DNA from: an uncultured Actinomycetes bacterium
GTDB taxonomy: Bacteria; Actinomycetota; Thermoleophilia; UBA2241
Assembly (NCBI GenBank): GCA_963755025.1
Contig: CAVWIH010000028.1
Coordinates: forward strand, 32,001-96,000
Length of the DNA: 64,000 nucleotides
Reading direction: 5' to 3'
Both the position numbers and the translations under genes were made by a program. Shown here one piece after another: positions 1 through 64,000 of the stretch (positions are counted from its first letter, which is position 1; each line of letters begins with the position of its first letter). The notes beneath the pieces were generated by a model. That model was given only the letters and a program-made list of their open reading frames with translations, was not told where the DNA came from and did no database searches.

Positions 1-69
1 GTCCTGTCATCGCTCCGGCGTGCGCCGGCCGCAGGGGCATGTACCCGCTTCGCCGCCAACGTTTCGAAC

Positions 70-96
70 CTAACCGTTCGCTAACCGTTCGCTAAC
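70..96 (+). promoter_or_regulatory. PHO-box-like direct repeat array (three CTAAC cores, 11-bp period)
   Basis: ctaaccgttcg-ctaaccgttcg-ctaac with cores at 70, 81 and 92. Same core and period as the boxes upstream of pstS at 3066/3077. Confidence 0.65.
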
Positions 97-210
97 AAAG
101 CACGCCGAAAGAGGGTCAGAAACCGCTGAGTGAGCAGTGGTTGCGAACGCTTGGCAGCGATCCGGACAGCGGTCGCGCGCGGCGGCGGCCTGGCCGGCGC
201 GCCTCTCTGC

Positions 211-245
211 AAACAGACCGGGCGGCCGCTTTCGCGGCCGCCCGG
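211..245 (-). terminator. Probable intrinsic terminator downstream of the first pstS
   Basis: Minus strand reads ccgggcggccgc-GAAA-gcggccgcccgg followed by tctgttt. Confidence 0.6.
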
Positions 246-382
246 CAGGGGCTTTCTACATCCGGCGCTCGTCCGGGACCTTCGTCGGAGCCCGCGGGCC
301 CCGACTGTTAGTCGGGATTGGGTCCGCCAGGGAAGGGGAGCCCGCCACGGACGGGACCGGCTAGCCCACTATCTGATCTGGG

Positions 383-1447
383 TCACCAGCAGGGCTTGCT
401 ACCGGCCTTGATGGTGGAGTGCCAGACCTTCTCGATCGCCGTGATGGCCTTGCTCGGTATCGGCACGAAGGTGAGCTTTTTCGCGTCTTTGACGCCGGTG
501 GAGCTCTTGTACGCCCAGTTGAAGAAGGTGAGCATGGCGTGGGCGGTCGTGTAGCTCGACTGGCTGCGGCGCACCAGGAAGTACGTCTCGCCGGTGATCG
601 GCCAGACGGTGGTCCCCTTCATGTTCTCGAGGTTGGTGACGAAGCCGTTCGACCACGTGTACGTCGCGTGGGCGCCAGCGGCCGCGAACGTGGTCTGCGA
701 CGGCATGACCCACTTGGAGGAGGCGTTGCGCATCTGGGCGTAAGCGATGTGGTCGGTGACGGCCCAGGCGTACTCGACGTAGCCGATGGCGCCCGTGTGC
801 TGCTTGACCGCCGTGGCGACGCCCGACGACTTGGCTGCGCCGACACCGGTGGGCCAGGAGATCGTCATACCCTGCCTGGTCCAGGCGCCGTCGGCCTTCG
901 TCAGGTACTCGGTGAAGATGAACGTCGTGCCCGACGAATCGGAGCGGTGGATGACGGTGATGCGGGTGCTGGGAAGGCTAAGCCCGGGGTTCAGTGACTT
1001 GATGCTGCTGTTGTTCCACGTGGTGATCTTGCCGAGGTAGATCTGCGCCAGCACGGTCCCGGAGAGCTTGAGCTTGCCGCTCTTCACGCCTGGGATGTTG
1101 ACGATCGGCACGATGCCCTCGATGCACGAGGGGAACTGCACAAGCTTGGCGCTGTCCAGCGTAGGGGTGGGGCCACTTGAGACGAGCAGTGGCTTGTCGC
1201 TCGCGCCGAAGTTGACGGTGCCGGCGACGATCGCGTTGATGCCCGATCCCGAGCCTACGCCCTGGTAGTTGATCTTGGCCGGGCTGTAGTTCGACGCCCA
1301 CTGCTGGTAGAGGAGCTGGGGCGCGGTCGCCCCGGCGCCGGTGATGGTCGTCTTCGCGAAGGCGGCCGAAGCGCCCGCCAGCATGACGAGACCGACACCG
1401 ACCACGATGCCGGCCCGCACGGGCCATGTTCTTGCCGATACTCTCAT
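383..1447 (-). CDS. pstS: Phosphate ABC transporter substrate-binding protein (secreted, no lipobox)
   Basis: Motifs GAGAT, YQGVGSGSG, FGASD, HRSDSSGTT, GAIGYVEY, WPITG. Signal peptide ends AFA. AGGAG ribosome-binding site upstream. Confidence 0.95.
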   Translation of the reverse strand: MRVSARTWPVRAGIVVGVGLVMLAGASAAFAKTTITGAGATAPQLLYQQWASNYSPAKINYQGVGSGSGINAIVAGTVNFGASDKPLLVSSGPTPTLDSAKLVQFPSCIEGIVPIVNIPGVKSGKLKLSGTVLAQIYLGKITTWNNSSIKSLNPGLSLPSTRITVIHRSDSSGTTFIFTEYLTKADGAWTRQGMTISWPTGVGAAKSSGVATAVKQHTGAIGYVEYAWAVTDHIAYAQMRNASSKWVMPSQTTFAAAGAHATYTWSNGFVTNLENMKGTTVWPITGETYFLVRRSQSSYTTAHAMLTFFNWAYKSSTGVKDAKKLTFVPIPSKAITAIEKVWHSTIKAGSKPCW

Positions 1448-1509
1448 CCTTGTCTCTCCTTTTGCTCTGGTCTTGCGCCCTCATGCACAGGCTCCGACTA
1501 ACGCCGCCG

Positions 1510-1607
1510 ACTCTATGGGGCGGCCGTGAGCCGCTCGTGACCGGCGGGTGAGGGGTGCAATAGATGTCCGTTGCGGCGTCGTGACGCCCTCGTGTGCGGG
1601 GCGTTAG
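1510..1607 (-). promoter_or_regulatory. PhoP-type promoter: -10 TAGAGT plus an in-phase 11-bp repeat array
   Basis: Plus-strand cores gtgag 1526, gtgac 1537, gtgag 1548, gttgc 1570, gtgac 1581, gtgtg 1592, gttag 1603, all on an 11-bp grid. The -10 (actcta, 1510-1515) lies 10 nt from the nearest core. Confidence 0.7.
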
Positions 1608-1806
1608 GGCCCGAGTGTCGGGCGAGGATCGCGACGTCGGGCGGCGGCGAGGGGCACTACGACGGGCGGCGGCGAGGGCGGCGGCGAGCGGAACGATGTC
1701 GGGCGGCGGCGGGGGGCGGCGGCGAGCACAACGACGACGGGCCCGCGTGAGCGGGCCCGTCGTCGACTTTTGAGCCGGGCGTGCGGCCAGTGCCGGCCGT
1801 ACGGGC

Positions 1807-2773
1807 TTACGGGGTGTCGAAGAGGAACCAGTCGGCCGGCACGTCGCTGCTGGTGCCCTTGGCATTGGTCACCGTCACGTCGACCGTGCCGGCTCCGACG
1901 GGGGTCACGCACGTGATCTGCGTGTCGCTGACCACGACGACGCTGGTGGCGGCGGTATCGGCGAAATCGACCGCGACCGTGCCGGTGAAGCCGGTGCCGG
2001 TGATCGTGACGGCCGTGCCGCCGGCGGCCGGACCCTCGTCAGGGGCGACGCCGGTCACCGTCGGGACGCCCGACGACGTGGAGGGGACGGTGAACGTGAA
2101 CGCGCCGGCCATTTGCGGGTCGCTCGTGCCGGCCGCCGTCGTGACGAACACATAGACGGTGGTGTTCACGCCGAGCAGGTTCGGGTAGGCGGCCGTCGTG
2201 GCCGTGATCGTCGTGGCGTTGACGACGGTGAAGCTGGCGGCGTCGACGCCGCCGAAGGTGACCTGGGTAGACGCCGGTGAAGCCGGTGCCGGTGATCGTG
2301 ACGGTCGTGCCGCCCGCGATCGGGCCAGATGCTACGTCGAGGGCGGTGATCGTCGGGAGCGGCAGCAGGTAGGTATAGCGACCGGCCTTTGCCTTCGCGC
2401 TCATCCCGGCCGCCTTGTTCACGACACGGACCAGCACTTCGCCGGCCGCGTGGCTTGGGGCCTTGACCGTGAGCCTGGTGGCGGACTCGACCTTCAGGTG
2501 GGTCGCGGTCCTGGTGCCGAACATGACCTTCTTGATCGTGCTCTTGCCGCTGCTCATGAAGTTCTTGCCGGTGATGGTGACGATGTTGCCGCCCGCGGTC
2601 GGGCCGCTCGCGACGGAGAGCCTGGTCACGACCGGGGCCTTCGTACCCGCGAAGGCGACGCTTGCCGACGCCAGGCAGATCAGCGCCGCGGCCAGCAGGA
2701 CGAGGCCGACCAGACCCGGCGCGAACCGCGTCCCTCGGTGTCCGGACGTATGGACTGAACTGCGTGTCCTCAT
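1807..2773 (-). CDS. Secreted IPT/TIG-repeat protein (three domains; one frameshift near 2269)
   Basis: Signal peptide ends AFA. Repeated GPxAGGxxVTITGxxF motifs are split between ORFs 2039..2773 and 1807..2169. Confidence 0.85.
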
Positions 2774-2830
2774 AGTCTTCCCTTCTGTAAGTGGCTTTCG
2801 CGCTTGGTGCGCCCCTCCTTGGGCGGGCCG

Positions 2831-2928
2831 ACTCTATCCAGTCGATATGAGGCCCGAATGAGCGCTGCGTGAGCCGCAGGCCACCGATCGGTTGGCCTCT
2901 CGCGAAGTCCTGGTGAGCACCGCGTTCG
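2831..2928 (-). promoter_or_regulatory. PhoP-type promoter of the IPT/TIG gene
   Basis: Same gccgactctat (-10 TAGAGT) as the first pstS promoter. Cores atgag 2847, atgag 2858, gtgag 2869, gttgg 2891, gtgag 2913, gttcg 2924 on an 11-bp grid with the same 10-nt offset. Confidence 0.65.
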
Positions 2929-3043
2929 CTACGCTTCGAACCGCGTCTGTCCGTCGGCGTAGGCTTCGGCGGGCCGATCAGGGCATCGCTCGCGCCGTTG
3001 CCCACGCTCGTCGCGCCTCGCGTGCATGTCACGGCTCGTCCGC

Positions 3044-3097
3044 CTCACGCGAAAAGCACCGCACGCTAACGAAGCACTAACCCGCTGCCGCTAGATT
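3044..3097 (+). promoter_or_regulatory. PhoP-type promoter of the pstSCAB-phoU operon
   Basis: Cores ctcac 3044, ctaac 3066, ctaac 3077 on an 11-bp grid. -10 TAGATT at 3092-3097, again 10 nt after the last core. Confidence 0.75.
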
Positions 3098-3148
3098 CCG
3101 CCCCGGCGGTCACCCGCCACAGTCCAGGGAAGGGATAAGGAGACAGCA

Positions 3149-4273
3149 ATGCGCAGACCACAGAGTTCGGGAAGATCGAAGAGGTTATGGTATTTGGCCG
3201 TCATGGCCGTGGCCCTCGTCACGGTCGCGGTCGCGCTCGCGGCGTGCGGCAGCTCGAACAACAACGCTTCGAGCAGCAGCTCGAGCCCGACGGCCGCTTC
3301 GGGCGGCTCGAGCTTCGTCGGCTCGGGCTCCACGTTCGCCCAGCCGCTCTACACGGCCTGGGCACAGACCTATCAGGGCGTCGCGGGCGACAAGCTGAAC
3401 TACCAGGGAGTGGGCTCGACCGCCGGCATCGCCGCGATCGAGGGCAAGACGGTGCAGTTCGGCGCGACCGACGCGCCGCTCACCGAAGCCGACTTGCAGA
3501 CGAACGGGCTGGTGCAGTTCCCCACCGCGGTCGGCGGGACCGTCGTGATCGTGAACGTGAGCGGCGTGACCGACGGCAAGCTCACGCTGAACGGCGCCAC
3601 GCTGGCCGACATCTACCTCGGCAAGATCACCAAGTGGAACGACGCCGCGATCACGGCGCTGAACCCCGGCCTTACCCTGCCCTCGACGCCGATCCACGTG
3701 GTGCACCGCTCCGACGGCTCGGGCACGTCCTGGATCTTCACGAGCTACCTGTCCGCCGTCTCGCCCACCTGGAAGAACCAGGTCGGCGCCAACAAGTCGC
3801 CCAGCTGGCCCACCGGCGCCGGCGCCGCGAAGAGCGCCGGCGTGGCCGCGCTCGTGCACCAGCTCAAGGGCTCGCTCGGCTACGTCGAGTACTCCTACGC
3901 AAAGCTGAACGCCATTCCCACCGCGAAGCTGGTGAACGCCAGCGGCAAGACGCTCGCCCCGACACTCGCGGGCTTCGCCGCGGCCGCCAAGAACGCGACC
4001 TGGAACGCGAGCCAGGGCTTCGCCCAGGCGCTCGTCAACGAACCCGGAGCGACCGCCTGGCCGATCACCGGCGCTACCTACGCGCTCGTGCAGAAAGACC
4101 AGCCCAGCGCCGCGACCGGCAAGACGATCCTCAAGTTCTTCGACTGGGGCTACAAGAGCGGCGCGGCCCAGGCGCAGAGTCTCGACTACGTGCCGATCCC
4201 GGTCGCCGTCTACACGCTGGCCGAGCAGCAGTGGTCGCAGATCACGGCGAGCGGCAGCCCGGTCTGGCCGTGA
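3149..4273 (+). CDS. pstS: Phosphate ABC transporter substrate-binding lipoprotein
   Basis: Lipobox LAAC. Motifs GSGST, YQGVGS, HRSDGSGTS, GYVEY. First gene of the pst operon. Confidence 0.96.
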   Translation: MRRPQSSGRSKRLWYLAVMAVALVTVAVALAACGSSNNNASSSSSSPTAASGGSSFVGSGSTFAQPLYTAWAQTYQGVAGDKLNYQGVGSTAGIAAIEGKTVQFGATDAPLTEADLQTNGLVQFPTAVGGTVVIVNVSGVTDGKLTLNGATLADIYLGKITKWNDAAITALNPGLTLPSTPIHVVHRSDGSGTSWIFTSYLSAVSPTWKNQVGANKSPSWPTGAGAAKSAGVAALVHQLKGSLGYVEYSYAKLNAIPTAKLVNASGKTLAPTLAGFAAAAKNATWNASQGFAQALVNEPGATAWPITGATYALVQKDQPSAATGKTILKFFDWGYKSGAAQAQSLDYVPIPVAVYTLAEQQWSQITASGSPVWP

Positions 4274-4291
4274 GCTGAAAGCGAGGCGACT

Positions 4292-4341
4292 GCGGCGGCG
4301 GGCGGCGGAGCCTGAGGCTCCGCCGCCCGCCGGCCGCTTTT
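4292..4341 (+). terminator. Strong stem-loop between pstS and pstC (partial terminator or mRNA-stabilising hairpin)
   Basis: cggcgggcggcggagcct / aggctccgccgcccgccg followed by gccgctttt. Confidence 0.65.
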
Positions 4342-4369
4342 CGCAAACCAAGATCAGGCGGGGCAAGAG

Positions 4370-5365
4370 ATGAGCACAGCCGAGATTGAGACAGGAACGC
4401 CGCCGGGCGCCGGCGGCGCCGCGACGCACGCTCGCCGCCATTACTTCTCGTGGGGCGACCCGCTCTTTCGCTGGTTCACCGTCGCCTGCGCGGCGGCAGT
4501 GGCCGTCGCCATGTTCGTGCTCATCGGCGTGCTGGTGAAGAACTCGTGGCTCGCCATCCACACGAACGGCGTCAAGCCCCTCACGCACGTCGACTGGGCG
4601 CCCGGTGCCAACCAGTACGGCGCGCTCTCAAGTCTCTTCGGCACGTTTCTGACGACCCTCATCGCCATGATCGTCGCGGTGCCGCTCGCCCTCGCCATCG
4701 CCCTCCTGCTCGTCGAGCTCGTGCACCCCGCCGTGTCGCGCGTGGTGGGCACCGCCATCGAGATGCTCGCCGCCGTGCCCAGCATCATCTTCGGCCTGTG
4801 GGGCTTTCTGGTCATCGCTCCGCTCATGGGCAACCACGTGGAGCCGTGGATCCAGACGACCTGGCTGGGGCACCTGTCGATCTTCTCCGGCACGCCCTTC
4901 GGCGACGACATCCTCACGGCCAGCCTCGTGCTCAGCCTCATGGTCCTGCCCTTCATCACGGCCGTCTCGCGCGACGTGCTCAAGATGGTCCCCAGGGTCA
5001 CCAAAGAGGCCGGCTACGGCATGGGCTCGACCACGTGGGAGGTCACGCGCAAGATCAGCATGCGCTACGCGCTGTCGGGCATCGCCGGCGCTGTGTTCCT
5101 GGGGCTCGGGCGCGCCCTGGGCGAGACCATGGCGGTGGCCCTGATCATCGGCGGTCTCACGACCGGCATCCCGCGCTCGCTGTTCTCCCAGGGCAGCTCG
5201 GTGTCGGCCACGATCGCCCTGAACTTCGGAGAGTCCAGTTCGAAGCTCGAGACGAGCGCCCTCATCGAATTGGCGCTCATCCTGTTCGTGATCACCATGG
5301 TGTTCCAGGCGCTCGCTCAGGCCTGGCTGGCACGCGCACGGCGCATGTCGGGGAGCCGGGCATGA
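4370..5365 (+). CDS. pstC: Phosphate ABC transporter permease PstC
   Basis: Motifs EMLAAVPSIIFGLWG and LGRALGETMAV. Multiple TM segments. Confidence 0.96.
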   Translation: MSTAEIETGTPPGAGGAATHARRHYFSWGDPLFRWFTVACAAAVAVAMFVLIGVLVKNSWLAIHTNGVKPLTHVDWAPGANQYGALSSLFGTFLTTLIAMIVAVPLALAIALLLVELVHPAVSRVVGTAIEMLAAVPSIIFGLWGFLVIAPLMGNHVEPWIQTTWLGHLSIFSGTPFGDDILTASLVLSLMVLPFITAVSRDVLKMVPRVTKEAGYGMGSTTWEVTRKISMRYALSGIAGAVFLGLGRALGETMAVALIIGGLTTGIPRSLFSQGSSVSATIALNFGESSSKLETSALIELALILFVITMVFQALAQAWLARARRMSGSRA

Positions 5366-6264
5366 GCGCCGTCGTGAACGTCGTACGGCCGCCCATGAGA
5401 CCCCGCCGGGTCGCCGGCCGCCGCCTGATGAACAGCTCGATCACCGTTGGCGCGTGGATAGCGGCGGCGATCGGCATCTTCATGATGGGCTGGATCCTCG
5501 TGACGGTCATCTCGCACGGTATTGGCGCCTGGGACTGGGCCTTCTTCACCAAGCTGCCGCCGCAGGGCCAGTACTCGCCCGGCCACGGCATCGCCAACTG
5601 CATCGTGGGCACCATCCTGATCACGGCCGGCGCGGCCGTCGTCGGCCTGCCGCTCGGCTTCTTCGGCGCGATCTACCTGTCGGAGTTCGGGCGCACCGGG
5701 CGCGTGGCGTCGGCGATCCGCGCCGTCACCAACATCGTGCTGGGCGTGCCGTCGATCATCGCCGGCATGTTCGCCTACGGTCTGATCGTGGTGCCCTTGC
5801 ACCACTACTCGGGGTTCGCGGGGTCGTTCGCGCTCATGTTCATCATGCTCCCGGTCATGACGCGCACGGCCGAGGACATTCTCAACCTGGTGCCCAACGA
5901 GCTGCGCGAGTCGGCCCTCGCCATGGGCGTGCCACGCTGGCGGGCCACCCTCGGCGTGGTCGTCAAGGCGGCGCGCAGCGGCCTGATCACCGGCGGTATC
6001 CTCGCCGTGCTGCGCGTCGCCGGTGAGACCGCGCCGCTGCTCTTCACCGCCCTCAGCAGCCCGTACTGGATGTCGTGGGGCGGCTCGTCGAGCTACTTCG
6101 GCGGGCCGACGGCCAACCTCACCATGTTCATCTGGAACAACGCGGCGGCGCCCGATCCCGGCCTGGTCCGCATGGCGTGGGGCGCGTCGCTGCTGATCAT
6201 CGTCGCCGTTCTCGGCGCCAACATACTCACGCGACTTCTCTTTCAGCGAGGCAAGGAATGGTAG
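5362..6264 (+). CDS. pstA: Phosphate ABC transporter permease PstA
   Basis: ATG at 5362 overlaps the pstC stop (ATGA). Motifs [26 protein letters not shown]. Confidence 0.95.
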
Positions 6265-6269
6265 AGCTC

Positions 6270-7130
6270 ATGGACACGACCGAACCCGGTGCGCCGCCGT
6301 CCACCCGGCCGCTGCCCCCTCGGCTCGAGGTGAGCACGCCGGGGGCCGGCCACGAGACGACCGACTTCGACGCGCTGTCGAGCAAACTGTCGGTGCGCGG
6401 TCTCGACTTCTTCTACGGCAAGGAGCAGGCGCTCTTCGACAACCACCTCGAGATCAAGGAGCATCGCGTCACCGCGATCATCGGCCCCTCGGGCTGCGGC
6501 AAATCGACGCACCTGCGGTGCTACAACCGCATCTACGAGCTGTACCGCGACCAGAAGGCGGCCGGCGAGATCATGCTCGACGGCGAGAACATCCTGTCGT
6601 CCGGCACCGACCTGCTCAGCCTGCGCCGGCGCGTCGGCATGATCTTCCAGAAGCCCAGCCCGTTCCCCATGACCGTCTTCGACAACATCGCCTACGGGTT
6701 GCGGATGCACTTCAAGCTCTCCAAGTCAGAGCTCGCCGAGCGCGTCCAGGACGCGCTCAAGCGCGGGGCGCTCTGGGAAGAGGTCAAGAACAAGCTGGAC
6801 GAGCCCGGTCTCGCTCTCTCGGGCGGCCAGCAGCAGCGGCTCTGCATCGCCCGCGCGATCGCCGCCGAGCCCGAGCTCATCCTCATGGACGAGCCCTGCT
6901 CGGCCATCGACCCCGTCGGCACCGCCAAGATCGAGGAGCTCGTCCAGGAGCTCAAGTCCTCGTATACCATCGCGCTCGTCACGCACAACATGCAGCAGGC
7001 GGCGCGCGTGTCCGACTACACAGCCTTCTTTTTCGAGGGCCGTATCATCGAGTTCGGGGCCACCACCCAGATCTTCGAGAATCCGGCCCAGAAGCAGACC
7101 GAGGAGTACATCACCGGCCGGTTCGGCTGA
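6270..7130 (+). CDS. pstB: Phosphate ABC transporter ATP-binding protein
   Basis: Walker [10 protein letters not shown], signature [26 protein letters not shown]-terminal YITGRFG. Confidence 0.97.
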
Positions 7131-7141
7131 CAGGGGGACGC

Positions 7142-7855
7142 ATGACGCAGCTGCAACGCGAGATCGGCAACCTGAAGAAGAGCATCCTCACGCTGAGCGC
7201 TCTGGTCGAAGACAACCTGCGGCGCGCCCTGGCCGCCGTCGAGGCGCGCGACGAAGCGCTCGCCACCGAAGCCGTCGAGCGCGACTTCCCGATCGACCTC
7301 ATGGAGGTCGACATCGAGGAGGACTGCCTCAAGGCGCTGGCCCTCTACCAGCCCGTGGCCAGCGACCTGCGCTTCATCGTCACCACGATCAAGATCAACG
7401 CGACCCTCGAGCGCATCGGCGACCTGGCCGCCAACATCGCCGACGTCGCCCGCCAGCTCGCGCACATGGAACAGCCGGTCGTGGCCTTCGACATTCCCGG
7501 CATGGCGGCCAAGGCGCAGCGCATGGTCTCGAGCTCACTCGACGCCCTGGTGCGCTCCGACGGCGAGCTGGCGCGGGCCGTGCTGTTCGCCGACGACGAG
7601 GTCGACGACCTCGACAGCGAGCTCGCCGCGACGCTCACCGCCACCGCCCGCGAGCACCCCGAGTGGCTCGACCCGCTCATCCAGCTCCTGCAGATCTCGC
7701 GCTTCATCGAGCGCATAGCCGACCACGCCACGAGCATCGCCGAAGACGTGATCTACATGGCCGAAGGCGAGATCCCGCGCCATTCGGTGAAGCGCGCAGT
7801 GGCCGAAGCCATGGGGCTGCGCGGCCCGGCGATGCCGCAGCAGGGCGGCCGCTGA
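7142..7855 (+). CDS. phoU: Phosphate signalling complex protein PhoU
   Basis: Motifs QPVASDLR, LERIGD, ERIADHATSIAE. Follows pstB. Confidence 0.96.
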   Translation: MTQLQREIGNLKKSILTLSALVEDNLRRALAAVEARDEALATEAVERDFPIDLMEVDIEEDCLKALALYQPVASDLRFIVTTIKINATLERIGDLAANIADVARQLAHMEQPVVAFDIPGMAAKAQRMVSSSLDALVRSDGELARAVLFADDEVDDLDSELAATLTATAREHPEWLDPLIQLLQISRFIERIADHATSIAEDVIYMAEGEIPRHSVKRAVAEAMGLRGPAMPQQGGR

Positions 7856-7943
7856 GGCGGCCGGCGCTCGAGCGCCCGGTCTCGGCGGGCTGCGCCCGGC
7901 TCGGGCCTCGAACCCGCGCCGGCACGCCGCGAGGCGTCGGTCG

Positions 7944-9767
7944 CTAGCTCGCGGTGATGACGACCGTCGGGCTTGCGCCGGCCACGAGCTTGCTCGACTT
8001 GGCCGCCAGCACCCGCAGGTCGGTCGTGCCGGCCGCCTTGGGCGTCGTCCACGAGGCCTTGTAGGCGCCGCTGCTGTCGAGGGTGGCCTGCACCGCATCG
8101 CTCCAGGTGGTCGCGGTCGGCGCTTTGGTCTGCAGCCACACGGTCTTGACGGCCGTCGCCGGGGTGACCTTGCCGGTGAACGTGATCGCCGTGTCGACGG
8201 CGACCGATTCGCTCGCCGGCGCGATGGTGACCGCCGGCCTCACCAGGATCGTGACGTGGGTCGAGATGGCGGTGTGCCCCATGGGCGCGGTGAGCGTGGA
8301 GAAGTAGTACTGCGTCGAGGCGGTCGGGGTGACCTTGGCCGAGATGCTGGTGGAGGCCACGCTATAGCCGCCGAGGGTCGCCGAGGCGGCTTTCGCCGTG
8401 GCCCCGCGCGTCGACCAGGAGCCCCCGACCGGGAGCTGGTGGAGCGTCGCGACCTGGCCTGCGCCGAGCGCCGGATAGCGCTTGCCGGTGATCGTGGCGG
8501 CCTTGCCGTAGGTGATGGTGCGGGTGGCGGTCGGTGAGATCGAGAGCGACGTGAAGTAAGCCCAGGCGTCGCGCAGGGCCAGGTCGGAGCGCAGCTGGTA
8601 GCCGTTGATGGTCGCCGTGCCCTTGTCGCCGATCAGCAGGGCCTTGACGACGCGGGGCGAGGTGCCGCGCTTGAGCACGTAGACGGCGCGCAGCGGCCCC
8701 TTGCTGAAACCCAGCGCCGACGCGATCGACGAGGGCGTGCGGCGGATGGGGTTGTCGGGCCAGCTGTGGTACGGCGAGGTCGTGTCGTAGGGGTCGGGCA
8801 CGCCCTTGAGGTAAGGCACGGCCGCGGCGCTGGGCCACACGTTCTCGATGTTCTCGGTGTGGCCGCCTGAGGTGGAGAAGAAGTAGGCCACGATGGGCGT
8901 GCCGCCGTACATGGGCACGACGCCCCTGGTCGCGGACACGGCGGCGTTGCTCGAAGCCGCCTCGCCGTCGGCTCCGTCGTACATCTGGTCGGCCGTCGTG
9001 CAGTAGACGTCGAAGCTGTTCGAGCTGCCCAGCGACCGGTACGCGTAGGAGCGCGCGGCCACGGCCTGGGCCTTGAGGGCCTCGATCGGCCACGACGCCG
9101 GCGACTCGCGCGGCACGACGCCGTACAGGTACGACTCGAGGGGCAGCGTGTTGACGATCTCGAGACCGGCGCTCAGGTGCACGACGCGCAGGCGGCCGCG
9201 GTAGTGACCCACGACGCCGTTGTCGTTGGCGGTGAGCGACTTGAGTTTGGAGGTGACCGGCACGAAGGTGATCGGCACGGCCGGGCTGGCGACGGTCTTG
9301 CCGGCCACGAGCAGGTGGTACTTGCCCCCCGACCAGGTCACCGTGGCCGTCGCCCCGGCCGCGATGGTCTTGGTCGTGGAGCTCCAGGTCGCCTTGTACT
9401 TGGCGGCGTCGGTGACGGCGGCCGACGAAAGGCCGTCGCGCAGCAGGACGCGGATCGTGACGTTGCCCACCTTGCCCTTGGTCACGCCGGTGTAGTAGTG
9501 GGCGATGATGTTCCAGTAGGTCCAGCCGTGCAGGGCGTAGCCCTCGGCGCCGTACTGGCACATGCCGATGCCGTGGCCCCAGCCCCGGCCCTCGATCGTC
9601 ATGGTGGTCGAGCTGGCGGCCCGCGCGCCGGGCGCGAAGGCCAGCGCGGCCACGGAGACCGCGCCGCAGGCCGCCAGCGCGGCGAGGGCGACGAGCGCGC
9701 CGCGCAGGAGCGAGCTCTGCCGCCGTCGGGTGCGGGTCGAGGGGGCTGTCGGGTGGGTGCGGGTCAT
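7944..9767 (-). CDS. Secreted SpoIID/LytB-domain lytic transglycosylase with C-terminal beta-sandwich domains
   Basis: Motifs GRGWGHGIGMCQYGA, YLYGVVPRE, EALKAQAVAARSY, FFSTSGGHT, PYLKGVPD. Start chosen at MTRTHP. Confidence 0.9.
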   Translation of the reverse strand: MTRTHPTAPSTRTRRRQSSLLRGALVALAALAACGAVSVAALAFAPGARAASSTTMTIEGRGWGHGIGMCQYGAEGYALHGWTYWNIIAHYYTGVTKGKVGNVTIRVLLRDGLSSAAVTDAAKYKATWSSTTKTIAAGATATVTWSGGKYHLLVAGKTVASPAVPITFVPVTSKLKSLTANDNGVVGHYRGRLRVVHLSAGLEIVNTLPLESYLYGVVPRESPASWPIEALKAQAVAARSYAYRSLGSSNSFDVYCTTADQMYDGADGEAASSNAAVSATRGVVPMYGGTPIVAYFFSTSGGHTENIENVWPSAAAVPYLKGVPDPYDTTSPYHSWPDNPIRRTPSSIASALGFSKGPLRAVYVLKRGTSPRVVKALLIGDKGTATINGYQLRSDLALRDAWAYFTSLSISPTATRTITYGKAATITGKRYPALGAGQVATLHQLPVGGSWSTRGATAKAASATLGGYSVASTSISAKVTPTASTQYYFSTLTAPMGHTAISTHVTILVRPAVTIAPASESVAVDTAITFTGKVTPATAVKTVWLQTKAPTATTWSDAVQATLDSSGAYKASWTTPKAAGTTDLRVLAAKSSKLVAGASPTVVITAS

Positions 9768-10059
9768 CGGCTCTGTCGTGGCAGGTGACGTGAGGGATCT
9801 CCCTGATGCTACGACCGCGTGGCCGTTCGGGCAACCGAGCACCCTCGGGCGCCGGTCCTTGAGGGGTGGCGGCTGCCGCCCGCGTCCTCTCTGATTGGCT
9901 GTCGGCAGCAGCTTCCCTTCTGATGACGCTGTGGCGGCGGCGGAACCTAACAGGAGTGTCTTCAGTTTTGGCAACGCTGTCGTCCGAGGGGTTGACGGAC
10001 GCTGCGGCGAATCCTGTAAGGTCTCAAGGCCCTCGGAGTTCGGCCGACACTAGGGAGAC

Positions 10060-11403
10060 ATGGTCACTTGCCCGACACGAGCCGACGGTAGGCCGCGCCG
10101 CGCCACGCGACGACGCCTCGCGCTGAGCGCGCTTCTGGCGGCGCTCTGCGCCGCGGCCGGCGCGCTCTTCGTCGCCCCGGTCGCCTTCGCCAAGACCTAC
10201 TCCGACGTGCCCAAAGTGTACTGGGACCGCGGCGACATCACCTGGGTCACCAACCAGGGTCCCGCCGCCGCGCGGGCGCTCGACGACTACGGCGCCCACT
10301 TCAAGCCCGGCCAGGCGGTCACCCGCGAGCAGTTCGCGCGGGCGCTCGTCGTGATCGGCGGCCTCCAGAACGTGACCGTCGCACCAGTCGCCGTCGCCGA
10401 CGTGCCGGCGTCCGACCCGTACTACCCCTACGTGCAGATCGCGCTGCACTTCAAGCTGATGGCGCAGTCCAAGAAGGGCTTTCTGCCGGCCGCGCCCATG
10501 CTCTCGTGGCAGGTCGACGGCGGCGTCGTGCGCCTGCTGCGGCAACTCAATCCCAAGGCCGACTGGAGCATGCTGGGCGCGCTCAACCCCGCCAAGTGGG
10601 AGCCCAACCCGAACTGGAAGACCGGCGCGCCGTCGTACCTGCCCACCGAGGTCGCGGCCCGCGCCCTGGGGCTGCGGTTCAACCATCCGAGCAAGAGCGA
10701 CGCTCTCGAGGTCTCGCCGCGGCAGGCCATCGACCGCGCCGAGACGGCCGAGATCCTCTACCAGGCGCGGCACTTGTCGTCGTGGGCCATCTCCGAGCTC
10801 GCCGTGTACGACAACGTCACCTTCCCCACCCTGACCGACCGCCAGAAGCAGATCGTGACCTTCGCCTTCAAGTACATCGGTTACCCCTATGTCTGGGGTG
10901 GCGAGTATCCGACTAAGGACTCTCCGTACGGCGCCCAGGCCCACGGCGGCTTCGACTGCTCTGGCTTCGACTGGTGGGTAATGAAGATGCACTTCGGCTA
11001 CACGATCAACGAGCGTGTCGCGGCCGACATGGCGGCCGCCGCCAAGCCGCGCATACCGCTCGCCAAGCTCGTCACCGGCGACCTCATGTTCTTCGGGCCC
11101 AACGGGCCCAAGTCGACCGCCGCCTCCGTCTACCACGCGGCGCTCTACCTGGGCAACGGCTGGTTCATCCAGTCGACGGGCTCGTCCGACGGCGTCAGCA
11201 TCGCCTCGGTCACCGCCGACTCCTACTGGAAGGCTGCCTTTGCCTGGGGTCGCCGGGTGCTCAAGAAGGGCGAGTTCACGCCGGTGCCCGCCACGGCCGG
11301 CCTGCTCGCCGCGGTCGCGCCGGCCGCTTCGCCCGCACCCGTCACAGCCGCGAGCGCCACGTCCGCGGCCACGCCGACGCCGGTCGCCGCGCCGCTGCCG
11401 TGA
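10060..11403 (+). CDS. Secreted NlpC/P60 peptidoglycan endopeptidase with SLH-like N-terminus
   Basis: Motifs YIGYPYVWGG, FDCSG, GDLMFF, HAALYLG. SLH-like FKPGQAVTREQFA and IDRAETA. Confidence 0.9.
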   Translation: MVTCPTRADGRPRRATRRRLALSALLAALCAAAGALFVAPVAFAKTYSDVPKVYWDRGDITWVTNQGPAAARALDDYGAHFKPGQAVTREQFARALVVIGGLQNVTVAPVAVADVPASDPYYPYVQIALHFKLMAQSKKGFLPAAPMLSWQVDGGVVRLLRQLNPKADWSMLGALNPAKWEPNPNWKTGAPSYLPTEVAARALGLRFNHPSKSDALEVSPRQAIDRAETAEILYQARHLSSWAISELAVYDNVTFPTLTDRQKQIVTFAFKYIGYPYVWGGEYPTKDSPYGAQAHGGFDCSGFDWWVMKMHFGYTINERVAADMAAAAKPRIPLAKLVTGDLMFFGPNGPKSTAASVYHAALYLGNGWFIQSTGSSDGVSIASVTADSYWKAAFAWGRRVLKKGEFTPVPATAGLLAAVAPAASPAPVTAASATSAATPTPVAAPLP

Positions 11404-11801
11404 AAAAGGCGGCCGTGCTGGTCCTGTTCGTCGTAGCCCTGACCGGCGCCGTGCTGGTCGCCGCCGAACGCGCCCGCTCGCTCGACGTCGTCGCCGCCCG
11501 CCCCCCGGCCGGGGTGGTCTCGCTGCCGGCCGTCGTGCGTTCGAACCACGTCATGGTCATGGCTGCGCTCCGCGTCCGCGACAACGGCGTGATCGAGCTG
11601 CGTTTCAGCAACGACGGCGTCACCTGGAGCGGCTGGCAGGGCTTTCCCAGCCCCGCGCCCGGCGGTTCGCTGCTCGTGCCTTGGCGCCTGGCGCGCGGCG
11701 CCGGCGCCAAGACGGTGGTCGTCGAAGCCCGCGACGACGCCGGGCTGGTGGCTACCTTCCGGGCGTCCACCATGCTCGAGCCTTCGGTGGCGACCCGCTA
11801 A
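11400..11801 (+). CDS. Small exported hypothetical protein
   Basis: GTG overlaps the upstream stop (GTGA). N-terminal hydrophobic signal. RFSNDGVTWSGW and GAKTVVVEARD resemble an Ig-like surface module. Confidence 0.7.
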   Translation: MKKAAVLVLFVVALTGAVLVAAERARSLDVVAARPPAGVVSLPAVVRSNHVMVMAALRVRDNGVIELRFSNDGVTWSGWQGFPSPAPGGSLLVPWRLARGAGAKTVVVEARDDAGLVATFRASTMLEPSVATR

Positions 11802-12799
11802 GACAGTCCCTGGTACTGACGCTCGTAGTAGCGTCGCCACTCGCCCGACTTGATCTTCTCCCACCACTCGCGGTGCCGCGCGTACCAGGCCACGGTGCGC
11901 GCGAGGCCTGCGGCAAAGTCGACCCGCGGCTCCCAGCCCAGGGCGCGCACCTTGGCGCAGTCGAGGGCGTAGCGGCGGTCGTGACCCGGCCGGTCGGCCA
12001 CGTAGCGCAACAGCTCCTCGCCCAGGCCGAGCTCGGCGAGGATGCCGTGCGTGAGGTCGATGTTGGCCACTTCGTTGCCGCCGCCGACGTTGTAGACCTC
12101 GCCGTCGGCGCCGCTGCGCAGCACCAGGTCGAGCGCCCGGCAGTTGTCGTCGACGTAGATCCAGTCGCGCACGTTGCGACCGTCTCCGTAGACGGGCAAG
12201 GGCAGGCCGTCGAGCGCGTTGGTGATGAACAGCGGCACGATCTTCTCGGGGTACTGCCAGGGGCCGTAGTTGTTGGAGCTGCGCGTCACGACGACCGGCG
12301 TACCGTAGGTGCGCCGGTAGGCCAGCACGATCAGCTCGCCGCCTGCCTTGCTGGCCGAGTAGGGGCTCGAAGGCCGCAGCGCGTCGGTCTCGACCGAGGC
12401 GCCCTCGGCGACGTCGCCGTAGACCTCGTCGGTCGAGATCTGCACGAAGCGCCCGACTCCGCGGGCGCGCACCGCCTCGAGCAGCACGTGCGTGCCGATC
12501 ACGTCGGTGCGGATGAAGTCGTCGGGACCGCTGATGGAGCGGTCGACGTGGGTCTCGGCCGCGAAGTTGACGATCGCGTCGGCGCCAGCCGCGACCCGGT
12601 CGACGGCCGCCGGGTCGCAGATGTCGCCCTTGACGAACGTGTAGCGCGGATCGCCGGCCACGTCGCGCAGGTTGTCGAGGTTGCCGGCGTAGGTGAGCTT
12701 GTCGAGCACGACGACCTCGTCGGCCGAGTGCTCGGCCAGCAGGTGGCGCACGAAGTTGGAGCCGATAAAGCCGGCGCCGCCGGTGACCACGATCCTCAT
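11798..12799 (-). CDS. rmlB: dTDP-glucose 4,6-dehydratase
   Basis: Motifs VTGGAGFIGSNF, DKLTYAGN, AAETHVDRSI, STDEVYG, YSASK, DRPGHDRRY. Confidence 0.97.
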   Translation of the reverse strand: MRIVVTGGAGFIGSNFVRHLLAEHSADEVVVLDKLTYAGNLDNLRDVAGDPRYTFVKGDICDPAAVDRVAAGADAIVNFAAETHVDRSISGPDDFIRTDVIGTHVLLEAVRARGVGRFVQISTDEVYGDVAEGASVETDALRPSSPYSASKAGGELIVLAYRRTYGTPVVVTRSSNNYGPWQYPEKIVPLFITNALDGLPLPVYGDGRNVRDWIYVDDNCRALDLVLRSGADGEVYNVGGGNEVANIDLTHGILAELGLGEELLRYVADRPGHDRRYALDCAKVRALGWEPRVDFAAGLARTVAWYARHREWWEKIKSGEWRRYYERQYQGLS

Positions 12800-13734
12800 G
12801 ACGTCCTCTCCCGCTCGCGGGCGCCGCGGCGCCGCCGCCGCCTCATCGGTGTCCAGCAGCTCGTCGACGACGGCCGCCACGCCGTCTTGCCAGGCGGGCG
12901 GCTGCGGGATGCCGCGCTCGCTGGCGAGCGGGCTGAAGGCCGGCCGCGGCGCCGGGCGGCCGGCCTGCGCCGTCGTGATCGGCTCGACGGCGACGGCGAG
13001 GCCGGCCAGGGCCACGACCTCGCGGGCCAGCTCGCACCAGCTGCAGGCGCCGCCCCCCGCCATGTGGTAGAGCCCCGGCCCCAGGCCGCCCTGCAGCGCG
13101 TCGAGCACGCACGACGCCAGGTGGTCGGCGTTGGTCGGCGACCCGACCTGGTCGTCGACCACGCGCAGCGGCTCGGCCGGGCGTCCGCGGGGCGTGCGGC
13201 GGCGCGCTCGCGCGCCGCCGCGAGGATCGTCTTGATGAAGTTGCGGCCGGTCGCCGAGAACAGCCACGCGGTGCGGATCACCGTGCCGTGCGGCCAGGCG
13301 AGCGTCTCGTGCTCCTGTGCGAGCTTGGTGGCCCCGTAGACGTTCAGGGGGTGGGGCTCGTCGTGCTCGACGTACGGCGCGCCCTTGCGGCCGTCGAAGA
13401 CGTAGTCGCTCGAGAACGACACCACCTGGGCGTGGGTGCCGTGCACGGCCTCGATCAGGTGCCGGGTGCCGAGCACGTTCACGGCGCGCGCCGTGGCCGC
13501 GTCGGCCTCGGCGCCGTCGACGTCGGTGTAGGCGGCAGTGTGCAGCACGACGTCGGGCCGGAAGGCGCGCATCGCGGCCGCCACGCCGGGCGCGTCGCGC
13601 AGGTCGAGGATCGCCTCGTGGGCGACATACACCTCGCCCGGGAGGAGGGCCTCGAACGCGGTCGCGAGCTGGCCGCCGCCGCCGGTGAGGAACCAGCGCG
13701 TGCGGGCGCCGAGAGCGGAGCGAGGGCCGGGCAT
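12796..13734 (-). CDS. rmlD: dTDP-4-dehydrorhamnose reductase (two compensating frameshifts, near 13200 and 12850)
   Basis: TGGGGQLA, AAYTDVDGAE, SSDYVFDG, YGATK in one frame; VVDDQVGSPT and APRP in another. The original frame ends in an ATGA overlap with rmlB. Confidence 0.88.
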   Translation of the reverse strand: MPGPRSALGARTRWFLTGGGGQLATAFEALLPGEVYVAHEAILDLRDAPGVAAAMRAFRPDVVLHTAAYTDVDGAEADAATARAVNVLGTRHLIEAVHGTHAQVVSFSSDYVFDGRKGAPYVEHDEPHPLNVYGATKLAQEHETLAWPHGTVIRTAWLFSATGRNFIKTILAAARERAAARPADARPSRCAWSTTRSGRRPTPTTWRRACSTRCRAAWGRGSTTWRGAAPAAGASWPARSWPWPASPSPSSRSRRRRPAARRRGRPSARSPASAASRSRPPGKTAWRPSSTSCWTPMRRRRRRGARERERTS

Positions 13735-13756
13735 GCGGGTCGGGCGAGGCCGCGCG

Positions 13757-14212
13757 CTAGCGCAGCCGAACGCCCCAGTCGTACGGGATCTGGTCGGTGT
13801 CGGGCGGCAGCTCGTCCTGGTCGGGCGCGGCGTAGTCGTAGAGCTCGGTCGGCGCGTTCACAATGAAGGCCTCGTCGGTGCTCACGCACTTCCAGCCGTG
13901 CTGGACCTCGGGCGGCACGCGCACGAGCAGCGGGTTGTGGTCGCCCATGAAGAACTCGTCGATGCGCCCCTCGCTGGGGGAGCCCGCGCGGCCGTCGAAG
14001 AGCACGAGCTTGATCATGCCCTTGACGCACACGATGTTGTCGTACTGCTTGTGGTGCAGGTGCCAGCCTTTGACGACGCCGGGCAGGGTCGTCGTCATGT
14101 AGAGCTGGCCGAACTTGAGGAACAGCTCGTCGTCGGAGCGCAGGCATTCCATGAGGTGGCCGCGCTCGTCGGGGATCACCCGCAGCGTCTTTCGCATCAC
14201 ACCGTCGATCAT
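13757..14212 (-). CDS. rmlC: dTDP-4-dehydrorhamnose 3,5-epimerase family protein
   Basis: Cupin motifs DERG and VKGWHLH. Position within the rml operon. Confidence 0.92.
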   Translation of the reverse strand: MIDGVMRKTLRVIPDERGHLMECLRSDDELFLKFGQLYMTTTLPGVVKGWHLHHKQYDNIVCVKGMIKLVLFDGRAGSPSEGRIDEFFMGDHNPLLVRVPPEVQHGWKCVSTDEAFIVNAPTELYDYAAPDQDELPPDTDQIPYDWGVRLR

Positions 14213-14233
14213 CGGGCCCCCTTGTGGCTTTGG

Positions 14234-15295
14234 TCAGATCACGCCGATGCGACTCGAGTCGCCCACCATGAAGCGGTAGGCGGCCGGGCGGCCTTCGGTG
14301 TGGCAGATGGTGACGTCGTTGCCGATCAGGCTGTCGCAGAGTCGCGCCTTGAGGCCCGAGATGCGGCTGTTGGCCAGGATGATGGAGTGCTCGATCTCGG
14401 CGTGGTCGACCGTCACGCCGTGGTAGATCGCAGTGTACGGGCCGATGAAGGCGTCGGTGAGCTCGCAGCCGTGACCGATCGTGACGGGGCCGCGCACGGT
14501 GCAGCGCGTGAGGACGCTGCCGGCTTCGATGGCGACGGGCCCCTCGATCAGGCAGTCGACGGTCTCGCCGCGCACGTCGCGCACGAGGCCGCCCAGGATG
14601 AGGCGGTTGGCCTCGAGCATGTCCTCGAGGCGCCCGGTGTCCTTCCACCAGCCGGTCACCACGTGCGACTGCACCTTCAGGCCGCGGTCGACCATGTGCT
14701 GGATGGCATCGGTGATCTCGAGCTCGCCGCGGACCGACGGCGAGATCGCCTTGACGCTCTCGAAGATCTGGGCGGTGAACAGGTACACCCCGACCAGGGC
14801 GAGGTCGCTGCGCGGCGCGGCCGGCTTTTCGACCAAGCTCACGACGACACCGTCTGAGATCTCGGCCACGCCGTACGACTGCGGGTCGGGTACGTGCTGC
14901 AGCAGGATCATGGCGTCGGGCGCGCTGCGCGTGAAGCGCTCGACGAACGGCACGATGCCGTCTTTCAGCAGGTTGTCGCCCAGGTACATGACGAACGGCT
15001 CGGCGCCCAGGTAGTCCTCGGCGATGAGCACGGCGTGCGCCAGGCCGAGGGGCGCTTGTTGGCGCAGGTAGGTGACGCGCAGTCCCCAGCGGGAGCCGTC
15101 GCCGACCGCAGCTTCGACTTCGGCGTGGGTGTCGCCCACGACGATACCGACCTCGGTGACGCCGGCCTGGCGCATGGCCTCGAGGCCGTAGAAGAGGATC
15201 GGCTTGTTGGCCACGGGCACGAGCTGCTTGGCCGAGGTGTGGGTGATGGGCCGCAGCCTGGTGCCCGCGCCGCCGCTTAAGATGAGGCCTTTCAC
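14234..15295 (-). CDS. rmlA: Glucose-1-phosphate thymidylyltransferase (long form)
   Basis: GLILSGGAGTRLRPITHTSAKQLVPVANKP, YLGDN, RGELEITD, WKDTG, C-terminal beta-helix. Confidence 0.96.
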   Translation of the reverse strand: MKGLILSGGAGTRLRPITHTSAKQLVPVANKPILFYGLEAMRQAGVTEVGIVVGDTHAEVEAAVGDGSRWGLRVTYLRQQAPLGLAHAVLIAEDYLGAEPFVMYLGDNLLKDGIVPFVERFTRSAPDAMILLQHVPDPQSYGVAEISDGVVVSLVEKPAAPRSDLALVGVYLFTAQIFESVKAISPSVRGELEITDAIQHMVDRGLKVQSHVVTGWWKDTGRLEDMLEANRLILGGLVRDVRGETVDCLIEGPVAIEAGSVLTRCTVRGPVTIGHGCELTDAFIGPYTAIYHGVTVDHAEIEHSIILANSRISGLKARLCDSLIGNDVTICHTEGRPAAYRFMVGDSSRIGVI

Positions 15296-15320
15296 CGGTC
15301 CGGCGCGCGTCCGCGCGGGC

Positions 15321-15611
15321 CTAGATCGACTCGTAGTCGTCGAGCTCGTCGTCGCTCTCGGTGGAGATGAGGTCGAGGACGTCGTGCTCATCGACCGCCT
15401 TGCCCATGAAGACGAGGCTCGTCTTGTCGGGAGGGCCGACCCACAGGCTGACGCGGTCGCCCGCAGCAAAGACGACCGGTCGTCCGTCGCGCAGCACGTT
15501 GGTGAGCGTGGAGTGCTCGACGTCGCGCGTGACTTCGGCCGAGTCGATCGGCAGCGGGTCGGCGTCGTTGACCTGCAGGCGGGGCTGTCTCTGTCCGTCG
15601 ATGTTCACCAC
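15321..15611 (-). CDS. Small acidic hypothetical protein, probably leaderless, heading the rml operon
   Basis: 96-aa ORF with coding-like codon use. TATACT -10 lies 5 nt before the GTG start. Confidence 0.7.
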   Translation of the reverse strand: MVNIDGQRQPRLQVNDADPLPIDSAEVTRDVEHSTLTNVLRDGRPVVFAAGDRVSLWVGPPDKTSLVFMGKAVDEHDVLDLISTESDDELDDYESI

Positions 15612-15758
15612 CGCGGAGTATATAGCAGCTCAGTCGCACGCGCGCGGCAAGTCCCCGCGCTACGGCGCCCTGCTTGATGTGCCGCTGGCGAGGGGGTTTA
15701 CTGAGCGGGTGGGGGTAGCGCGACCGCGCCCGGCCCTCGCTACAAGGGGGGGAGCGCC

Positions 15759-17612
15759 ATGGGTACTGTTTCGCGGGGCCGTTCGCGGCGGCGCCTTCTG
15801 GGCGCCGGCGTGGCCGTCGTCCTTGCGGCCGGCCTCGTCTGGGGCCTCGCCGGAGCGCTGGCGACCAGCAGCAGCCCGCCGCCGGCCGGCAAGGTCGTGC
15901 TGAAGATCGGCATGACCAACATCCCCGACAACCTGAACCCCTTCGTCGGGCAGATGTCGTCGTGCTACGAGATCTGGTCGCTCGACTACGACCTCATGGT
16001 CGGCTTCAGCCCGGGCGACTACAGCCACCCCCAGGGTGCGGCCGCCACCGGCCTCGCCGACCACTGGACGGTCTCCGACGGCGGCCGGGTGTGGACCTTC
16101 CACATCCGCTCGGGCGTCAAGTGGCAGGACGGCGTGCCGCTCACCGCCCACGACGTCGCCTTCACCTACAACTACGTCATCAAGAACCAGCTCAGCAACT
16201 ACACGATGTACACCAACTTCGTGAAGAACGTGACCGCCCCCGACGACAACACCGTCGTGTTCACCTGCAGCAGGCCCAAGGCCAACATGCTCAACATGTG
16301 GGTCTACATCGTGCCGCAGCACATCTGGGGCTCGGTCTCGGGCAAGTCGGCGGCCGGCGACTACCAGAACTCGCCGCCCATCGTGGGCAGCGGGCCCTTC
16401 CAGCTCACTCAGTACAAGAAAGACAGCTACGCCATCATGACGGCCAACAAGAGCTACTGGGCCGGCGCCCCCAAGATCGACCAGGTCGATTTCATCTACT
16501 ACCAGAACGCCGACACCATGGTGCAGGAGATGAAGACCGGTTCGCTGCAGGGCGCCTGGGGCGTGCTCGAGGCGCAGTATCGCCAGCTCAAGACCGACCC
16601 CACCTACAAGCCGCTGGCCTTCATCGACCCCGAGCTCGACGAGCTCGGCTTCAACTGCTACACGGGCTCCTCGCTGGGCAATCCCGTCCTCAGGGACTGG
16701 CACTTCCGTCAGGCGCTGCAGTGGGCGGTCGATCACAACAAGCTCGTGCAGATCGCCTACGGCGGCCTCGCCCAGCCGGCCACCTCGGTGCTCGTCTCGC
16801 ACCTGTGGAGCAACCCCGACTGGCACTGGGAGCCGCCCTCCGGCCAGGCCTACACCTTCGACCTGGCCAAGGCCGGCCAGATGCTGACCGCCGCCGGCTA
16901 CCCGCTCAAGAACGGCGTGCGCCTGAACAAGCAGGGCAAGCCCATCGTGCTGCGCCTGTTCACGAGGAGCGACTCGCAGTCCAGCCAGTCGGCCGGCAAG
17001 CTGATCGCCGGCTGGTTCGACAAGCTGGGGCTCAAGATCAACCTGTCGGTCATGGACGACGGCGTCATCCAGGACGACCAGTACAACATGAAGGGCAACA
17101 CCTTCGAGCCCAACTACGACATGTTCCTCTGGGGTTGGGGCGGCGACCCCGACCCCAACTTCATCATGAGCATCTTCACGACCGCCCAGATCAACAGCTG
17201 GAGCGACTGCGCCTGGTCCGACCCGCAGTACGACAAGCTCTTCCTCGAGCAGCAGACCACGATCGACCAGACCAAGCGGGCTGCCATCGTGCACCGGATG
17301 GAGCAGATCATCTACCAGCAGTCGCCGTACATCCCCACCGTCTACCCCGAGTCGGTCGAGGCCTACGACTACACCGGCTGGCAGGGCTGGTCGACGACTC
17401 CCGGCAAGGGCGGCGGCGTGTTCTTCACCTCACCGGTCATGGCGAGCTACCTGAGCGTGCATCCGGCGACGGCGGCCGCTACGGCGGCCGCGCAATCGAG
17501 CTCGAAGGGACTGCTGATCGCCGCGGTCGTGGTCATCGTGCTGGTGATGGTGATCGTCGCCCTGATCGTGGCGCTGCGCAGCCGCAAGCGCCAGGTCGAG
17601 GAGATCCAGTAG
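15759..17612 (+). CDS. ABC transporter substrate-binding protein, family 5 (OppA/DppA-like), with C-terminal membrane anchor
   Basis: WTFHIRSGVKWQDGVPLTAHDVAFT, GSGPF, RQALQWAVD. SRRRLL twin-arginine-like leader. C-terminal TM plus basic tail. Confidence 0.93.
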   Translation: MGTVSRGRSRRRLLGAGVAVVLAAGLVWGLAGALATSSSPPPAGKVVLKIGMTNIPDNLNPFVGQMSSCYEIWSLDYDLMVGFSPGDYSHPQGAAATGLADHWTVSDGGRVWTFHIRSGVKWQDGVPLTAHDVAFTYNYVIKNQLSNYTMYTNFVKNVTAPDDNTVVFTCSRPKANMLNMWVYIVPQHIWGSVSGKSAAGDYQNSPPIVGSGPFQLTQYKKDSYAIMTANKSYWAGAPKIDQVDFIYYQNADTMVQEMKTGSLQGAWGVLEAQYRQLKTDPTYKPLAFIDPELDELGFNCYTGSSLGNPVLRDWHFRQALQWAVDHNKLVQIAYGGLAQPATSVLVSHLWSNPDWHWEPPSGQAYTFDLAKAGQMLTAAGYPLKNGVRLNKQGKPIVLRLFTRSDSQSSQSAGKLIAGWFDKLGLKINLSVMDDGVIQDDQYNMKGNTFEPNYDMFLWGWGGDPDPNFIMSIFTTAQINSWSDCAWSDPQYDKLFLEQQTTIDQTKRAAIVHRMEQIIYQQSPYIPTVYPESVEAYDYTGWQGWSTTPGKGGGVFFTSPVMASYLSVHPATAAATAAAQSSSKGLLIAAVVVIVLVMVIVALIVALRSRKRQVEEIQ

Positions 17613-17627
17613 GGCCGCTGCCGACGG

Positions 17628-17657
17628 GCAGGCCCGCGCGGTCGCGCGGGCCTGCCG
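17628..17657 (+). terminator. GC-rich hairpin after the OppA-like gene
   Basis: ggcaggcccgcgcg / cgcgcgggcctgcc inverted repeat with no U-tract. Confidence 0.45.
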
Positions 17658-17712
17658 GCGCGCCCGACGTCGTCGGGGCGCGCCACCCGGCGCTCGGGGT
17701 AGACTGAGCGCC

Positions 17713-19092
17713 ATGGACAGCCTGTTCAGCCCGTCCGACGAACAGCTCACGGCCGGCGCGCCGCTCGCCGCCCGCATGCGGCCGCCCACGCTCGCCGGCT
17801 TCGTCGGGCAGCGCGCCATCGTGGGGCCGGGCACCATCCTGCGGGCCGCGGTCGAACGCGGCGAGCTGTTCTCGATGATCTTCTGGGGGCCGCCCGGCTC
17901 GGGCAAGACGACGCTCGCTCGGGCGATCGCCGGCGAGACCGGCGCGCGCCTCGAACAGCTCTCGGCGGTGAGCTCGGGCACGGCCGACGTGCGGGCCGCG
18001 ATTAAGGCGGCGCGCGAGGCGCGGACCCTCTCGTCGCAGCGCACGCTGCTGTTCATCGACGAGATCCACCGCTTCAACAAGGCGCAGCAGGACGCGCTGC
18101 TGCCGGCCATCGAAGACGCACTGGTCTACCTGATCGGCGCGACCACCGAGAACCCCTACTTCGAGGTCAACTCGGCGCTGCTGTCGCGCTGTCAGCTCTA
18201 TCGCTTTGCGCGCCTCACCGACGACGACGTCGCCACGCTCGTGCAGCGCGCCCTCGACGACCGCCGACACGGCCTCGGTGAGCTGGGGCTGACACTCGGC
18301 GACGGCGCCCTGGCGTTCCTCATAGAGGTGGCGCGCGGCGACGCCCGCGTGGCGTTGAACGCCCTCGAGACCGCGGTGCGTTCGCGCGGCTTGGGGTCGG
18401 GTTCGGTCGCGGCGACGATCACCGTCGACGACCTGAAGGACGCCGCCCAGAAGAAGCCGCTGAACTACGACCGGCAGGACGCCCACTACGACACGGTCTC
18501 GGCCTTCATCAAATCGATGCGCGGCAGCGACCCCGACGCCGTCGAGTACTACCTGGCGGCCATGCTGGCGGGCGGCGAAGACCCCAAGTTCATCGCCCGG
18601 CGCATCATCGTCTTCGCCAGCGAAGACGTCGGCAACGCCGATCCCCGCGCTCTTGAGGTGGCGGTGGCGGCGGCCCGCGCCGTCGAGTTCGTGGGCCTGC
18701 CCGAGGGCCGCATCAACCTGAGCCAGGCCGCCCTGTACATGGCGCTCGCCCCTAAGAGCAACGCCGCCTACAAGGCGGTCGACGCCGCCATGGCCGACGT
18801 GGAACGGCGCGGCAACGAACCGCCGCCACCCCATCTGCGCAGCGCGAACTGTCGTGGCGCAAAGGACTTGGGCCATGGCGCGGGGTACAAGTACCCGCAC
18901 GCTTACGGCGGCTGGGTCGAGCAGCAGTATCTGCCCGACGCGCTGCGCGGCGTGAGCTACTTCACGGCGCAGCGCGGCGTCGAGCTCGAGCTCGCGCAGC
19001 GACTCGAGGAGCTCAAGCGGCGCGCCGACCGGCCCGCGCCAGACGGTGCGGGCGGTCCCGGCGCGGAAGGCGACGACGGGGGGGAGAGCTAG
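17713..19092 (+). CDS. rarA: Replication-associated recombination protein A (MgsA/RarA AAA+ ATPase)
   Basis: PLAARMRP, WGPPGSGKTT, FIDEIHRFNKAQQD, GATTENP, SAFIKSMRGSD. TAGACT 7 nt before the ATG suggests a leaderless transcript. Confidence 0.97.
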   Translation: MDSLFSPSDEQLTAGAPLAARMRPPTLAGFVGQRAIVGPGTILRAAVERGELFSMIFWGPPGSGKTTLARAIAGETGARLEQLSAVSSGTADVRAAIKAAREARTLSSQRTLLFIDEIHRFNKAQQDALLPAIEDALVYLIGATTENPYFEVNSALLSRCQLYRFARLTDDDVATLVQRALDDRRHGLGELGLTLGDGALAFLIEVARGDARVALNALETAVRSRGLGSGSVAATITVDDLKDAAQKKPLNYDRQDAHYDTVSAFIKSMRGSDPDAVEYYLAAMLAGGEDPKFIARRIIVFASEDVGNADPRALEVAVAAARAVEFVGLPEGRINLSQAALYMALAPKSNAAYKAVDAAMADVERRGNEPPPPHLRSANCRGAKDLGHGAGYKYPHAYGGWVEQQYLPDALRGVSYFTAQRGVELELAQRLEELKRRADRPAPDGAGGPGAEGDDGGES

Positions 19093-19491
19093 ATGGGTTG
19101 GGCGACACTCATGATCGTCACGATCGTGGTGCTGGTCGTGGTGGGCGCGGTGCTGTACTCGTATGCGACGCGCGTCAAGCGCAGCCTCGACGAGCCGATG
19201 ACCGCCGCGCTCGTGACCCAGGCGCCGCTCAGGGTCACGCTGACCGAGAAGAGCGCGGCCAGCCTGACGCACCTCTCGCAGGAGCCGATCCTCATCAAGC
19301 AGGCCGAAGACGGCCTGCGCGTGCAGCTCGACAATCGCCCGCTCGTGCCGATCGCCATCCTCACCGACCATGCCGCGGCCACCGCACTGCGCGAGATCGT
19401 GGCCGGCGCCAGCCAGCAGTACGGAGCCTGCTGGACGGCCCTCGTCATACCGGCCGGCGACGGCTCGGTGTCGGTGCAGCGCCTGTCCTGA
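19093..19491 (+). CDS. Hypothetical single-pass membrane protein
   Basis: Starts immediately after the rarA stop. N-terminal TM helix. Good codon use. Confidence 0.75.
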   Translation: MGWATLMIVTIVVLVVVGAVLYSYATRVKRSLDEPMTAALVTQAPLRVTLTEKSAASLTHLSQEPILIKQAEDGLRVQLDNRPLVPIAILTDHAAATALREIVAGASQQYGACWTALVIPAGDGSVSVQRLS

Positions 19492-19657
19492 CGAAACGTC
19501 CACCGCCCCGGTGGGCGACGCCCCGTCGCTTCCTGTCCGGGGTGTATACCAAGTTGTAGACTGTTAAAGGAACCTATCTGTTCTGACGAAGAACAATCCG
19601 CCGGTTCGCTCCGTGTCCGGAGGGCGGCGAGGCGTCGGGGCGTTCAAGGAGGCTTCC

Positions 19658-21643
19658 ATGCGACGGCTTTTCAAATTTGTGTTCGGCCTTGCGATCGGCG
19701 CCGGTGCGACGCTGCTCGTCACGCCGAAGACCGGTCGCGAGGTGCGCGACATGCTGACCGGACCGCAGGTCCGCGGTCTCATGCCGACCCGCGTAGCCGA
19801 GCTCACGCGCCCGCGCGACGAAGCGCCGCCGTTCGAGCCCGCCTCCGCCGTGGCCGTGGCCGAGCCGGTCGTCGAGACCCCGCCCGAGCCGGTCGCCGAC
19901 GCCCGTGTCGAGCCCGAAGTGGTCGAACCGGTCGCCGAAGCCGAGCCCGAGGTCACAGAGCCGGTCGCCGAAGCCGAGCCCGAAGTGGCCGACGCTGAGC
20001 CGGTCGCCGAAGCCGAACCCGAAGTAGCCGACGCTGAGCCGGTCGCCGACGCTGAGCCTGTAGTGAGCGAGCCTGAGCTCGCCGCCGTGCCCGAGCCCGA
20101 AGTGGCCGAGCCGGTCGCCGAAGCCGAGCCCGAGGTCACAGAGCCGGTCGCCGAATCCGAACCCGAAGTGGCCGAGCCCGAGCTCGCCGTGGTCCCCGAG
20201 CCCGAAGTGGCTGAAGTGGCCGCTGGGGCCGAGCTTGCCGCCGTGGTCGAAGGCGACATGCCCGAGCCGGCCGCCGAGCAAGGACCCGACGCCGAAGAGT
20301 CCGCCGCCGACGCCCAGTCCGGTCTCGTCGCCGACGCCGGCGCCGGTCTGTTCACCGCCGCCGCGATCTTCGCGCCGCCGGTCGAGCCCGAAGCCCACGC
20401 CGCGCCCGCCGACGAAGCCCCGGTCGCCGTCGAGTCCGAGCCCGAAGCCGTTGCCGAAGCCCCGGTCGCACCCGAAGCCGAGGCTGACGAGGGCGACGAC
20501 CTGCGGACGCGCATCGAAGAGACCAGGACCGATGTGGTGAGCGAGATCCAGCGGCCCTTCCAGGCCGTCCCTGCGCCGCCGCTTGCCGAGGCCGCCGAAG
20601 CCGAGCCCGCCGCCGAAGCTGAACCGGTTCCCGAAGCCGAATCGGTCGCCGAGGCAGAGCCCGCCGAGGTCGCGCCGCTCCTGAGTGCTTCGGTCGCCGA
20701 GACGCACGACGACGCCCCTCAGCTCGAAGCCAAGCTGGGCGAGGCGCCCGGCGTGTCGAGCATCGACGCCGACGAGCTTGCTGCGCCCGCCGACGCCGGC
20801 GCGACGCCCGCCTTCACGTCCGCCATGACCGCCGACACGTCCGACGTGCCGACCGGCGCCCCCGAGTTCACTCCCGCCGTGACCATCCCCGGCGCGCCTC
20901 CTGCACCGTCGTCGGGCATGTGGGCCGCCGACCCGGTGCCCCCCACGTTCGAACCCGAGCTCGCCGAGGTGTCCGCACCCGATGCCGCGGCGTCCGAGGC
21001 CCCGACACCCGCCGCCGAAGTGGCCGAGCCAGTGGCCGAAGTAGCGACACCCGCAGCCGAGGTGGCCGAGCCCGCAGCCGAGGTGGCCGAGCCCGCAGCC
21101 GAGGTGGCCGAGCCTGGATTCGAAGTGCCCGAGCCCGTCGAGAGCGAAATCCCCGCGAGTCCAGTCGTGGCTGCCCAAGCGAGCCCCGACGACGCGACGC
21201 CGCCGCTTGCCGCAGCGCCGGTGGCCGATCACGTCGCCGACATCGCCGCCGGCGAGGCGTCAGTCGCCGATACCCCCGCGCCGGCCGAAGCGCTCGCCGA
21301 GGCGCCCGTCGACGACGCTCCCGCACCGGTCGAACCTGCGATCGCGGCCGTCGCGCCGGCGGCAGCCGAACCCGAGGCCGCTCCCGTTGCCGACGAGGCC
21401 GTAACGCCCGCCCCGCCTGCCGACGAGGCGCCGCAGGGCGTCGACCAGGCCGAGATGCGGCGTCGCATCGAGGAGACCCGCGCCCGGCTCAAGGCCAAGG
21501 CGTTCGACGCGATGATGAGTGGCGAGGCCGCCCTGCTGGCCCGCGACTCCGGCGAGAAGCCGGTGCCGCGCAACGCCGACGTGCCCGTCGACCACGAGAT
21601 CGCCGAGACTATCGACGAATCGCTCTCGCCCGACGACTACTGA
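19658..21643 (+). CDS. YtxH-type N-terminus plus very long acidic Ala/Pro/Glu-rich repeat region and C-terminal helical motif
   Basis: AAGGAGG ribosome-binding site. FVFGLAIGAGATLLVTPKTGREVR is a YtxH-like signature. Two RIEETR motifs. Confidence 0.8.
   Translation: MRRLFKFVFGLAIGAGATLLVTPKTGREVRDMLTGPQVRGLMPTRVAELTRPRDEAPPFEPASAVAVAEPVVETPPEPVADARVEPEVVEPVAEAEPEVTEPVAEAEPEVADAEPVAEAEPEVADAEPVADAEPVVSEPELAAVPEPEVAEPVAEAEPEVTEPVAESEPEVAEPELAVVPEPEVAEVAAGAELAAVVEGDMPEPAAEQGPDAEESAADAQSGLVADAGAGLFTAAAIFAPPVEPEAHAAPADEAPVAVESEPEAVAEAPVAPEAEADEGDDLRTRIEETRTDVVSEIQRPFQAVPAPPLAEAAEAEPAAEAEPVPEAESVAEAEPAEVAPLLSASVAETHDDAPQLEAKLGEAPGVSSIDADELAAPADAGATPAFTSAMTADTSDVPTGAPEFTPAVTIPGAPPAPSSGMWAADPVPPTFEPELAEVSAPDAAASEAPTPAAEVAEPVAEVATPAAEVAEPAAEVAEPAAEVAEPGFEVPEPVESEIPASPVVAAQASPDDATPPLAAAPVADHVADIAAGEASVADTPAPAEALAEAPVDDAPAPVEPAIAAVAPAAAEPEAAPVADEAVTPAPPADEAPQGVDQAEMRRRIEETRARLKAKAFDAMMSGEAALLARDSGEKPVPRNADVPVDHEIAETIDESLSPDDY
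19860..20215 (+). repeat. Intragenic tandem repeats of about 33 bp encoding EPVAEAEPEV(A/T)
   Basis: Repeated gagccggtcgccgaagccgagcccga. A second 21-bp array (gccgaggtggccgagcccgca, encoding AEVAEPA) lies at about 21010-21115. Confidence 0.85.
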
Positions 21644-21646
21644 TCC

Positions 21647-23488
21647 CTACTGATCCTCGGGCGTACGCCTGAGACGCCGATGACCGCGTGCGGGCGGGTC
21701 GCCGAAAGGCGGCCCGCCCGCCGCGCGTAGGTCGCCGGTCAGGGCGCGGCGGGCGCGCGCCGCATCGCGCACCCGCCGGCTGTGCAGCATCGTGTGACGC
21801 GGCCGCGGCCGCGGCTCGACCCTCAGGGGCGAGTGCAGCTCGTGGCCGAGCAGGGCCGCCGACGCCACCGAGACGATGGCGATGACGACCGCCGTCACCG
21901 GGATCGTCCTGGTCTCGAGCAGCAGGAAGAAGTACCACCAGACGCCCCACCCCAGATGCAACCGGCCGGCCAGAAACACGAGCGCCACCGCTACGACGGC
22001 CAGACCGCCCCACACCGGCAGGCGCGAGCGCGCCCACGAGCCCGGCCGGGCCAGCGGCCACAGCAGCGCCGCGGGCACGATCAAGGCCAGCGAGAACGGG
22101 TTGACCGGCAGCATGACGAGCGCCGCCACAAGGAGCGCGAGGTGCGTAGCGGCGACGACCGCCTGTGTGTCGGCGGGGTAGCGGCGCGCCAGCCGGCGCT
22201 CGATGGCCATCGCGTAGTGGTAGGCGAGCGCCAGGAACAGCAGGATCAGGACCACGCGCAGGTAGCGCGGCGCGTGGCTCACCGCCGCATCGGGGCTGAT
22301 CACTCCACCCAGGCTCCCGGGCAGTAGGTTCAGCAGGTTGGCCAGATAGACCAGCAGAAGCGTGAGCAGCCAGGGCGCCGCCCGCAGCGCCAGCCGCAGC
22401 AGGGCGTGGCTCAGCGGCAGGCGCCGTCGACGGGCGCGCACGACAAGGTCGACCGTGACGACGGCCAGCGGCATCAGGAGCACGACCATGATCCAGACCA
22501 CAAAGCCGCCCGACAGTTGCCGGAACCGCGAGAAGAAGACGGTGTTGCCGCTGCCCGAGAGCGGCAGCGCCGCGCCGTCGAGGCTGGTGATCATCGACTC
22601 GGTCGCGCGGCCCGTGCGGGCCAGGTTGTCGGTCGAGATCGAATCGATCGTGTCGGCGACCGCTGGCCGCGACGGGCCCGGCGCCGAGAGCTCGATGGCG
22701 GCGAGGCCCGCGGCCACGAACGGCGCCTGCTCGCCCCCGCCGCTGGGCAGCGCCAGGCGCAGGATCTGCGCGGTCACCGGCGGCAGGGGCGCGGTGAGCC
22801 CGCCCGCCGAGTGGCCCGCCGAGCGGGCGAGCGTCCACAGCCAGGCCGGCGCGAGCAGCGGGCGGGCGCTCCAGCCGTTCAAGGTCAGGGTGTGCGGGCC
22901 GCGCCCGGCGATCTTGCGCAGCGCCACGACGGCCATGACTGAAAGGTCGTGGTGCCGGGCGAGAAAGTCGTGCGCCCCGAGGGCCCCGCTGGCGTCGCCG
23001 TCGGTCGACACGAAGACGATGGCGTGGTCGTGCGCGGCGCCCGAGAACACTGCCGCGAGCTCCACCAGCGCGGCCGTGCCCGATGCGTCGTCGTTGGCGC
23101 CCTGCGTGGACCGCGGCGGGGAGTCGCGCGGCGCGAGCACCACGATGTCGCCCTCGGCGTCGCCCGGCGAGACCGCCCACACGTTCTGCAGGGTCACAGA
23201 GCGGCCCCCGACCGGCGCCCGGAAGGTGTCGACGTGGGTGGCGAGGCCGGCGCCGGCGAACTTCGCCGCGACCCACTGTCCGGCGTCGCGGTCGGCTGTC
23301 GAGCCGGCGACACGGCCTGGAAAGTCGCCGGCAATCGTCTTGAGAGCGGCCGCGGCGGCCGACCCGTTGAAGGCGGTCGGCTGGGTCGAGAGGGTGACCG
23401 CCTGCGGCGGTCGCAGCGCGAGCAGCGAAGCCGCGGCGAGGACGACGGCCACGATCAAGGCCACGCGGTAGAGCCTCAGGTCGGGCAT
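21647..23488 (-). CDS. M28 peptidase-fold integral membrane protein with degenerate metal site
   Basis: N-terminal TM, QNVWAV, GANDDASG, then several C-terminal TMs. The usual His and Glu ligands are replaced. Confidence 0.8.
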   Translation of the reverse strand: MPDLRLYRVALIVAVVLAAASLLALRPPQAVTLSTQPTAFNGSAAAAALKTIAGDFPGRVAGSTADRDAGQWVAAKFAGAGLATHVDTFRAPVGGRSVTLQNVWAVSPGDAEGDIVVLAPRDSPPRSTQGANDDASGTAALVELAAVFSGAAHDHAIVFVSTDGDASGALGAHDFLARHHDLSVMAVVALRKIAGRGPHTLTLNGWSARPLLAPAWLWTLARSAGHSAGGLTAPLPPVTAQILRLALPSGGGEQAPFVAAGLAAIELSAPGPSRPAVADTIDSISTDNLARTGRATESMITSLDGAALPLSGSGNTVFFSRFRQLSGGFVVWIMVVLLMPLAVVTVDLVVRARRRRLPLSHALLRLALRAAPWLLTLLLVYLANLLNLLPGSLGGVISPDAAVSHAPRYLRVVLILLFLALAYHYAMAIERRLARRYPADTQAVVAATHLALLVAALVMLPVNPFSLALIVPAALLWPLARPGSWARSRLPVWGGLAVVAVALVFLAGRLHLGWGVWWYFFLLLETRTIPVTAVVIAIVSVASAALLGHELHSPLRVEPRPRPRHTMLHSRRVRDAARARRALTGDLRAAGGPPFGDPPARGHRRLRRTPEDQ

Positions 23489-23571
23489 GGCCTCCCCTGT
23501 CATGTCCGCGTCGGTCGGGCAAGGTAAAGTGGCCCGCGACGCGGTCGCGTGCCACTCAGGGGATGGTACCA

Positions 23572-23611
23572 GAAAGAGGGCGGGGGGCGCTCGCGCCCCC
23601 CGCCCTCTTTT
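23572..23611 (-). terminator. Intrinsic terminator after trpB2 (potentially bidirectional)
   Basis: aaagagggcggggggcgc / gcgccccccgccctcttt with A/T flanks on both sides. Confidence 0.85.
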
Positions 23612-23635
23612 ACCTGCGTGCGACCGACGTTCGGC

Positions 23636-24994
23636 TTAGACCGACGGCACGTGCTCCATGGCGGCGTGGATGGCCTCTTCGGGGTGGTCGTAATCCTCGA
23701 GCTTGCCGGCGAGGTACTGCTCGTAGGCGCCGAGGTCGAGGTAGCCGTGACCGGTGAGGTTGAAGAGGATGGTCTTGGGCTCGCCCGTGGCCTTGGCGGC
23801 CAGGGCCTCGTCGATGGCGGCGAGGATGGCATGGGCCGACTCGGGCGCCGGCAGGATGCCCTCGTTCTGGGTGAAGAGCTGGGCCGCGGCGAAGACCTTG
23901 GTCTGCGGCACGGCGACGGCCTCCATCATGCCCAGGTGGTAGGCGTGGCTGATGAGCGGCCCCATGGCGTGGTAGCGCAGACCGCCGGCGTGGATGCCGG
24001 CCGGCATGAAGTCGTGCCCCAGCGTGTACATCTTGAGCAGCGGGGTCGTCTGGCCGACGTCGCCGAAGTCGTAGGTGAAGACGCCCTTGGTCAGCGACGG
24101 ACAGGCGGTCGGCTCGACGCCCACGAAGCGCGTCTTGGCCTTGCCGGCAAGCACCTCGCGCATGAACGGGAAGGCGATGCCGGCGAAGCTCGAGCCGCCA
24201 CCGACGCAGCCGATGACGACGTCGGGGTAGGCGTCGGCCGCGCCGACCTGCTCGATGGCCTCTTCGCCGATCACGGTCTGGTGCAGCAGCACGTGGTTGA
24301 GCACGCTGCCCAGGGCGTATTTGGAGCCGGGGTGACCGACGACGTCTTCGACGGCCTCGGAGATGGCCAGGCCGAGGCTGCCGTTGGTGTCGGGGTCTTC
24401 TTCGAGCGCCTTGCGGCCGGTCTCGGTGTGCGCGGTGGGGCTGGCGAAGACGGTGGCGCCGTTCAGCTCCATGAGCACGCGGCGGTACGGCTTTTGCTGG
24501 TAGCTGACCTTGACCATGTAGACGGTCAGGTCGAGGCCGAAGATCTGGCAGGCCATCGAGAGCGCGCTGCCCCACTGGCCGGCGCCGGTCTCGGTGGCCA
24601 GGCGCTTCACGCCGGCTTCACGGTTGTAATAGGCCTGCGGCACGGCGGTGTTGGACTTGTGCGAGCCCGAGGGGCTGACGCCCTCGTACTTGAAGAAGAT
24701 GCGCTGGTCGTCGCGCAGCCCGAGGGCCCGCTCGAGGCGGTCGGCGCGGATCAGCGGCGTCGGCCTCCAGATCTTGTAGATGTCGCGGATCTCGTCGGGG
24801 ATGTCGATGTAGCGCTCCATCGAGGCTTCCTGGGCGATGAGGCCCATGGGGAACAGCCCGGCAAGGTCGTCGGGACCGACAGGCTGGCCGGTGCCGGGAT
24901 GCAGCGCGGGCGCCGGCGGCTCGGGAAAGTCGGGCGCGATGTTGTACCAACGCCGCGGGATCCTCTCTTCGCCCAACAGGTTCTTCTTCTGCAT
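23636..24994 (-). CDS. trpB2: TrpB2-type tryptophan synthase beta / TrpB-like PLP enzyme
   Basis: WRPTPLIRA, KYEGVSPSGSHK (PLP lysine), TETGAGQWG, LGSVLNHV, IHAGGLRYH, APESAHA. AGGAGG ribosome-binding site. Confidence 0.95.
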   Translation of the reverse strand: MQKKNLLGEERIPRRWYNIAPDFPEPPAPALHPGTGQPVGPDDLAGLFPMGLIAQEASMERYIDIPDEIRDIYKIWRPTPLIRADRLERALGLRDDQRIFFKYEGVSPSGSHKSNTAVPQAYYNREAGVKRLATETGAGQWGSALSMACQIFGLDLTVYMVKVSYQQKPYRRVLMELNGATVFASPTAHTETGRKALEEDPDTNGSLGLAISEAVEDVVGHPGSKYALGSVLNHVLLHQTVIGEEAIEQVGAADAYPDVVIGCVGGGSSFAGIAFPFMREVLAGKAKTRFVGVEPTACPSLTKGVFTYDFGDVGQTTPLLKMYTLGHDFMPAGIHAGGLRYHAMGPLISHAYHLGMMEAVAVPQTKVFAAAQLFTQNEGILPAPESAHAILAAIDEALAAKATGEPKTILFNLTGHGYLDLGAYEQYLAGKLEDYDHPEEAIHAAMEHVPSV

Positions 24995-25145
24995 GACGCA
25001 CCTCCTTCTGACTGGAGCGGCCTGGGGGCCGGTCTGGTTCACGGTATCGCGGTATGCGAGGTCGCCGCTTTTCGGCAAGCCGAAAGCGCGGGCGGCAACT
25101 GGAGCGCGGCGGGCGGAGCCCGCAGAGGATGTCGGGAAGGGCGCG

Positions 25146-25193
25146 CTAGGCGCGCCAGAGCCAGACCAATGAGGTGGCGATGATCCCGTTCAC
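25146..25193 (-). CDS. Putative Trp-sensing leader peptide (MNGIIATSLVWLWRA)
   Basis: GTG AAC GGG ATC ATC GCC ACC TCA TTG GTC TGG CTC TGG CGC GCC TAG, about 150 nt upstream of trpB2 and just downstream of a TGgTAGTAT extended -10. Confidence 0.7.
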   Translation of the reverse strand: MNGIIATSLVWLWRA

Positions 25194-25316
25194 AGTGCTC
25201 GACATACTACCACGCGAGTCAAAGCTTCTCTACTCGCGTCGTTGCCCGTCGTTCATACTGGGCAAACGTGCTCGATCGGGCATGGCGTTCGACGGCGTGA
25301 CGAAAGGAGACGGCCG

Positions 25317-26132
25317 GTGAGAGTCGCCTGCGTCCAGATGAACTCACGGACCGACAAGGCCGCCAACGTGGCGGCGGCAGCCGACCTCGTGCGCCGCGCC
25401 GCGGCGGCCGGCGCCCGCCTGGTCGTGCTGCCCGAGACCTGGACCTTCAAGAACGGCCGCGCCGCGCTGGCGGCCGCCGCCGAGGCCGTCGACGGGCCGA
25501 GCAACAGCCTGCTGGCCGCGCTCGCCGCCGAGCTCGACGTCTACATCCTGGCCGGTTCGATCTACGAGACGAGCGCCAGGCCCGACCGCTTCGGCAACGC
25601 GAGCGTGCTCTTCGACCCCTCAGGCGCGCCGCTCGCCGTGTATCGCAAGATCCACCTCTTCGACGCGGTCGCCGGCGCCAAGGTCTACCGCGAGTCCGAC
25701 GACCTGCTGCCCGGCGACCGCCTGGTCACGGGCGACGTCGACGGCGTGCCGGTCGGCCTCACGATCTGCTACGACCTGCGGTTTCCCGAGCTCTACCGGG
25801 CGCTCGCGGTGCGCGGCGCGAAGATCATCGTGGTGCCCTCGGCCTTCACCGAAGCCACCGGCCGCGCCCACTGGGAGGTACTGCTGCGCGCCCGGGCGAT
25901 CGAGAATGGCTGTTTTGTGGTGGCCGCCGGGCAGTGGGGGGTGCACGGCGACGACCGGCGCTGCTACGGGCACAGCATGATCGTCGATCCGTGGGGCACG
26001 GTGCTGGCCGTCGCGGCCGACGGCGTGGGGCTGTGCGACGCCGAGCTCGACCTGAGCGCCGTCGACCGCGCGCGCGAGCAGCTCCCCGTGCTCGCGCACC
26101 GCCGCCCGCAGCTCTACGACAGCTGGGGGTAG
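25317..26132 (+). CDS. Carbon-nitrogen hydrolase (Nit1/deaminated glutathione amidase-like)
   Basis: Catalytic triad motifs VLPE, YRKIHLFD, ICYDLRFPE, plus RARAIEN and GHSMIVDPWG. Confidence 0.93.
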   Translation: MRVACVQMNSRTDKAANVAAAADLVRRAAAAGARLVVLPETWTFKNGRAALAAAAEAVDGPSNSLLAALAAELDVYILAGSIYETSARPDRFGNASVLFDPSGAPLAVYRKIHLFDAVAGAKVYRESDDLLPGDRLVTGDVDGVPVGLTICYDLRFPELYRALAVRGAKIIVVPSAFTEATGRAHWEVLLRARAIENGCFVVAAGQWGVHGDDRRCYGHSMIVDPWGTVLAVAADGVGLCDAELDLSAVDRAREQLPVLAHRRPQLYDSWG

Positions 26133-26168
26133 CGGCGCGACGGAGTCACGTCGCGCCGCAGGAGTGCG

Positions 26169-27044
26169 TCAGGCGGTGCGGTGCGCCCGCCGCCGCCACT
26201 CGAGCAGGGCGGCTACGACGAGACCGACGACCACGCCCACCAATACTCCGGTGGCGGCGTTGGTCTTGACCGACGTCGCCTGCGAGGTCGAGGGCGGCGC
26301 CGCGTGGGCGAGTATCGCGGGTGCTTCGACGCCCCGGGCCACCAGCAGCGTGAGCGAGTCGGTGCGCCTGTCGTCGAGCAAGGCCTGCTGCTCGCTCGCC
26401 GCCGACTGGACGATGCCCAGGTAGGGCGCCGCGGCCATGGCCTTGGTGGCGGCCGAGCCGCCGCCTGCGCCGATGGCGTCGAGGGCCTGCTGGGCCGCGG
26501 CGGTGCGCGCGGCGAGCTGCGCGATCTGCTTTGAGTCGCTCGCGACTTGCGCCGTGAGCAGGGCGACCTTGGCGTTGCCGTAGACGGCGAGTCGCTGCTC
26601 GATGAGCGCCGCGATGGCGTTGGCGGCGGCCGCGGCGCGGACCGGCTTGGTGTCGGTCACGCTGATGGTGACGATGTTGATGGGAGCGATGGCGGTCTTG
26701 GCGGCCAGCGGCGGCGCGGCGACGACGACGCCCTTGTGCAGGCGGACCACCGTCTCGCCCAGGCCGATCTGGGCGGCCACCCTGGCGTAGGTGCTCTCGG
26801 CCGTGCCGATCTGGATGGCGGCCCGGGGGTCGGTGTTCAGGCCGGTGACCGCCGCGCCGACGGCGTTGGTCGGCTGGCCGAGGTAGACAGAGCTCGTCGC
26901 CACGTAGGTCTTGGTATGGTGCAGGGTCACGCCGACGGCGACGACGCCACCCACGACGGCGAGCGCCACTACGATCCACCACCAGTGCAGAAGGCCGCGC
27001 AGGTAGTCGCCGAGATCGATGTCGTAGCGGTCGTCAGTGGTCAC
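26169..27044 (-). CDS. Polysaccharide chain-length determinant (Wzz/CpsC-like)
   Basis: IDLGDYLRGLLHWWWI N-terminus, two terminal TMs, central coiled coil. Confidence 0.8.
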   Translation of the reverse strand: MTTDDRYDIDLGDYLRGLLHWWWIVVALAVVGGVVAVGVTLHHTKTYVATSSVYLGQPTNAVGAAVTGLNTDPRAAIQIGTAESTYARVAAQIGLGETVVRLHKGVVVAAPPLAAKTAIAPINIVTISVTDTKPVRAAAAANAIAALIEQRLAVYGNAKVALLTAQVASDSKQIAQLAARTAAAQQALDAIGAGGGSAATKAMAAAPYLGIVQSAASEQQALLDDRRTDSLTLLVARGVEAPAILAHAAPPSTSQATSVKTNAATGVLVGVVVGLVVAALLEWRRRAHRTA

Positions 27045-27105
27045 CGTTGCCTCCGTCTGCGGGGCCTTGGGGCGGCGTGCGCGCCGACCCCAGCGAGGGA
27101 ATGGC

Positions 27106-28293
27106 TCACGCCCCACCGAGCGCCCGGCGTACCGCCGACGCTCGCTCGTGCAAGGCAATCATACACGCGGCCACGCGTTCGACCTCGGCGGCCGACAGGC
27201 GGCCGTAGGCGGGCAGCGTGAGGACCTCGTCGGCCAGGGCGGCGGTTTCGGGCAGGCGTTCCTCGAAGGCCGGGCCGGTGGCGGCGAAGGCTTGCGTGCG
27301 GTGGACCGGCGGCACGTAGTAGGCGCGCGTATCGATGCCTTCGGCAGCGAGCGCGGCGGCCACCTGGTCGCGGGTCAGGCCGAACTCGGCCGCGCGGATG
27401 CGCACCGAGAAGTCTTTGAACGACGAGCGGTCCTGCTCGCGGATGCGCTGGAAGCCGATGCCGGCGAGGTCGCCGAGCAGGCCTCGATAGACGGTCGCCA
27501 GGGCGTTGCGCCGTTCGGCTTCGGGCTCGAGGAGGGCGAGCCCCTTGAGGCCCAGCAGCGCGCTCGGTTCGGGCAGGCGGCCGTTGAACCCGACGAAGAG
27601 CGGGTCGTAGGTGCCGGGATTGCCGTACTCGCGGCCCACCACGACGCGCTGTGCGAGCTCGTCGTCGTCGGTCGCGACGACCCCTCCCTCGCCGGTGATC
27701 AGCAGCTTTGTGGGCGACGTGCTGAACACCTGCGCCAAGCCCTCGCGGCCCACCGGTGCGCCGTCGCGCAGGGCGCCGAAGCCGTGGGCCGCGTCGTAGA
27801 CGACGGCCACGCCGCGGCGCGCGGCCAGGGCGTCGAAGGCCGCGGTGTCGGCCGGGTCGCCAAAGAGATGCACCGGCGTGACGACGGCCGTCGCCGCGGT
27901 GAGCGCCGCCTCGGCGGCCACGGGGCTCAGGCACCAGGTGTCGGGGTCGATGTCGGCAAAGACCGGCCGCAGGCCGGCCCACACCGCGGCCATCGCGGTC
28001 GCCATGAAGGTGAAGCTCGGCAGGACGATGTCGGCGCCGCGGTAGCGGTCGAAGACGAGCATGAGCCCGGCCGTGCACGACGACACGCCCAGGGCGTGGC
28101 GCACGCCGAGGTGCTCGGCGAGGGCGCGCTCGTAGTCGACCAGGATGGGGCCCTTGGTGATCGTGCCCGAAGCGTAGGCCTCGCGCAGCCGGGGCTCGAG
28201 GTCGGCAAACGGCGGCAATGTGGGCCGCAGCAGGTGCAGATGGTCGGGAAAGGCGGCTGGGCCCCCGAGGATGGCGGGAGTTGACGCGGTCAT
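27106..28293 (-). CDS. DegT/DnrJ/EryC1/StrS-family sugar aminotransferase
   Basis: Motifs SSCTAGL, PSFTFMAT, YDAAHGFG, SPTKLLITGEGG. Confidence 0.93.
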   Translation of the reverse strand: MTASTPAILGGPAAFPDHLHLLRPTLPPFADLEPRLREAYASGTITKGPILVDYERALAEHLGVRHALGVSSCTAGLMLVFDRYRGADIVLPSFTFMATAMAAVWAGLRPVFADIDPDTWCLSPVAAEAALTAATAVVTPVHLFGDPADTAAFDALAARRGVAVVYDAAHGFGALRDGAPVGREGLAQVFSTSPTKLLITGEGGVVATDDDELAQRVVVGREYGNPGTYDPLFVGFNGRLPEPSALLGLKGLALLEPEAERRNALATVYRGLLGDLAGIGFQRIREQDRSSFKDFSVRIRAAEFGLTRDQVAAALAAEGIDTRAYYVPPVHRTQAFAATGPAFEERLPETAALADEVLTLPAYGRLSAAEVERVAACMIALHERASAVRRALGGA

Positions 28294-28302
28294 CGGGGCA
28301 TC

Positions 28303-28950
28303 CTACCGCACGCCGCCGTCGGGCGCGACGTCCTCAAGGAACTCCTGGGGCGCGTCGTTGCTCGAGCCGCGGCGCAGCAGGACCGTCGGGATCGTGCGCA
28401 GCACGATCATCAGGTCGGTGCGCAGGCTGATGGTCTCGACGTAGCGCTCGTCCCAGTCGAGCATCTCCGAGCGCCGCAGGCGGTTGCGGCCGTTGATCGC
28501 CACCAGGCAGGTCAATCCCGGCTTGACCTGCAGGATGCGGGCGAAGCGGTCGGGGTGCTGGGCGACGACGAACTCGACGTTGGGTCGCGGCCCCACGATG
28601 CTCATGTCGCCCTTGAGCACGTTCAGGAGCTGGGGCAGCTCGTCGAGGCTGAAGGCGCGCAGCCAGCGGCCGGCCCAGGTGATGCGGTCGTCGTCTTCTT
28701 CGACATAGAGTCCCGCGCCGTGCTCGACGGCGTCGGGGATCATGGAGCGGAACTTGTACATGCCGAACACGGCGCCGTCGCGCCCGACGCGGTCCTGCAC
28801 GAACAGCACGGGCCGGCCGCTCGTGAGGTACACCGTGGCGGCGAGGCCGGCGAGGAGCGGGGTGGCTAGCGCGCCGCCCACGCCGGCGGCGGCGAGATCG
28901 AACAGGCGCTTGCCGCGCCGCACGTAAAAGCCGGCCGGGGCGGGCGTCAT
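28303..28950 (-). CDS. Initiating phosphoglycosyl (sugar) transferase
   Basis: Motifs KRLFD, YKFRSM, SLDELPQLLNVLKGDMSIVGPRP, KPGLT. Confidence 0.95.
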   Translation of the reverse strand: MTPAPAGFYVRRGKRLFDLAAAGVGGALATPLLAGLAATVYLTSGRPVLFVQDRVGRDGAVFGMYKFRSMIPDAVEHGAGLYVEEDDDRITWAGRWLRAFSLDELPQLLNVLKGDMSIVGPRPNVEFVVAQHPDRFARILQVKPGLTCLVAINGRNRLRRSEMLDWDERYVETISLRTDLMIVLRTIPTVLLRRGSSNDAPQEFLEDVAPDGGVR

Positions 28951-30230
28951 GGGCGCGCCTCGCGCCCGGACGGCGGCCCGGGCTTGTCGGGCGTGCCCGC
29001 CTTGCCCTGGGCGGCCTCTTCGAGCGCCGCGCAGAGGCGGTCGGCCAGCACGTCGCGGGAGAACTCGCGCTCCGCCAGCAGCCGCGCGTTGACCGCCATG
29101 CGGGCCACCAGGGCGGGCTCGTCGGCCAGGGCGGCCAGGGCGGCGGCCAGGGCGTCGCCGTCGCCGGCCGGCACGTACAGGCCGGCGCGCGCGTCGGCCA
29201 CGACGCGGCGCAGCCAGCCGTCGAGGTTGATGACCACCGGCCGGCCGGCGGCCAGCGAGTCGAAGAACTTGTTGGGCGAGTTGGTCTCGAAGATGGGGTC
29301 GGGTGCGAACAGCGTGAGCGTCACGTCGGCGGCGCCCACCACGCCGGCCAGGGCCTGCTTGGGCAACGGCCCCAGGACGTGCAGGTTGTCGAGCCCCAGG
29401 CGGCGGGCGCTGTCGTCGAGGTGCGGCCGGCGGCCGCCGTCGCCGACGGCCACGATGGCCACGTCGTCGCGCCCGGCGGCGCGCAGCGCGACCGCGGCGT
29501 CGATGAGCTGGTCGATGCCGTTGGCGCGGCCCATCGCGCCGGAGTAGAGCGCGACGAACTTGCCGGTCAGCCCGTGACGGGCGCGGAACTCGTGGTCGAC
29601 GTTGTCGGGGCGGAAGAGGTCGAGGTCGCAGGCGTTGGGCACGAAGACGAGCTTGCCGGCCGGCACGCCGCGCGCGAGGAGCGCGTCGCGGCTGGCCTCG
29701 CTCAGCACGACGATGCGCGCCGCTCCGGCATAGAGCAGCGCCTCGAGCCGGCGGGCGGCGGCGATCAGCGGCCGGGAGCGCAGGGCGCCGATGGCGATCG
29801 GCACCTCGGGCCACAGGTCGCGCAGCTCAAAGACAAACGGCGCGCGCCGCAGGCGGGCCGTGAGCAGGCCCGGTATGCCGATCGTCAGCGGCGTCGACGA
29901 CGCGAACACGACGTCGGGGCGCGGCAGCAGCGGTCCGGCGATGCCGGCCTCCGCGGTGAACAGCGCGAACGCCGCGAGACGCTTGGCGTACGAGAAGTAG
30001 TTGGAGTACGGCACGTTGAGCAGCAGGAGGTCGATGCCCTCGACGCGGTCGCGCACGAACGGCCGCACGCGTGCGGCGCCCGCGCCCTGGTCGCGCGGCA
30101 GCAGCGCGGCGCTGCTCACGATCGTCACCTCGTGGCCGCGCGCGGCGAGGCGCTTGGCCAGCTCGAACGAGCGCGTGCCGGTCGCGCTGTCGCGGGTGGC
30201 GAAGTACTGGTGGAAATAGACGATCCTCAT
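28947..30230 (-). CDS. GT4 glycosyltransferase (WbuB-like)
   Basis: Motifs MRIVYFHQYF, FELRDLWPE, YSGAMG, SPNKFFDSLAAGRPV. Confidence 0.92.
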   Translation of the reverse strand: MRIVYFHQYFATRDSATGTRSFELAKRLAARGHEVTIVSSAALLPRDQGAGAARVRPFVRDRVEGIDLLLLNVPYSNYFSYAKRLAAFALFTAEAGIAGPLLPRPDVVFASSTPLTIGIPGLLTARLRRAPFVFELRDLWPEVPIAIGALRSRPLIAAARRLEALLYAGAARIVVLSEASRDALLARGVPAGKLVFVPNACDLDLFRPDNVDHEFRARHGLTGKFVALYSGAMGRANGIDQLIDAAVALRAAGRDDVAIVAVGDGGRRPHLDDSARRLGLDNLHVLGPLPKQALAGVVGAADVTLTLFAPDPIFETNSPNKFFDSLAAGRPVVINLDGWLRRVVADARAGLYVPAGDGDALAAALAALADEPALVARMAVNARLLAEREFSRDVLADRLCAALEEAAQGKAGTPDKPGPPSGREARP

Positions 30231-31411
30231 GGCGCCCCCGCTTCGGACTCGGCTCCTCGGCCGCCGCCGCGCCGGCCCCGCGCGCCGCACAGCTCCGTGT
30301 AGAAGGCCAGGAAGCGCGGTTCGACCTGTTCCCACGAGAAGCGCCCGCGCACCGCGGCCCGACCCCGGGCGCCCATGGCGGCCAGCGTCTCGCGCTCGGC
30401 GATCAGCCGGCGCACGCCGGCGAGGTGGCCTTCGACCCCGGCCGGCACCACGATGCCGAAGCCCTCGTCGACGATGACCTCTCTGCCCGGCAGGTCGGTC
30501 GCCAGTGCGGCCAGCCCGACGGCCGCGCCCTCGTAGATCTTGGTGGCGACCGTGGGGCGCGAGAACTGGGGGCTGCGCGAGCTGGGCGTCCAGACCACGT
30601 CGGCCGAAGCCAGGTAGCGCGGCACCTGGTCGCGCGCGACCCGGTCCAGAAAACGCACCCGGTCGCTCAGCCCACCGCGCAGGCGGGCGCCGATCTCGGC
30701 GTCGAACTCCGCCGACGAGAAGGAGCCGCCCAGCAGCAGGAGGGCGTCGTCGGGTGCGAGCCGCTCCATGACGTCGAGCATGAGGGCGACGCCGCGGCTG
30801 CGCGACAGGGCGCCGATGTAGACGAGGCGCAGGCGCTGGTCGGCCGTGAGCTCGGCGAACGGGGCGGCGTCGGCGAAGTGCGACAAGCGCGGGTAGTTGG
30901 GAGCGATCAGACGCAGGTGCAGCTGTGAGCTGAAGTCGTTGAGCACGTCGTCGGTGACCGTGACGATGCCGTCGGCCCAGTGCGTAAGGCCGCGCTGTCC
31001 GAGGCCGCTGGCGGCCGCCACGGCCGGCCGGGCGCGGGCGGGGATGTACTCCTTGGACATGACCTGCTCGCGCAGGAACTCGTGGGCGTCGTAGACCAGG
31101 CGCGGCACGAAGGGCCGCAGCAGGGGGAACAGAGGCAGGAGCTCGGGGTCGTGGGCGTGCACCACGAACGGGCGCAGGGTGCGCAGCGCCGAGACGATGT
31201 CGGGCGTGCTCATCCAGCGCCGCGCGCGCGGCCGCACCGGCAACGCGGCGAAGCGCACGCCGTGGCGGTCGCGGCCGGGAGTGGCTCCCGGTACGACATA
31301 GGTCACGTCGTAGCCCGCCGCGGCCAGGGTGCGGCACTCGCGTTCGTAGATGCGGGCGTCGTCGGGACGGTGCACCACCGAGAGATGGACGACCTTGACG
31401 GGCGCGCTCAC
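30227..31411 (-). CDS. GT4 glycosyltransferase
   Basis: Motifs HRPDDARIY, HAHDPELL, YDAHE, TKIYEGAAVG. Confidence 0.9.
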   Translation of the reverse strand: MSAPVKVVHLSVVHRPDDARIYERECRTLAAAGYDVTYVVPGATPGRDRHGVRFAALPVRPRARRWMSTPDIVSALRTLRPFVVHAHDPELLPLFPLLRPFVPRLVYDAHEFLREQVMSKEYIPARARPAVAAASGLGQRGLTHWADGIVTVTDDVLNDFSSQLHLRLIAPNYPRLSHFADAAPFAELTADQRLRLVYIGALSRSRGVALMLDVMERLAPDDALLLLGGSFSSAEFDAEIGARLRGGLSDRVRFLDRVARDQVPRYLASADVVWTPSSRSPQFSRPTVATKIYEGAAVGLAALATDLPGREVIVDEGFGIVVPAGVEGHLAGVRRLIAERETLAAMGARGRAAVRGRFSWEQVEPRFLAFYTELCGARGRRGGGRGAESEAGAP

Positions 31412-32601
31412 GACGCCGCCGCCTGTGCCGTGGCGCCTGTGCCCAGGACCTGCTCGTAGACCGCGAGCTGGCGGGCGGCGTTGCGCGGCCAGGTGAGGTC
31501 GGCGACCGCCGCGCGGCCCGCCGCGGCGAGCCGCGCGGCGGTCGCCGGCTCGTCGAGCAGCCGCGCGAGCGCCGCAGCCACTGCGGCGACGTCGCCCGGC
31601 GCGACGAGCAGGCCGCTCCGGCCGTCGACGACGAAGTCGTCGGGACCCTCGCCGCGACAGGCGATCACGGCCGTGCCCTGAGCCAGCGATTCGGCATAGA
31701 CCAGGCCGAAGCCCTCGGGCGAGCTGGGCAGCACGAAGGCGTCGGCCCGCGCCATCAGGGCGAGGACCCGGTCGTGGGCCAGCCAGCCCAGAAACCGGAC
31801 GCGCGCGGCGAGGCCGAGCTCGCGTGCCCGCGCCTCGAGGTGCTTGCGCCGGGGGCCGTCGCCGACGACCGCGTAGACGACGTCGGGGTGAGTCGGGGCG
31901 AGTCGCGCCAGGGCGTCGAGGACGGTGGCGTGTCCCTTAGAGGCGTACAGGCTGGCGACCGACAGCAGCAGCGGCTGCCCGGCGGCGAAGTCGGCGGGGG
32001 CGACGGGCTCGAGGCCGCTGACGCCGTTCGGCACGGTATGCAGACGGTCCGGGGCTACGAAGGGGCCGAGCCGCCTGACGACCGCCGAGCTCACGCCCAC
32101 GACCGCCGCCGCGCCGCGCAGGGCGCCCACCGTGCGGTCCCGTATCGCGCCCGGTCGGGCGAGATTGACGTTCACGTCGCTGCCGTGGACGGTGACCACG
32201 TAAGGCAGACCGAGGTCGGCGGCGAGGATGCGCGTCGCGGCGCCGTCGGGCAGCGCCTGGTGGGCGTGGAGCAGGTCGAAACCCTCGGCTCGCAGCGCTG
32301 GCAGCAGGCGCCGCAGGCTGCGGTAGTACAGGTCGCCCGAGCGCGCGAACAGCAGCCTGCGCGGCAGTTGCGCGACGCGTGGGTAGCGCACCCGGATGTC
32401 GTCGACCGCCGCCTCGTGCGGGGTCGCGCCGCGCGCCTTCAGCCGGTCGCTCACCTGCAGCGCGCGCGGCGTGTGCCCGACGGGCGCGACGACCTCGACG
32501 GCGACGCCGAGGTCGCGCAGGGCGAGCGCCTGCTCGTGGATGAAGTGCGCGCCGGCGCGGGCCGGCGCGGGATAGAGGTGTGAGACGGCGAGAATCTTCA
32601 C
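31408..32601 (-). CDS. GT4 glycosyltransferase (TuaC-like)
   Basis: Motifs HAH, VTVHGSD, KGH, LPSSPEGFGLVYAESLAQG. Extended -10 TGcTATGAT just upstream of the GTG. Confidence 0.9.
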   Translation of the reverse strand: MKILAVSHLYPAPARAGAHFIHEQALALRDLGVAVEVVAPVGHTPRALQVSDRLKARGATPHEAAVDDIRVRYPRVAQLPRRLLFARSGDLYYRSLRRLLPALRAEGFDLLHAHQALPDGAATRILAADLGLPYVVTVHGSDVNVNLARPGAIRDRTVGALRGAAAVVGVSSAVVRRLGPFVAPDRLHTVPNGVSGLEPVAPADFAAGQPLLLSVASLYASKGHATVLDALARLAPTHPDVVYAVVGDGPRRKHLEARARELGLAARVRFLGWLAHDRVLALMARADAFVLPSSPEGFGLVYAESLAQGTAVIACRGEGPDDFVVDGRSGLLVAPGDVAAVAAALARLLDEPATAARLAAAGRAAVADLTWPRNAARQLAVYEQVLGTGATAQAAAS

Positions 32602-32657
32602 GGTAGCGGCATCATAGCATCGGCCACAGTGGCGCCCGGCGGCGAGCGGCGCCGGGC

Positions 32658-33701
32658 TCAGGCGTCCCAGAAGACCTGGTCGTAGTAGCGCACGGTGCGC
32701 CGCGACGGACGCACGCGCGCCTGGGCGGCCCGCAGGGCCGCGTCGTCGAGCTCGCCCAGGGCGTACTTGATGCCGAGGTACGGCAGGATGAAATCTTCCT
32801 GGTAGACGAAGGTCGAGACGCGCGGGTTGACCTCGAGCAGGTGGTCGCCCTTGAAGCTCACGTTCACGAACCAGTCGAGACCCAGGCGGCGGCAGACCCG
32901 GCGCGCCGCGGCGAGCAGGTCGGGCCGGTCGACCGTGCGAAACGACATGGCGAGACCGGTGTCGATGGCTTCGCGTGTCTTGGCCTGGGCGAGCACGATC
33001 TCGCCGCCGTCGGCCAGCGCGTCGACCGTGAACTCGGTGCCCTCGACGTACTCCATGAGCATGAGCGTGGGAAACGGCGAGACGCCGCGCAGCAGTGCGA
33101 CGAACTCGTCGAGCGTCATGTAGAGGTTGCTGGGCCGCTCGTGGAGCAGCAGGTGGACCCTGTCGGCGGTGGCCGAAAGTATGCGGAACCCGCGCGATCC
33201 TTTGCTCACCGGCGGCTTGAAGCAGACCGGCACATCGGGGTAGCCCAGGGAGTGCGCGCCCGCCACGAACTCGTCGAGGTCGGCGGGCACGAGCAGCTTG
33301 GGCTGGGCTACCGGCAGGCCGGCGACGGCGGCGTGCATGGCGGCCTTGTCGTTGCAGAGCTCGACGGCTTCGGGGCTCGCCACGAGGGCCTTGACGCCCA
33401 GCCGGTCGAAGGCCTCGCGGTGGCGCGCGATCTGGCCGACCTCGTTGCTCGACTGCACCAGCAAGACGTCGGCGCCGCGGCGCTCGACGACGTCGCGCAG
33501 CGCCGGGATGTAGTCGGGCGAGGCGCCGGCCGGCACCGTGGCGAAGCCGTCGCACAGGAACCGGCCGACCGCGTCGGGACGGGTGTCGACACCGAAGATC
33601 TCGATGTCGCGTTCGCCGTTGGCCTTGAGCATGCCGATCAGCGTCGCGGCGCCCGGGCAGCCGGCCGCGGTGAGCACGAGCTTCAGGGGCGGTAGCGTCA
33701 C
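32658..33701 (-). CDS. ATP-grasp domain protein (carboxylate-amine ligase fold)
   Basis: Motifs CNDK, FKPPVSKGSRGF, MEYVEGTEFTVD, LLEVNPR. Confidence 0.9.
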   Translation of the reverse strand: MTLPPLKLVLTAAGCPGAATLIGMLKANGERDIEIFGVDTRPDAVGRFLCDGFATVPAGASPDYIPALRDVVERRGADVLLVQSSNEVGQIARHREAFDRLGVKALVASPEAVELCNDKAAMHAAVAGLPVAQPKLLVPADLDEFVAGAHSLGYPDVPVCFKPPVSKGSRGFRILSATADRVHLLLHERPSNLYMTLDEFVALLRGVSPFPTLMLMEYVEGTEFTVDALADGGEIVLAQAKTREAIDTGLAMSFRTVDRPDLLAAARRVCRRLGLDWFVNVSFKGDHLLEVNPRVSTFVYQEDFILPYLGIKYALGELDDAALRAAQARVRPSRRTVRYYDQVFWDA

Positions 33702-33708
33702 GCGACGC

Positions 33709-34344
33709 TCAGACGATCCAGCGGTAGACCTCGAAGACCTCTGCGTACTCGCAGCCGACGTCGATGGCGCGGGTGAGGGCGACGTTGCGGATGTAGTCCT
33801 CGCGCACGTAGTTGCGATGCTGCTGCGAGCGGTAGCAGGCGAGGGCGTCGACCTTCGTCTGCACGTGGCGTTCCTCGAGGCGCACGTAGGCCTGATGCGA
33901 GAAGTTGAGGTTGTTCCAGGGGATCTCGTAGGCCATCACGGTGGTGCGCTTGAAAGCGCGCAAGCCCTCTTCGGCGACGGTCTTGTGGTCCTGGTGCAGG
34001 TCGATCAGGGCCGGCATGAAGACGCAGTCGGGGTTGAGCTCCTGCTGCAGGACGATCATCTCTTCGAGGATGTCCTGGCGCACCGTGGGGAAGGTGCGCA
34101 CCTCGAAGTCGTAGACGCGCAGGTGGGCTTCGTCGATGCCGATGAGGCTGGTGGCCCGGCGCACCTCGGTGCGCAGGATGTCGCGCGGAAAGCCCGGCGG
34201 CACCGACTTGGCGGCCGTGCTGAAGGCGACGTAGGTGACCTCGACGCCCGACTCGATGAGCCGGGCCATGGTGCCGCCACAGCCGAACTCGCCGTCGTCG
34301 GTGTGCGGCGCGAGCACCAGTGCGGTGCGGAACTTCTCGATCAT
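33709..34344 (-). CDS. PIG-L/LmbE-family deacetylase
   Basis: Motifs APHTDDGEFGCGG, DLHQDH, YRSQ, AEVF. Confidence 0.93.
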   Translation of the reverse strand: MIEKFRTALVLAPHTDDGEFGCGGTMARLIESGVEVTYVAFSTAAKSVPPGFPRDILRTEVRRATSLIGIDEAHLRVYDFEVRTFPTVRQDILEEMIVLQQELNPDCVFMPALIDLHQDHKTVAEEGLRAFKRTTVMAYEIPWNNLNFSHQAYVRLEERHVQTKVDALACYRSQQHRNYVREDYIRNVALTRAIDVGCEYAEVFEVYRWIV

Positions 34345-34428
34345 CGGCTTCCCCCTGCAGGGTCGGCGTTGCCGCCGTCGACGGTCGGCCAGCGCGCCGT
34401 ACCGTGGTCGTGCGTGGCGCCGCCCGGG

Positions 34429-35968
34429 TCAGTCGGAGAGTCTAACAAATCCGCTGCGGCCGGCGGGGGCGGCGCCGCGCCGCCCGAGGTCGCCGCCGGG
34501 CTCGGCCGCCTCGCGCCGGGCGCGGATGAGGATGGCGAGCGCCAGCCCGAACAGGACGGCCATGGGCGGGAAAGTTGATCGCGGTGCTGGGTCCGACGAT
34601 GGCGACGACAAAACCGATGAGCGCGATCGTCATGGCCGCGCCGAGGTAGCGCAGCAGCGCGTCGCGCGCGTAGCGGGCGACGCGCACCATCGAAGCCAGC
34701 AGGAGCAGGTAGATGGTCAGGAACGCAAGCAGGCCGGGCAGGCCGCCGTCGACGAACGTCTCGAGCCACCAGTCGTGCAGGTTCAAGACGATGAACTGCG
34801 GGTTCTGCCGGGCCACGATGGACTCGGCGTTGCCCGGCCCGACGCCGAGGTACCAGCGCGTGCTCGCGGCGCGCAGACCGGCGAACTGCAACTCGGAGCG
34901 CACCCCGCCGCTGCCGCTGCCGCTCTGCGCCTGCGAGACGACCTTGGCCAAGCTGAACGAACTCCCGGCAAGGCCGGAGAGCACGACGCCCAGACCGATC
35001 AGCGCGACCACCCCGAACACGATCACGGCGATGCGGGTGCGTCGCGGGGCGCGCATGGCGATGACCACGACGACCACGGCGGTCTCCAGGGCGATCGCCA
35101 GCAGGCTGGTGCGCGATCGCGTGAACACGAGCAGCACGGTGGTGGCGAACAGCGCCAGGGCGGTGAGCGCTACGACGGCCGGGCGCCGCCAGACGTACGG
35201 CAACAGCAGGACGAACGGCCAGCAGAACGCAAGATAGGTACCGAAGTCGTTGGTGTTGTAGAAGAAGCCGGCGGGTTCGCTGTGGTGCTTGTACAGCGGC
35301 GAGGCGGTGGGCAGGTGGAGATGGAGCCGCACTTCGACGGCCCCGATCAGCAGCGAGAGGCCGTAGACCGCCCCCAGGCCGAGCAGCACCCAGACCAGGC
35401 GCCGGCGCGTGAGTCCGGCGGCGGCCGTGACCGCCGCCGCCGCGCCCATGCCGGCCAGCAGCAGCAGGTAGTGCAGGCCGGCGTCGCGCTCGGGCGCCCA
35501 GGCCAGGGTGAGCACCAGCCAGCAGAACCAGGCGCCGAACAGCAGGGCGAAGGTCGACCCCTCAAAGCGAAAGCGACGCCGCACGATGATCAGCCAGACC
35601 AGGCCCCAGTAGCCGACGAGGAACAGCACCACGCGAAAGGCGAAGATCTGCCTGAGGTGCGGCAAGGCGAACACCGGCCCGAGGATGGCCAGGGCGGGCA
35701 GGACGATCACCGCGACGACCAGGACATGGCCGAGCGGCAGACGCGCCAGCTGCCGGCGCGCCACCGCGAGGAACAGCGCGACGACGGCGATGAGCGGCAG
35801 GCCGACGGCGACCGCCAGGTGCGTGCGGAGGGTGTGGCCGGCCGCGTCCTGGCCGCGCAGGGCGAAGGCCGTCAGGCCCCCCGTGGCGACGACGCCGCAG
35901 GCGATGAGCGCGGCCGCCAGGGCGGCATTGGCCGAGCGGACGGCGGGCGGCGAGGTCGAGTCAGCCAT
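34429..35968 (-). CDS. O-antigen ligase/polymerase (Wzy/WaaL) family membrane protein (frameshift near 34570)
   Basis: About 12 TMs, GFFYNTND, TRSRT, GVGPGN, NLHDWWLE. The last TM is in the 34429..34611 frame. Confidence 0.85.
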
Positions 35969-37314
35969 GATGCCCGGAGAGGCCATCGAGGAGGCTGGCC
36001 AGCAGCCCGGTGAGCTCGCGACCGTCAAAGCGGCGCACCACCGCCGGGTCGGTGGCCGGCAGGCGTCCGGCGCGCGCGTCGGCGACAAAGGCCGCGAGCG
36101 CTGGGCCCAGAGGTTCGTCGGGCGACGCGCAACGTCCGCCGCGGGCCTCGTCGATTGAGGGCGCGGGCCGCCGACTGCGGCGACGTCACGGCGAACACCG
36201 GCCGCTCGCTCGCGAGGTACTCGAGCAGCTTGCTCGACAGCGACTCCGGTGCGCGCCCCGTGATGAGCAGCAGGGCGTCGGCCGCGCGTTGCAGGCCACG
36301 GGCCCGGGCGCGCGGCGCGAACTGCTCGACTCGCACCCGGTGAGCCACGCCCAGAGACGCGGCGCGAGCGGTGATCTCGGGGCCGGCGGCGCCCACGAAG
36401 AAGACGTGGACGTCGGCGGGAAGGGCTGCGAACGCCTCGAGGAACGCGGCCGTCTGCTCGGTGCGCGCGTAGATGCGACCGGTGTGCACTATCCAGAAGC
36501 CCGGCCCCAGGTCGATGTCGTCGATCTCTTCGTCCGGGTCGTACCCGTTGGGGATGACGCTCGTCGTGGCGGCGAGCGCCGGGTAGAGACGACGCAGGTC
36601 GGCGGCCATGGGCTCGTTGACCGCCGTCACCGCGCTGGCGTGGGCGAGCGCCCAGCTTTCGAGGCGCACGTTCAGGGCTTCGTGGAGGCGCGTCGGGTAC
36701 CGGCGGAACTGGTTGGTGCGCCACGGGTCGCGGTAGTCGGCGACCCAGGGCAGTCCGCTGCGCCTGGCGAGCTCGGCCGCGACCAGGTGCGCCGAGCCTC
36801 GCGGGTGGCTCGAGAAGACGGCGTCGTAGCGCTGTTCGCGCAGCAGCCGGCGGCCGAGCGCCACGGCGGGGACGACCCAGCTCACAGAGGCGTCCGGTAC
36901 CTGCAGCCACTCTTCGATGGGTCCGCGCCGGCTGGTGTGCCGGAACTTCGTTGCGCCAGCCGGACCGGGGACCGCGCCGTCCGGCGGGCCGGCGGGCGGC
37001 GTGGCTGCCGGCCGCGTTTCGGCGGACGCGCCCGCGGCCGGCGCGTCGGCCGGTGGCGTCGCCGGCGCGGGCCGACGGCCGCGCATGGGTCCCATGACCC
37101 GCCGCCCCAGGGCGTAGAGGCGTTCGGGGTCGATCGCCGGCGCGCGCTCTATGCGCACATCGGGCGGGTCGGGCACCGGCCCCTGCGTGCGCACCGTGAG
37201 GACCGTCGCCTCCCAGTCGTAGGAGGGCAGGTAGCGCAAGAAGCGCAGGTGCCGGGCGTTGCCGCCGGTCGCCGTCGGCGGGAACGGGTTGGCTACATAG
37301 AGGACGCGCTTCAT
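35961..37314 (-). CDS. GT-B glycosyltransferase (frameshift near 36160)
   Basis: MKRVLYVANPFPP, ADYRDPW, IPNGYD, SKLLEYLAS. The C-terminus continues in another frame to the TGA at 35961. Confidence 0.85.
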
Positions 37315-37487
37315 CGGGACCATCGACGCATGGCGCCTATCTTACCTGCTCCGGGCACTGTGGCCGGCCGCTGCTCGTGCCGATACAAACGAGTGGCGAG
37401 TTGCGACGTCACGACGCCGCACGCATAATCAGTGCGGCACGAGCGCGGCTCGGGCCGGGTAGACCGCAGGGCGAGAGGAGAGCCAGG

Positions 37488-38609
37488 TTGACTGAAGCGA
37501 GGGCGGCCGGAGTCGGTCGGCCGCTGCGTGGACGTACGGCCGTCCGTGCCTCGCTCGCCGCACTCGCCGCACTCGCCGCGCTGGCCCTCGCGCTGGGCGT
37601 CGCCGCCCTGCAGCCGTCGCGCGCCGTCGCCGCCAGCCAGGCCGCCGCGAGCTCCGTGCAGTCCGCCACGCTCACCCCGCCCGCCACCATCAAGGTCGCG
37701 CGGCGTTTTCCGGCCAACGATCCCAACGGCGTGATCGTCGGGGTCGACACGGTCGACTTTCGCACTTACTGCGTACGCGTCCTCTCGCACGAGTGGGCGC
37801 CGGCCACGGCGTTCTCCGACGAGGCGTTGCGCGCGGGCGCGCTGGCCGTCAAAGACTACGGCTGGTACTGGGCCACACACCCGACCAAGCTGCCCGACGT
37901 CGCCGCCTGGGGCGCCGACGTCGACGACACCACCAACTACCAGGAGTACATGGACTGGGACTACGGGCAGCGCTACTGGGACGCCGTCAACGCCACCTGG
38001 GGCACGACCATGACCCGCGACGGCCAGGTCTTCGAGGCTTCTTACTACGCGGGCGTCTACTCCGGCGCGGCGACCGACGGCCAGCACATGACGCAGTGGG
38101 GCTCGCAGTACTGGGCCGCCCAGGGCAAGACCTACCCGTGGATCGTGGCCTTCTACTACGGAGCGGTGCAGCTCGTGGGCGCCAAGAGCGGCGCCGTCGT
38201 GACGAGCGCCTCGCCCTCGGCGTCGGCCTGGAGCGGGCCTCACGCCCCCAAGGGCGCCGCCAAGCTCGACGTGGTCGGGCCGGTGCAGCTAGCGCCCGGG
38301 CCCTATCGGCGCGGCACTACGCTCCGGGCCCAGTTCACGCTGCGCAACGACGGCGCCCAGACCGGCACCTGGGCGGTCGTCACGCTGGTGGCGCGCGGTC
38401 CCGGCGACCAGGAGCGCGACCTCGGCTCTATCGCCAACGTCACCCTCAAGCCCGGCGCCTACCGGCTGTTCACGGGCCACGTCAAGCTCGACCTGCAGGG
38501 TCGCTGGCACGGCTGGCTGATCGTCGGCGACGGCAGCAAGCTGACGCTGCTCGACGGCGGCGCGCCGTTCCAGTTCGTCGTCGGCGCGCCCGCCTCGCAC
38601 AAGCACTAG
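37488..38609 (+). CDS. Secreted protein with divergent SpoIID/LytB-like domain and C-terminal Ig-like domain
   Basis: Signal peptide, YCVRVLSHEW, EALRAGALAVKDY, MTQWGSQYWA. The TTG start is uncertain. Confidence 0.7.
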   Translation: MTEARAAGVGRPLRGRTAVRASLAALAALAALALALGVAALQPSRAVAASQAAASSVQSATLTPPATIKVARRFPANDPNGVIVGVDTVDFRTYCVRVLSHEWAPATAFSDEALRAGALAVKDYGWYWATHPTKLPDVAAWGADVDDTTNYQEYMDWDYGQRYWDAVNATWGTTMTRDGQVFEASYYAGVYSGAATDGQHMTQWGSQYWAAQGKTYPWIVAFYYGAVQLVGAKSGAVVTSASPSASAWSGPHAPKGAAKLDVVGPVQLAPGPYRRGTTLRAQFTLRNDGAQTGTWAVVTLVARGPGDQERDLGSIANVTLKPGAYRLFTGHVKLDLQGRWHGWLIVGDGSKLTLLDGGAPFQFVVGAPASHKH

Positions 38610-38644
38610 AGCTCGCGGCCCCCTGGCCCGGGCCGCGCCCCCGC

Positions 38645-39274
38645 TCACCCCTCGTCGGCGGGCGGCTCGCGCTCGAGGAACCCGTCGATGCGGGCGACCA
38701 GCCCGGTCGTGTCGATCTCGATCGTGCCGCCGCTGGGCACGCTCATCTCGTGGAACGAGTCGATGCCCGTGCCCTCGACGAAGCCGCGTACGAGGCGCAA
38801 CGAACCGCCGTGGCTGACCAGCAGCGTGACGAGCTGCGTGGCGATCGCGTCGCGCACCGCCGCGAGCACGCGCCGCTGCTGCTCGGCCAGGCTCTCGCCG
38901 TACGGAAAGCGAAACGACGCCGGGTCTTCGTGGTAGGCGGCCCACTCGACGGGGGAGCCTCGCCTGATCGCGGCGAAGCTGCGTCCCTGCCAATCGCCGC
39001 GATCGGATTCGGCGAGACGCGGATCGACGCCCAGGACCACCTCGGGGCCGAGCACGGCGTGTACCTCGTCGGCGGTCTGGCGGGCGCGCAGCAGGTTGCT
39101 CGACACGATCGCCTGGATGCCGGCGTTCGCCAGGCGTTCGCCCAGCTCGTGCGCCTGGCGCCGCCCGGTCTTGTTGAGAGGCACCTCGGCCCAGCCCTGG
39201 CAGCGGGCCGGCTTCACGTTCCAGTCGGTCTGGCCGTGGCGCGCCAGGTAGAGGATGGGCGCGCGCTCGCTCAA
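38645..39274 (-). CDS. Histidine phosphatase (phosphoglycerate mutase-like) family protein
   Basis: LARHGQTDWN, SSNLLRARQTA, GES, VSHGG. The TTG start overlaps the comA stop. Confidence 0.92.
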   Translation of the reverse strand: MSERAPILYLARHGQTDWNVKPARCQGWAEVPLNKTGRRQAHELGERLANAGIQAIVSSNLLRARQTADEVHAVLGPEVVLGVDPRLAESDRGDWQGRSFAAIRRGSPVEWAAYHEDPASFRFPYGESLAEQQRRVLAAVRDAIATQLVTLLVSHGGSLRLVRGFVEGTGIDSFHEMSVPSGGTIEIDTTGLVARIDGFLEREPPADEG

Positions 39275-40023
39275 TGGAAGTCGAGCAGCGTGTCGCTGCG
39301 TATGCCGAGGCGGATGGTCTCGCACGAGATGACGTCGTCGGGCGTGATGTTGCCGAGGTTCACGTTGCTGCCGAACTTCTTGACGAACCAGACCTGCTGC
39401 TCCTTGGCCGGCGCCTCGAAGAGCAGCTGGTCGGCGCTGATCTCGCTGACGATCTCTTCGATCAGGCCCTCCTTGACCGATCCGGAGGAGTGGTAGACGC
39501 CCACCGTGCCCGACTCGCGCCCCTCGGTGATCACCTTCCAGGCGCCGGCGTCGAGCTCGCGCTTGATGGCGTCGACCCAGCGGTAGGGGGCGATCACCTT
39601 GTCGGCATCTTTGCTGCCCACCTCGGAGAGCACCGTGAACTCGCGCGCCAGGCGGCGCAGCAGGGCCAGCTTGTCGTCGACCGCCATGGCCACCGTGCCG
39701 TCGGAGACCTCGACGTGCGTGATGCCGAGCTCGCGCAGCTCGCGCACGTAGTCGTCGACCCTGTTCTGGCGCACGACCACTTCGAGCAGCGTGCCGCCGA
39801 AGCAAACCGTGACGTCGTGGCGCTGGTAGACCTCGACCTTGCTGGCCAGGTCGGCGGTGAGGTAGGCGGTGCCCCAGCCGAGCTTGACGATGTCGATGAA
39901 CGGCGCGGCGCTGGCCATGAGGTCGTCGACCTGCGTGGGGCCGAGACCCTTGTCGAGCACGTGAGTCAGCCCGCGGTCGCGCGGTTTGGCGCTGCGCTCA
40001 GGGAGCGTGAGAAAGTCGAGCAC
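39271..40023 (-). CDS. comA: Phosphosulfolactate synthase (ComA family)
   Basis: KPRDRGLTHVLDKG, KLGWGT, GGTLLE, EVSDG, SEVGSK, EGRESG, FEAP, VNLGNI, ETIRLGIRSDT. Confidence 0.95.
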   Translation of the reverse strand: MLDFLTLPERSAKPRDRGLTHVLDKGLGPTQVDDLMASAAPFIDIVKLGWGTAYLTADLASKVEVYQRHDVTVCFGGTLLEVVVRQNRVDDYVRELRELGITHVEVSDGTVAMAVDDKLALLRRLAREFTVLSEVGSKDADKVIAPYRWVDAIKRELDAGAWKVITEGRESGTVGVYHSSGSVKEGLIEEIVSEISADQLLFEAPAKEQQVWFVKKFGSNVNLGNITPDDVISCETIRLGIRSDTLLDFH

Positions 40024-40182
40024 CGCGGCCTCCTGTCGGGCGGTCGGTTCGCGCGTCGGCGGCGCGCGGCCATCTTAGCAGACGGCTCCGCCGCGCCCGC
40101 CGGCGCGGGCCTTGCCGCGGCCGGCGCGCCCAGCCCGCCGGTGCGGGCCTTGTGCCGCGGCCGGAGCGCGCAGCGCGTCGCG

Positions 40183-40596
40183 TCAGGCGATCTCCTGGCC
40201 GGCCTTGGGGCCGGGCCCCATGTCCCAGACCGACTCGACCTCGATCTTGACCACGTACTTGACCGGCGGCAGGCTGAGCTTGTCGGAGAGCTTGGCCAGG
40301 CGCTGGGAGACCTGCTCGAAGGCCTCGCCGTGGTCGATGAGCTCGGCGCGGCCCTTGACCTGCATGGCGATCTTGCGCTCGGGATCGTGGATGCCGACGG
40401 CGACGCGTGGGTCGTGCTGCAGGTTCTCGCGCGTCTTGTGCGAGAACATGTCGGCGAAGTACAGGTGGCCGTCGTCGAGCAGCGCGCCGGAGCCCTTGAT
40501 CGAGACGTTGGGGGTGCCGTCGGACGCGACGGTCGCGACCCAGATGTTGTGGCCGCCCCAGAGCAGGTCGAGGAGCTGGTCGGGTAGCTTCTTCAT
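40183..40596 (-). CDS. Pyridoxamine 5'-phosphate oxidase-family (FMN split-barrel) protein
   Basis: Motifs VATVASDGTPNVS and KTRENLQHDPRVAV. Confidence 0.88.
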   Translation of the reverse strand: MKKLPDQLLDLLWGGHNIWVATVASDGTPNVSIKGSGALLDDGHLYFADMFSHKTRENLQHDPRVAVGIHDPERKIAMQVKGRAELIDHGEAFEQVSQRLAKLSDKLSLPPVKYVVKIEVESVWDMGPGPKAGQEIA

Positions 40597-40684
40597 GTGC
40601 GTGCCCTCCGCGTGAGTCGTGGCGTCGACGCCCTCCGGAAGGCGGGCGCTGGAGTGGGGTGGTCCTACCCCGGCGCGGCGCCGG

Positions 40685-40966
40685 TCACACGTGCTCGAGC
40701 ACCATCACCTCGGGGTCGCGCTCCTCCCACAGCTCGAAGTCGTCGTGCTCGACCGCCGCTCGGGCGCGACCGATGCCGGCCTCCCAGTCGGCCCGCGAGG
40801 CCCAGGTCGTCAAGCCGACCAGGCGCGCGGAGCGTTCGTCTTTCAGGGTCGCCACGTTCAGCAGCCCGGGCGCCCCGGCCAGGGCGTCGCCGAAGCGGTG
40901 CATCGAGGCGACCAGGTCGGCCTCGCCTTCGGGCCGCGGGTAGTGGATCGACAGGTGCACGAACAT
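40685..40966 (-). CDS. Antibiotic biosynthesis monooxygenase (ABM)-like protein
   Basis: About 93 aa with a ferredoxin-like pattern (APGLL, TTWAS). AGGAGG ribosome-binding site. Confidence 0.75.
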   Translation of the reverse strand: MFVHLSIHYPRPEGEADLVASMHRFGDALAGAPGLLNVATLKDERSARLVGLTTWASRADWEAGIGRARAAVEHDDFELWEERDPEVMVLEHV

Positions 40967-40986
40967 GACGCTCCTCCTTCTCCTCT

Positions 40987-41859
40987 TCAGGTCGTGGCGA
41001 GCCCGGTCAGCAGGGCGCTCTGCCGCCACAGCCCGGCGGCGAGCTCCTCGTCGTAGGCGGCAGGCGGCGCGTTCACGGGGCGGCGGTCGTGGTAGAACAG
41101 GCCGCTCGCGCCCTCGACGTCGGGCGAAGCGGCCAGGTAGACGACGGTCTCGGCGCCTTTTTCGGGCGAGCGGGCCACGAGGTGGGCCACCTGCACGCCC
41201 GCGCGCAGCAGCGGCGCCAGGTCGTGGCCCCAGCGCGTGCGCACGAGCCCGGGGTGCATGACGGTCGCCGCCACCCCGTCGCCCTGCCGGCGCCGGGCGA
41301 GCTCGAAGGTGAAGAGGATGTTGGCGAGCTTCGTGGCGCCGTAGAAGGCCATCGCGCGAAAGCGGCGGTGGGCGCCCTGCAGGTCGGCCAGGTCGATCAC
41401 GCCCTGGCGCGCGGCGTCGGAGGAGACGGTGACCACGCGCGCGGGGGCGCCGCGGGCGAGCGCGTCGGAGAGCAGTCCGGTGAGCAGGAAGGGCGCCAGG
41501 TGGTTGAGCGCCCAGGTGCGTTCGACGCCGTCGGGCGTGAGGGCGCGCGTGCCGTAGATCGCGCCCGCATCGTTGACCAGCACGTGCAGGCGGTCGTGGC
41601 GGGCCAGGAACTCGGCGGCCGCACGGCGCACGTCGGCCTGCAGCGTGAGGTCGGCGATCACGACCTCGACGTTCTGGTTGCCGGTCGCGCGCACGAGCTC
41701 GTCGCGTACGGCGTGGCCCCTGGCGTGGTCGCGGGCGACGAATACCAGGGTCGCCCGCCCCAGCGCGAGGCGCGTCGCCGCGGCCTTGCCGATGCCCGAG
41801 GTCGCGCCCGTGACGAGCACGGTGCGGCCTTCAAGATCGGGCGTTTCGGCGCTCACCAC
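40987..41859 (-). CDS. Short-chain dehydrogenase/reductase (retinol dehydrogenase-like)
   Basis: Motifs VTGATSGIG, LVNDAG, NHLAPFLLT, YGATK, HPGLVRT. Confidence 0.93.
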   Translation of the reverse strand: MVSAETPDLEGRTVLVTGATSGIGKAAATRLALGRATLVFVARDHARGHAVRDELVRATGNQNVEVVIADLTLQADVRRAAAEFLARHDRLHVLVNDAGAIYGTRALTPDGVERTWALNHLAPFLLTGLLSDALARGAPARVVTVSSDAARQGVIDLADLQGAHRRFRAMAFYGATKLANILFTFELARRRQGDGVAATVMHPGLVRTRWGHDLAPLLRAGVQVAHLVARSPEKGAETVVYLAASPDVEGASGLFYHDRRPVNAPPAAYDEELAAGLWRQSALLTGLATT

Positions 41860-41923
41860 GATGGACCTCCGTGCTTCGCCCCTGGAGCGGCACCAGAGTG
41901 TGCCCCGCGCGGGCGGGTGCGTA

Positions 41924-42070
41924 CCCCGAGCGGCCGTCCCGCGCGCTCGGCGGCCCGCCCCCCGAGCGTCCGTCTCGCGCGCCGGCGGCCCACCCCCGAG
42001 CGTCCGTCCCGCGCGCTCGGCGGCCCATTCCGACCACCGTGCCGCGCCCTCAGGGCCCACCCCCCGAGCG
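41924..42070. repeat. Intergenic tandem repeat, 34-36-bp unit, about 4 copies
   Basis: ccccgagcg(t/g)ccgtc(c/t)cgcgcgc(t)cggcggccc at 41924, 41960 and 41994; degenerate at 42028; partial at 42062. Confidence 0.85.
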
Positions 42071-42094
42071 CCAGCACCACCGGCGCTTGCCGCC

Positions 42095-43003
42095 TTACAG
42101 CAGCTCGTACTGCGCTTCGAGGAAGTGCAGGAACGCAGCCATGGCCTTTGACACGGCGCGCGTCCGTGAGCGCACGATCGAGAAGTCGCGCAGGATCTGG
42201 AGGTCGGTCACCCGCACCATGGCGAGCGTGCCGTTGCGCAGGTCGGTGCGCACGGCGAACTTGCTCAGGTAGGTGATGCCGGCCCCGGCCATGACGGCGT
42301 GCTTGACCGACTCGTTCAGCCCGAGCTCGAGGAACACGTTGAGCCGGGCCGGGTTCACGCCGCGTTCGCGCAGGGCGGCGTCGACCACCGCGCGCACGCC
42401 GGCGCCGGGCTGCTGCAGGACCACCGGCTCGCGCAGGAGCTCGTCGAAGGCGACCTCGCCGGCGCCGGCCCAGCGGTGCGAAGGGGCGCAGACCACGACG
42501 ATCTCGTCGCGGGCGAAGGGCGCGACGGCGAGCTCGGGACGCCCCGAGACGGCGCCCACCACGCCCAGCTCGAGCTCGCGGCCCACCACGAGGTCGATGA
42601 CCTCGCGGCTGTCGGTCACGCGCAGGCTCAGCTCTATGCCGGGGTGAGCCCGCTTGAAGTCGGTGATCAGGCCCGGCAACAGGTGCTCCCCGGGACCGGT
42701 CGACGCGCCGATCGTCACTCGTCCGCCGGCGAGCTCGCCCAGGTTCATGATCTCGACCCGGGCTTCGTCGTCTAAGTCGATGATCTGGCGGGCGTGGCGG
42801 TAGAGCACCTCGCCCGCGTCGGTCGGGGTGACGTCGCGCCCCGAGCGGTCGAGCAGCTGCACGCCGAGCTCGCGCTCCAGCGAGCGCACCCGCAGGCTGG
42901 CCGCCGGCTGCGTGATGTGCATGTACTCGGCGGCCAGCGAGAAGCTGCGCTGGTCGACGATCTCGCAAAAGAGCCGCAGATGACGGAGGTCCATGGCGGC
43001 CAT
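42095..43003 (-). CDS. LysR-family transcriptional regulator (CysL-like)
   Basis: HTH region SFSLAAEYMHITQPAAS, IGASTGPGEHLLP, ESVKHAVMAGAG. Confidence 0.93.
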   Translation of the reverse strand: MAAMDLRHLRLFCEIVDQRSFSLAAEYMHITQPAASLRVRSLERELGVQLLDRSGRDVTPTDAGEVLYRHARQIIDLDDEARVEIMNLGELAGGRVTIGASTGPGEHLLPGLITDFKRAHPGIELSLRVTDSREVIDLVVGRELELGVVGAVSGRPELAVAPFARDEIVVVCAPSHRWAGAGEVAFDELLREPVVLQQPGAGVRAVVDAALRERGVNPARLNVFLELGLNESVKHAVMAGAGITYLSKFAVRTDLRNGTLAMVRVTDLQILRDFSIVRSRTRAVSKAMAAFLHFLEAQYELL

Positions 43004-43192
43004 CCTATGCGACCTGCGCGCGTTTCGCGACGGCCGCCGCTACGACGCCGCGACGGCCGACCGCGGCGCGCCGCGATGGCGTCGCGACGGCCGCCGCAGC
43101 GCGTCGCGCGGCAACAGGCGTGACGCCGCGAGGCAGGGGAACGCTGCTAGGAAGCGCCAGACGTGAGCTACGACGACGACCTGGAGGATCCC

Positions 43193-43768
43193 ATGTCCGA
43201 CGAACTGCGCGGCAAGCGCATCGCCATCCTGTTCACCGACGGAGTCGAGCAGGCGGAGCTCATGCAGCCGCTCGACGCGTTGCGCGAAGCGGGCGCCCGG
43301 ATCGACCTGCTCTCGATCCACGACGGCGCTGTGCAGGCCATGAACCACACCGAGAAGGGCGATACGGTGACCGTCGACGCGACGGTCGACCAGGCGAGCG
43401 CCGGCGACTACGAAGGCCTCGTGTTGCCCGGCGGCGTCGCCAACCCCGACAAGCTGCGCATGAACGAGCGCGCCGTCGCCTTCGTACGCGAGTGCTTTGC
43501 CGAGGGTGTGCCGATCGCCGTGATCTGCCACGGTCCCTGGACGATGGTCGAGGCCGGCGTCATCGACGGTCTGACGATCACTTCGTACCCGAGCCTGCGC
43601 ACCGACATACGCAACGCCGGCGGCCACTGGGTCGATCGCGAGACGGTGGTCGACCGTGCGGTCCTGTCGAGCCGTAACCCCGACGACCTGCCGGCGTTCT
43701 GCGCGCAGATGATCCGGCTGTTCGCCCTTGGCCGCAAGCAGAGCGAGCGCGCCAACCTGGCGGCCTAG
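43193..43768 (+). CDS. pfpI: PfpI/DJ-1 family glutamine amidotransferase-like protein
   Basis: Motifs DGVEQAE, LPGGVANPD, ICHGPW, SRNPDDLPAF. Confidence 0.93.
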   Translation: MSDELRGKRIAILFTDGVEQAELMQPLDALREAGARIDLLSIHDGAVQAMNHTEKGDTVTVDATVDQASAGDYEGLVLPGGVANPDKLRMNERAVAFVRECFAEGVPIAVICHGPWTMVEAGVIDGLTITSYPSLRTDIRNAGGHWVDRETVVDRAVLSSRNPDDLPAFCAQMIRLFALGRKQSERANLAA

Positions 43769-43769
43769 C

Positions 43770-44808
43770 TGTAGCGCCTATCCACGTTGTTGACCCTCAG
43801 CAGGCCAAGCGCTGTAGCGGAGTGGCGCCGTCCAGACCGCCATGGGGACGGAAGCCATTGTAGTAGACCAGGTAGCGGTCGAGGGCGGCCAGACGTTCGG
43901 CCTCGTCGCCGTAGGGCCGACGGTAAGCCCAGCCGTTCTGCAAGATCTTGACGAAGGCCTCCGCCTTGCCGTTGGTCTGAGGTCGATAGGGCCTCGTGTA
44001 GAGCTGGCGCAAGTCGGCCGCGGCGGCCGCCGCCCGGAAGGCCCGCGAACGGTAGGGCACACCGTTGTCGGTGAGCAGGCGACGCACCACGATCCCCTGG
44101 GCGGCGTAGAAGGCCAGGGCGCGCTGCAGGAAGGCGGCCGCCGTGGTCCCCAGCGTCTGGCAGCTCCTCGGCATAGGCCAGCCTGGTGGCGTCGTCGACG
44201 GCGACGTGCACGATGTTGTAGCCGAGGCCGCGGTGACGGTCCTTCAGGGCCCGCCCCCCGAAGCGCCAGCCGCCGCCGGGGCCGATGCGGCCCAGCTTCT
44301 TGGTGTCGAGGTGCAACAGGTCGCCGGCTGCCGGCCAGCAGTAGCGCACGACCTCTTCTTTGGGTCGCAACGAGCTCAAGCGATTGAGGCCCACGCGGCG
44401 CAGCACACCATAGACGCTCGGACGCGGCACGCCGGTCAGCCAGCCCAGCCAGTGGGGGCCCACGCGCAGCCGCAGGCGCAGGCGCACGATGCGACGCAGC
44501 ACCTGACCACTGATGCGGCCCGGCGGCCGGTGGCGCGCCGAGGAGCGGTCGGCCAGGCCGACCTCGCCCTCCGCCAGGAAGCGCCGGCGCCACTTGCTGG
44601 CCGTTTGGCGACTGACGCCGGCCGCCGCAGCTGCCGCCTTGACCAGCCAGCCCTGTTGTTCGATCCGTTGGCACAGCAGGAGGCGACCGCAGACGGTGAG
44701 TCGCGCGTTACGATGAGCCATGAGGGCCCTCCTTCGGTTCATGGTCTTGGACAACCACAAACCGACAGGCAGGGCCCTCGCCTGTCAACAACGTAGTCGG
44801 GAGCTACA
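43770..44808 (-). mobile_element. IS481-family insertion sequence (1039 bp) with 6-bp target duplication CCTAGC
   Basis: Ends TGT...ACA. Imperfect TIRs TGTAGCGCCTATCCACGTTGTTGAC / TGTAGCTCCCGACTACGTTGTTGAC. cctagc at 43764-43769 and 44809-44814. Confidence 0.96.
43797..44721 (-). CDS. IS481-family DDE transposase (frameshift near 44155)
   Basis: MAHRNARLT, LHLDTKKLGRI, HVAVDDATR in one frame; LTDNG, YRPQTNGKAE, YNGFRPH in the other. Confidence 0.93.
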
Positions 44809-44823
44809 CCTAGCGCAGCGGGG

Positions 44824-46350
44824 TCACTCGGCCGGCGCCGTCGCGAGGTCGTCGGTCGCCCCGGCGTCGGCTTCGTCGGCCGGCGCCGCGCCCGGCAGGG
44901 CGGTGGTCACCGCCGGCAGCGCGCCCGGCGCCAGACGCGTGGCCGTGACCGACGCCAGCGCCATGAACACCCACATGTAGGGGTCTTCGAAGAAGGCGTT
45001 GTACGTGAGGCTGTGGATGAACAGGGCGAGCACGCAGGCGACGAGCGCGGCCTGCCAGAGATAGAGCCGCCGGTCGGCGCCGAAGCGGCGTTTGCGCAGG
45101 GTGGTGGCGAAGAAGGTCACGAGCAGGCCGGCGAAGGCGATCAGGCCGAGCGATCCCTGTTCGGCGGCCACCGTCACCACCGTCGTGTGACTGTCGCGCA
45201 GCGACAGGCTGGCCGCATGCGTCAGGCGGAAGTGGGGGTAGGCCAGCGGAAAGCCGCCCAGGCCGACGCCGCCCACCGGGTAGCGTTCGTACATGAGGAT
45301 GCCGGCGCGCACCAGGTAGAAGCGTCCGCCGGTGAGCTTGTTCCAGCCCCTCGTGCTGTCGAGCTTGGCGCCCAGGTTCTGGGGATGGCGCAGGGCGGTG
45401 ACGCCGGCGACGCCGATCAGCAGGATGAGCACCGTGACGAGCGCCGCGATGGTGCCCTTGCGCCGGCCGAGCCAGGCCATCTCGAGGATGACGCCGCCCA
45501 GCAGCAGGCCCGCCACGCTCGAGCGCGAGAACGTCACGATGAAAGCGATCGCGGCGAGCGCGACCGCAGCGGCCGCGAGGGTCATGGCGCGCCGGCGCCC
45601 TGCGGATGCGTCGCGCAGGCGCGCCGTCAGGAACAGGGCCACCCCGATGAGCATGACGAAGGCCAGGAAGCGGCCGAAGATGTTGGGGTCCCAGAACAGC
45701 GAGTTCGAGCGGAACGTGTGCTGATAGACGAGGTCGTGCTCGATGCCGGCGCGGTTCACGATGACCCAGCGCGTCGGGTACTGCACGATGCCGATCGCCG
45801 CGAGCACCGCGCCGGCGGCGACGAAGGTGACCAGCAAGCGCGACAGCCGGCGGACGTCGGTCGTGTAGCGGTAGAGCACGTAGTAGAGCGCGGCGAACGG
45901 CAGGTAGAAGGCAAAGAGCTTGATGAGCGCGTCGGCGAAGGCCTTGGGGTGGGCGGCGTAGTGCTGCGCCGCCCAGAGCGACGAGACGCCGATGATGGCG
46001 ATCATGACCGCGAGGGCAATGCGCACCGGGTCGGGCCGCCAGTCGTCGGGCAGGCGCAGCCGGTCGCGCACGACCATCTCGGCGAGCACGACGGCCAGCA
46101 GGACGAGGTACAGCGGGATGAGGAGGTTGCTGGTGCTCGAACCGTGGGGCAGTCCCACGCGCAGCGGCGCCAGCACCAGCACGACCGGCATGGCCCAGTC
46201 GGGGTAGCGGAAGGCAAGCCAGGCGAGCGCGGCGACGAACACCGCCACCCCGGCCCCGGCGACGCCCAGCAGGGGCAGGTGGTGAGTCAGCCGGGCGGCC
46301 GTGCCCCCCGTGGAGCGCAGGGCGCCCAGCGAGAAGCCGACGAGCAGCAC
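44824..46350 (-). CDS. O-antigen ligase (WaaL/Wzy_C) family membrane protein; true start probably about 130 nt further upstream
   Basis: Many TMs, FWDPNIFG, TFSRS, GVGLGGF, SHTT..AAEQG. The frame stays open and hydrophobic upstream to about 46480. Confidence 0.85.
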   Translation of the reverse strand: MLLVGFSLGALRSTGGTAARLTHHLPLLGVAGAGVAVFVAALAWLAFRYPDWAMPVVLVLAPLRVGLPHGSSTSNLLIPLYLVLLAVVLAEMVVRDRLRLPDDWRPDPVRIALAVMIAIIGVSSLWAAQHYAAHPKAFADALIKLFAFYLPFAALYYVLYRYTTDVRRLSRLLVTFVAAGAVLAAIGIVQYPTRWVIVNRAGIEHDLVYQHTFRSNSLFWDPNIFGRFLAFVMLIGVALFLTARLRDASAGRRRAMTLAAAAVALAAIAFIVTFSRSSVAGLLLGGVILEMAWLGRRKGTIAALVTVLILLIGVAGVTALRHPQNLGAKLDSTRGWNKLTGGRFYLVRAGILMYERYPVGGVGLGGFPLAYPHFRLTHAASLSLRDSHTTVVTVAAEQGSLGLIAFAGLLVTFFATTLRKRRFGADRRLYLWQAALVACVLALFIHSLTYNAFFEDPYMWVFMALASVTATRLAPGALPAVTTALPGAAPADEADAGATDDLATAPAE

Positions 46351-46486
46351 GGTGAAGACGACCAGGCCGACGAAGATGAGGCGCCGCGCGAGCGCGCCGC
46401 GAGGGATCCCGACGAAGAGACTGAGGAAGGTGGCGAGCAGGCCGAGCAGGCTCAGCCTGGCGAGAAGGAGGCTGGACAGGGCGGAC

Positions 46487-48559
<2,073 letters not shown>

Positions 48560-48632
48560 GGGGTCTCCCGGCCTTGGTGACCCTGCGGACGGAGCGGCGC
48601 TGCGGCGACTCGCGCCGCGGCCGGCACGACAA

Positions 48633-49676
48633 TCATAGCACCGGCTCCAGAGGGCGATGGAGGCGGCGGCGCGCGACGCTCAGGATCTCGTCGACGAACA
48701 GTTGAGGGTCGCGGCGCTCCGACGACACCGTGTGGCGGCTCTTCTTCTTGACGACCACGTCGTCGGCCGATGCGGCGCGGCCCAGGCGGCCCTCGGCGAG
48801 GAGGCGCTCGTCGACCGCGCCGAGCCTGCCCGCGAACATGGTGTAAGCCGGCGTGCCCAGCGCGACGGCTTCGCGGTTCATGGTGCCGCCCGCGCCGATC
48901 ACGAAGTCGGCGGCGGCGATCAGGCTGAGGCCGTCGATGGCCTTCTCGGGCACGACGACGTTGGCCAGGCCGAGCGTGGAGTAGTGCTCGCGCTGCTCGT
49001 CGGTGCGCGGGATGACCACCAGGGTGACGTTGCGCCTGGCGGCGAGGCCCTCGACCACCTGGTCGAACAGCGGGTTCTCGTGGCGGTGGTAGAGCGTCAC
49101 GTTGGGCGCCGGTCGCAGCACGCCGATCACGCGCCGGGTGTCGAGGCCGAGCTGCTCGAGCACGCTCGCGTCGGGCTGGAAGTCATACAGGTAGTACTCC
49201 TCTTTGAGCCCCGGGTAGCGAAACACTTTCTCTGGTTTTGCCCCGTACGGCGCAAGACGTGCCAGCGGGATCGCTTCGGGCACGACGATCTCGTCGACCA
49301 GGCGCACGTTCAGGTGGTGCGACACGGTCGCGTACTCGTAGTCGAACATGGTGAGCTGCGGGATGCCGAGGGTCCAGGCGGCCACCGCGAGGTCGTTGGA
49401 GTTGTGCCCCACGGCAACGTGGAACCCGGCCGAGCGCGCCTGCGCGATGAGGTGCGCCGAGCGGTTGAACAGGCCCACCGCCTTGGCCGGCAGGCTCTTG
49501 CCGGCGTGCTGGCCGGTGATCACCGCGGCGAGGCCGTAGCGCGACAGGAGCTGCTCGGTCTGGGCGTACTTGCGGGCGGTCAGGGTGACCGTGTGGCCCT
49601 GCGCTTCGAGCCGCCTGATGATGGGCGCGAAGAACAGTACGTGCGGCGAGTTCGTGATGTCGATCCAGACGCGCAA
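48633..49676 (-). CDS. DUF354-family GT-B-fold protein
   Basis: Motifs RVWIDITNSPHVLFF, YPGLKEEYYL, GAGGTMNREAVALGTP. Confidence 0.85.
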   Translation of the reverse strand: MRVWIDITNSPHVLFFAPIIRRLEAQGHTVTLTARKYAQTEQLLSRYGLAAVITGQHAGKSLPAKAVGLFNRSAHLIAQARSAGFHVAVGHNSNDLAVAAWTLGIPQLTMFDYEYATVSHHLNVRLVDEIVVPEAIPLARLAPYGAKPEKVFRYPGLKEEYYLYDFQPDASVLEQLGLDTRRVIGVLRPAPNVTLYHRHENPLFDQVVEGLAARRNVTLVVIPRTDEQREHYSTLGLANVVVPEKAIDGLSLIAAADFVIGAGGTMNREAVALGTPAYTMFAGRLGAVDERLLAEGRLGRAASADDVVVKKKSRHTVSSERRDPQLFVDEILSVARRRLHRPLEPVL

Positions 49677-49687
49677 GGCCGGCTCGT

Positions 49688-50788
49688 TCAGGCACTCACC
49701 CCGGCAAGCGCGTGGGCGACTTCGGCGACCTGCTCCTGCGTGAGGTGAGGGTGCATGGGCAGGGCGAGGTTGGTCGCCGCGGCCGCTTCGGTCGCGGGGA
49801 AGTCGCCGGGCTTGTGGCCGAGGAACGCAAGCGCCGGCTGCAGGTGCAGCGGCGTCGTGTAGTAGGCGGCGCAGGCGACGCCGGCGCCCTTGAGGGCGGC
49901 GGCGACTTCGTCGCGCCGCTCGCTGCGCGCCACGTAGAGGTGGTAGACGTGCGTGAGTGCCGGCGGGCACGGCGGGCCGGCGGATGTCGGCGGGCAGCAC
50001 GGCGTCGTACCAGGCGGCGACCTGGGCGCGCCGCGCGTTCCAGTCGTCGATGCGCTTGAGCCCTATGCGCAGCACGGCGGCCTGGATCTCGTCGAGGCGC
50101 GAGTTGAAGCCGATGTAGTCGAAATCCTTCTTGTCGCGGCTGCCGTGGAAGCGCAGCATGCGGGCCATCTCGACGAACTCGGCGATGCGGCCCGTGACAA
50201 GGCCGCCGTCGCCGTAGCCGCCCAGGTTCTTGGTGGGGAAGAAGCTGAAGACGGCGAGATCGCCCAGGCTGCCGGCGCGGCGCCCCTTGTAGCTCGCGCC
50301 GAACGCCTGGCAGGCGTCTTCGACGACCACCAGGCCGTGCTCGCTGGCGACTGCGCTGATGGCGTCGGCGTCGGCCGGCAGGCCGAACAGGTCGACCGGC
50401 ACGATGGCCTTGGTCATGGCGGTGATGGCGCCGGCGATGGCCGCGGGGTCGATGTTCAGGGTCTCGGGGTCGATGTCGACGAAGACCGGGTCGCGCGCCG
50501 GCCTGGACGATCGCCTCGGCGGTCGCGTAGAAGGTGAACGGCGTGGTGATGACCTCGTCGCCCTCGCCGATGCCGGCCGCCTTGAGGGCGATCGTGAGGC
50601 CGTCGGTGCCGTTGCCCACGCCCACCGAGGCGGAGGTCGACAGGTACTCGGTCGACCTCGGCTTCAAAGGCCTTCACGTTGGGCCCCAGAATGAACTGTC
50701 CGTTACGCACGACGGCAAGGACGGCCGCTTCGACCTCGTCCTGCACGTCGGCGATCTGTCCCTTGATGTCCATCAGACCGATCGGCAC
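49688..50788 (-). CDS. DegT/DnrJ/EryC1/StrS sugar aminotransferase (at least three frameshifts)
   Basis: Pieces FILGPNV, GNGTDGL..TPFTFYATAE, EDACQA..SFFPTKNLG..NSRLDEIQAA and YY..PLHLQP..LALPMHP lie in different frames. Confidence 0.88.
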
Positions 50789-50899
50789 GTCACACGCCTC
50801 CAGGTAGCCTTCAGTCGCTGCTGCACCGCACGCGGGCGCGCGCGGTCAAGCAATGAACGCTAGCACACGCGTGCGGTCACGACCAACAGACGGCCCGGC

Positions 50900-51015
50900 G
50901 CGGTGAGGGCTGCCGGCGTGCCCCAGGCGACCGCGTGGTCCTCTGCGGTGGAGCCTGCCGGGGCGCCCCAGGCGACCGCGTGGTCCTGTACGGTGGGGCT
51001 GCCCCGGCGCGTCCC
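50900..51015. repeat. 45-bp tandem repeat (about 2.5 copies) in the divergent degT/dedA intergenic region
   Basis: gccccaggcgaccgcgtggtcct at 50920 and 50965. cggtg..gctgcc at 50901, 50946 and 50991. Confidence 0.8.
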
Positions 51016-51108
51016 GGGCGGCCGCCCGGTCGGTGCGCCGCCGTCGGGCGCGGACGCCGCGCGCGGCCGCGCTCGCGCGTCGGCCCTGTGGTAGTGTACT
51101 GCGACGTT

Positions 51109-51753
51109 ATGCAGCACATCATCGACCCCATCGTCACCTTCTGCACGAGTCTGATCGGTCACTGGGGACTGCCGGCCGTCTTCGTTCTCATGCTTCTCGA
51201 GAGCGCTTGCATCCCTATTCCCAGCGAGGCGATCATGCCGTTCGCGGGCTTCGCCGTGAGCCAGGGCAACCTGAGCCTCGCGGGCATCGTCGTGGCCGGC
51301 GTCGCCGGCAACCTCTTCGGCGCCTGCATCAGCTACGCGGTCGGGTACTACGGCGGCCGGCCGTTCGTCGAGCGCTACGGCCGCTACGTCCTGCTGCGCA
51401 TGCACCACCTCGTATGGGCCGAACGCTTCTTCGCCCGTTACGGGCCGATCACCGTGTTCTTCGCCCGCATGGTGCCGATCGTCTGCACCTTCATCTCGCT
51501 GCCCGCCGGCTTCGGACGCATGCCGTTCTGGAAGTTCGTGGCCTACACGGTGATGGGCTCCACGATCTGGGTGCTGCTCCTCGGTTTCGTCGGCGAGAAG
51601 CTGGGCAGCAACTGGACGAAGATCGAGCCCCTGCTGCATTACCTCGACTACGCCGTGGTCGTGGCCGCGGTCGTGTTCGTCGTCTGGGTCGTCGTGCGCC
51701 GCCGGCGCAGCGGCCGGCCCGACGTGGCCGACGACGCGGCGGGCGAAGCATGA
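51109..51753 (+). CDS. dedA: DedA family membrane protein
   Basis: Motifs LESACIPIPSE, YGGRP, RMVP..FISLPAG. Confidence 0.93.
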   Translation: MQHIIDPIVTFCTSLIGHWGLPAVFVLMLLESACIPIPSEAIMPFAGFAVSQGNLSLAGIVVAGVAGNLFGACISYAVGYYGGRPFVERYGRYVLLRMHHLVWAERFFARYGPITVFFARMVPIVCTFISLPAGFGRMPFWKFVAYTVMGSTIWVLLLGFVGEKLGSNWTKIEPLLHYLDYAVVVAAVVFVVWVVVRRRRSGRPDVADDAAGEA

Positions 51754-53216
51754 GCGCCGTGCACGGCGGCCCCGACGCGCGCTCCGCAAGCCCGTCCGCC
51801 GGGCTTGCGCCCGACGCCGTGCGCGTCTATGCGCCGGCGACCACCGCCAACCTGGGCCCCGGCTTCGACTGCCTGGGGCTTACCATCGACCTGTGGAACG
51901 TGACCACCTTCACGCTCGTCGGCGAGGGCGTCGAGGTGCGTGTGACCGGCGAGGGCAGCGACGTCCTGCCGCACGATGCCGACAACCTGGTGGTGACCGC
52001 CTTCCGCCGGCTCCTCGACGAAGTCGGTGCGCCCATGCCGGCCGGCCTCCTCGTCGAGTGCGAGGTCGCGGTGCCGCTCTCCTCGGGGCTCGGCTCGAGC
52101 GCCACGGCGATCGCCAGCGGCCTGCTCGGCGCCAACGAGCTGCTCGGCCGGCCGGCGAGCGACGCCATCATCCTGGCGCTCGCCACCGAGGTCGAAGGCC
52201 ACCCCGACAACGTCGCGGCGGCCCTGAACGGCGGTCTCGTGGTCGTGGTCAACGGCGAGGAGGGACTGCTCACCGAGCGCATCGAGGTCAAGCCGATCGA
52301 GGTGGCGCTCGCCGTGTCGCAGATCGAGTACTCCACGAGCGCGGCGCGCGCCGAGCTGCCCATGTACGTGGCGCTGGCCGACGCCGTCTACAACATGGGC
52401 CGAGCCGCCCTGGTCGTCGAGGCGCTGCGCCGCGGCGACCTCGAGCTGCTCGGCAAAGCCATGGACGACCGGCTGCATCAGGCGCAGCGCCTCGAGCACA
52501 TGCCCGGCGGGCCCGCGGCCATGGCGGCGGCGCGCAAGGCGGGGGCCGCCGCGGTCGCCGTCTCGGGCTCGGGCCCCAGCCTCATCGCCTTTCCGGCGCC
52601 GGGCGCGGCGGTCGACGACGTCGCCGCCGCCATGGTCGCCGCGCTGGCCCGCGAGGGCGTGCGCTCCCGGCCCTTCACGCTGTCGACGACCGATCGCTGC
52701 GCCACCGCGCGGCCCTGGCCCGTCGCCGGCGCCGCCGGCGTCGAAGCGGCCGTGCGCCGCGCCGCCGTGGGCGCGCCGTCCGCCGGCCGCGCGGCCGCCG
52801 GGTTCGAGCTCACCGACCACACCGCCGACGTCGGTCTGCGCGTCTGGGGGCCGTCCGAGGCCGCCCTGTTCGAGCAGGCCGCGCTGGCCCTGACGGCGCT
52901 CGTCTGCGACCCGGCGACCGTCGAGCCGCGCGAGACCTACACCGTCGTCGCCGAAGCCCAGGAGGGCTCGCCCGACGCCCTCCTCGTCGCGTGGCTGAAC
53001 GAGCTGCTCTATCGCCTCGACACCGACGGCATCGTCTTCTGCGGTTTCTCGATCGAGGGGCTCACCCATCGCTACGTCTCGGCGCGCGTGCGCGGCGAGC
53101 AGTTCGACCGGCAGCGCCACACGTCGCGCCTCGTGGTGAAGGCGGCCACCTATCACGGCCTCTCCGTGCGCCGCCTCGACGACCGCTGGGAGGCGACGCT
53201 CATCCTCGACGTCTGA
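51750..53216 (+). CDS. thrB: Homoserine kinase-archease fusion protein
   Basis: ThrB motifs PATTANLGPGFD, PLSSGLGSSA, EGHPDN, DRLHQ, SGSGP. After an Ala/Gly linker come archease motifs DHTAD, WLNELLY, KAATYH and terminal LDV, all in one frame. Confidence 0.88.
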   Translation: MSAVHGGPDARSASPSAGLAPDAVRVYAPATTANLGPGFDCLGLTIDLWNVTTFTLVGEGVEVRVTGEGSDVLPHDADNLVVTAFRRLLDEVGAPMPAGLLVECEVAVPLSSGLGSSATAIASGLLGANELLGRPASDAIILALATEVEGHPDNVAAALNGGLVVVVNGEEGLLTERIEVKPIEVALAVSQIEYSTSAARAELPMYVALADAVYNMGRAALVVEALRRGDLELLGKAMDDRLHQAQRLEHMPGGPAAMAAARKAGAAAVAVSGSGPSLIAFPAPGAAVDDVAAAMVAALAREGVRSRPFTLSTTDRCATARPWPVAGAAGVEAAVRRAAVGAPSAGRAAAGFELTDHTADVGLRVWGPSEAALFEQAALALTALVCDPATVEPRETYTVVAEAQEGSPDALLVAWLNELLYRLDTDGIVFCGFSIEGLTHRYVSARVRGEQFDRQRHTSRLVVKAATYHGLSVRRLDDRWEATLILDV

Positions 53217-53277
53217 GGGGGCCTGCGCCGGGGCACTACACGAAGCGTCCCGGTAAGCGACCCGGAAGAGGCACCCG

Positions 53278-54724
53278 ATGGCCGGCAGCGCCGCGCACCT
53301 GAACGTCCGCCGCCTCGACGGCTTTGTCTGGCGAGATCCCCCGGCAGGGCGCCATGCTCGTGCCCGGGATCGTCTACACGGGCCCCGAGCTCTTCGACCA
53401 GTCCGGCCACGAAGAGGCCCTGCAACAGGTGGCCAACGTCGCCGCCCTGCCGGGCATCGTGCGGGCCAGCATCGCCATGCCCGACATCCACTGGGGCTAC
53501 GGCTTTCCCATCGGCGGCGTGGCGGCGACCGACGCCCGCGAAGGGTGTCGTCTCGCCGGGCGGCGTGGGCTTCGACATCAACTGCGGCGTGCGACTCGTG
53601 CGCACCGGCCTGCGCCGCGACGACGTGGCGCCGCGCCTCGAGGAGCTGCTCCACCAGTTGCTCAGTCGCGTGCCCACCGGCACCGGGGCGCGCGGCGCCC
53701 TGCGCCTGAGCGCCCGCGAGCTGCGCCGCCTGGTCGAGCAGGGCGTGCCCTTCCTGGCCGGGCGCGGCCTCGCCTCGGCCGACGACCTCGCGCACACCGA
53801 AGAGGGCGGCGCCCTGCCGGGCGCCGACGCCGATGCAGTGAGCCAGAAGGCGCTGCAGCGCGGCCTGGCGCAGGTCGGCAGCCTGGGCGCCGGCAACCAC
53901 TTCCTCGAGATCCAGGTGGTCGACCGGGTCTTCGACGACGCAGCGGCGGCGACGTTCGGGGTCGCCGCCGGTCAGTGGTCGTCATGATCCACTCGGGCTC
54001 GCGGGGCTTCGGCCACCAGGTCTGCACCGACCACCTGGCGAGCATGAACGCCGGCGGCTACGGCTTCGACCTGCCCGACCGCCAGCTGGCCTGCGCCCCG
54101 GTGGACTGCCCGCCGGGCGCGACTACCTGGCGGCCATGGCCGCCGCCAACTTCGGCTTCGCCAACCGGCAGGTGATGATGCACGAGGTGCGGGGCGCCTT
54201 CGAGCGTGTCTTCGGCGGGCCGCACGAACGCTCGGCCTCGAGCTCGTCTACGACGTGGCGCACAACATCGCCAAGCTCGAGAAGCACGCGGTCGACGGCG
54301 GCGCCGCGCGAACGTGCTCGTCCACCGCAAGGGAGCGACCCGCGCCTTCGGCCCCGGCCACCCCGACCTGCCGCCCGGCTACCGCGACGTCGGCCAGCCG
54401 GTCATCATCCCCGGCGACATGGGTCGCGAGAGCTGGCTGCTGGCGGGCACCGCCACCGCCATGAGCGAGACCTTCGGCTCGACCTGCCACGGCGCCGGCC
54501 GCCTCATGTCGCGCGGCGCCGCGCGCAAGGTCAAGAGCGGCGCCGACGTGCGCGACGAGCTCGAGGCGCGGGGCATCGTCGTCAAGGCGGGCTCGACCGC
54601 CCTGCTCGCCGAAGAGGCGCCGCACGCCTACAAAGACGTGGCCCGCGTGGTCGAGATCGTCGAGGCGCTGGGCCTGTCGCGCCGCGTGGCGCGCCTGCGG
54701 CCGCTCGGCGTGCTCAAGGGCTAA
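53278..54724 (+). CDS. rtcB: RtcB RNA ligase (several frameshifts)
   Basis: [74 protein letters not shown] spread across frames. Confidence 0.92.
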
Positions 54725-55674
54725 GCGCCGCGAGGTCACCGTGCGTTCGTCGGGGGGGCAGCCGGAGCTCGGTCTGGGCGATGTCTTCGTAGAGGCGCAC
54801 GGGCGACATCTCGCCGGCGGCGTCGCCGTACGGCGGCTCGCGCGCGCCGAAAGATCTGCTCGGCGACGGCGCTGAGCTCGATCGGCACGCCCTGGGCGCG
54901 CGCCAGATCGACTGCCAGCCCGAGGTCCTTGCAGGCGAGGGCCATGGCGAAGCCGCTCTCGTAGTCGCCGTCGTGCAGCAGCGGCAGCAGGTCGCGCTCG
55001 AGCAGCACGCTGTTGGCGGGACTGGCCACGAGGGCCTGATGGAGCACCGCCAGGTCGACCCCGGCGCGCGCCCCGACCGTGAGCGTCTCGGCGATGGCGA
55101 CGAGCGAATCGAACCACAGCTGGTTGAGCAGGAGCTTGACGGCGTAGCCGGCGCCGTGGGCGCCGACGTGCATGATCTTCCCGGGGTCGCCCATGACGGC
55201 AAAGACGGGCCGCATCTGCTCGAAGTCGCTCGCCTCGCCGCCCACGTAGATCTGCAGGGTGCCGGCCGCGGCGCCTTTGGCCATGCCGGCGACGGGCGCG
55301 TCGAGCACCCTGATGCCGCGCCCCGCGCCGCGCTCGCGCACACGCTCGGCGACGGCCGGCAGCGAGGTCGACATATCGACCCACAGGGCGCCGCCCGGCA
55401 GGGCGGCGAGCGCCTCGCCGGCGCCCAGCATGACGTCGTCGACCGCGGCCGGGGTGGGCAGCATGGTGATTAGCGCGTCGGCCGCCGCGGCGGCCTCGGC
55501 GGCGCTTGCGGCGGCGTGCGCCCCGGCCGCGGCGAGCGGAGCGATCAGCGCGGCGTCGAGGTCGTAGACGGTCAGCTCGTAGCCCGCCGCGGCGAGGCGA
55601 TGGCTCATGTGCCCGCCCATGTGGCCGAGGCCGATGAAGGCGAGGCGCGGGGCGCGCCCGCGAGCCGTGCTCAT
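54714..55674 (-). CDS. NAD(P)-dependent beta-hydroxyacid dehydrogenase (3-hydroxyisobutyrate dehydrogenase family; frameshift near 54840)
   Basis: Motifs [30 protein letters not shown]. Confidence 0.9.
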
Positions 55675-56174
55675 GGCCTGCGAAAGAACGGGTTGCGGGG
55701 GTCGTCGCGGGCGGCCAGCGCGTGCTCGACGTCAGGCAGCCCCGCGCCCGCGTTGCGCAGCGCGGTGAGCGTGGCGGCGCGGTTGTTGGCGTAGACCGCC
55801 TCTTCGTCGGCGGCCGCCGGGTTCACCCACACGGCCGCGATCAGCAGCAGCTCGTCGACGGTCGCCCGCTCGATCACGCCTTCGGCGACCGCTTCGGCGA
55901 CGCCCGAGGCGACGCCCGCCTGGGCGGCGCCCCACGTGAGGTCACCGTGCCGGCCCGGGCCGATCGTGGCCTTGTTGACGAAGAGCGTCATGGGCTTGAC
56001 CGCGAGGCCGGGGCGCACGACCGCGACGAACGGCACGTGTCCTTCGCGCGGCGTCGCGAGCGCGGTGGCCCAGGCGACCCCGACCGGGCCGTCACGGGGA
56101 CCGAGGACGGTGTTGACGTGGGCGGCGTCGACGCCCTCGCCGACGAAGCCTTCACCGATGAGCATGCTGTCCAC
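55671..56174 (-). CDS. fae: Formaldehyde-activating enzyme (Fae) homolog
   Basis: IGEGFVGEGVDAAH, KPMTLFVNK, GAAQAGVA, VYANN, NPF. The stop overlaps the dehydrogenase ATG. Confidence 0.9.
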   Translation of the reverse strand: MDSMLIGEGFVGEGVDAAHVNTVLGPRDGPVGVAWATALATPREGHVPFVAVVRPGLAVKPMTLFVNKATIGPGRHGDLTWGAAQAGVASGVAEAVAEGVIERATVDELLLIAAVWVNPAAADEEAVYANNRAATLTALRNAGAGLPDVEHALAARDDPRNPFFRRP

Positions 56175-56439
56175 CTGACCCGCTCTCCTTGCGACCGAAG
56201 GGCCGGCAACGTGCCGGAGCGTCAGAGTCGTAGCCGCTCGCCGGTCTTGCCAAACCGTCGCACGGCCTCGCGGCCCGGCCGCGCGGGGGCCCGGGCCGGC
56301 AAGACGGAGGAGGCGTCGGGAGAAGAGTTAGGAGTCTTTAGTCCCCGCTTCGCGGTAGAATGTTCTGTGCTATTCTTGACGGGAAGAACTTTTGGCTGAA
56401 AGACTCGCGTTTCGGCGCGTACCGACGAAAGGGGGCGGA

Positions 56440-56906
56440 GTGGACCAGCTCGATCGTGAGATCCTCGTCGCGCTGCAGACGCGAAGGGCGCAAGTCCAAC
56501 CTCGCGCTGGCCCGCGAGCTCGACCTCTCGCCGTCGGCCATGCTGGGCCGCGTGCGGCGCCTCGAGCAGAGCGGCGCGATCCGCGGCTACCGCGCGATCG
56601 TCGATCCGCTGGCGCTCGACATCACCGTGCAGGCGCTCACGGTGGTCAAGCTGCGCGAACACAGCGAGCAGGCCATCAGGGAGTTCGAAGACGCCGTCAA
56701 AGGCGTGCTCGGCGTGCGCGCCTGCTACCACGTGACCGGGCAGTTCGACATGGTCATGGTGCTGGCCCTGCGCGACCTCGACGCACCTCGCCCAGATGAT
56801 CCGGGTCGATCTCGCCAAGATCCCCGGCGTGATGCAGCTCGAGACCATGCTGATCATGGCCGAGTCGGTGGCCGACGAGGGCTGGCCGGTCTTTCCCGAA
56901 GAGTGA
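56440..56906 (+). CDS. Lrp/AsnC-family transcriptional regulator (two frameshifts)
   Basis: DQLDREILVALQ, GR.SN..LARELDLS..RVRRLE..G.IRGY, CYHVTGQFD, IPGV..ET. Confidence 0.88.
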
Positions 56907-56972
56907 CGACGCGCCGGCGCGTCGCGCCGGCGCTTTCCCGTCTGCGATCCTGAACGACCAGGAGGTACGAAC

Positions 56973-57831
56973 ATGCCGGCAAAGAAGGGCGTCCTCGAGC
57001 TTCACGAGATGAAGCGCGCGGGCGAGAAGATCGCCTGGCTCACCGCCTACGACTACCCGACCGCCGACCTTCGAGCAGGAGGCCGGCATCGACATGATCC
57101 TGGTGGGCGACTCGCTCGGCATGTGCGTCTACGGCTACCCCGGCACCGTGCCGGTCACCATGGACCAGTGCATCGTGCACTGCGAGGCCGTGCGCCGGGC
57201 GGCGCCCGACGTGTTCGTGGTCGGCGACATGCCGTTCATGAGCTATCAGATCTCCGACGAAGAGGCCGTGCGCAACGCCGGCCGCTTCCTTAAAGGAGGC
57301 CGGCGTCGACGCCATCAAGCTCGAGGGCGGCGTCTCGGTGATCAGCCGCGTCAAGGCGATCCTCGACGCCGGCATCGTGGTCTGCGGCCACATCGGCCTC
57401 ACTCCGCAGAGCTCCGGACAGCTCGGTGGCCACAAGGCCCAGGGCCGTACGCTCGAGTCGGCCAAGCTCGTCGTCGAAGACGCCCGCGCCCTCTACGAGG
57501 CCGGCGTCCAGCTGCTGCTGGTCGAAGCCGTGCCGCCCGAGGTCGCCGCGTTCATCCGCGACGAGCTGCCGATCCCGGTGCTGGGCATCGGCGCCGGCGA
57601 GCAGGTCGACGGCCAGCTCCTCATCGTCAGCGACGTGCTGGGCACCTTCCAGGCCTTCACTCCCAAGTTCGTCAAGAAGTACGCCGACCTGGCCGGCGTC
57701 GCCACCGCGGCCCTCACCGAGTACGTCGCCGACGTGCGCGGCCGGCGGGTTCCCCGAGGAGCAGCACTGCTACCACATGCTCGAGGGCGAGCACGAGCGC
57801 TTCCTGGGCTACACCGGGGAAGGACGCGTGA
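56973..57831 (+). CDS. panB: 3-methyl-2-oxobutanoate hydroxymethyltransferase (several frameshifts)
   Basis: [39 protein letters not shown]-like, [13 protein letters not shown] ribosome-binding site. Confidence 0.92.
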
Positions 57832-59056
57832 TCGCTGGCGAACGAGCGCCCCCGCCCACCCGCGCGGCCCGGGTCGACGACCTGGGCACCGAGACGGTGT
57901 TCGCGGTCGCGGCCGAGGCCGCGGCGCTGGCCGCCCAGGGCAGGACGGTCTACCCGTTCCACCTGGGCGACTTGAACCTCGCCACCCCGGCGAACATCGC
58001 CGAGGCCGCCACCCGGCGCCCTGCGCGACGGCAAGACGACCTACTGCCCCAACGCCGGCATCGCCGAGCTGCGCGCGGCGATCGCCGCACGACGTCGGCG
58101 CCGCCCGCGGCCTCGACTACACCGTCGAGAACGTGAGCGTCCAGCCGGGCGGCAAGCCGGTCATCGGCAAGTTCCTGCTCACGCTGATGGACCCCGGCGA
58201 CGAGGTGCTCTACCCCAACCCGGGCTTTCCCATCTACAGCTCGCTGATCGAGTTCTTCGGCGGCCGCGCGCTGCCCTACACCTACGTCGAGCAGGGCGAC
58301 GGCTTCGTGCTCGACCTCGAGCAGATCGAGCGCCTGATCACGCCGGCCACCCGGCTGCTCATCCTGAACGACCTGCACAACCCGACGGGCGCCGAGTGCT
58401 CGTCCGCCGAGCTCGAGGGCCTCGCCGAGATCGTGCGCCGCCACGACCTGCGCGTGCTCTGCGACGAGGCCTATTTCGACGTGCGCTACCAGGGCACGAG
58501 CCGCTCGCTCGCCTCGCTGCCCGACATGCAGGAGCGCTGCGTCATTCTCTTCACGTTCTCCAAGAAGTACGCGATGACCGGCTGGCGCCTGGGCGCGGCC
58601 ATCGGTCCCAAGCCGTTCATCGACGTCTGCAACACGCTCAACGTCAACGGCGAGTCGTGCACCAACCAGTTCGTGCAGTGGGCCGGCGTCGAGGCCCTCA
58701 CCGGCGACCAGAGCGGGGCGCGCGCCATCATGGCCCGCCTCGAGGGGCGCCGCGACGCGGCGCGCGAGATCCTCGACTCCACGCCGGGCATCCGCTGCCT
58801 CGAGCCCAACACGACCTTCTACCTGTATCCCAACGTCACCGAGGCCATGGAGCGGACCGGCCTCACCGACTACGAGAGCTTCCGGCGGGCCATCCTCGAG
58901 CACACGGGTGTCTCCATGTGCACGCGGCTGCACTTTGGCCCTGCGCTGCCCGGCGAGACGCAGCGCTACCTGCGCTTCGCCTACTCCGGTCTCACGACCG
59001 AGCGCATCCGCGAGGGCCTGGGGCTGCTCAAGACCTTCATGGAAAGCCACGGGTGA
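57828..59056 (+). CDS. Class I/II PLP-dependent aminotransferase (frameshifts near 58020-58090)
   Basis: [46 protein letters not shown]. The GTG overlaps the panB stop (GTGA). Confidence 0.9.
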
Positions 59057-59160
59057 CGCCCGTCGGTTGAACCCGCCATACTAGGGCGCTACGCCCAGAC
59101 GATCCCAAGAGTCCCAACGATCACCGACACGTGATCAGACCATGCGGAGGAGACAAGACG

Positions 59161-60612
59161 ATGAAAGACGTGCGTGACCCTGTGATCACCGGTCGCCTGA
59201 CGATGCTGTCCGAGAAGGGCAAGCAGGACATCTACGACGCGGCGGTGCGGATCGCCAGCGAGATCGGCATGCGCGTGCCGCACCAGGTGTCGCGCGACCT
59301 GCTGGTCGCCGCCGGCGCGACCGTCGAGCAAGGCGATCTCGTGCACGTGTCGCGCGAGATGATCGAGGCCGCCCGCAAGACGGCGCCCGCCCTGTTCAGC
59401 GTCTACGACCGTAACGGCGAGCCCGCCATGGAAGTCGGCAAGAACCACAGCTACTTCGGCACCGGTTCCGACCTCATGGAGATCTACGACCTCGAGACCG
59501 GCGAGCCGCGCCAGACCACCCTGGCCGACGTCGGTCGCGCCGCGCACGTCTGCGACGGCCTCCCCAACATCGACTTCATCATGTCGTGCGCCTACCCGCA
59601 CGACGTCGTGCCCGCCTCGCGCGAGTACCTCGAGAGCTTCCGCCAGATGATCACCAACACGACCAAGCCGATGGTCATGACCGCCGCGGGCGGCGAAGAC
59701 CTCGAGGTCATGTGGCAGATCGCCTGCGAGCTGCGCGGCGGCGAGCAGGCCCTGCGCGACAAGCCCTACTTCATCATGTACGGCGAGCCCGTGAGCCCCC
59801 TGCGCCACGCGAGCGAAGTCCTCGACAAGCTGCTCTTCTGCGCCGACAAGGGCATTCCCGCGATCTACTCGCCGGCGCCCAGCGCCGGCGCCACCGCGCC
59901 CATCACGCAGGCCGGCCACATCGTGCTGGCCGTCGCCGAGTCGCTGTTCGGCCTCGTCATCCACCAGCTCCGCAAGCCGGGCGCGCCGTTCGTCTTCGGC
60001 ATGGGCCCGGTCAAGATCGACATGACCACCGTGCAGGCCCTCTACAACTCGGCCGAGTACTACACGACCATCCTCGGCATCTGCGAGATGGCCAAGTGGC
60101 TCGACCTGCCGAACTGGGGCTACGCCGGCTCGAGCGACTCGCACGTGGTCGACGCGCAGGCCGGCATGGACGCCGCCGAGCTCACCCTGCTCTCCATGCA
60201 GGCCGGCTCCAACCTGAACCACGACATCGGCTACCTGGCGTTCGGCCTGATCGGCGCCCTCGAGCTGGTCGTCATCACCGACGAGATCATCTCGCTGAAC
60301 CGCCGCACCCTCGAGGGCATCGAGGTCAGCCCCGAGACCCTCGGCGTCGAGGTCATCGCCAAGGTCGGTCCGGGCGGCGAGTTCCTGCGCGAGAAGCACA
60401 CCGCCAAGTACGTCCGCACCCAGCAGTGGATGCCCACCATGCTCAACCGCAAGACGCGCGAGAACTGGAAGGCCGACGGCGCCCCCGACCTGCGCGAGCG
60501 CGCCCGTCGCAAGGCCCTCGCCATTCTCGCCGACCACAAGCCCGAGCCGATCGCCCCCGCCACCATGGCGAAGGTCGACCAGCTCACCGACGGCTACCAG
60601 CCGGCTCCGTGA
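59161..60612 (+). CDS. Trimethylamine methyltransferase (MttB) superfamily corrinoid methyltransferase, non-pyrrolysine
   Basis: SPL, GATAPITQAG, KPGAPFVFG, DLPNWGYAGSSDSHVVDAQAG, VGPGGEFL..HT. No in-frame TAG. Confidence 0.93.
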   Translation: MKDVRDPVITGRLTMLSEKGKQDIYDAAVRIASEIGMRVPHQVSRDLLVAAGATVEQGDLVHVSREMIEAARKTAPALFSVYDRNGEPAMEVGKNHSYFGTGSDLMEIYDLETGEPRQTTLADVGRAAHVCDGLPNIDFIMSCAYPHDVVPASREYLESFRQMITNTTKPMVMTAAGGEDLEVMWQIACELRGGEQALRDKPYFIMYGEPVSPLRHASEVLDKLLFCADKGIPAIYSPAPSAGATAPITQAGHIVLAVAESLFGLVIHQLRKPGAPFVFGMGPVKIDMTTVQALYNSAEYYTTILGICEMAKWLDLPNWGYAGSSDSHVVDAQAGMDAAELTLLSMQAGSNLNHDIGYLAFGLIGALELVVITDEIISLNRRTLEGIEVSPETLGVEVIAKVGPGGEFLREKHTAKYVRTQQWMPTMLNRKTRENWKADGAPDLRERARRKALAILADHKPEPIAPATMAKVDQLTDGYQPAP

Positions 60613-62068
60613 GGCAGGCGCACCCTGAAGAGCGGCCGCCCGTAGCCCGGCCGGCCGCATGGGCTGCGGGGACGGCGGCGCTGTGATCAGCGCCGCCGGC
60701 CTCGACGCCATCCACGAGGGTGCGCTGCGTCTGCTGCGCGAGGTCGGCTGCGCCGTCCTCGAACCCGAGGCGCTCGCCCTGCTCGCCGCCCACGGCGCCG
60801 CCGTCGACGGCGTCCGCGTGCGCATCGGCGAGGAGCTCGTCGCCACCGCGCTCGCGACGGCGCCGGCCGGCTACACGGTAGCCGGCCGGCGCCCCGCGCG
60901 CGACCGCCGCGTGGGCGCCGGCGCCGACCCCGTGCTCGGCCACCGCTTCGGGTCCCGCCTTCGTGCTCGACGCACGGCGAGCGCCGCCACGGCACGCTCG
61001 CCGACGTGCGCGACGCGGTGGCCCTCACCCACCAGCTCGCCAACCTCGACGTCTACGCCCTCGCAATCGAGGCGCTCGACGTGCCCGAGGAGCGCCGCCC
61101 GCAGACCATCGCTCACGCCACCGTCACCGGCACCGGCAAGCCGTCGCGCGTCGACGTCACGACCGCGCTCGAGCTGCAGGTGGCGCTCGACGTCGCCGAG
61201 ATCCTCTACGGGGCCGGCTGGCACGACCGGCCGCGCCTCTGGACGGTCATCAACACGACCTCGCCGCTGCAGCTCTCGGCCGACGCCGGCCGTTCGCTGC
61301 TGCGCCTGGCGCGCCTTGGCCAGCCAGTCTGCCTGACCGTGTGCGCCATGGCCGGCACCACGGCGCCGCTCACGCTGGCCGGGCTGCTCGACCGTGCAGC
61401 ACGCCGAGCTGCTCCTGGGGCTCGTGCTCACCCAGCTCGCCCAGCCGGGCTGCCCGTTCCTCTACGGGGGCACTTCGTCGGTGTCGTCCATGCGCAGCGG
61501 CGCGCTGCTCATGGGCGTTCCCGAGTACTGGGCCGTGGTCGAGGCGACGGTCGCCCTGGGTCACCGGCTGGGCCTGCCGGTGCGCACCGGCGGCGCCCTC
61601 ACCGATGCCCACGTGACCGACGCGCAGGCCGGCGCCGAGTCGGCTCTCGGCCTCGAGGCAGCCCTGCGGGCGGGAGCCGACTTCGTGCTGCACGCCGGCG
61701 GCATCCTGTCGTCGTTCAACTGCTTTTCGACCGCCAAGCTCGTGCTCGACGACGAGCTGCTCGGCGCCCTGCGCCGCGCGCGCCGGCCGATCATGGTCGA
61801 CGCCGACACCCTGGCGCTCGACGTCGTGGCCGCCGCCGGCCCCGGCGGCTCGCTGCTGGGCCAGGCCCACACCCGCCGTCACGCGCGCGACGTCGCTCCC
61901 GACGGCCTCATGAACCGCGACCCCTACGAGACCTGGGTGGCGCACGGCAGCCGCGACCTGGCCACCAGGGCCGACGCGCGGGTCGCCGAGCTGCTGGCCG
62001 CCTACACCCCGCCCGACGACTTGGACGAAGTCACCGCGCGGCAGCTCAGGGAGTACTGTTTGGCTTAA
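60609..62068 (+). CDS. Second MttB-superfamily methyltransferase, non-pyrrolysine (frameshifts; start 60609 or 60683)
   Basis: IHEGALRLLREVG, NTTSPL, AGTTAPLTLAG, QPGCPFLYG, LPVRTGGALTDAHVTDAQAG, GPGG..HT spread across frames. Confidence 0.88.
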
Positions 62069-62196
62069 GCGAGCGGCGTGCGCACGAGACGCCCCCGACG
62101 CCGGCTTGCCGCCGCCGCGCTCCCGGTCCGCGCCGGACACCACGTGGAGAATCACAGAAAAGGACTACGAAGAGGCTTCTCTTCAAGGAGGACAAC

Positions 62197-62847
62197 GTGA
62201 CCGACGAACTCTACTCTCAGATGGCCCAGTCAGTGATCGACGGCGAAGACGACACCGCCGCCGCGCTGGCCCAGAAGGGCCTCGACGCCGGCCTCTCGGC
62301 CGCCGACATCCTCGACAAGGGCTTCGTCAAGGGCATCGAGCACGTCGGCGAGCTCTTCGGCAAGGGCGAGTTCTTCCTGCCCGAGCTGGTGCAGGGCGCC
62401 GAGGCCATGAAGGCCGCCGTGGCCGTCCTGCAGCCCGCCCTCGACGCCTCCAAAGAAGGCCGCAAGGCGACCGGCATCGCCGTGGCCGGCACCGTGGCCG
62501 GCGACATCCACGAGATCGGCAAGACCATCGTCTGCTCCATGCTCTCAGCGGCCGGCTTCGAGGTCACCGACGTGGGCTGCGACGTGGCCCCCGAGACCTT
62601 CGTCGCCAAGTGCGAAGAGGTCAAGCCCAACCTCCTGCTGCTCTCCGCCCTGCTGACCACCACCATGCCCAACCAGGCAAAGACCATCGAGGCCCTGAAG
62701 GCCGCCGGTCTGCGCGACTCCATCAAGGTCATGATCGGCGGCGCCCCCACGACGCGCGCCTGGGCCGACGAGATCGGCGCCGACGGCTACGCCGAAGACG
62801 CCATCGAGGCCGTAGCGGCCGCCAAGACCCTGCTGGGCGTGGCCTAA
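62197..62847 (+). CDS. Corrinoid (B12-binding) methyl-acceptor protein (MttC/MtgC-like)
   Basis: Cap FFLPEL...AEAM, B12 motif GDIHEIGK, SALLTTTM, IGGAP, IGADGY. AAGGAGG ribosome-binding site. Confidence 0.95.
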   Translation: MTDELYSQMAQSVIDGEDDTAAALAQKGLDAGLSAADILDKGFVKGIEHVGELFGKGEFFLPELVQGAEAMKAAVAVLQPALDASKEGRKATGIAVAGTVAGDIHEIGKTIVCSMLSAAGFEVTDVGCDVAPETFVAKCEEVKPNLLLLSALLTTTMPNQAKTIEALKAAGLRDSIKVMIGGAPTTRAWADEIGADGYAEDAIEAVAAAKTLLGVA

Positions 62848-62895
62848 GGGTCGACCGAGCTCTGCCCACTCGTGGGCAGACCCGTGGCAACGCTT

Positions 62896-62932
62896 GGGGG
62901 GCGGGCGGCGCGCAAGGCGCGCCGCCCGCCCC
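62896..62932 (+). terminator. GC-rich hairpin after the corrinoid protein gene
   Basis: ggggcgggcggcgcgc / gcgcgccgcccgcccc with a weak U-tract. Confidence 0.5.
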
Positions 62933-63011
62933 GCCGACTTCGGTCCACGACCCCGACGGGCTACCAGCGAGGTGAGCAAAACATGGCCGACCGGCGTAGA
63001 CTTCAGGCGCG

Positions 63012-64000
63012 ATGAGTGACCGTAGCGACATGCGCGCGCGCCTGCGCATCCAGCCCGCCGACGTCGAGGCCGTCAACGCCTTTCTGGCGAGCCCCGACAA
63101 CCCCTTTGTCGACAGCCTGCTCGACGTCGTCGACAAGTACGGCGGGGTCGATCAGATCAACCGCGCGGCCGACGAAGCCGGCAAGCTCGAGAACCGCTTG
63201 GCGCGGCTGCGCGATGAACGCTCGCCCTACCTTGCCGGCGTCGAGTGGCTCGCCGAGCAGCGTGATGCCGGGGCCTTCGTCCGCCTGTCCGACTACCGCC
63301 GCGAGGTCCTGGGGTCCGACGCCGAGACCGCAGCCGCGGGCGACGCACGGGCGGCGGCCGACGCAAGCGCCGACGTCAACGCCGTCACCCTCGAGATCAG
63401 CGCCCTGCAGTTCTTCCCCTGGCTCATGGCCGAGGCGCGCCAGGCCATCGAGAAGCGCGAGCTCATGCCCGGGCGCTTCATCCGCGAGCGCAACATGGCC
63501 GAGCAGTCTCGGCCGGGCGGCGACCTGCTGGCCGTCTGCGCGGCCATGCAGGTGATCGGCGCGAGCCACGTCGAGAGTCTCGACACGCGCGGCATCGACG
63601 GCGCCAACCTCATGGTCGGCCTCGAGACGATCGCCGGCTACTTTGGCGGCATCGGCGAGCCCAACGAGCACGTGCTGCACTGGGTCGACGAGTACCTGCA
63701 CTACCTCACCGACTACGGTGTGCGCGAGGTGCTCAACTTCAACATCGGCACCATCCTGGCGGCCTTCGTGCTGCGCAAGCTCGGCGTGCACAACCAGTTC
63801 AAGGTCTCGGTCTTCATGGGCATCGACAACCCCTGGTCGGTCTTCTGGCTGCTCATGGGCGCGCGCCTGCTGGGCGACGACGGCGCCACCAGCCTGAGCG
63901 GCATCAACTTCTCGAACTCGGCCGACTCCGAGACCCTGCGCGCCGCCTCGGCGGTGCGCGAGTCGCTCGGCCTGCGCGAGGCGGTGCGGTTCGAGCACCA
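63012..64000 (+). CDS. Large hypothetical protein, truncated by the window end (absent from the ORF track)
   Basis: ATG at 63012 opens a stop-free frame to the edge: MSDRSDMRARLRI...VTLEISALQFFPW...ELMPGRFIR...ESLDTRGIDGAN...GYFGGIGEPN...FKVSVFMGIDNP...INFSNS...VRFEH. Strong GC3 bias. Confidence 0.88.
   Translation, partial: MSDRSDMRARLRIQPADVEAVNAFLASPDNPFVDSLLDVVDKYGGVDQINRAADEAGKLENRLARLRDERSPYLAGVEWLAEQRDAGAFVRLSDYRREVLGSDAETAAAGDARAAADASADVNAVTLEISALQFFPWLMAEARQAIEKRELMPGRFIRERNMAEQSRPGGDLLAVCAAMQVIGASHVESLDTRGIDGANLMVGLETIAGYFGGIGEPNEHVLHWVDEYLHYLTDYGVREVLNFNIGTILAAFVLRKLGVHNQFKVSVFMGIDNPWSVFWLLMGARLLGDDGATSLSGINFSNSADSETLRAASAVRESLGLREAVRFEH

Follow-up and report, generated by a model that had tools for sequence, protein, structure and literature searches.

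Gene content of the cluster

The window analysed here, a stretch of 64,000 nucleotides of the source genome (G000), ends in a run of seven genes, all on the + strand, which encode an Lrp-type regulator, a PanB, a class I/II aminotransferase, two MttB methyltransferases, a corrinoid protein and a protein called Unk below. Pfam and NCBIfam searches agree with the families, and with the shared orientation, that the initial annotation had assigned. Two divergent genes precede this run and an eighth gene follows it; single-base insertions in the assembly are given with the gene concerned.

54736..55674, - strand: beta-hydroxyacid dehydrogenase, 3-hydroxyisobutyrate-dehydrogenase-like (Pfam NAD_binding_2, 144.6 bits, and NAD_binding_11); divergent from Lrp
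55671..56174, - strand: homologue of Fae, the formaldehyde-activating enzyme (Pfam PF08714, 174.5 bits); divergent from Lrp
56440..56906, + strand: Lrp/AsnC-type regulator (Pfam HTH_24 and AsnC_trans_reg on a frame piece); two insertions, near 56479 and 56783
56973..57831, + strand: PanB, 3-methyl-2-oxobutanoate hydroxymethyltransferase (PF02548 in two frame pieces); four insertions, near 57067, 57294, 57743 and 57820
57828..59056, + strand: class I/II (AspC-like) PLP aminotransferase (PF00155), GTG start; two insertions, near 58017 and 58087
59161..60612, + strand: MttB1, non-pyrrolysine MttB superfamily (PF06253, 266.8 bits); intact, without internal stop
60659..62068, + strand: MttB2, non-pyrrolysine MttB superfamily (PF06253 in three frame pieces); three insertions, near 60937, 60972 and 61389
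62197..62847, + strand: corrinoid protein with B12-binding_2 and B12-binding domains (PF02607, PF02310); intact
63012..64000 and on to 64307 past the window, + strand: Unk, 431 residues, N-terminal helical domain and TIM barrel; no Pfam or NCBIfam match
64404-65180, beyond the window: SAM methyltransferase, the eighth gene, after Unk

The ATG of panB is preceded by AGGAGG, and the gene overlaps that of the aminotransferase in a GTGA at 57828-57831, as first described. The second GTGA overlap reported, between the two mttB genes, exists in the letters only, since the GTG at 60609 is out of frame with the N terminus of MttB2; this gene starts at the ATG at 60659, which leaves a gap of 46 nt. No NCBIfam model reached its cut-off for the aminotransferase. 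Below, G011, G010, G006, G007, G001, G003 and G023 are relatives of G000, L numbers are further loci or metagenome-assembled genomes (MAGs), and C numbers are contigs of G000. In G011 the Lrp orthologue is intact, with 154 residues and both domains matched, and the corrinoid orthologue scores 221.7 bits against TIGR02370 (cut-off 215.3). The corrinoid protein itself carries the DxHxxG motif as DIHEIG, read from the translation, and has 99% identical copies on contigs C26 and C11. The Fae homologue, a single copy in G000, occupies the same place relative to Lrp in G011, G010 and G006, where the beta-hydroxyacid dehydrogenase adjoins both, and was not found upstream of Lrp in G001 or G003. Both genes possibly belong with the cluster.

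Conservation of gene order

The gene order is more than chance. It is retained in 8 of the 10 panB-bearing relatives and in three further Thermoleophilia MAGs (L045, L046, L075). The series Lrp-panB-aminotransferase-MttB-MttB is found in G011, G006, G007, G001 and G003, and in G023 without the aminotransferase, while G010 has Lrp-panB-Unk-methyltransferase. Order conservation within Thermoleophilia is nonetheless weak evidence, because these relatives have a common ancestry. The placement of the SAM methyltransferase after Unk is a constant feature of the genus. Unk is not in every case a neighbour of the MttB genes: about 33 kb separate them in G006, different contigs carry them in G007, G001 and G003, and no Unk was found near the L045, L046 and L075 loci.

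The neighbourhood comparison of this PanB and Unk that the initial annotation called for supports a functional link between them. In Thermotogota, Thermodesulfobacteriota, Bacillota and Thermoleophilia alike, a member of the Unk family is an immediate neighbour of panB; it comes after panB in L048, L052, L055 and L058 and is close to it in L077. Among 25 metagenome loci found with a Desulfobacterales Unk, panB adjoins Unk in 16; Lrp is present in 17, a Glu/Leu/Val (ELFV) dehydrogenase in 13 and an aminotransferase in one. The contig of L156 carries two tandem panB-Unk pairs and a third Unk. Within family f1, PanB occurs together with Unk in 10 genomes, PanB alone in one, Unk alone in two and neither in 12.

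A PanB clade apart from panC

Canonical pantothenate panB usually adjoins panC. G000 has no panB besides that of the cluster, and the gene is likewise single in the eight genomes, out of the 11 others in the genus, that possess it; neither panC nor panE lies near the cluster panB, as had been noted: the one panC match in G000 is on contig C19 and the best PanE match, an unconvincing 25.7 bits, on C18. No clear PanE candidate was found throughout genus g1. Like canonical PanB (E. coli 1M3U, M. tuberculosis 1OY0), the cluster protein keeps the motifs GDSLGM, DMPF, KLEGG and LEAVP, which we take to be catalytic; it matches 1M3U with 218 bits over residues 11-265, and its G011 orthologue passes the cut-off of the PanB equivalog TIGR00222 (313.1 against 207.55 bits).

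It differs from canonical PanB in its relationships. In a tree from a quick search, with SH-aLRT values alone as branch support, 56 of the 97 rows form one PanB clade (SH-aLRT 99) that spans seven phyla and includes the cluster PanB; the panC-linked PanBs of its own class fall outside. PanC lies within 6 kb of 16 of the 41 PanBs outside the clade and of none of the 56 inside it, and in other families of the same class panC adjoins PanB in all 10. The clade is further marked by 13 specific positions and by other neighbours. PanB is dispensable in family f1; seven of its genomes, each at least 94% complete, have panC and lack panB. The clade, on the other hand, is not purely accessory: the sole PanB of G043 belongs to it. 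G045 has two PanBs at 59% and 69% identity, within the clade-typical 57-73%, the second copy being off the tree.

Recurrent neighbours of clade PanBs are Lrp, an aminotransferase or ELFV dehydrogenase, Unk or a second family termed c2, LarA-like genes, MttB and transporters; the transporters include BCCT, TRAP and ABC types, and IclR or sigma-54 regulators also occur. Many clade loci, often on short contigs, show no such partner. MttB adjoins clade PanBs in four lineages, and in L059 and L060 it lies immediately upstream of panB. Two of the seven MttB genes of Desulfoluna flank a clade PanB, beside a BCCT transporter, and the same organism has a non-clade PanB, PanE and PanC. Formimonas has eight PanB homologues, three of them with MttB within about 110 bases and three beside an aminotransferase; a separate PanB adjoins PanE, apart from the other seven.

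The Unk and c2 families

Unk shows no sequence similarity to Pfam, NCBIfam or PDB entries and has more than 7,550 homologues, all without a name. Its AlphaFold model (pLDDT 83.4, pTM 0.86) has as best fold matches, weak ones, the class II (metal-dependent) aldolases, such as fructose-/tagatose-bisphosphate aldolase (5U7S, E 3.8e-4, TM 0.35-0.50). Unlike these enzymes, Unk is predicted to carry about 120 additional residues that form a helical domain at the N terminus, as well as a conserved glycine-rich loop, the latter modelled with low confidence. Many His, Asp and Glu residues are invariant, and one DHDPS-Unk fusion was found. The c2 family (312 residues), found after panB in nine loci, is distantly homologous to the Unk barrel (hhalign probability 79%, E 1.6e-5, FKVSVF strand in common), and its model likewise matches class II aldolases best (1GVF, E 3e-8, TM 0.48-0.53), the TM-scores of both families being within the range of generic TIM-barrel likeness.

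The MttB and corrinoid genes

Neither MttB has an in-frame stop, so the reading of both as amber-free stands. An amber-free MttB-superfamily methyltransferase beside its cognate corrinoid protein is also the arrangement of the glycine betaine systems MtgB/MtgC/MtgA with RamA in Desulfitobacterium hafniense and MtgB/C/D in Ruegeria pomeroyi. Measured against the glycine-betaine-binding residues of MtgB (as given in PMC13080624), MttB2, read from its intact G011 orthologue, keeps three of four, namely R312, H348 and F356. MttB1 keeps one of four, and Ser replaces Y97 in both proteins. Since MttB2 carries the carboxylate-binding Arg and His of MtgB, it probably acts on a carboxylate-bearing betaine. 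In contrast to the Mtg systems, the cluster has two divergent MttB genes in tandem, placed between panB/aminotransferase and the Unk barrel; literature searches found no paper linking MttB with PanB.

The window contains no methyl-THF transferase or RamA gene, as originally stated. The pterin-binding matches of G000 are on C10 and C19 and its RamA-type matches on C39 and C8, none of them on the cluster contig. This absence is not unusual: both functions are encoded elsewhere in G000, as in R. pomeroyi (PMC12478193). MttB genes are numerous in these organisms, with about 25 in G000 and 39 matches in G011.

A putative one-carbon pathway and its alternatives

The cluster appears to join two gene modules, each conserved elsewhere. 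The first, Lrp, clade PanB, an aminotransferase or Glu/Leu/Val-type dehydrogenase, and Unk, would interconvert an amino acid, the probable Lrp signal, and its 2-oxo acid; PanB would transfer a hydroxymethyl group between the 2-oxo acid and tetrahydrofolate, and Unk, as a TIM barrel nearest to metal-dependent aldolases, may catalyse a further step on the 2-oxo (4-hydroxy-2-oxo) acid. The second, comprising the two MttB proteins and the corrinoid protein, would demethylate a quaternary amine, with the methyl-corrinoid:THF transferase and RamA activators supplied from elsewhere in the genome. In the reading that we favour, the modules together would degrade a methylated compound of amino-acid type and pass its methyl groups and a hydroxymethyl carbon to folate, while PanB, the only one in the genome, may additionally make ketopantoate for PanC. 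The cluster would thereby point to an undescribed one-carbon pathway that combines B12-dependent demethylases, a special PanB and an uncharacterised enzyme family. The families and order of the genes, the conservation of that order, the PanB clade and the fold class assigned to Unk are observed directly. We infer the coupling of the modules, the catabolic direction and all substrates, and regard the explanation as a whole, a real unit with coupled modules feeding one-carbon groups to folate, as tentative, though quite possibly right.

The coupled pathway proposed in the initial annotation is thus upheld in part. The support is that of gene context, in the PanB clade, Unk, MttB and the aminotransferase or dehydrogenase neighbours. 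The proposal is weakened by panB being the sole copy in genome and genus, which the annotation had listed among three observations that would speak against it, and by its step order. MttB removes one methyl per enzyme and a transaminase requires a primary amine, so the proposed order has a gap.

With panC present, a sole panB and no convincing PanE in the genus, the first module could simply make pantoate. Lrp, PanB, the aminotransferase or a Val/Leu dehydrogenase, and Unk would then form an operon from valine through 2-oxoisovalerate and ketopantoate to pantoate, in which Unk, c2 or the LarA-like partner acts at C2 of ketopantoate and the MttB/corrinoid genes, one of many such clusters in the genome, are adjacent but belong to no common pathway. 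ELFV dehydrogenases and Lrp regulators are classically tied to branched-chain amino acids, and the equivalog score, the intact PanB motifs, the joint gain and loss of PanB and Unk in the family and the sole clade PanB of G043 all fit such a role; the abundance of MttB genes makes chance proximity not rare. We nevertheless consider it unlikely, if a serious contender. Formimonas keeps its PanB-PanE pair apart from seven more homologues, Desulfoluna has a non-clade PanB, PanE and PanC besides its MttB-flanked clade PanB, and L156 has repeated panB-Unk pairs; the nearby transporters and IclR or sigma-54 regulators are typical of uptake and catabolism. In addition, the modelled fold of Unk resembles aldolases rather than known reductases, and Lrp-panB-aminotransferase-MttB-MttB is maintained across several Thermoleophilia genera.

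Rather improbable, in our view, is that the two modules are coupled in the opposite direction, such that folate one-carbon units derived from the methyl groups that MttB releases are fixed onto a 2-oxo acid and the product is then aminated, for example from pyruvate through 4-hydroxy-2-oxobutanoate to homoserine. This would serve one-carbon assimilation or the making of a special amino acid rather than degradation of the carbon skeleton. The PanB reaction can run both ways and goes forward in its known role, an aminating enzyme is a constant partner, the Fae homologue adjoins the cluster, and the SAM methyltransferase follows Unk across the genus. The engineered homoserine cycle offers an analogy, with its aldol-type addition of a one-carbon unit to a 2-oxo acid and its aminating enzyme, but it is synthetic and uses free formaldehyde. 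PanB was among the candidate enzymes tested there, and overexpressed P. putida PanB partially supported the step forming 4-hydroxy-2-oxobutanoate in an engineered sarcosine-fed strain (bioRxiv 10.1101/2025.02.17.638773). Against an anabolic role, the adjacent transporters and regulators suggest substrate uptake. Moreover, many carriers are presumably anaerobes with the Wood-Ljungdahl pathway, which would not need such a route.

Frame breaks in the assembly

The reading frame shifts in four of the seven genes (Lrp, panB, aminotransferase, MttB2), a point that the initial annotation does not mention, as seen in a GC3 frame plot and in Pfam matches to frame pieces, and alignment to eight relatives places 11 single-base insertions in G000 at the positions listed above. 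Each of the 11 is a +1 change, deletions and stop codons are absent, and the pieces keep a third-position GC of 0.9-1.0; only the rarity of stop codons at 71% GC leaves panB and MttB2 with long open frames despite the insertions. Near-identical metagenome contigs from other runs lack the base at 57742, 57819, 58015 and 58087, with 3 to 4 runs yielding contigs free of both aminotransferase insertions, and near-identical pieces over 56479, 56783, 57067, 60937 or 61389 show exactly one gap each (for example, contig X2 piece 16, 61270-61725, with one mismatch and one gap). Since relatives and near-identical contigs are without the extra bases, the 11 insertions read as assembly errors, not decay, and the cluster is best taken as a real, probably intact operon-like unit in a soil or peat Thermoleophilia-type bacterium. 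That these are instead real frameshifts, and the genes pseudogenes of a pathway nonfunctional in this strain, is very improbable, even though four of seven genes are out of frame as assembled and the region is among the 24 six-kb intervals that hold at least six frame-break candidates, out of 519 such intervals, each begun at a candidate. Across the assembly, frame-break candidates number 519 in 3,368,624 bases against 5 in 193,500 bases of the relatives' loci, a rate about six times higher, and RtcB and PylD, encoded elsewhere in it, are likewise split.

Gene content and order of the cluster

The cluster runs from an Lrp-type regulator to a methyltransferase gene lying beyond the window, in a source assembly (G000) of 3.37 Mb in 39 contigs with 71% GC and a completeness rating of 84%.

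Features of the cluster and its upstream neighbours (window positions)
54736-55674, minus strand: 3-hydroxyisobutyrate-dehydrogenase-like gene, upstream of and divergent from Lrp
55671-56174, minus strand: homologue of the formaldehyde-activating enzyme Fae, divergent from Lrp, single copy in the genome
56440-56906, plus strand: Lrp/AsnC regulator (Pfam)
56973-57831, plus strand: PanB, its ATG preceded by AGGAGG
57828-59056, plus strand: class I/II aminotransferase
59161-60612, plus strand: MttB1 (Pfam PF06253)
60659-62068, plus strand: MttB2 (Pfam PF06253, in frame pieces)
62197-62847, plus strand: corrinoid protein with the motif DIHEIG (Pfam)
63012-64307, plus strand, extending past the window end: Unk, a 431-aa ORF with zero Pfam or NCBIfam matches
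64404-65180, beyond the window, following Unk: class I SAM methyltransferase (PF08241)

The aminotransferase start lies over the panB stop at 57828-57831, the GTGA overlap reported in the initial annotation; the similar overlap reported between the two mttB genes turned out not to be one, the GTG at 60609 being out of frame with MttB2. Both the N-terminal HTH and the C-terminal AsnC ligand-binding domain of Lrp are matched in Pfam, and no NCBIfam equivalog attains its cut-off for this protein. The gene after Unk can be given no more specific name than class I SAM methyltransferase (PF08241, 87.3 bits), since a CpaM identity (NF043040) scores 39.5 bits against a cut-off of 180; it is followed by a strand switch and then hexapeptide transferases. 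Scans for promoter-like sites (none across the cluster) and terminator-like sites (four against 2.4 expected, none of them in the plus-strand intergenic gaps) are uninformative on co-transcription either way.

The arrangement is conserved among relatives. In G011, a genome with a completeness rating of 100%, the eight genes are all intact, follow one another in identical order and are separated by no more than 169 nt, two others (G006 and G007) keep Lrp-panB-aminotransferase-MttB1-MttB2-corrinoid protein, and two more (G001 and G003) show the matching order as far as the contig end. G017 shows Lrp-panB-aminotransferase, G023, from another genus, carries the cluster without the aminotransferase, and G010 has Lrp-panB-Unk-methyltransferase with nothing intervening. 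G011, G010 and G006 keep the Fae and dehydrogenase pair, and the region upstream of Lrp in G001 and G003 yielded no such pair. Among named records, Thermoleophilia MAGs come closest, their PanBs being 82-88% identical. Searching by PanB turned up another three Thermoleophilia MAGs that keep Lrp-panB-aminotransferase together with two MttB genes, accompanied or not by the corrinoid protein.

A PanB clade unlinked to panC

The PanB assignment is secure at the level of profiles and motifs. The two pieces in which the G000 protein is matched reach 193.9 and 99.5 bits (cut-off 28.7), the scores of the intact G011 orthologue are 313.1 against 207.55 for TIGR00222 and 353.3 for PF02548, and alignment to 1M3U and 1OY0 shows that the GDSLGM, DMPF, KLEGG, GLTPQS, LEAVP and GIGAG blocks are kept, within which presumably lie the Mg-binding and base residues. 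A role for this PanB as the absent methyl-corrinoid:THF transferase was considered and rejected, as it retains every PanB 2-oxo-acid motif.

Linkage to panC or panE is typical of the PanB family without defining it. In G000 panC lies on contig C19, which agrees with the initial annotation that panB stands apart from it. PanC was found in all 41 genomes searched and adjoins the cluster panB in none, whereas all ten PanBs above the cut-off in other families of the class adjoin panC. Of the three findings that the initial annotation had named as counting against its reading, one proved to be the case, that this panB is the sole copy: G000 has exactly one PanB match, and eight of the 11 other genomes of the genus have one copy each, always that of the cluster. 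The sole copy, together with the lack of a strong PanE match in the genus, is what would be expected if the genes were a valine-to-pantoate operon next to an unrelated MttB cluster. Seven genomes of the family (G013, G014, G016, G018, G020, G022 and G024), 94-100% complete, have panC without panB and also lack Unk. Thus panB is dispensable in this lineage, and the seven genomes suggest dependence on external pantoate.

A tree of 97 PanB sequences (quick IQ-TREE search, SH-aLRT support; locus L075, with a panB match spanning under 80% of the query, was left out) places all 11 PanBs of this Thermoleophilia family inside a 56-sequence clade with SH-aLRT support of 99, whose compactness is partly a sampling effect because 80 loci were picked by similarity to the query. 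The remainder of the clade comes from Thermotogota, Chloroflexota, Armatimonadota, Spirochaetota, Thermodesulfobacteriota, Bacillota and Synergistota. PanC lies within 6 kb of none of the 56 clade members, as against 16 of the 41 sequences outside it, and the clade is marked by 13 diagnostic positions while retaining the canonical PanB motifs. The clade is not purely accessory: its PanB is the only one in the genome G043, and both PanBs of G045 (59% and 69%) fall within the identity range of the clade. In G044 and G042 the second PanBs, about 50% identical to the G000 protein, are not beside panC by tblastn, and a division into a housekeeping copy with panC and an extra copy with MttB is not demonstrable there.

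The conserved neighbourhood that the initial annotation had proposed to look for around this PanB clade and the ORF at 63012 does exist, with Lrp, an aminotransferase or ELFV (Glu/Leu/Phe/Val-type) dehydrogenase, Unk and MttB as recurrent partners. Other recurrent neighbours of clade PanBs are TRAP, BCCT and ABC transporters and IclR or sigma-54 regulators. At five loci of Desulfocapsaceae and relatives (L083-L085, L087 and L088), a LarA-like protein of the lactate-racemase family directly follows panB, in place of Unk or its distant relative c2, often with a TRAP transporter.

The Unk and c2 families

Homologues of Unk number more than 7,550 at E<=0.001; among the matches listed, all are unnamed and without Pfam domains. 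An AlphaFold model built with 43 homologues (pLDDT 83.4, pTM 0.86) consists of a helical domain at the N terminus and a beta/alpha barrel of eight strands, with a glycine-rich loop that is strongly conserved and modelled at low confidence. Foldseek returned weak matches, with class II fructose-bisphosphate aldolases at the top (E 3.8e-4, TM 0.35-0.50). Two family members used as queries had no usable match in the ESM Atlas, the 43-homologue profile gave chance matches only against all PDB sequences (E>=1.2), Pfam at E up to 10 yielded nothing meaningful for three Unk and three c2 proteins, and NCBIfam had no Unk match. The c2 family, 312 aa long and encoded after panB at nine other loci, is distantly homologous to the Unk barrel (hhalign probability 79%, E 1.6e-5, with an FKVSVF strand in common), and the best match of its model is again a class II aldolase (1GVF, E 3e-8). 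The one longer or fused form found, P0121, is a 759-aa protein on one metagenome contig in which an N-terminal domain of the DHDPS family (class I pyruvate aldolases) precedes a full-length Unk, 56% identical to that of G000; the fusion could be a gene-calling artefact.

Unk directly follows panB in one Thermotogota MAG and three Desulfobacterales MAGs, and lies 1.2 kb from panB in 'Ca. Formimonas warabiya' DCMF. When metagenomes were scanned with a Desulfobacterales Unk, 25 loci came back, all fairly close kin and including the query's own contig. Among these, panB (68-73% identical to the G000 protein) is beside Unk in 16, Lrp is present in 17, an ELFV dehydrogenase just after Unk in 13 and an aminotransferase in one, while four carry Lrp-Unk and lack panB, and several do not extend far enough to judge. 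At one locus (L156, 1575-9254) panB and Unk occur as two tandem pairs, with a third Unk beside an Lrp gene, which suggests that the pair has diversified. Within the family of G000, ten genomes have both PanB and Unk, one PanB only, two Unk only and 12 neither, a co-occurrence that comes down to essentially two genera since the genomes are kin; Unk was found in none of 16 genomes from other families. Unk paralogues in G010, G011 and G000 have a cyclase, an aminotransferase, a polysaccharide-deacetylase-like protein, RpiR, a second Lrp and EamA as neighbours, a mixed picture with no clear lead.

MttB, the corrinoid protein and candidate C1 partners

MttB1 matches PF06253 at 266.8 bits over profile positions 29-488, and the pieces of MttB2 cover positions 33-112, 141-269 and 272-491. 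Neither gene has an internal stop, which bears out the earlier reading that both lack an amber codon, and their scores of 339.9 and 292.5 for pyrrolysine-type MttB (TIGR02369) are below the equivalog cut-off of 525. In the glycine betaine methyltransferase MtgB, Y97, R312, H348 and F356 are reported as the glycine-betaine-binding residues (PMC13080624). Pairwise comparison with 9YCE, the structure that has glycine betaine bound and in which the chain index was inferred to be shifted by 2 from the numbering of the paper, places S, W, H and G at these four positions in MttB1, with only the His kept, and S, R, H and F in MttB2 (G011 orthologue), three of four with Ser for Y97. Neither is a typical MtgB by these residues, and the MttB2 substrate is probably a carboxylate-bearing quaternary amine.

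The corrinoid protein matches PF02607 (68.9 bits) and PF02310 (93.1 bits) and carries the DxHxxG motif as DIHEIG; its G011 orthologue reaches 221.7 for TIGR02370 against a cut-off of 215.3. The gene (window 62185-62931) has two copies of 99% nucleotide identity elsewhere in the assembly, at C26:2091-2837 and at C11:109383-110037, the latter adjoining another MttB gene (C11:110250-111635); the gene may have been duplicated recently, gene conversion may be at work, or the copies may be an effect of the assembly. The absence of a methyl-THF transferase and a RamA activator from the window, noted initially, extends to the whole contig, where neither a pterin-binding transferase nor a RamA-type activator was found. 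Pterin-binding matches occur on C10 and C19 and RACo_C_ter matches on C39 and C8, a scattering of candidate C1 partners that resembles that of the Ruegeria pomeroyi MtgBCD and RamA genes (PMC12478193).

About 25 MttB genes are present in G000, and matches number 39 in G011 and 37 in G010; with so many per genome, proximity of PanB and MttB alone is weak evidence within the genus. Outside Thermoleophilia, a clade PanB has MttB within 6 kb at four loci (L059, L060, L070 and L077). Two of the seven MttB matches of Desulfoluna spongiiphila directly flank its clade PanB, with a BCCT transporter and a corrinoid protein close by, and it encodes PanE, PanC and another PanB, for which tblastn shows no adjacent panC, elsewhere in the genome. 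In the Formimonas strain DCMF there are 82 MttB matches and eight PanB homologues (L077 and L129-L135), three of which have MttB within about 110 bases and three an aminotransferase beside them, while another copy, outside the clade, adjoins PanE.

A predicted pathway and its alternatives

Gene context supports two overlapping conserved associations: in one, the clade PanB goes with Lrp, the aldolase-like barrel and an enzyme that aminates or deaminates; in the other, the same PanB goes with MttB and corrinoid protein genes. These favour a single predicted pathway, to which we give nearly an even chance, in which a methylated amino-acid-type compound would be demethylated and its skeleton handled as a 2-oxo acid. 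Methyl groups would pass to the corrinoid protein, and the aminotransferase, PanB and Unk would process the skeleton, with C1 units carried by folate; PanB may simultaneously supply ketopantoate. The main alternative, the valine-to-pantoate operon, fits the single PanB and missing PanE of the genus but sits poorly with the surplus PanBs of Formimonas and Desulfoluna and with the uptake-type neighbour genes, and we consider it somewhat unlikely. An anabolic direction of the same steps, with C1 fixation, is improbable.

A wider reading, which we regard as unlikely, is that Lrp, the clade PanB and Unk with an aminotransferase or ELFV dehydrogenase form a widespread, undescribed folate-dependent hydroxymethyl pathway wired to MttB in some lineages. 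Such a pathway would add hydroxymethyl carbon to amino-acid-derived 2-oxo acids or remove it from them, for example converting homoserine-type 4-hydroxy amino acids to pyruvate and methylene-THF, and by analogy the engineered homoserine cycle would have a natural counterpart in it. Unk and c2 would then found a new aldolase-like enzyme family with more than 7,500 members, and wiring to MttB/corrinoid demethylases in Thermoleophilia, Desulfoluna and Formimonas would send all carbons of an amino-acid betaine except the 2-oxo-acid core to the C1 pool.

To our knowledge, the substrates of most MttB-superfamily genes of soils, sediments and guts are not known, and the fate of the demethylated carbon skeleton is rarely known. 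The cluster offers a concrete, testable lead. Members of a separate PanB clade occur repeatedly alongside a large TIM-barrel family that has no annotation, and alongside MttB, in several phyla, with D. spongiiphila AA1 and 'Ca. F. warabiya' DCMF as carriers with named strains. If the link holds, PanB paralogues gain a role beyond vitamin B5 synthesis, a protein family of more than 7,500 members gains a function, and the folate pool gains a new entry or exit route of one-carbon units. Literature searches (MttB with ketopantoate hydroxymethyltransferase, full enzyme names and panB) found no link between PanB and an MttB system, and nothing on topic for a catabolic PanB paralogue; the main text of the Formimonas proteomics study, supplements apart, contains none of the terms 'pantoate', 'panB', 'oxobutanoate', 'hydroxymethyl' and 'aminotransferase' (PMC9768040).

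Frame breaks in the assembly

The coding frame switches within Lrp, panB, the aminotransferase and MttB2 in a third-position GC plot, and Pfam matches to each of the four are split across two or three frames. Alignment of the region to eight relatives revealed 11 extra single bases in G000, near 56479, 56783, 57067, 57294, 57743, 57820, 58017, 58087, 60937, 60972 and 61389; all 11 changes are insertions, none lies within a long homopolymer, and stop codons are absent. Contigs from four soil and peat metagenome runs, aligned onto 56400-62100, omit one base at 57742, 57819, 58015 and 58087, and each near-identical contig piece spanning 56479, 56783, 57067, 60937 or 61389 has exactly one gap; 60972 lies outside the listed pieces. 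Pieces spanning no insertion site are mostly gap-free, the exceptions being over the variable spacer 59054-59160 or from a diverged relative. A codon-position hidden Markov model finds 519 frame-break candidates in the 3,368,624 bases of G000 and five in 193,500 bases of the relatives' loci, and the cluster region is dense, being among the 24 of 519 six-kb windows, each beginning at a candidate, with six or more. Upstream, the RtcB RNA ligase gene (53324-54724, plus strand) is also split over two reading frames, with profile positions 1-36 and more in one ORF and 291-426 in another, which looks like another assembly frame break, and a PylD homologue elsewhere in G000 is likewise split. Because relatives and metagenome contigs lack the extra bases, the break rate of G000 is high and RtcB and PylD are split as well, we conclude from these comparisons that the 11 breaks are consensus errors of the assembly and that the genes are presumably intact in nature; true gene decay in the source strain is highly improbable. 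Programmed frameshifting is rejected, as the 11 sites are spread over four genes and all are absent from relatives. Long open frames at 71% GC had concealed the 11 frameshifts, and automatic annotation would call these genes pseudogenes.

Amber codons in MttB paralogues

Outside the window, five MttB paralogues of G000 have exactly one in-frame TAG each:

C14:383544-384962
C16:23860-25281
C14:392337-393638
C34:134667-136073
C21:4604-5737

The PylD homologue (C10:70114-70989), in two pieces, scores 173 bits summed against a cut-off of 150, and many MttB genes of G010 and G011 likewise have one TAG. This Thermoleophilia-type lineage thus probably encodes pyrrolysine.
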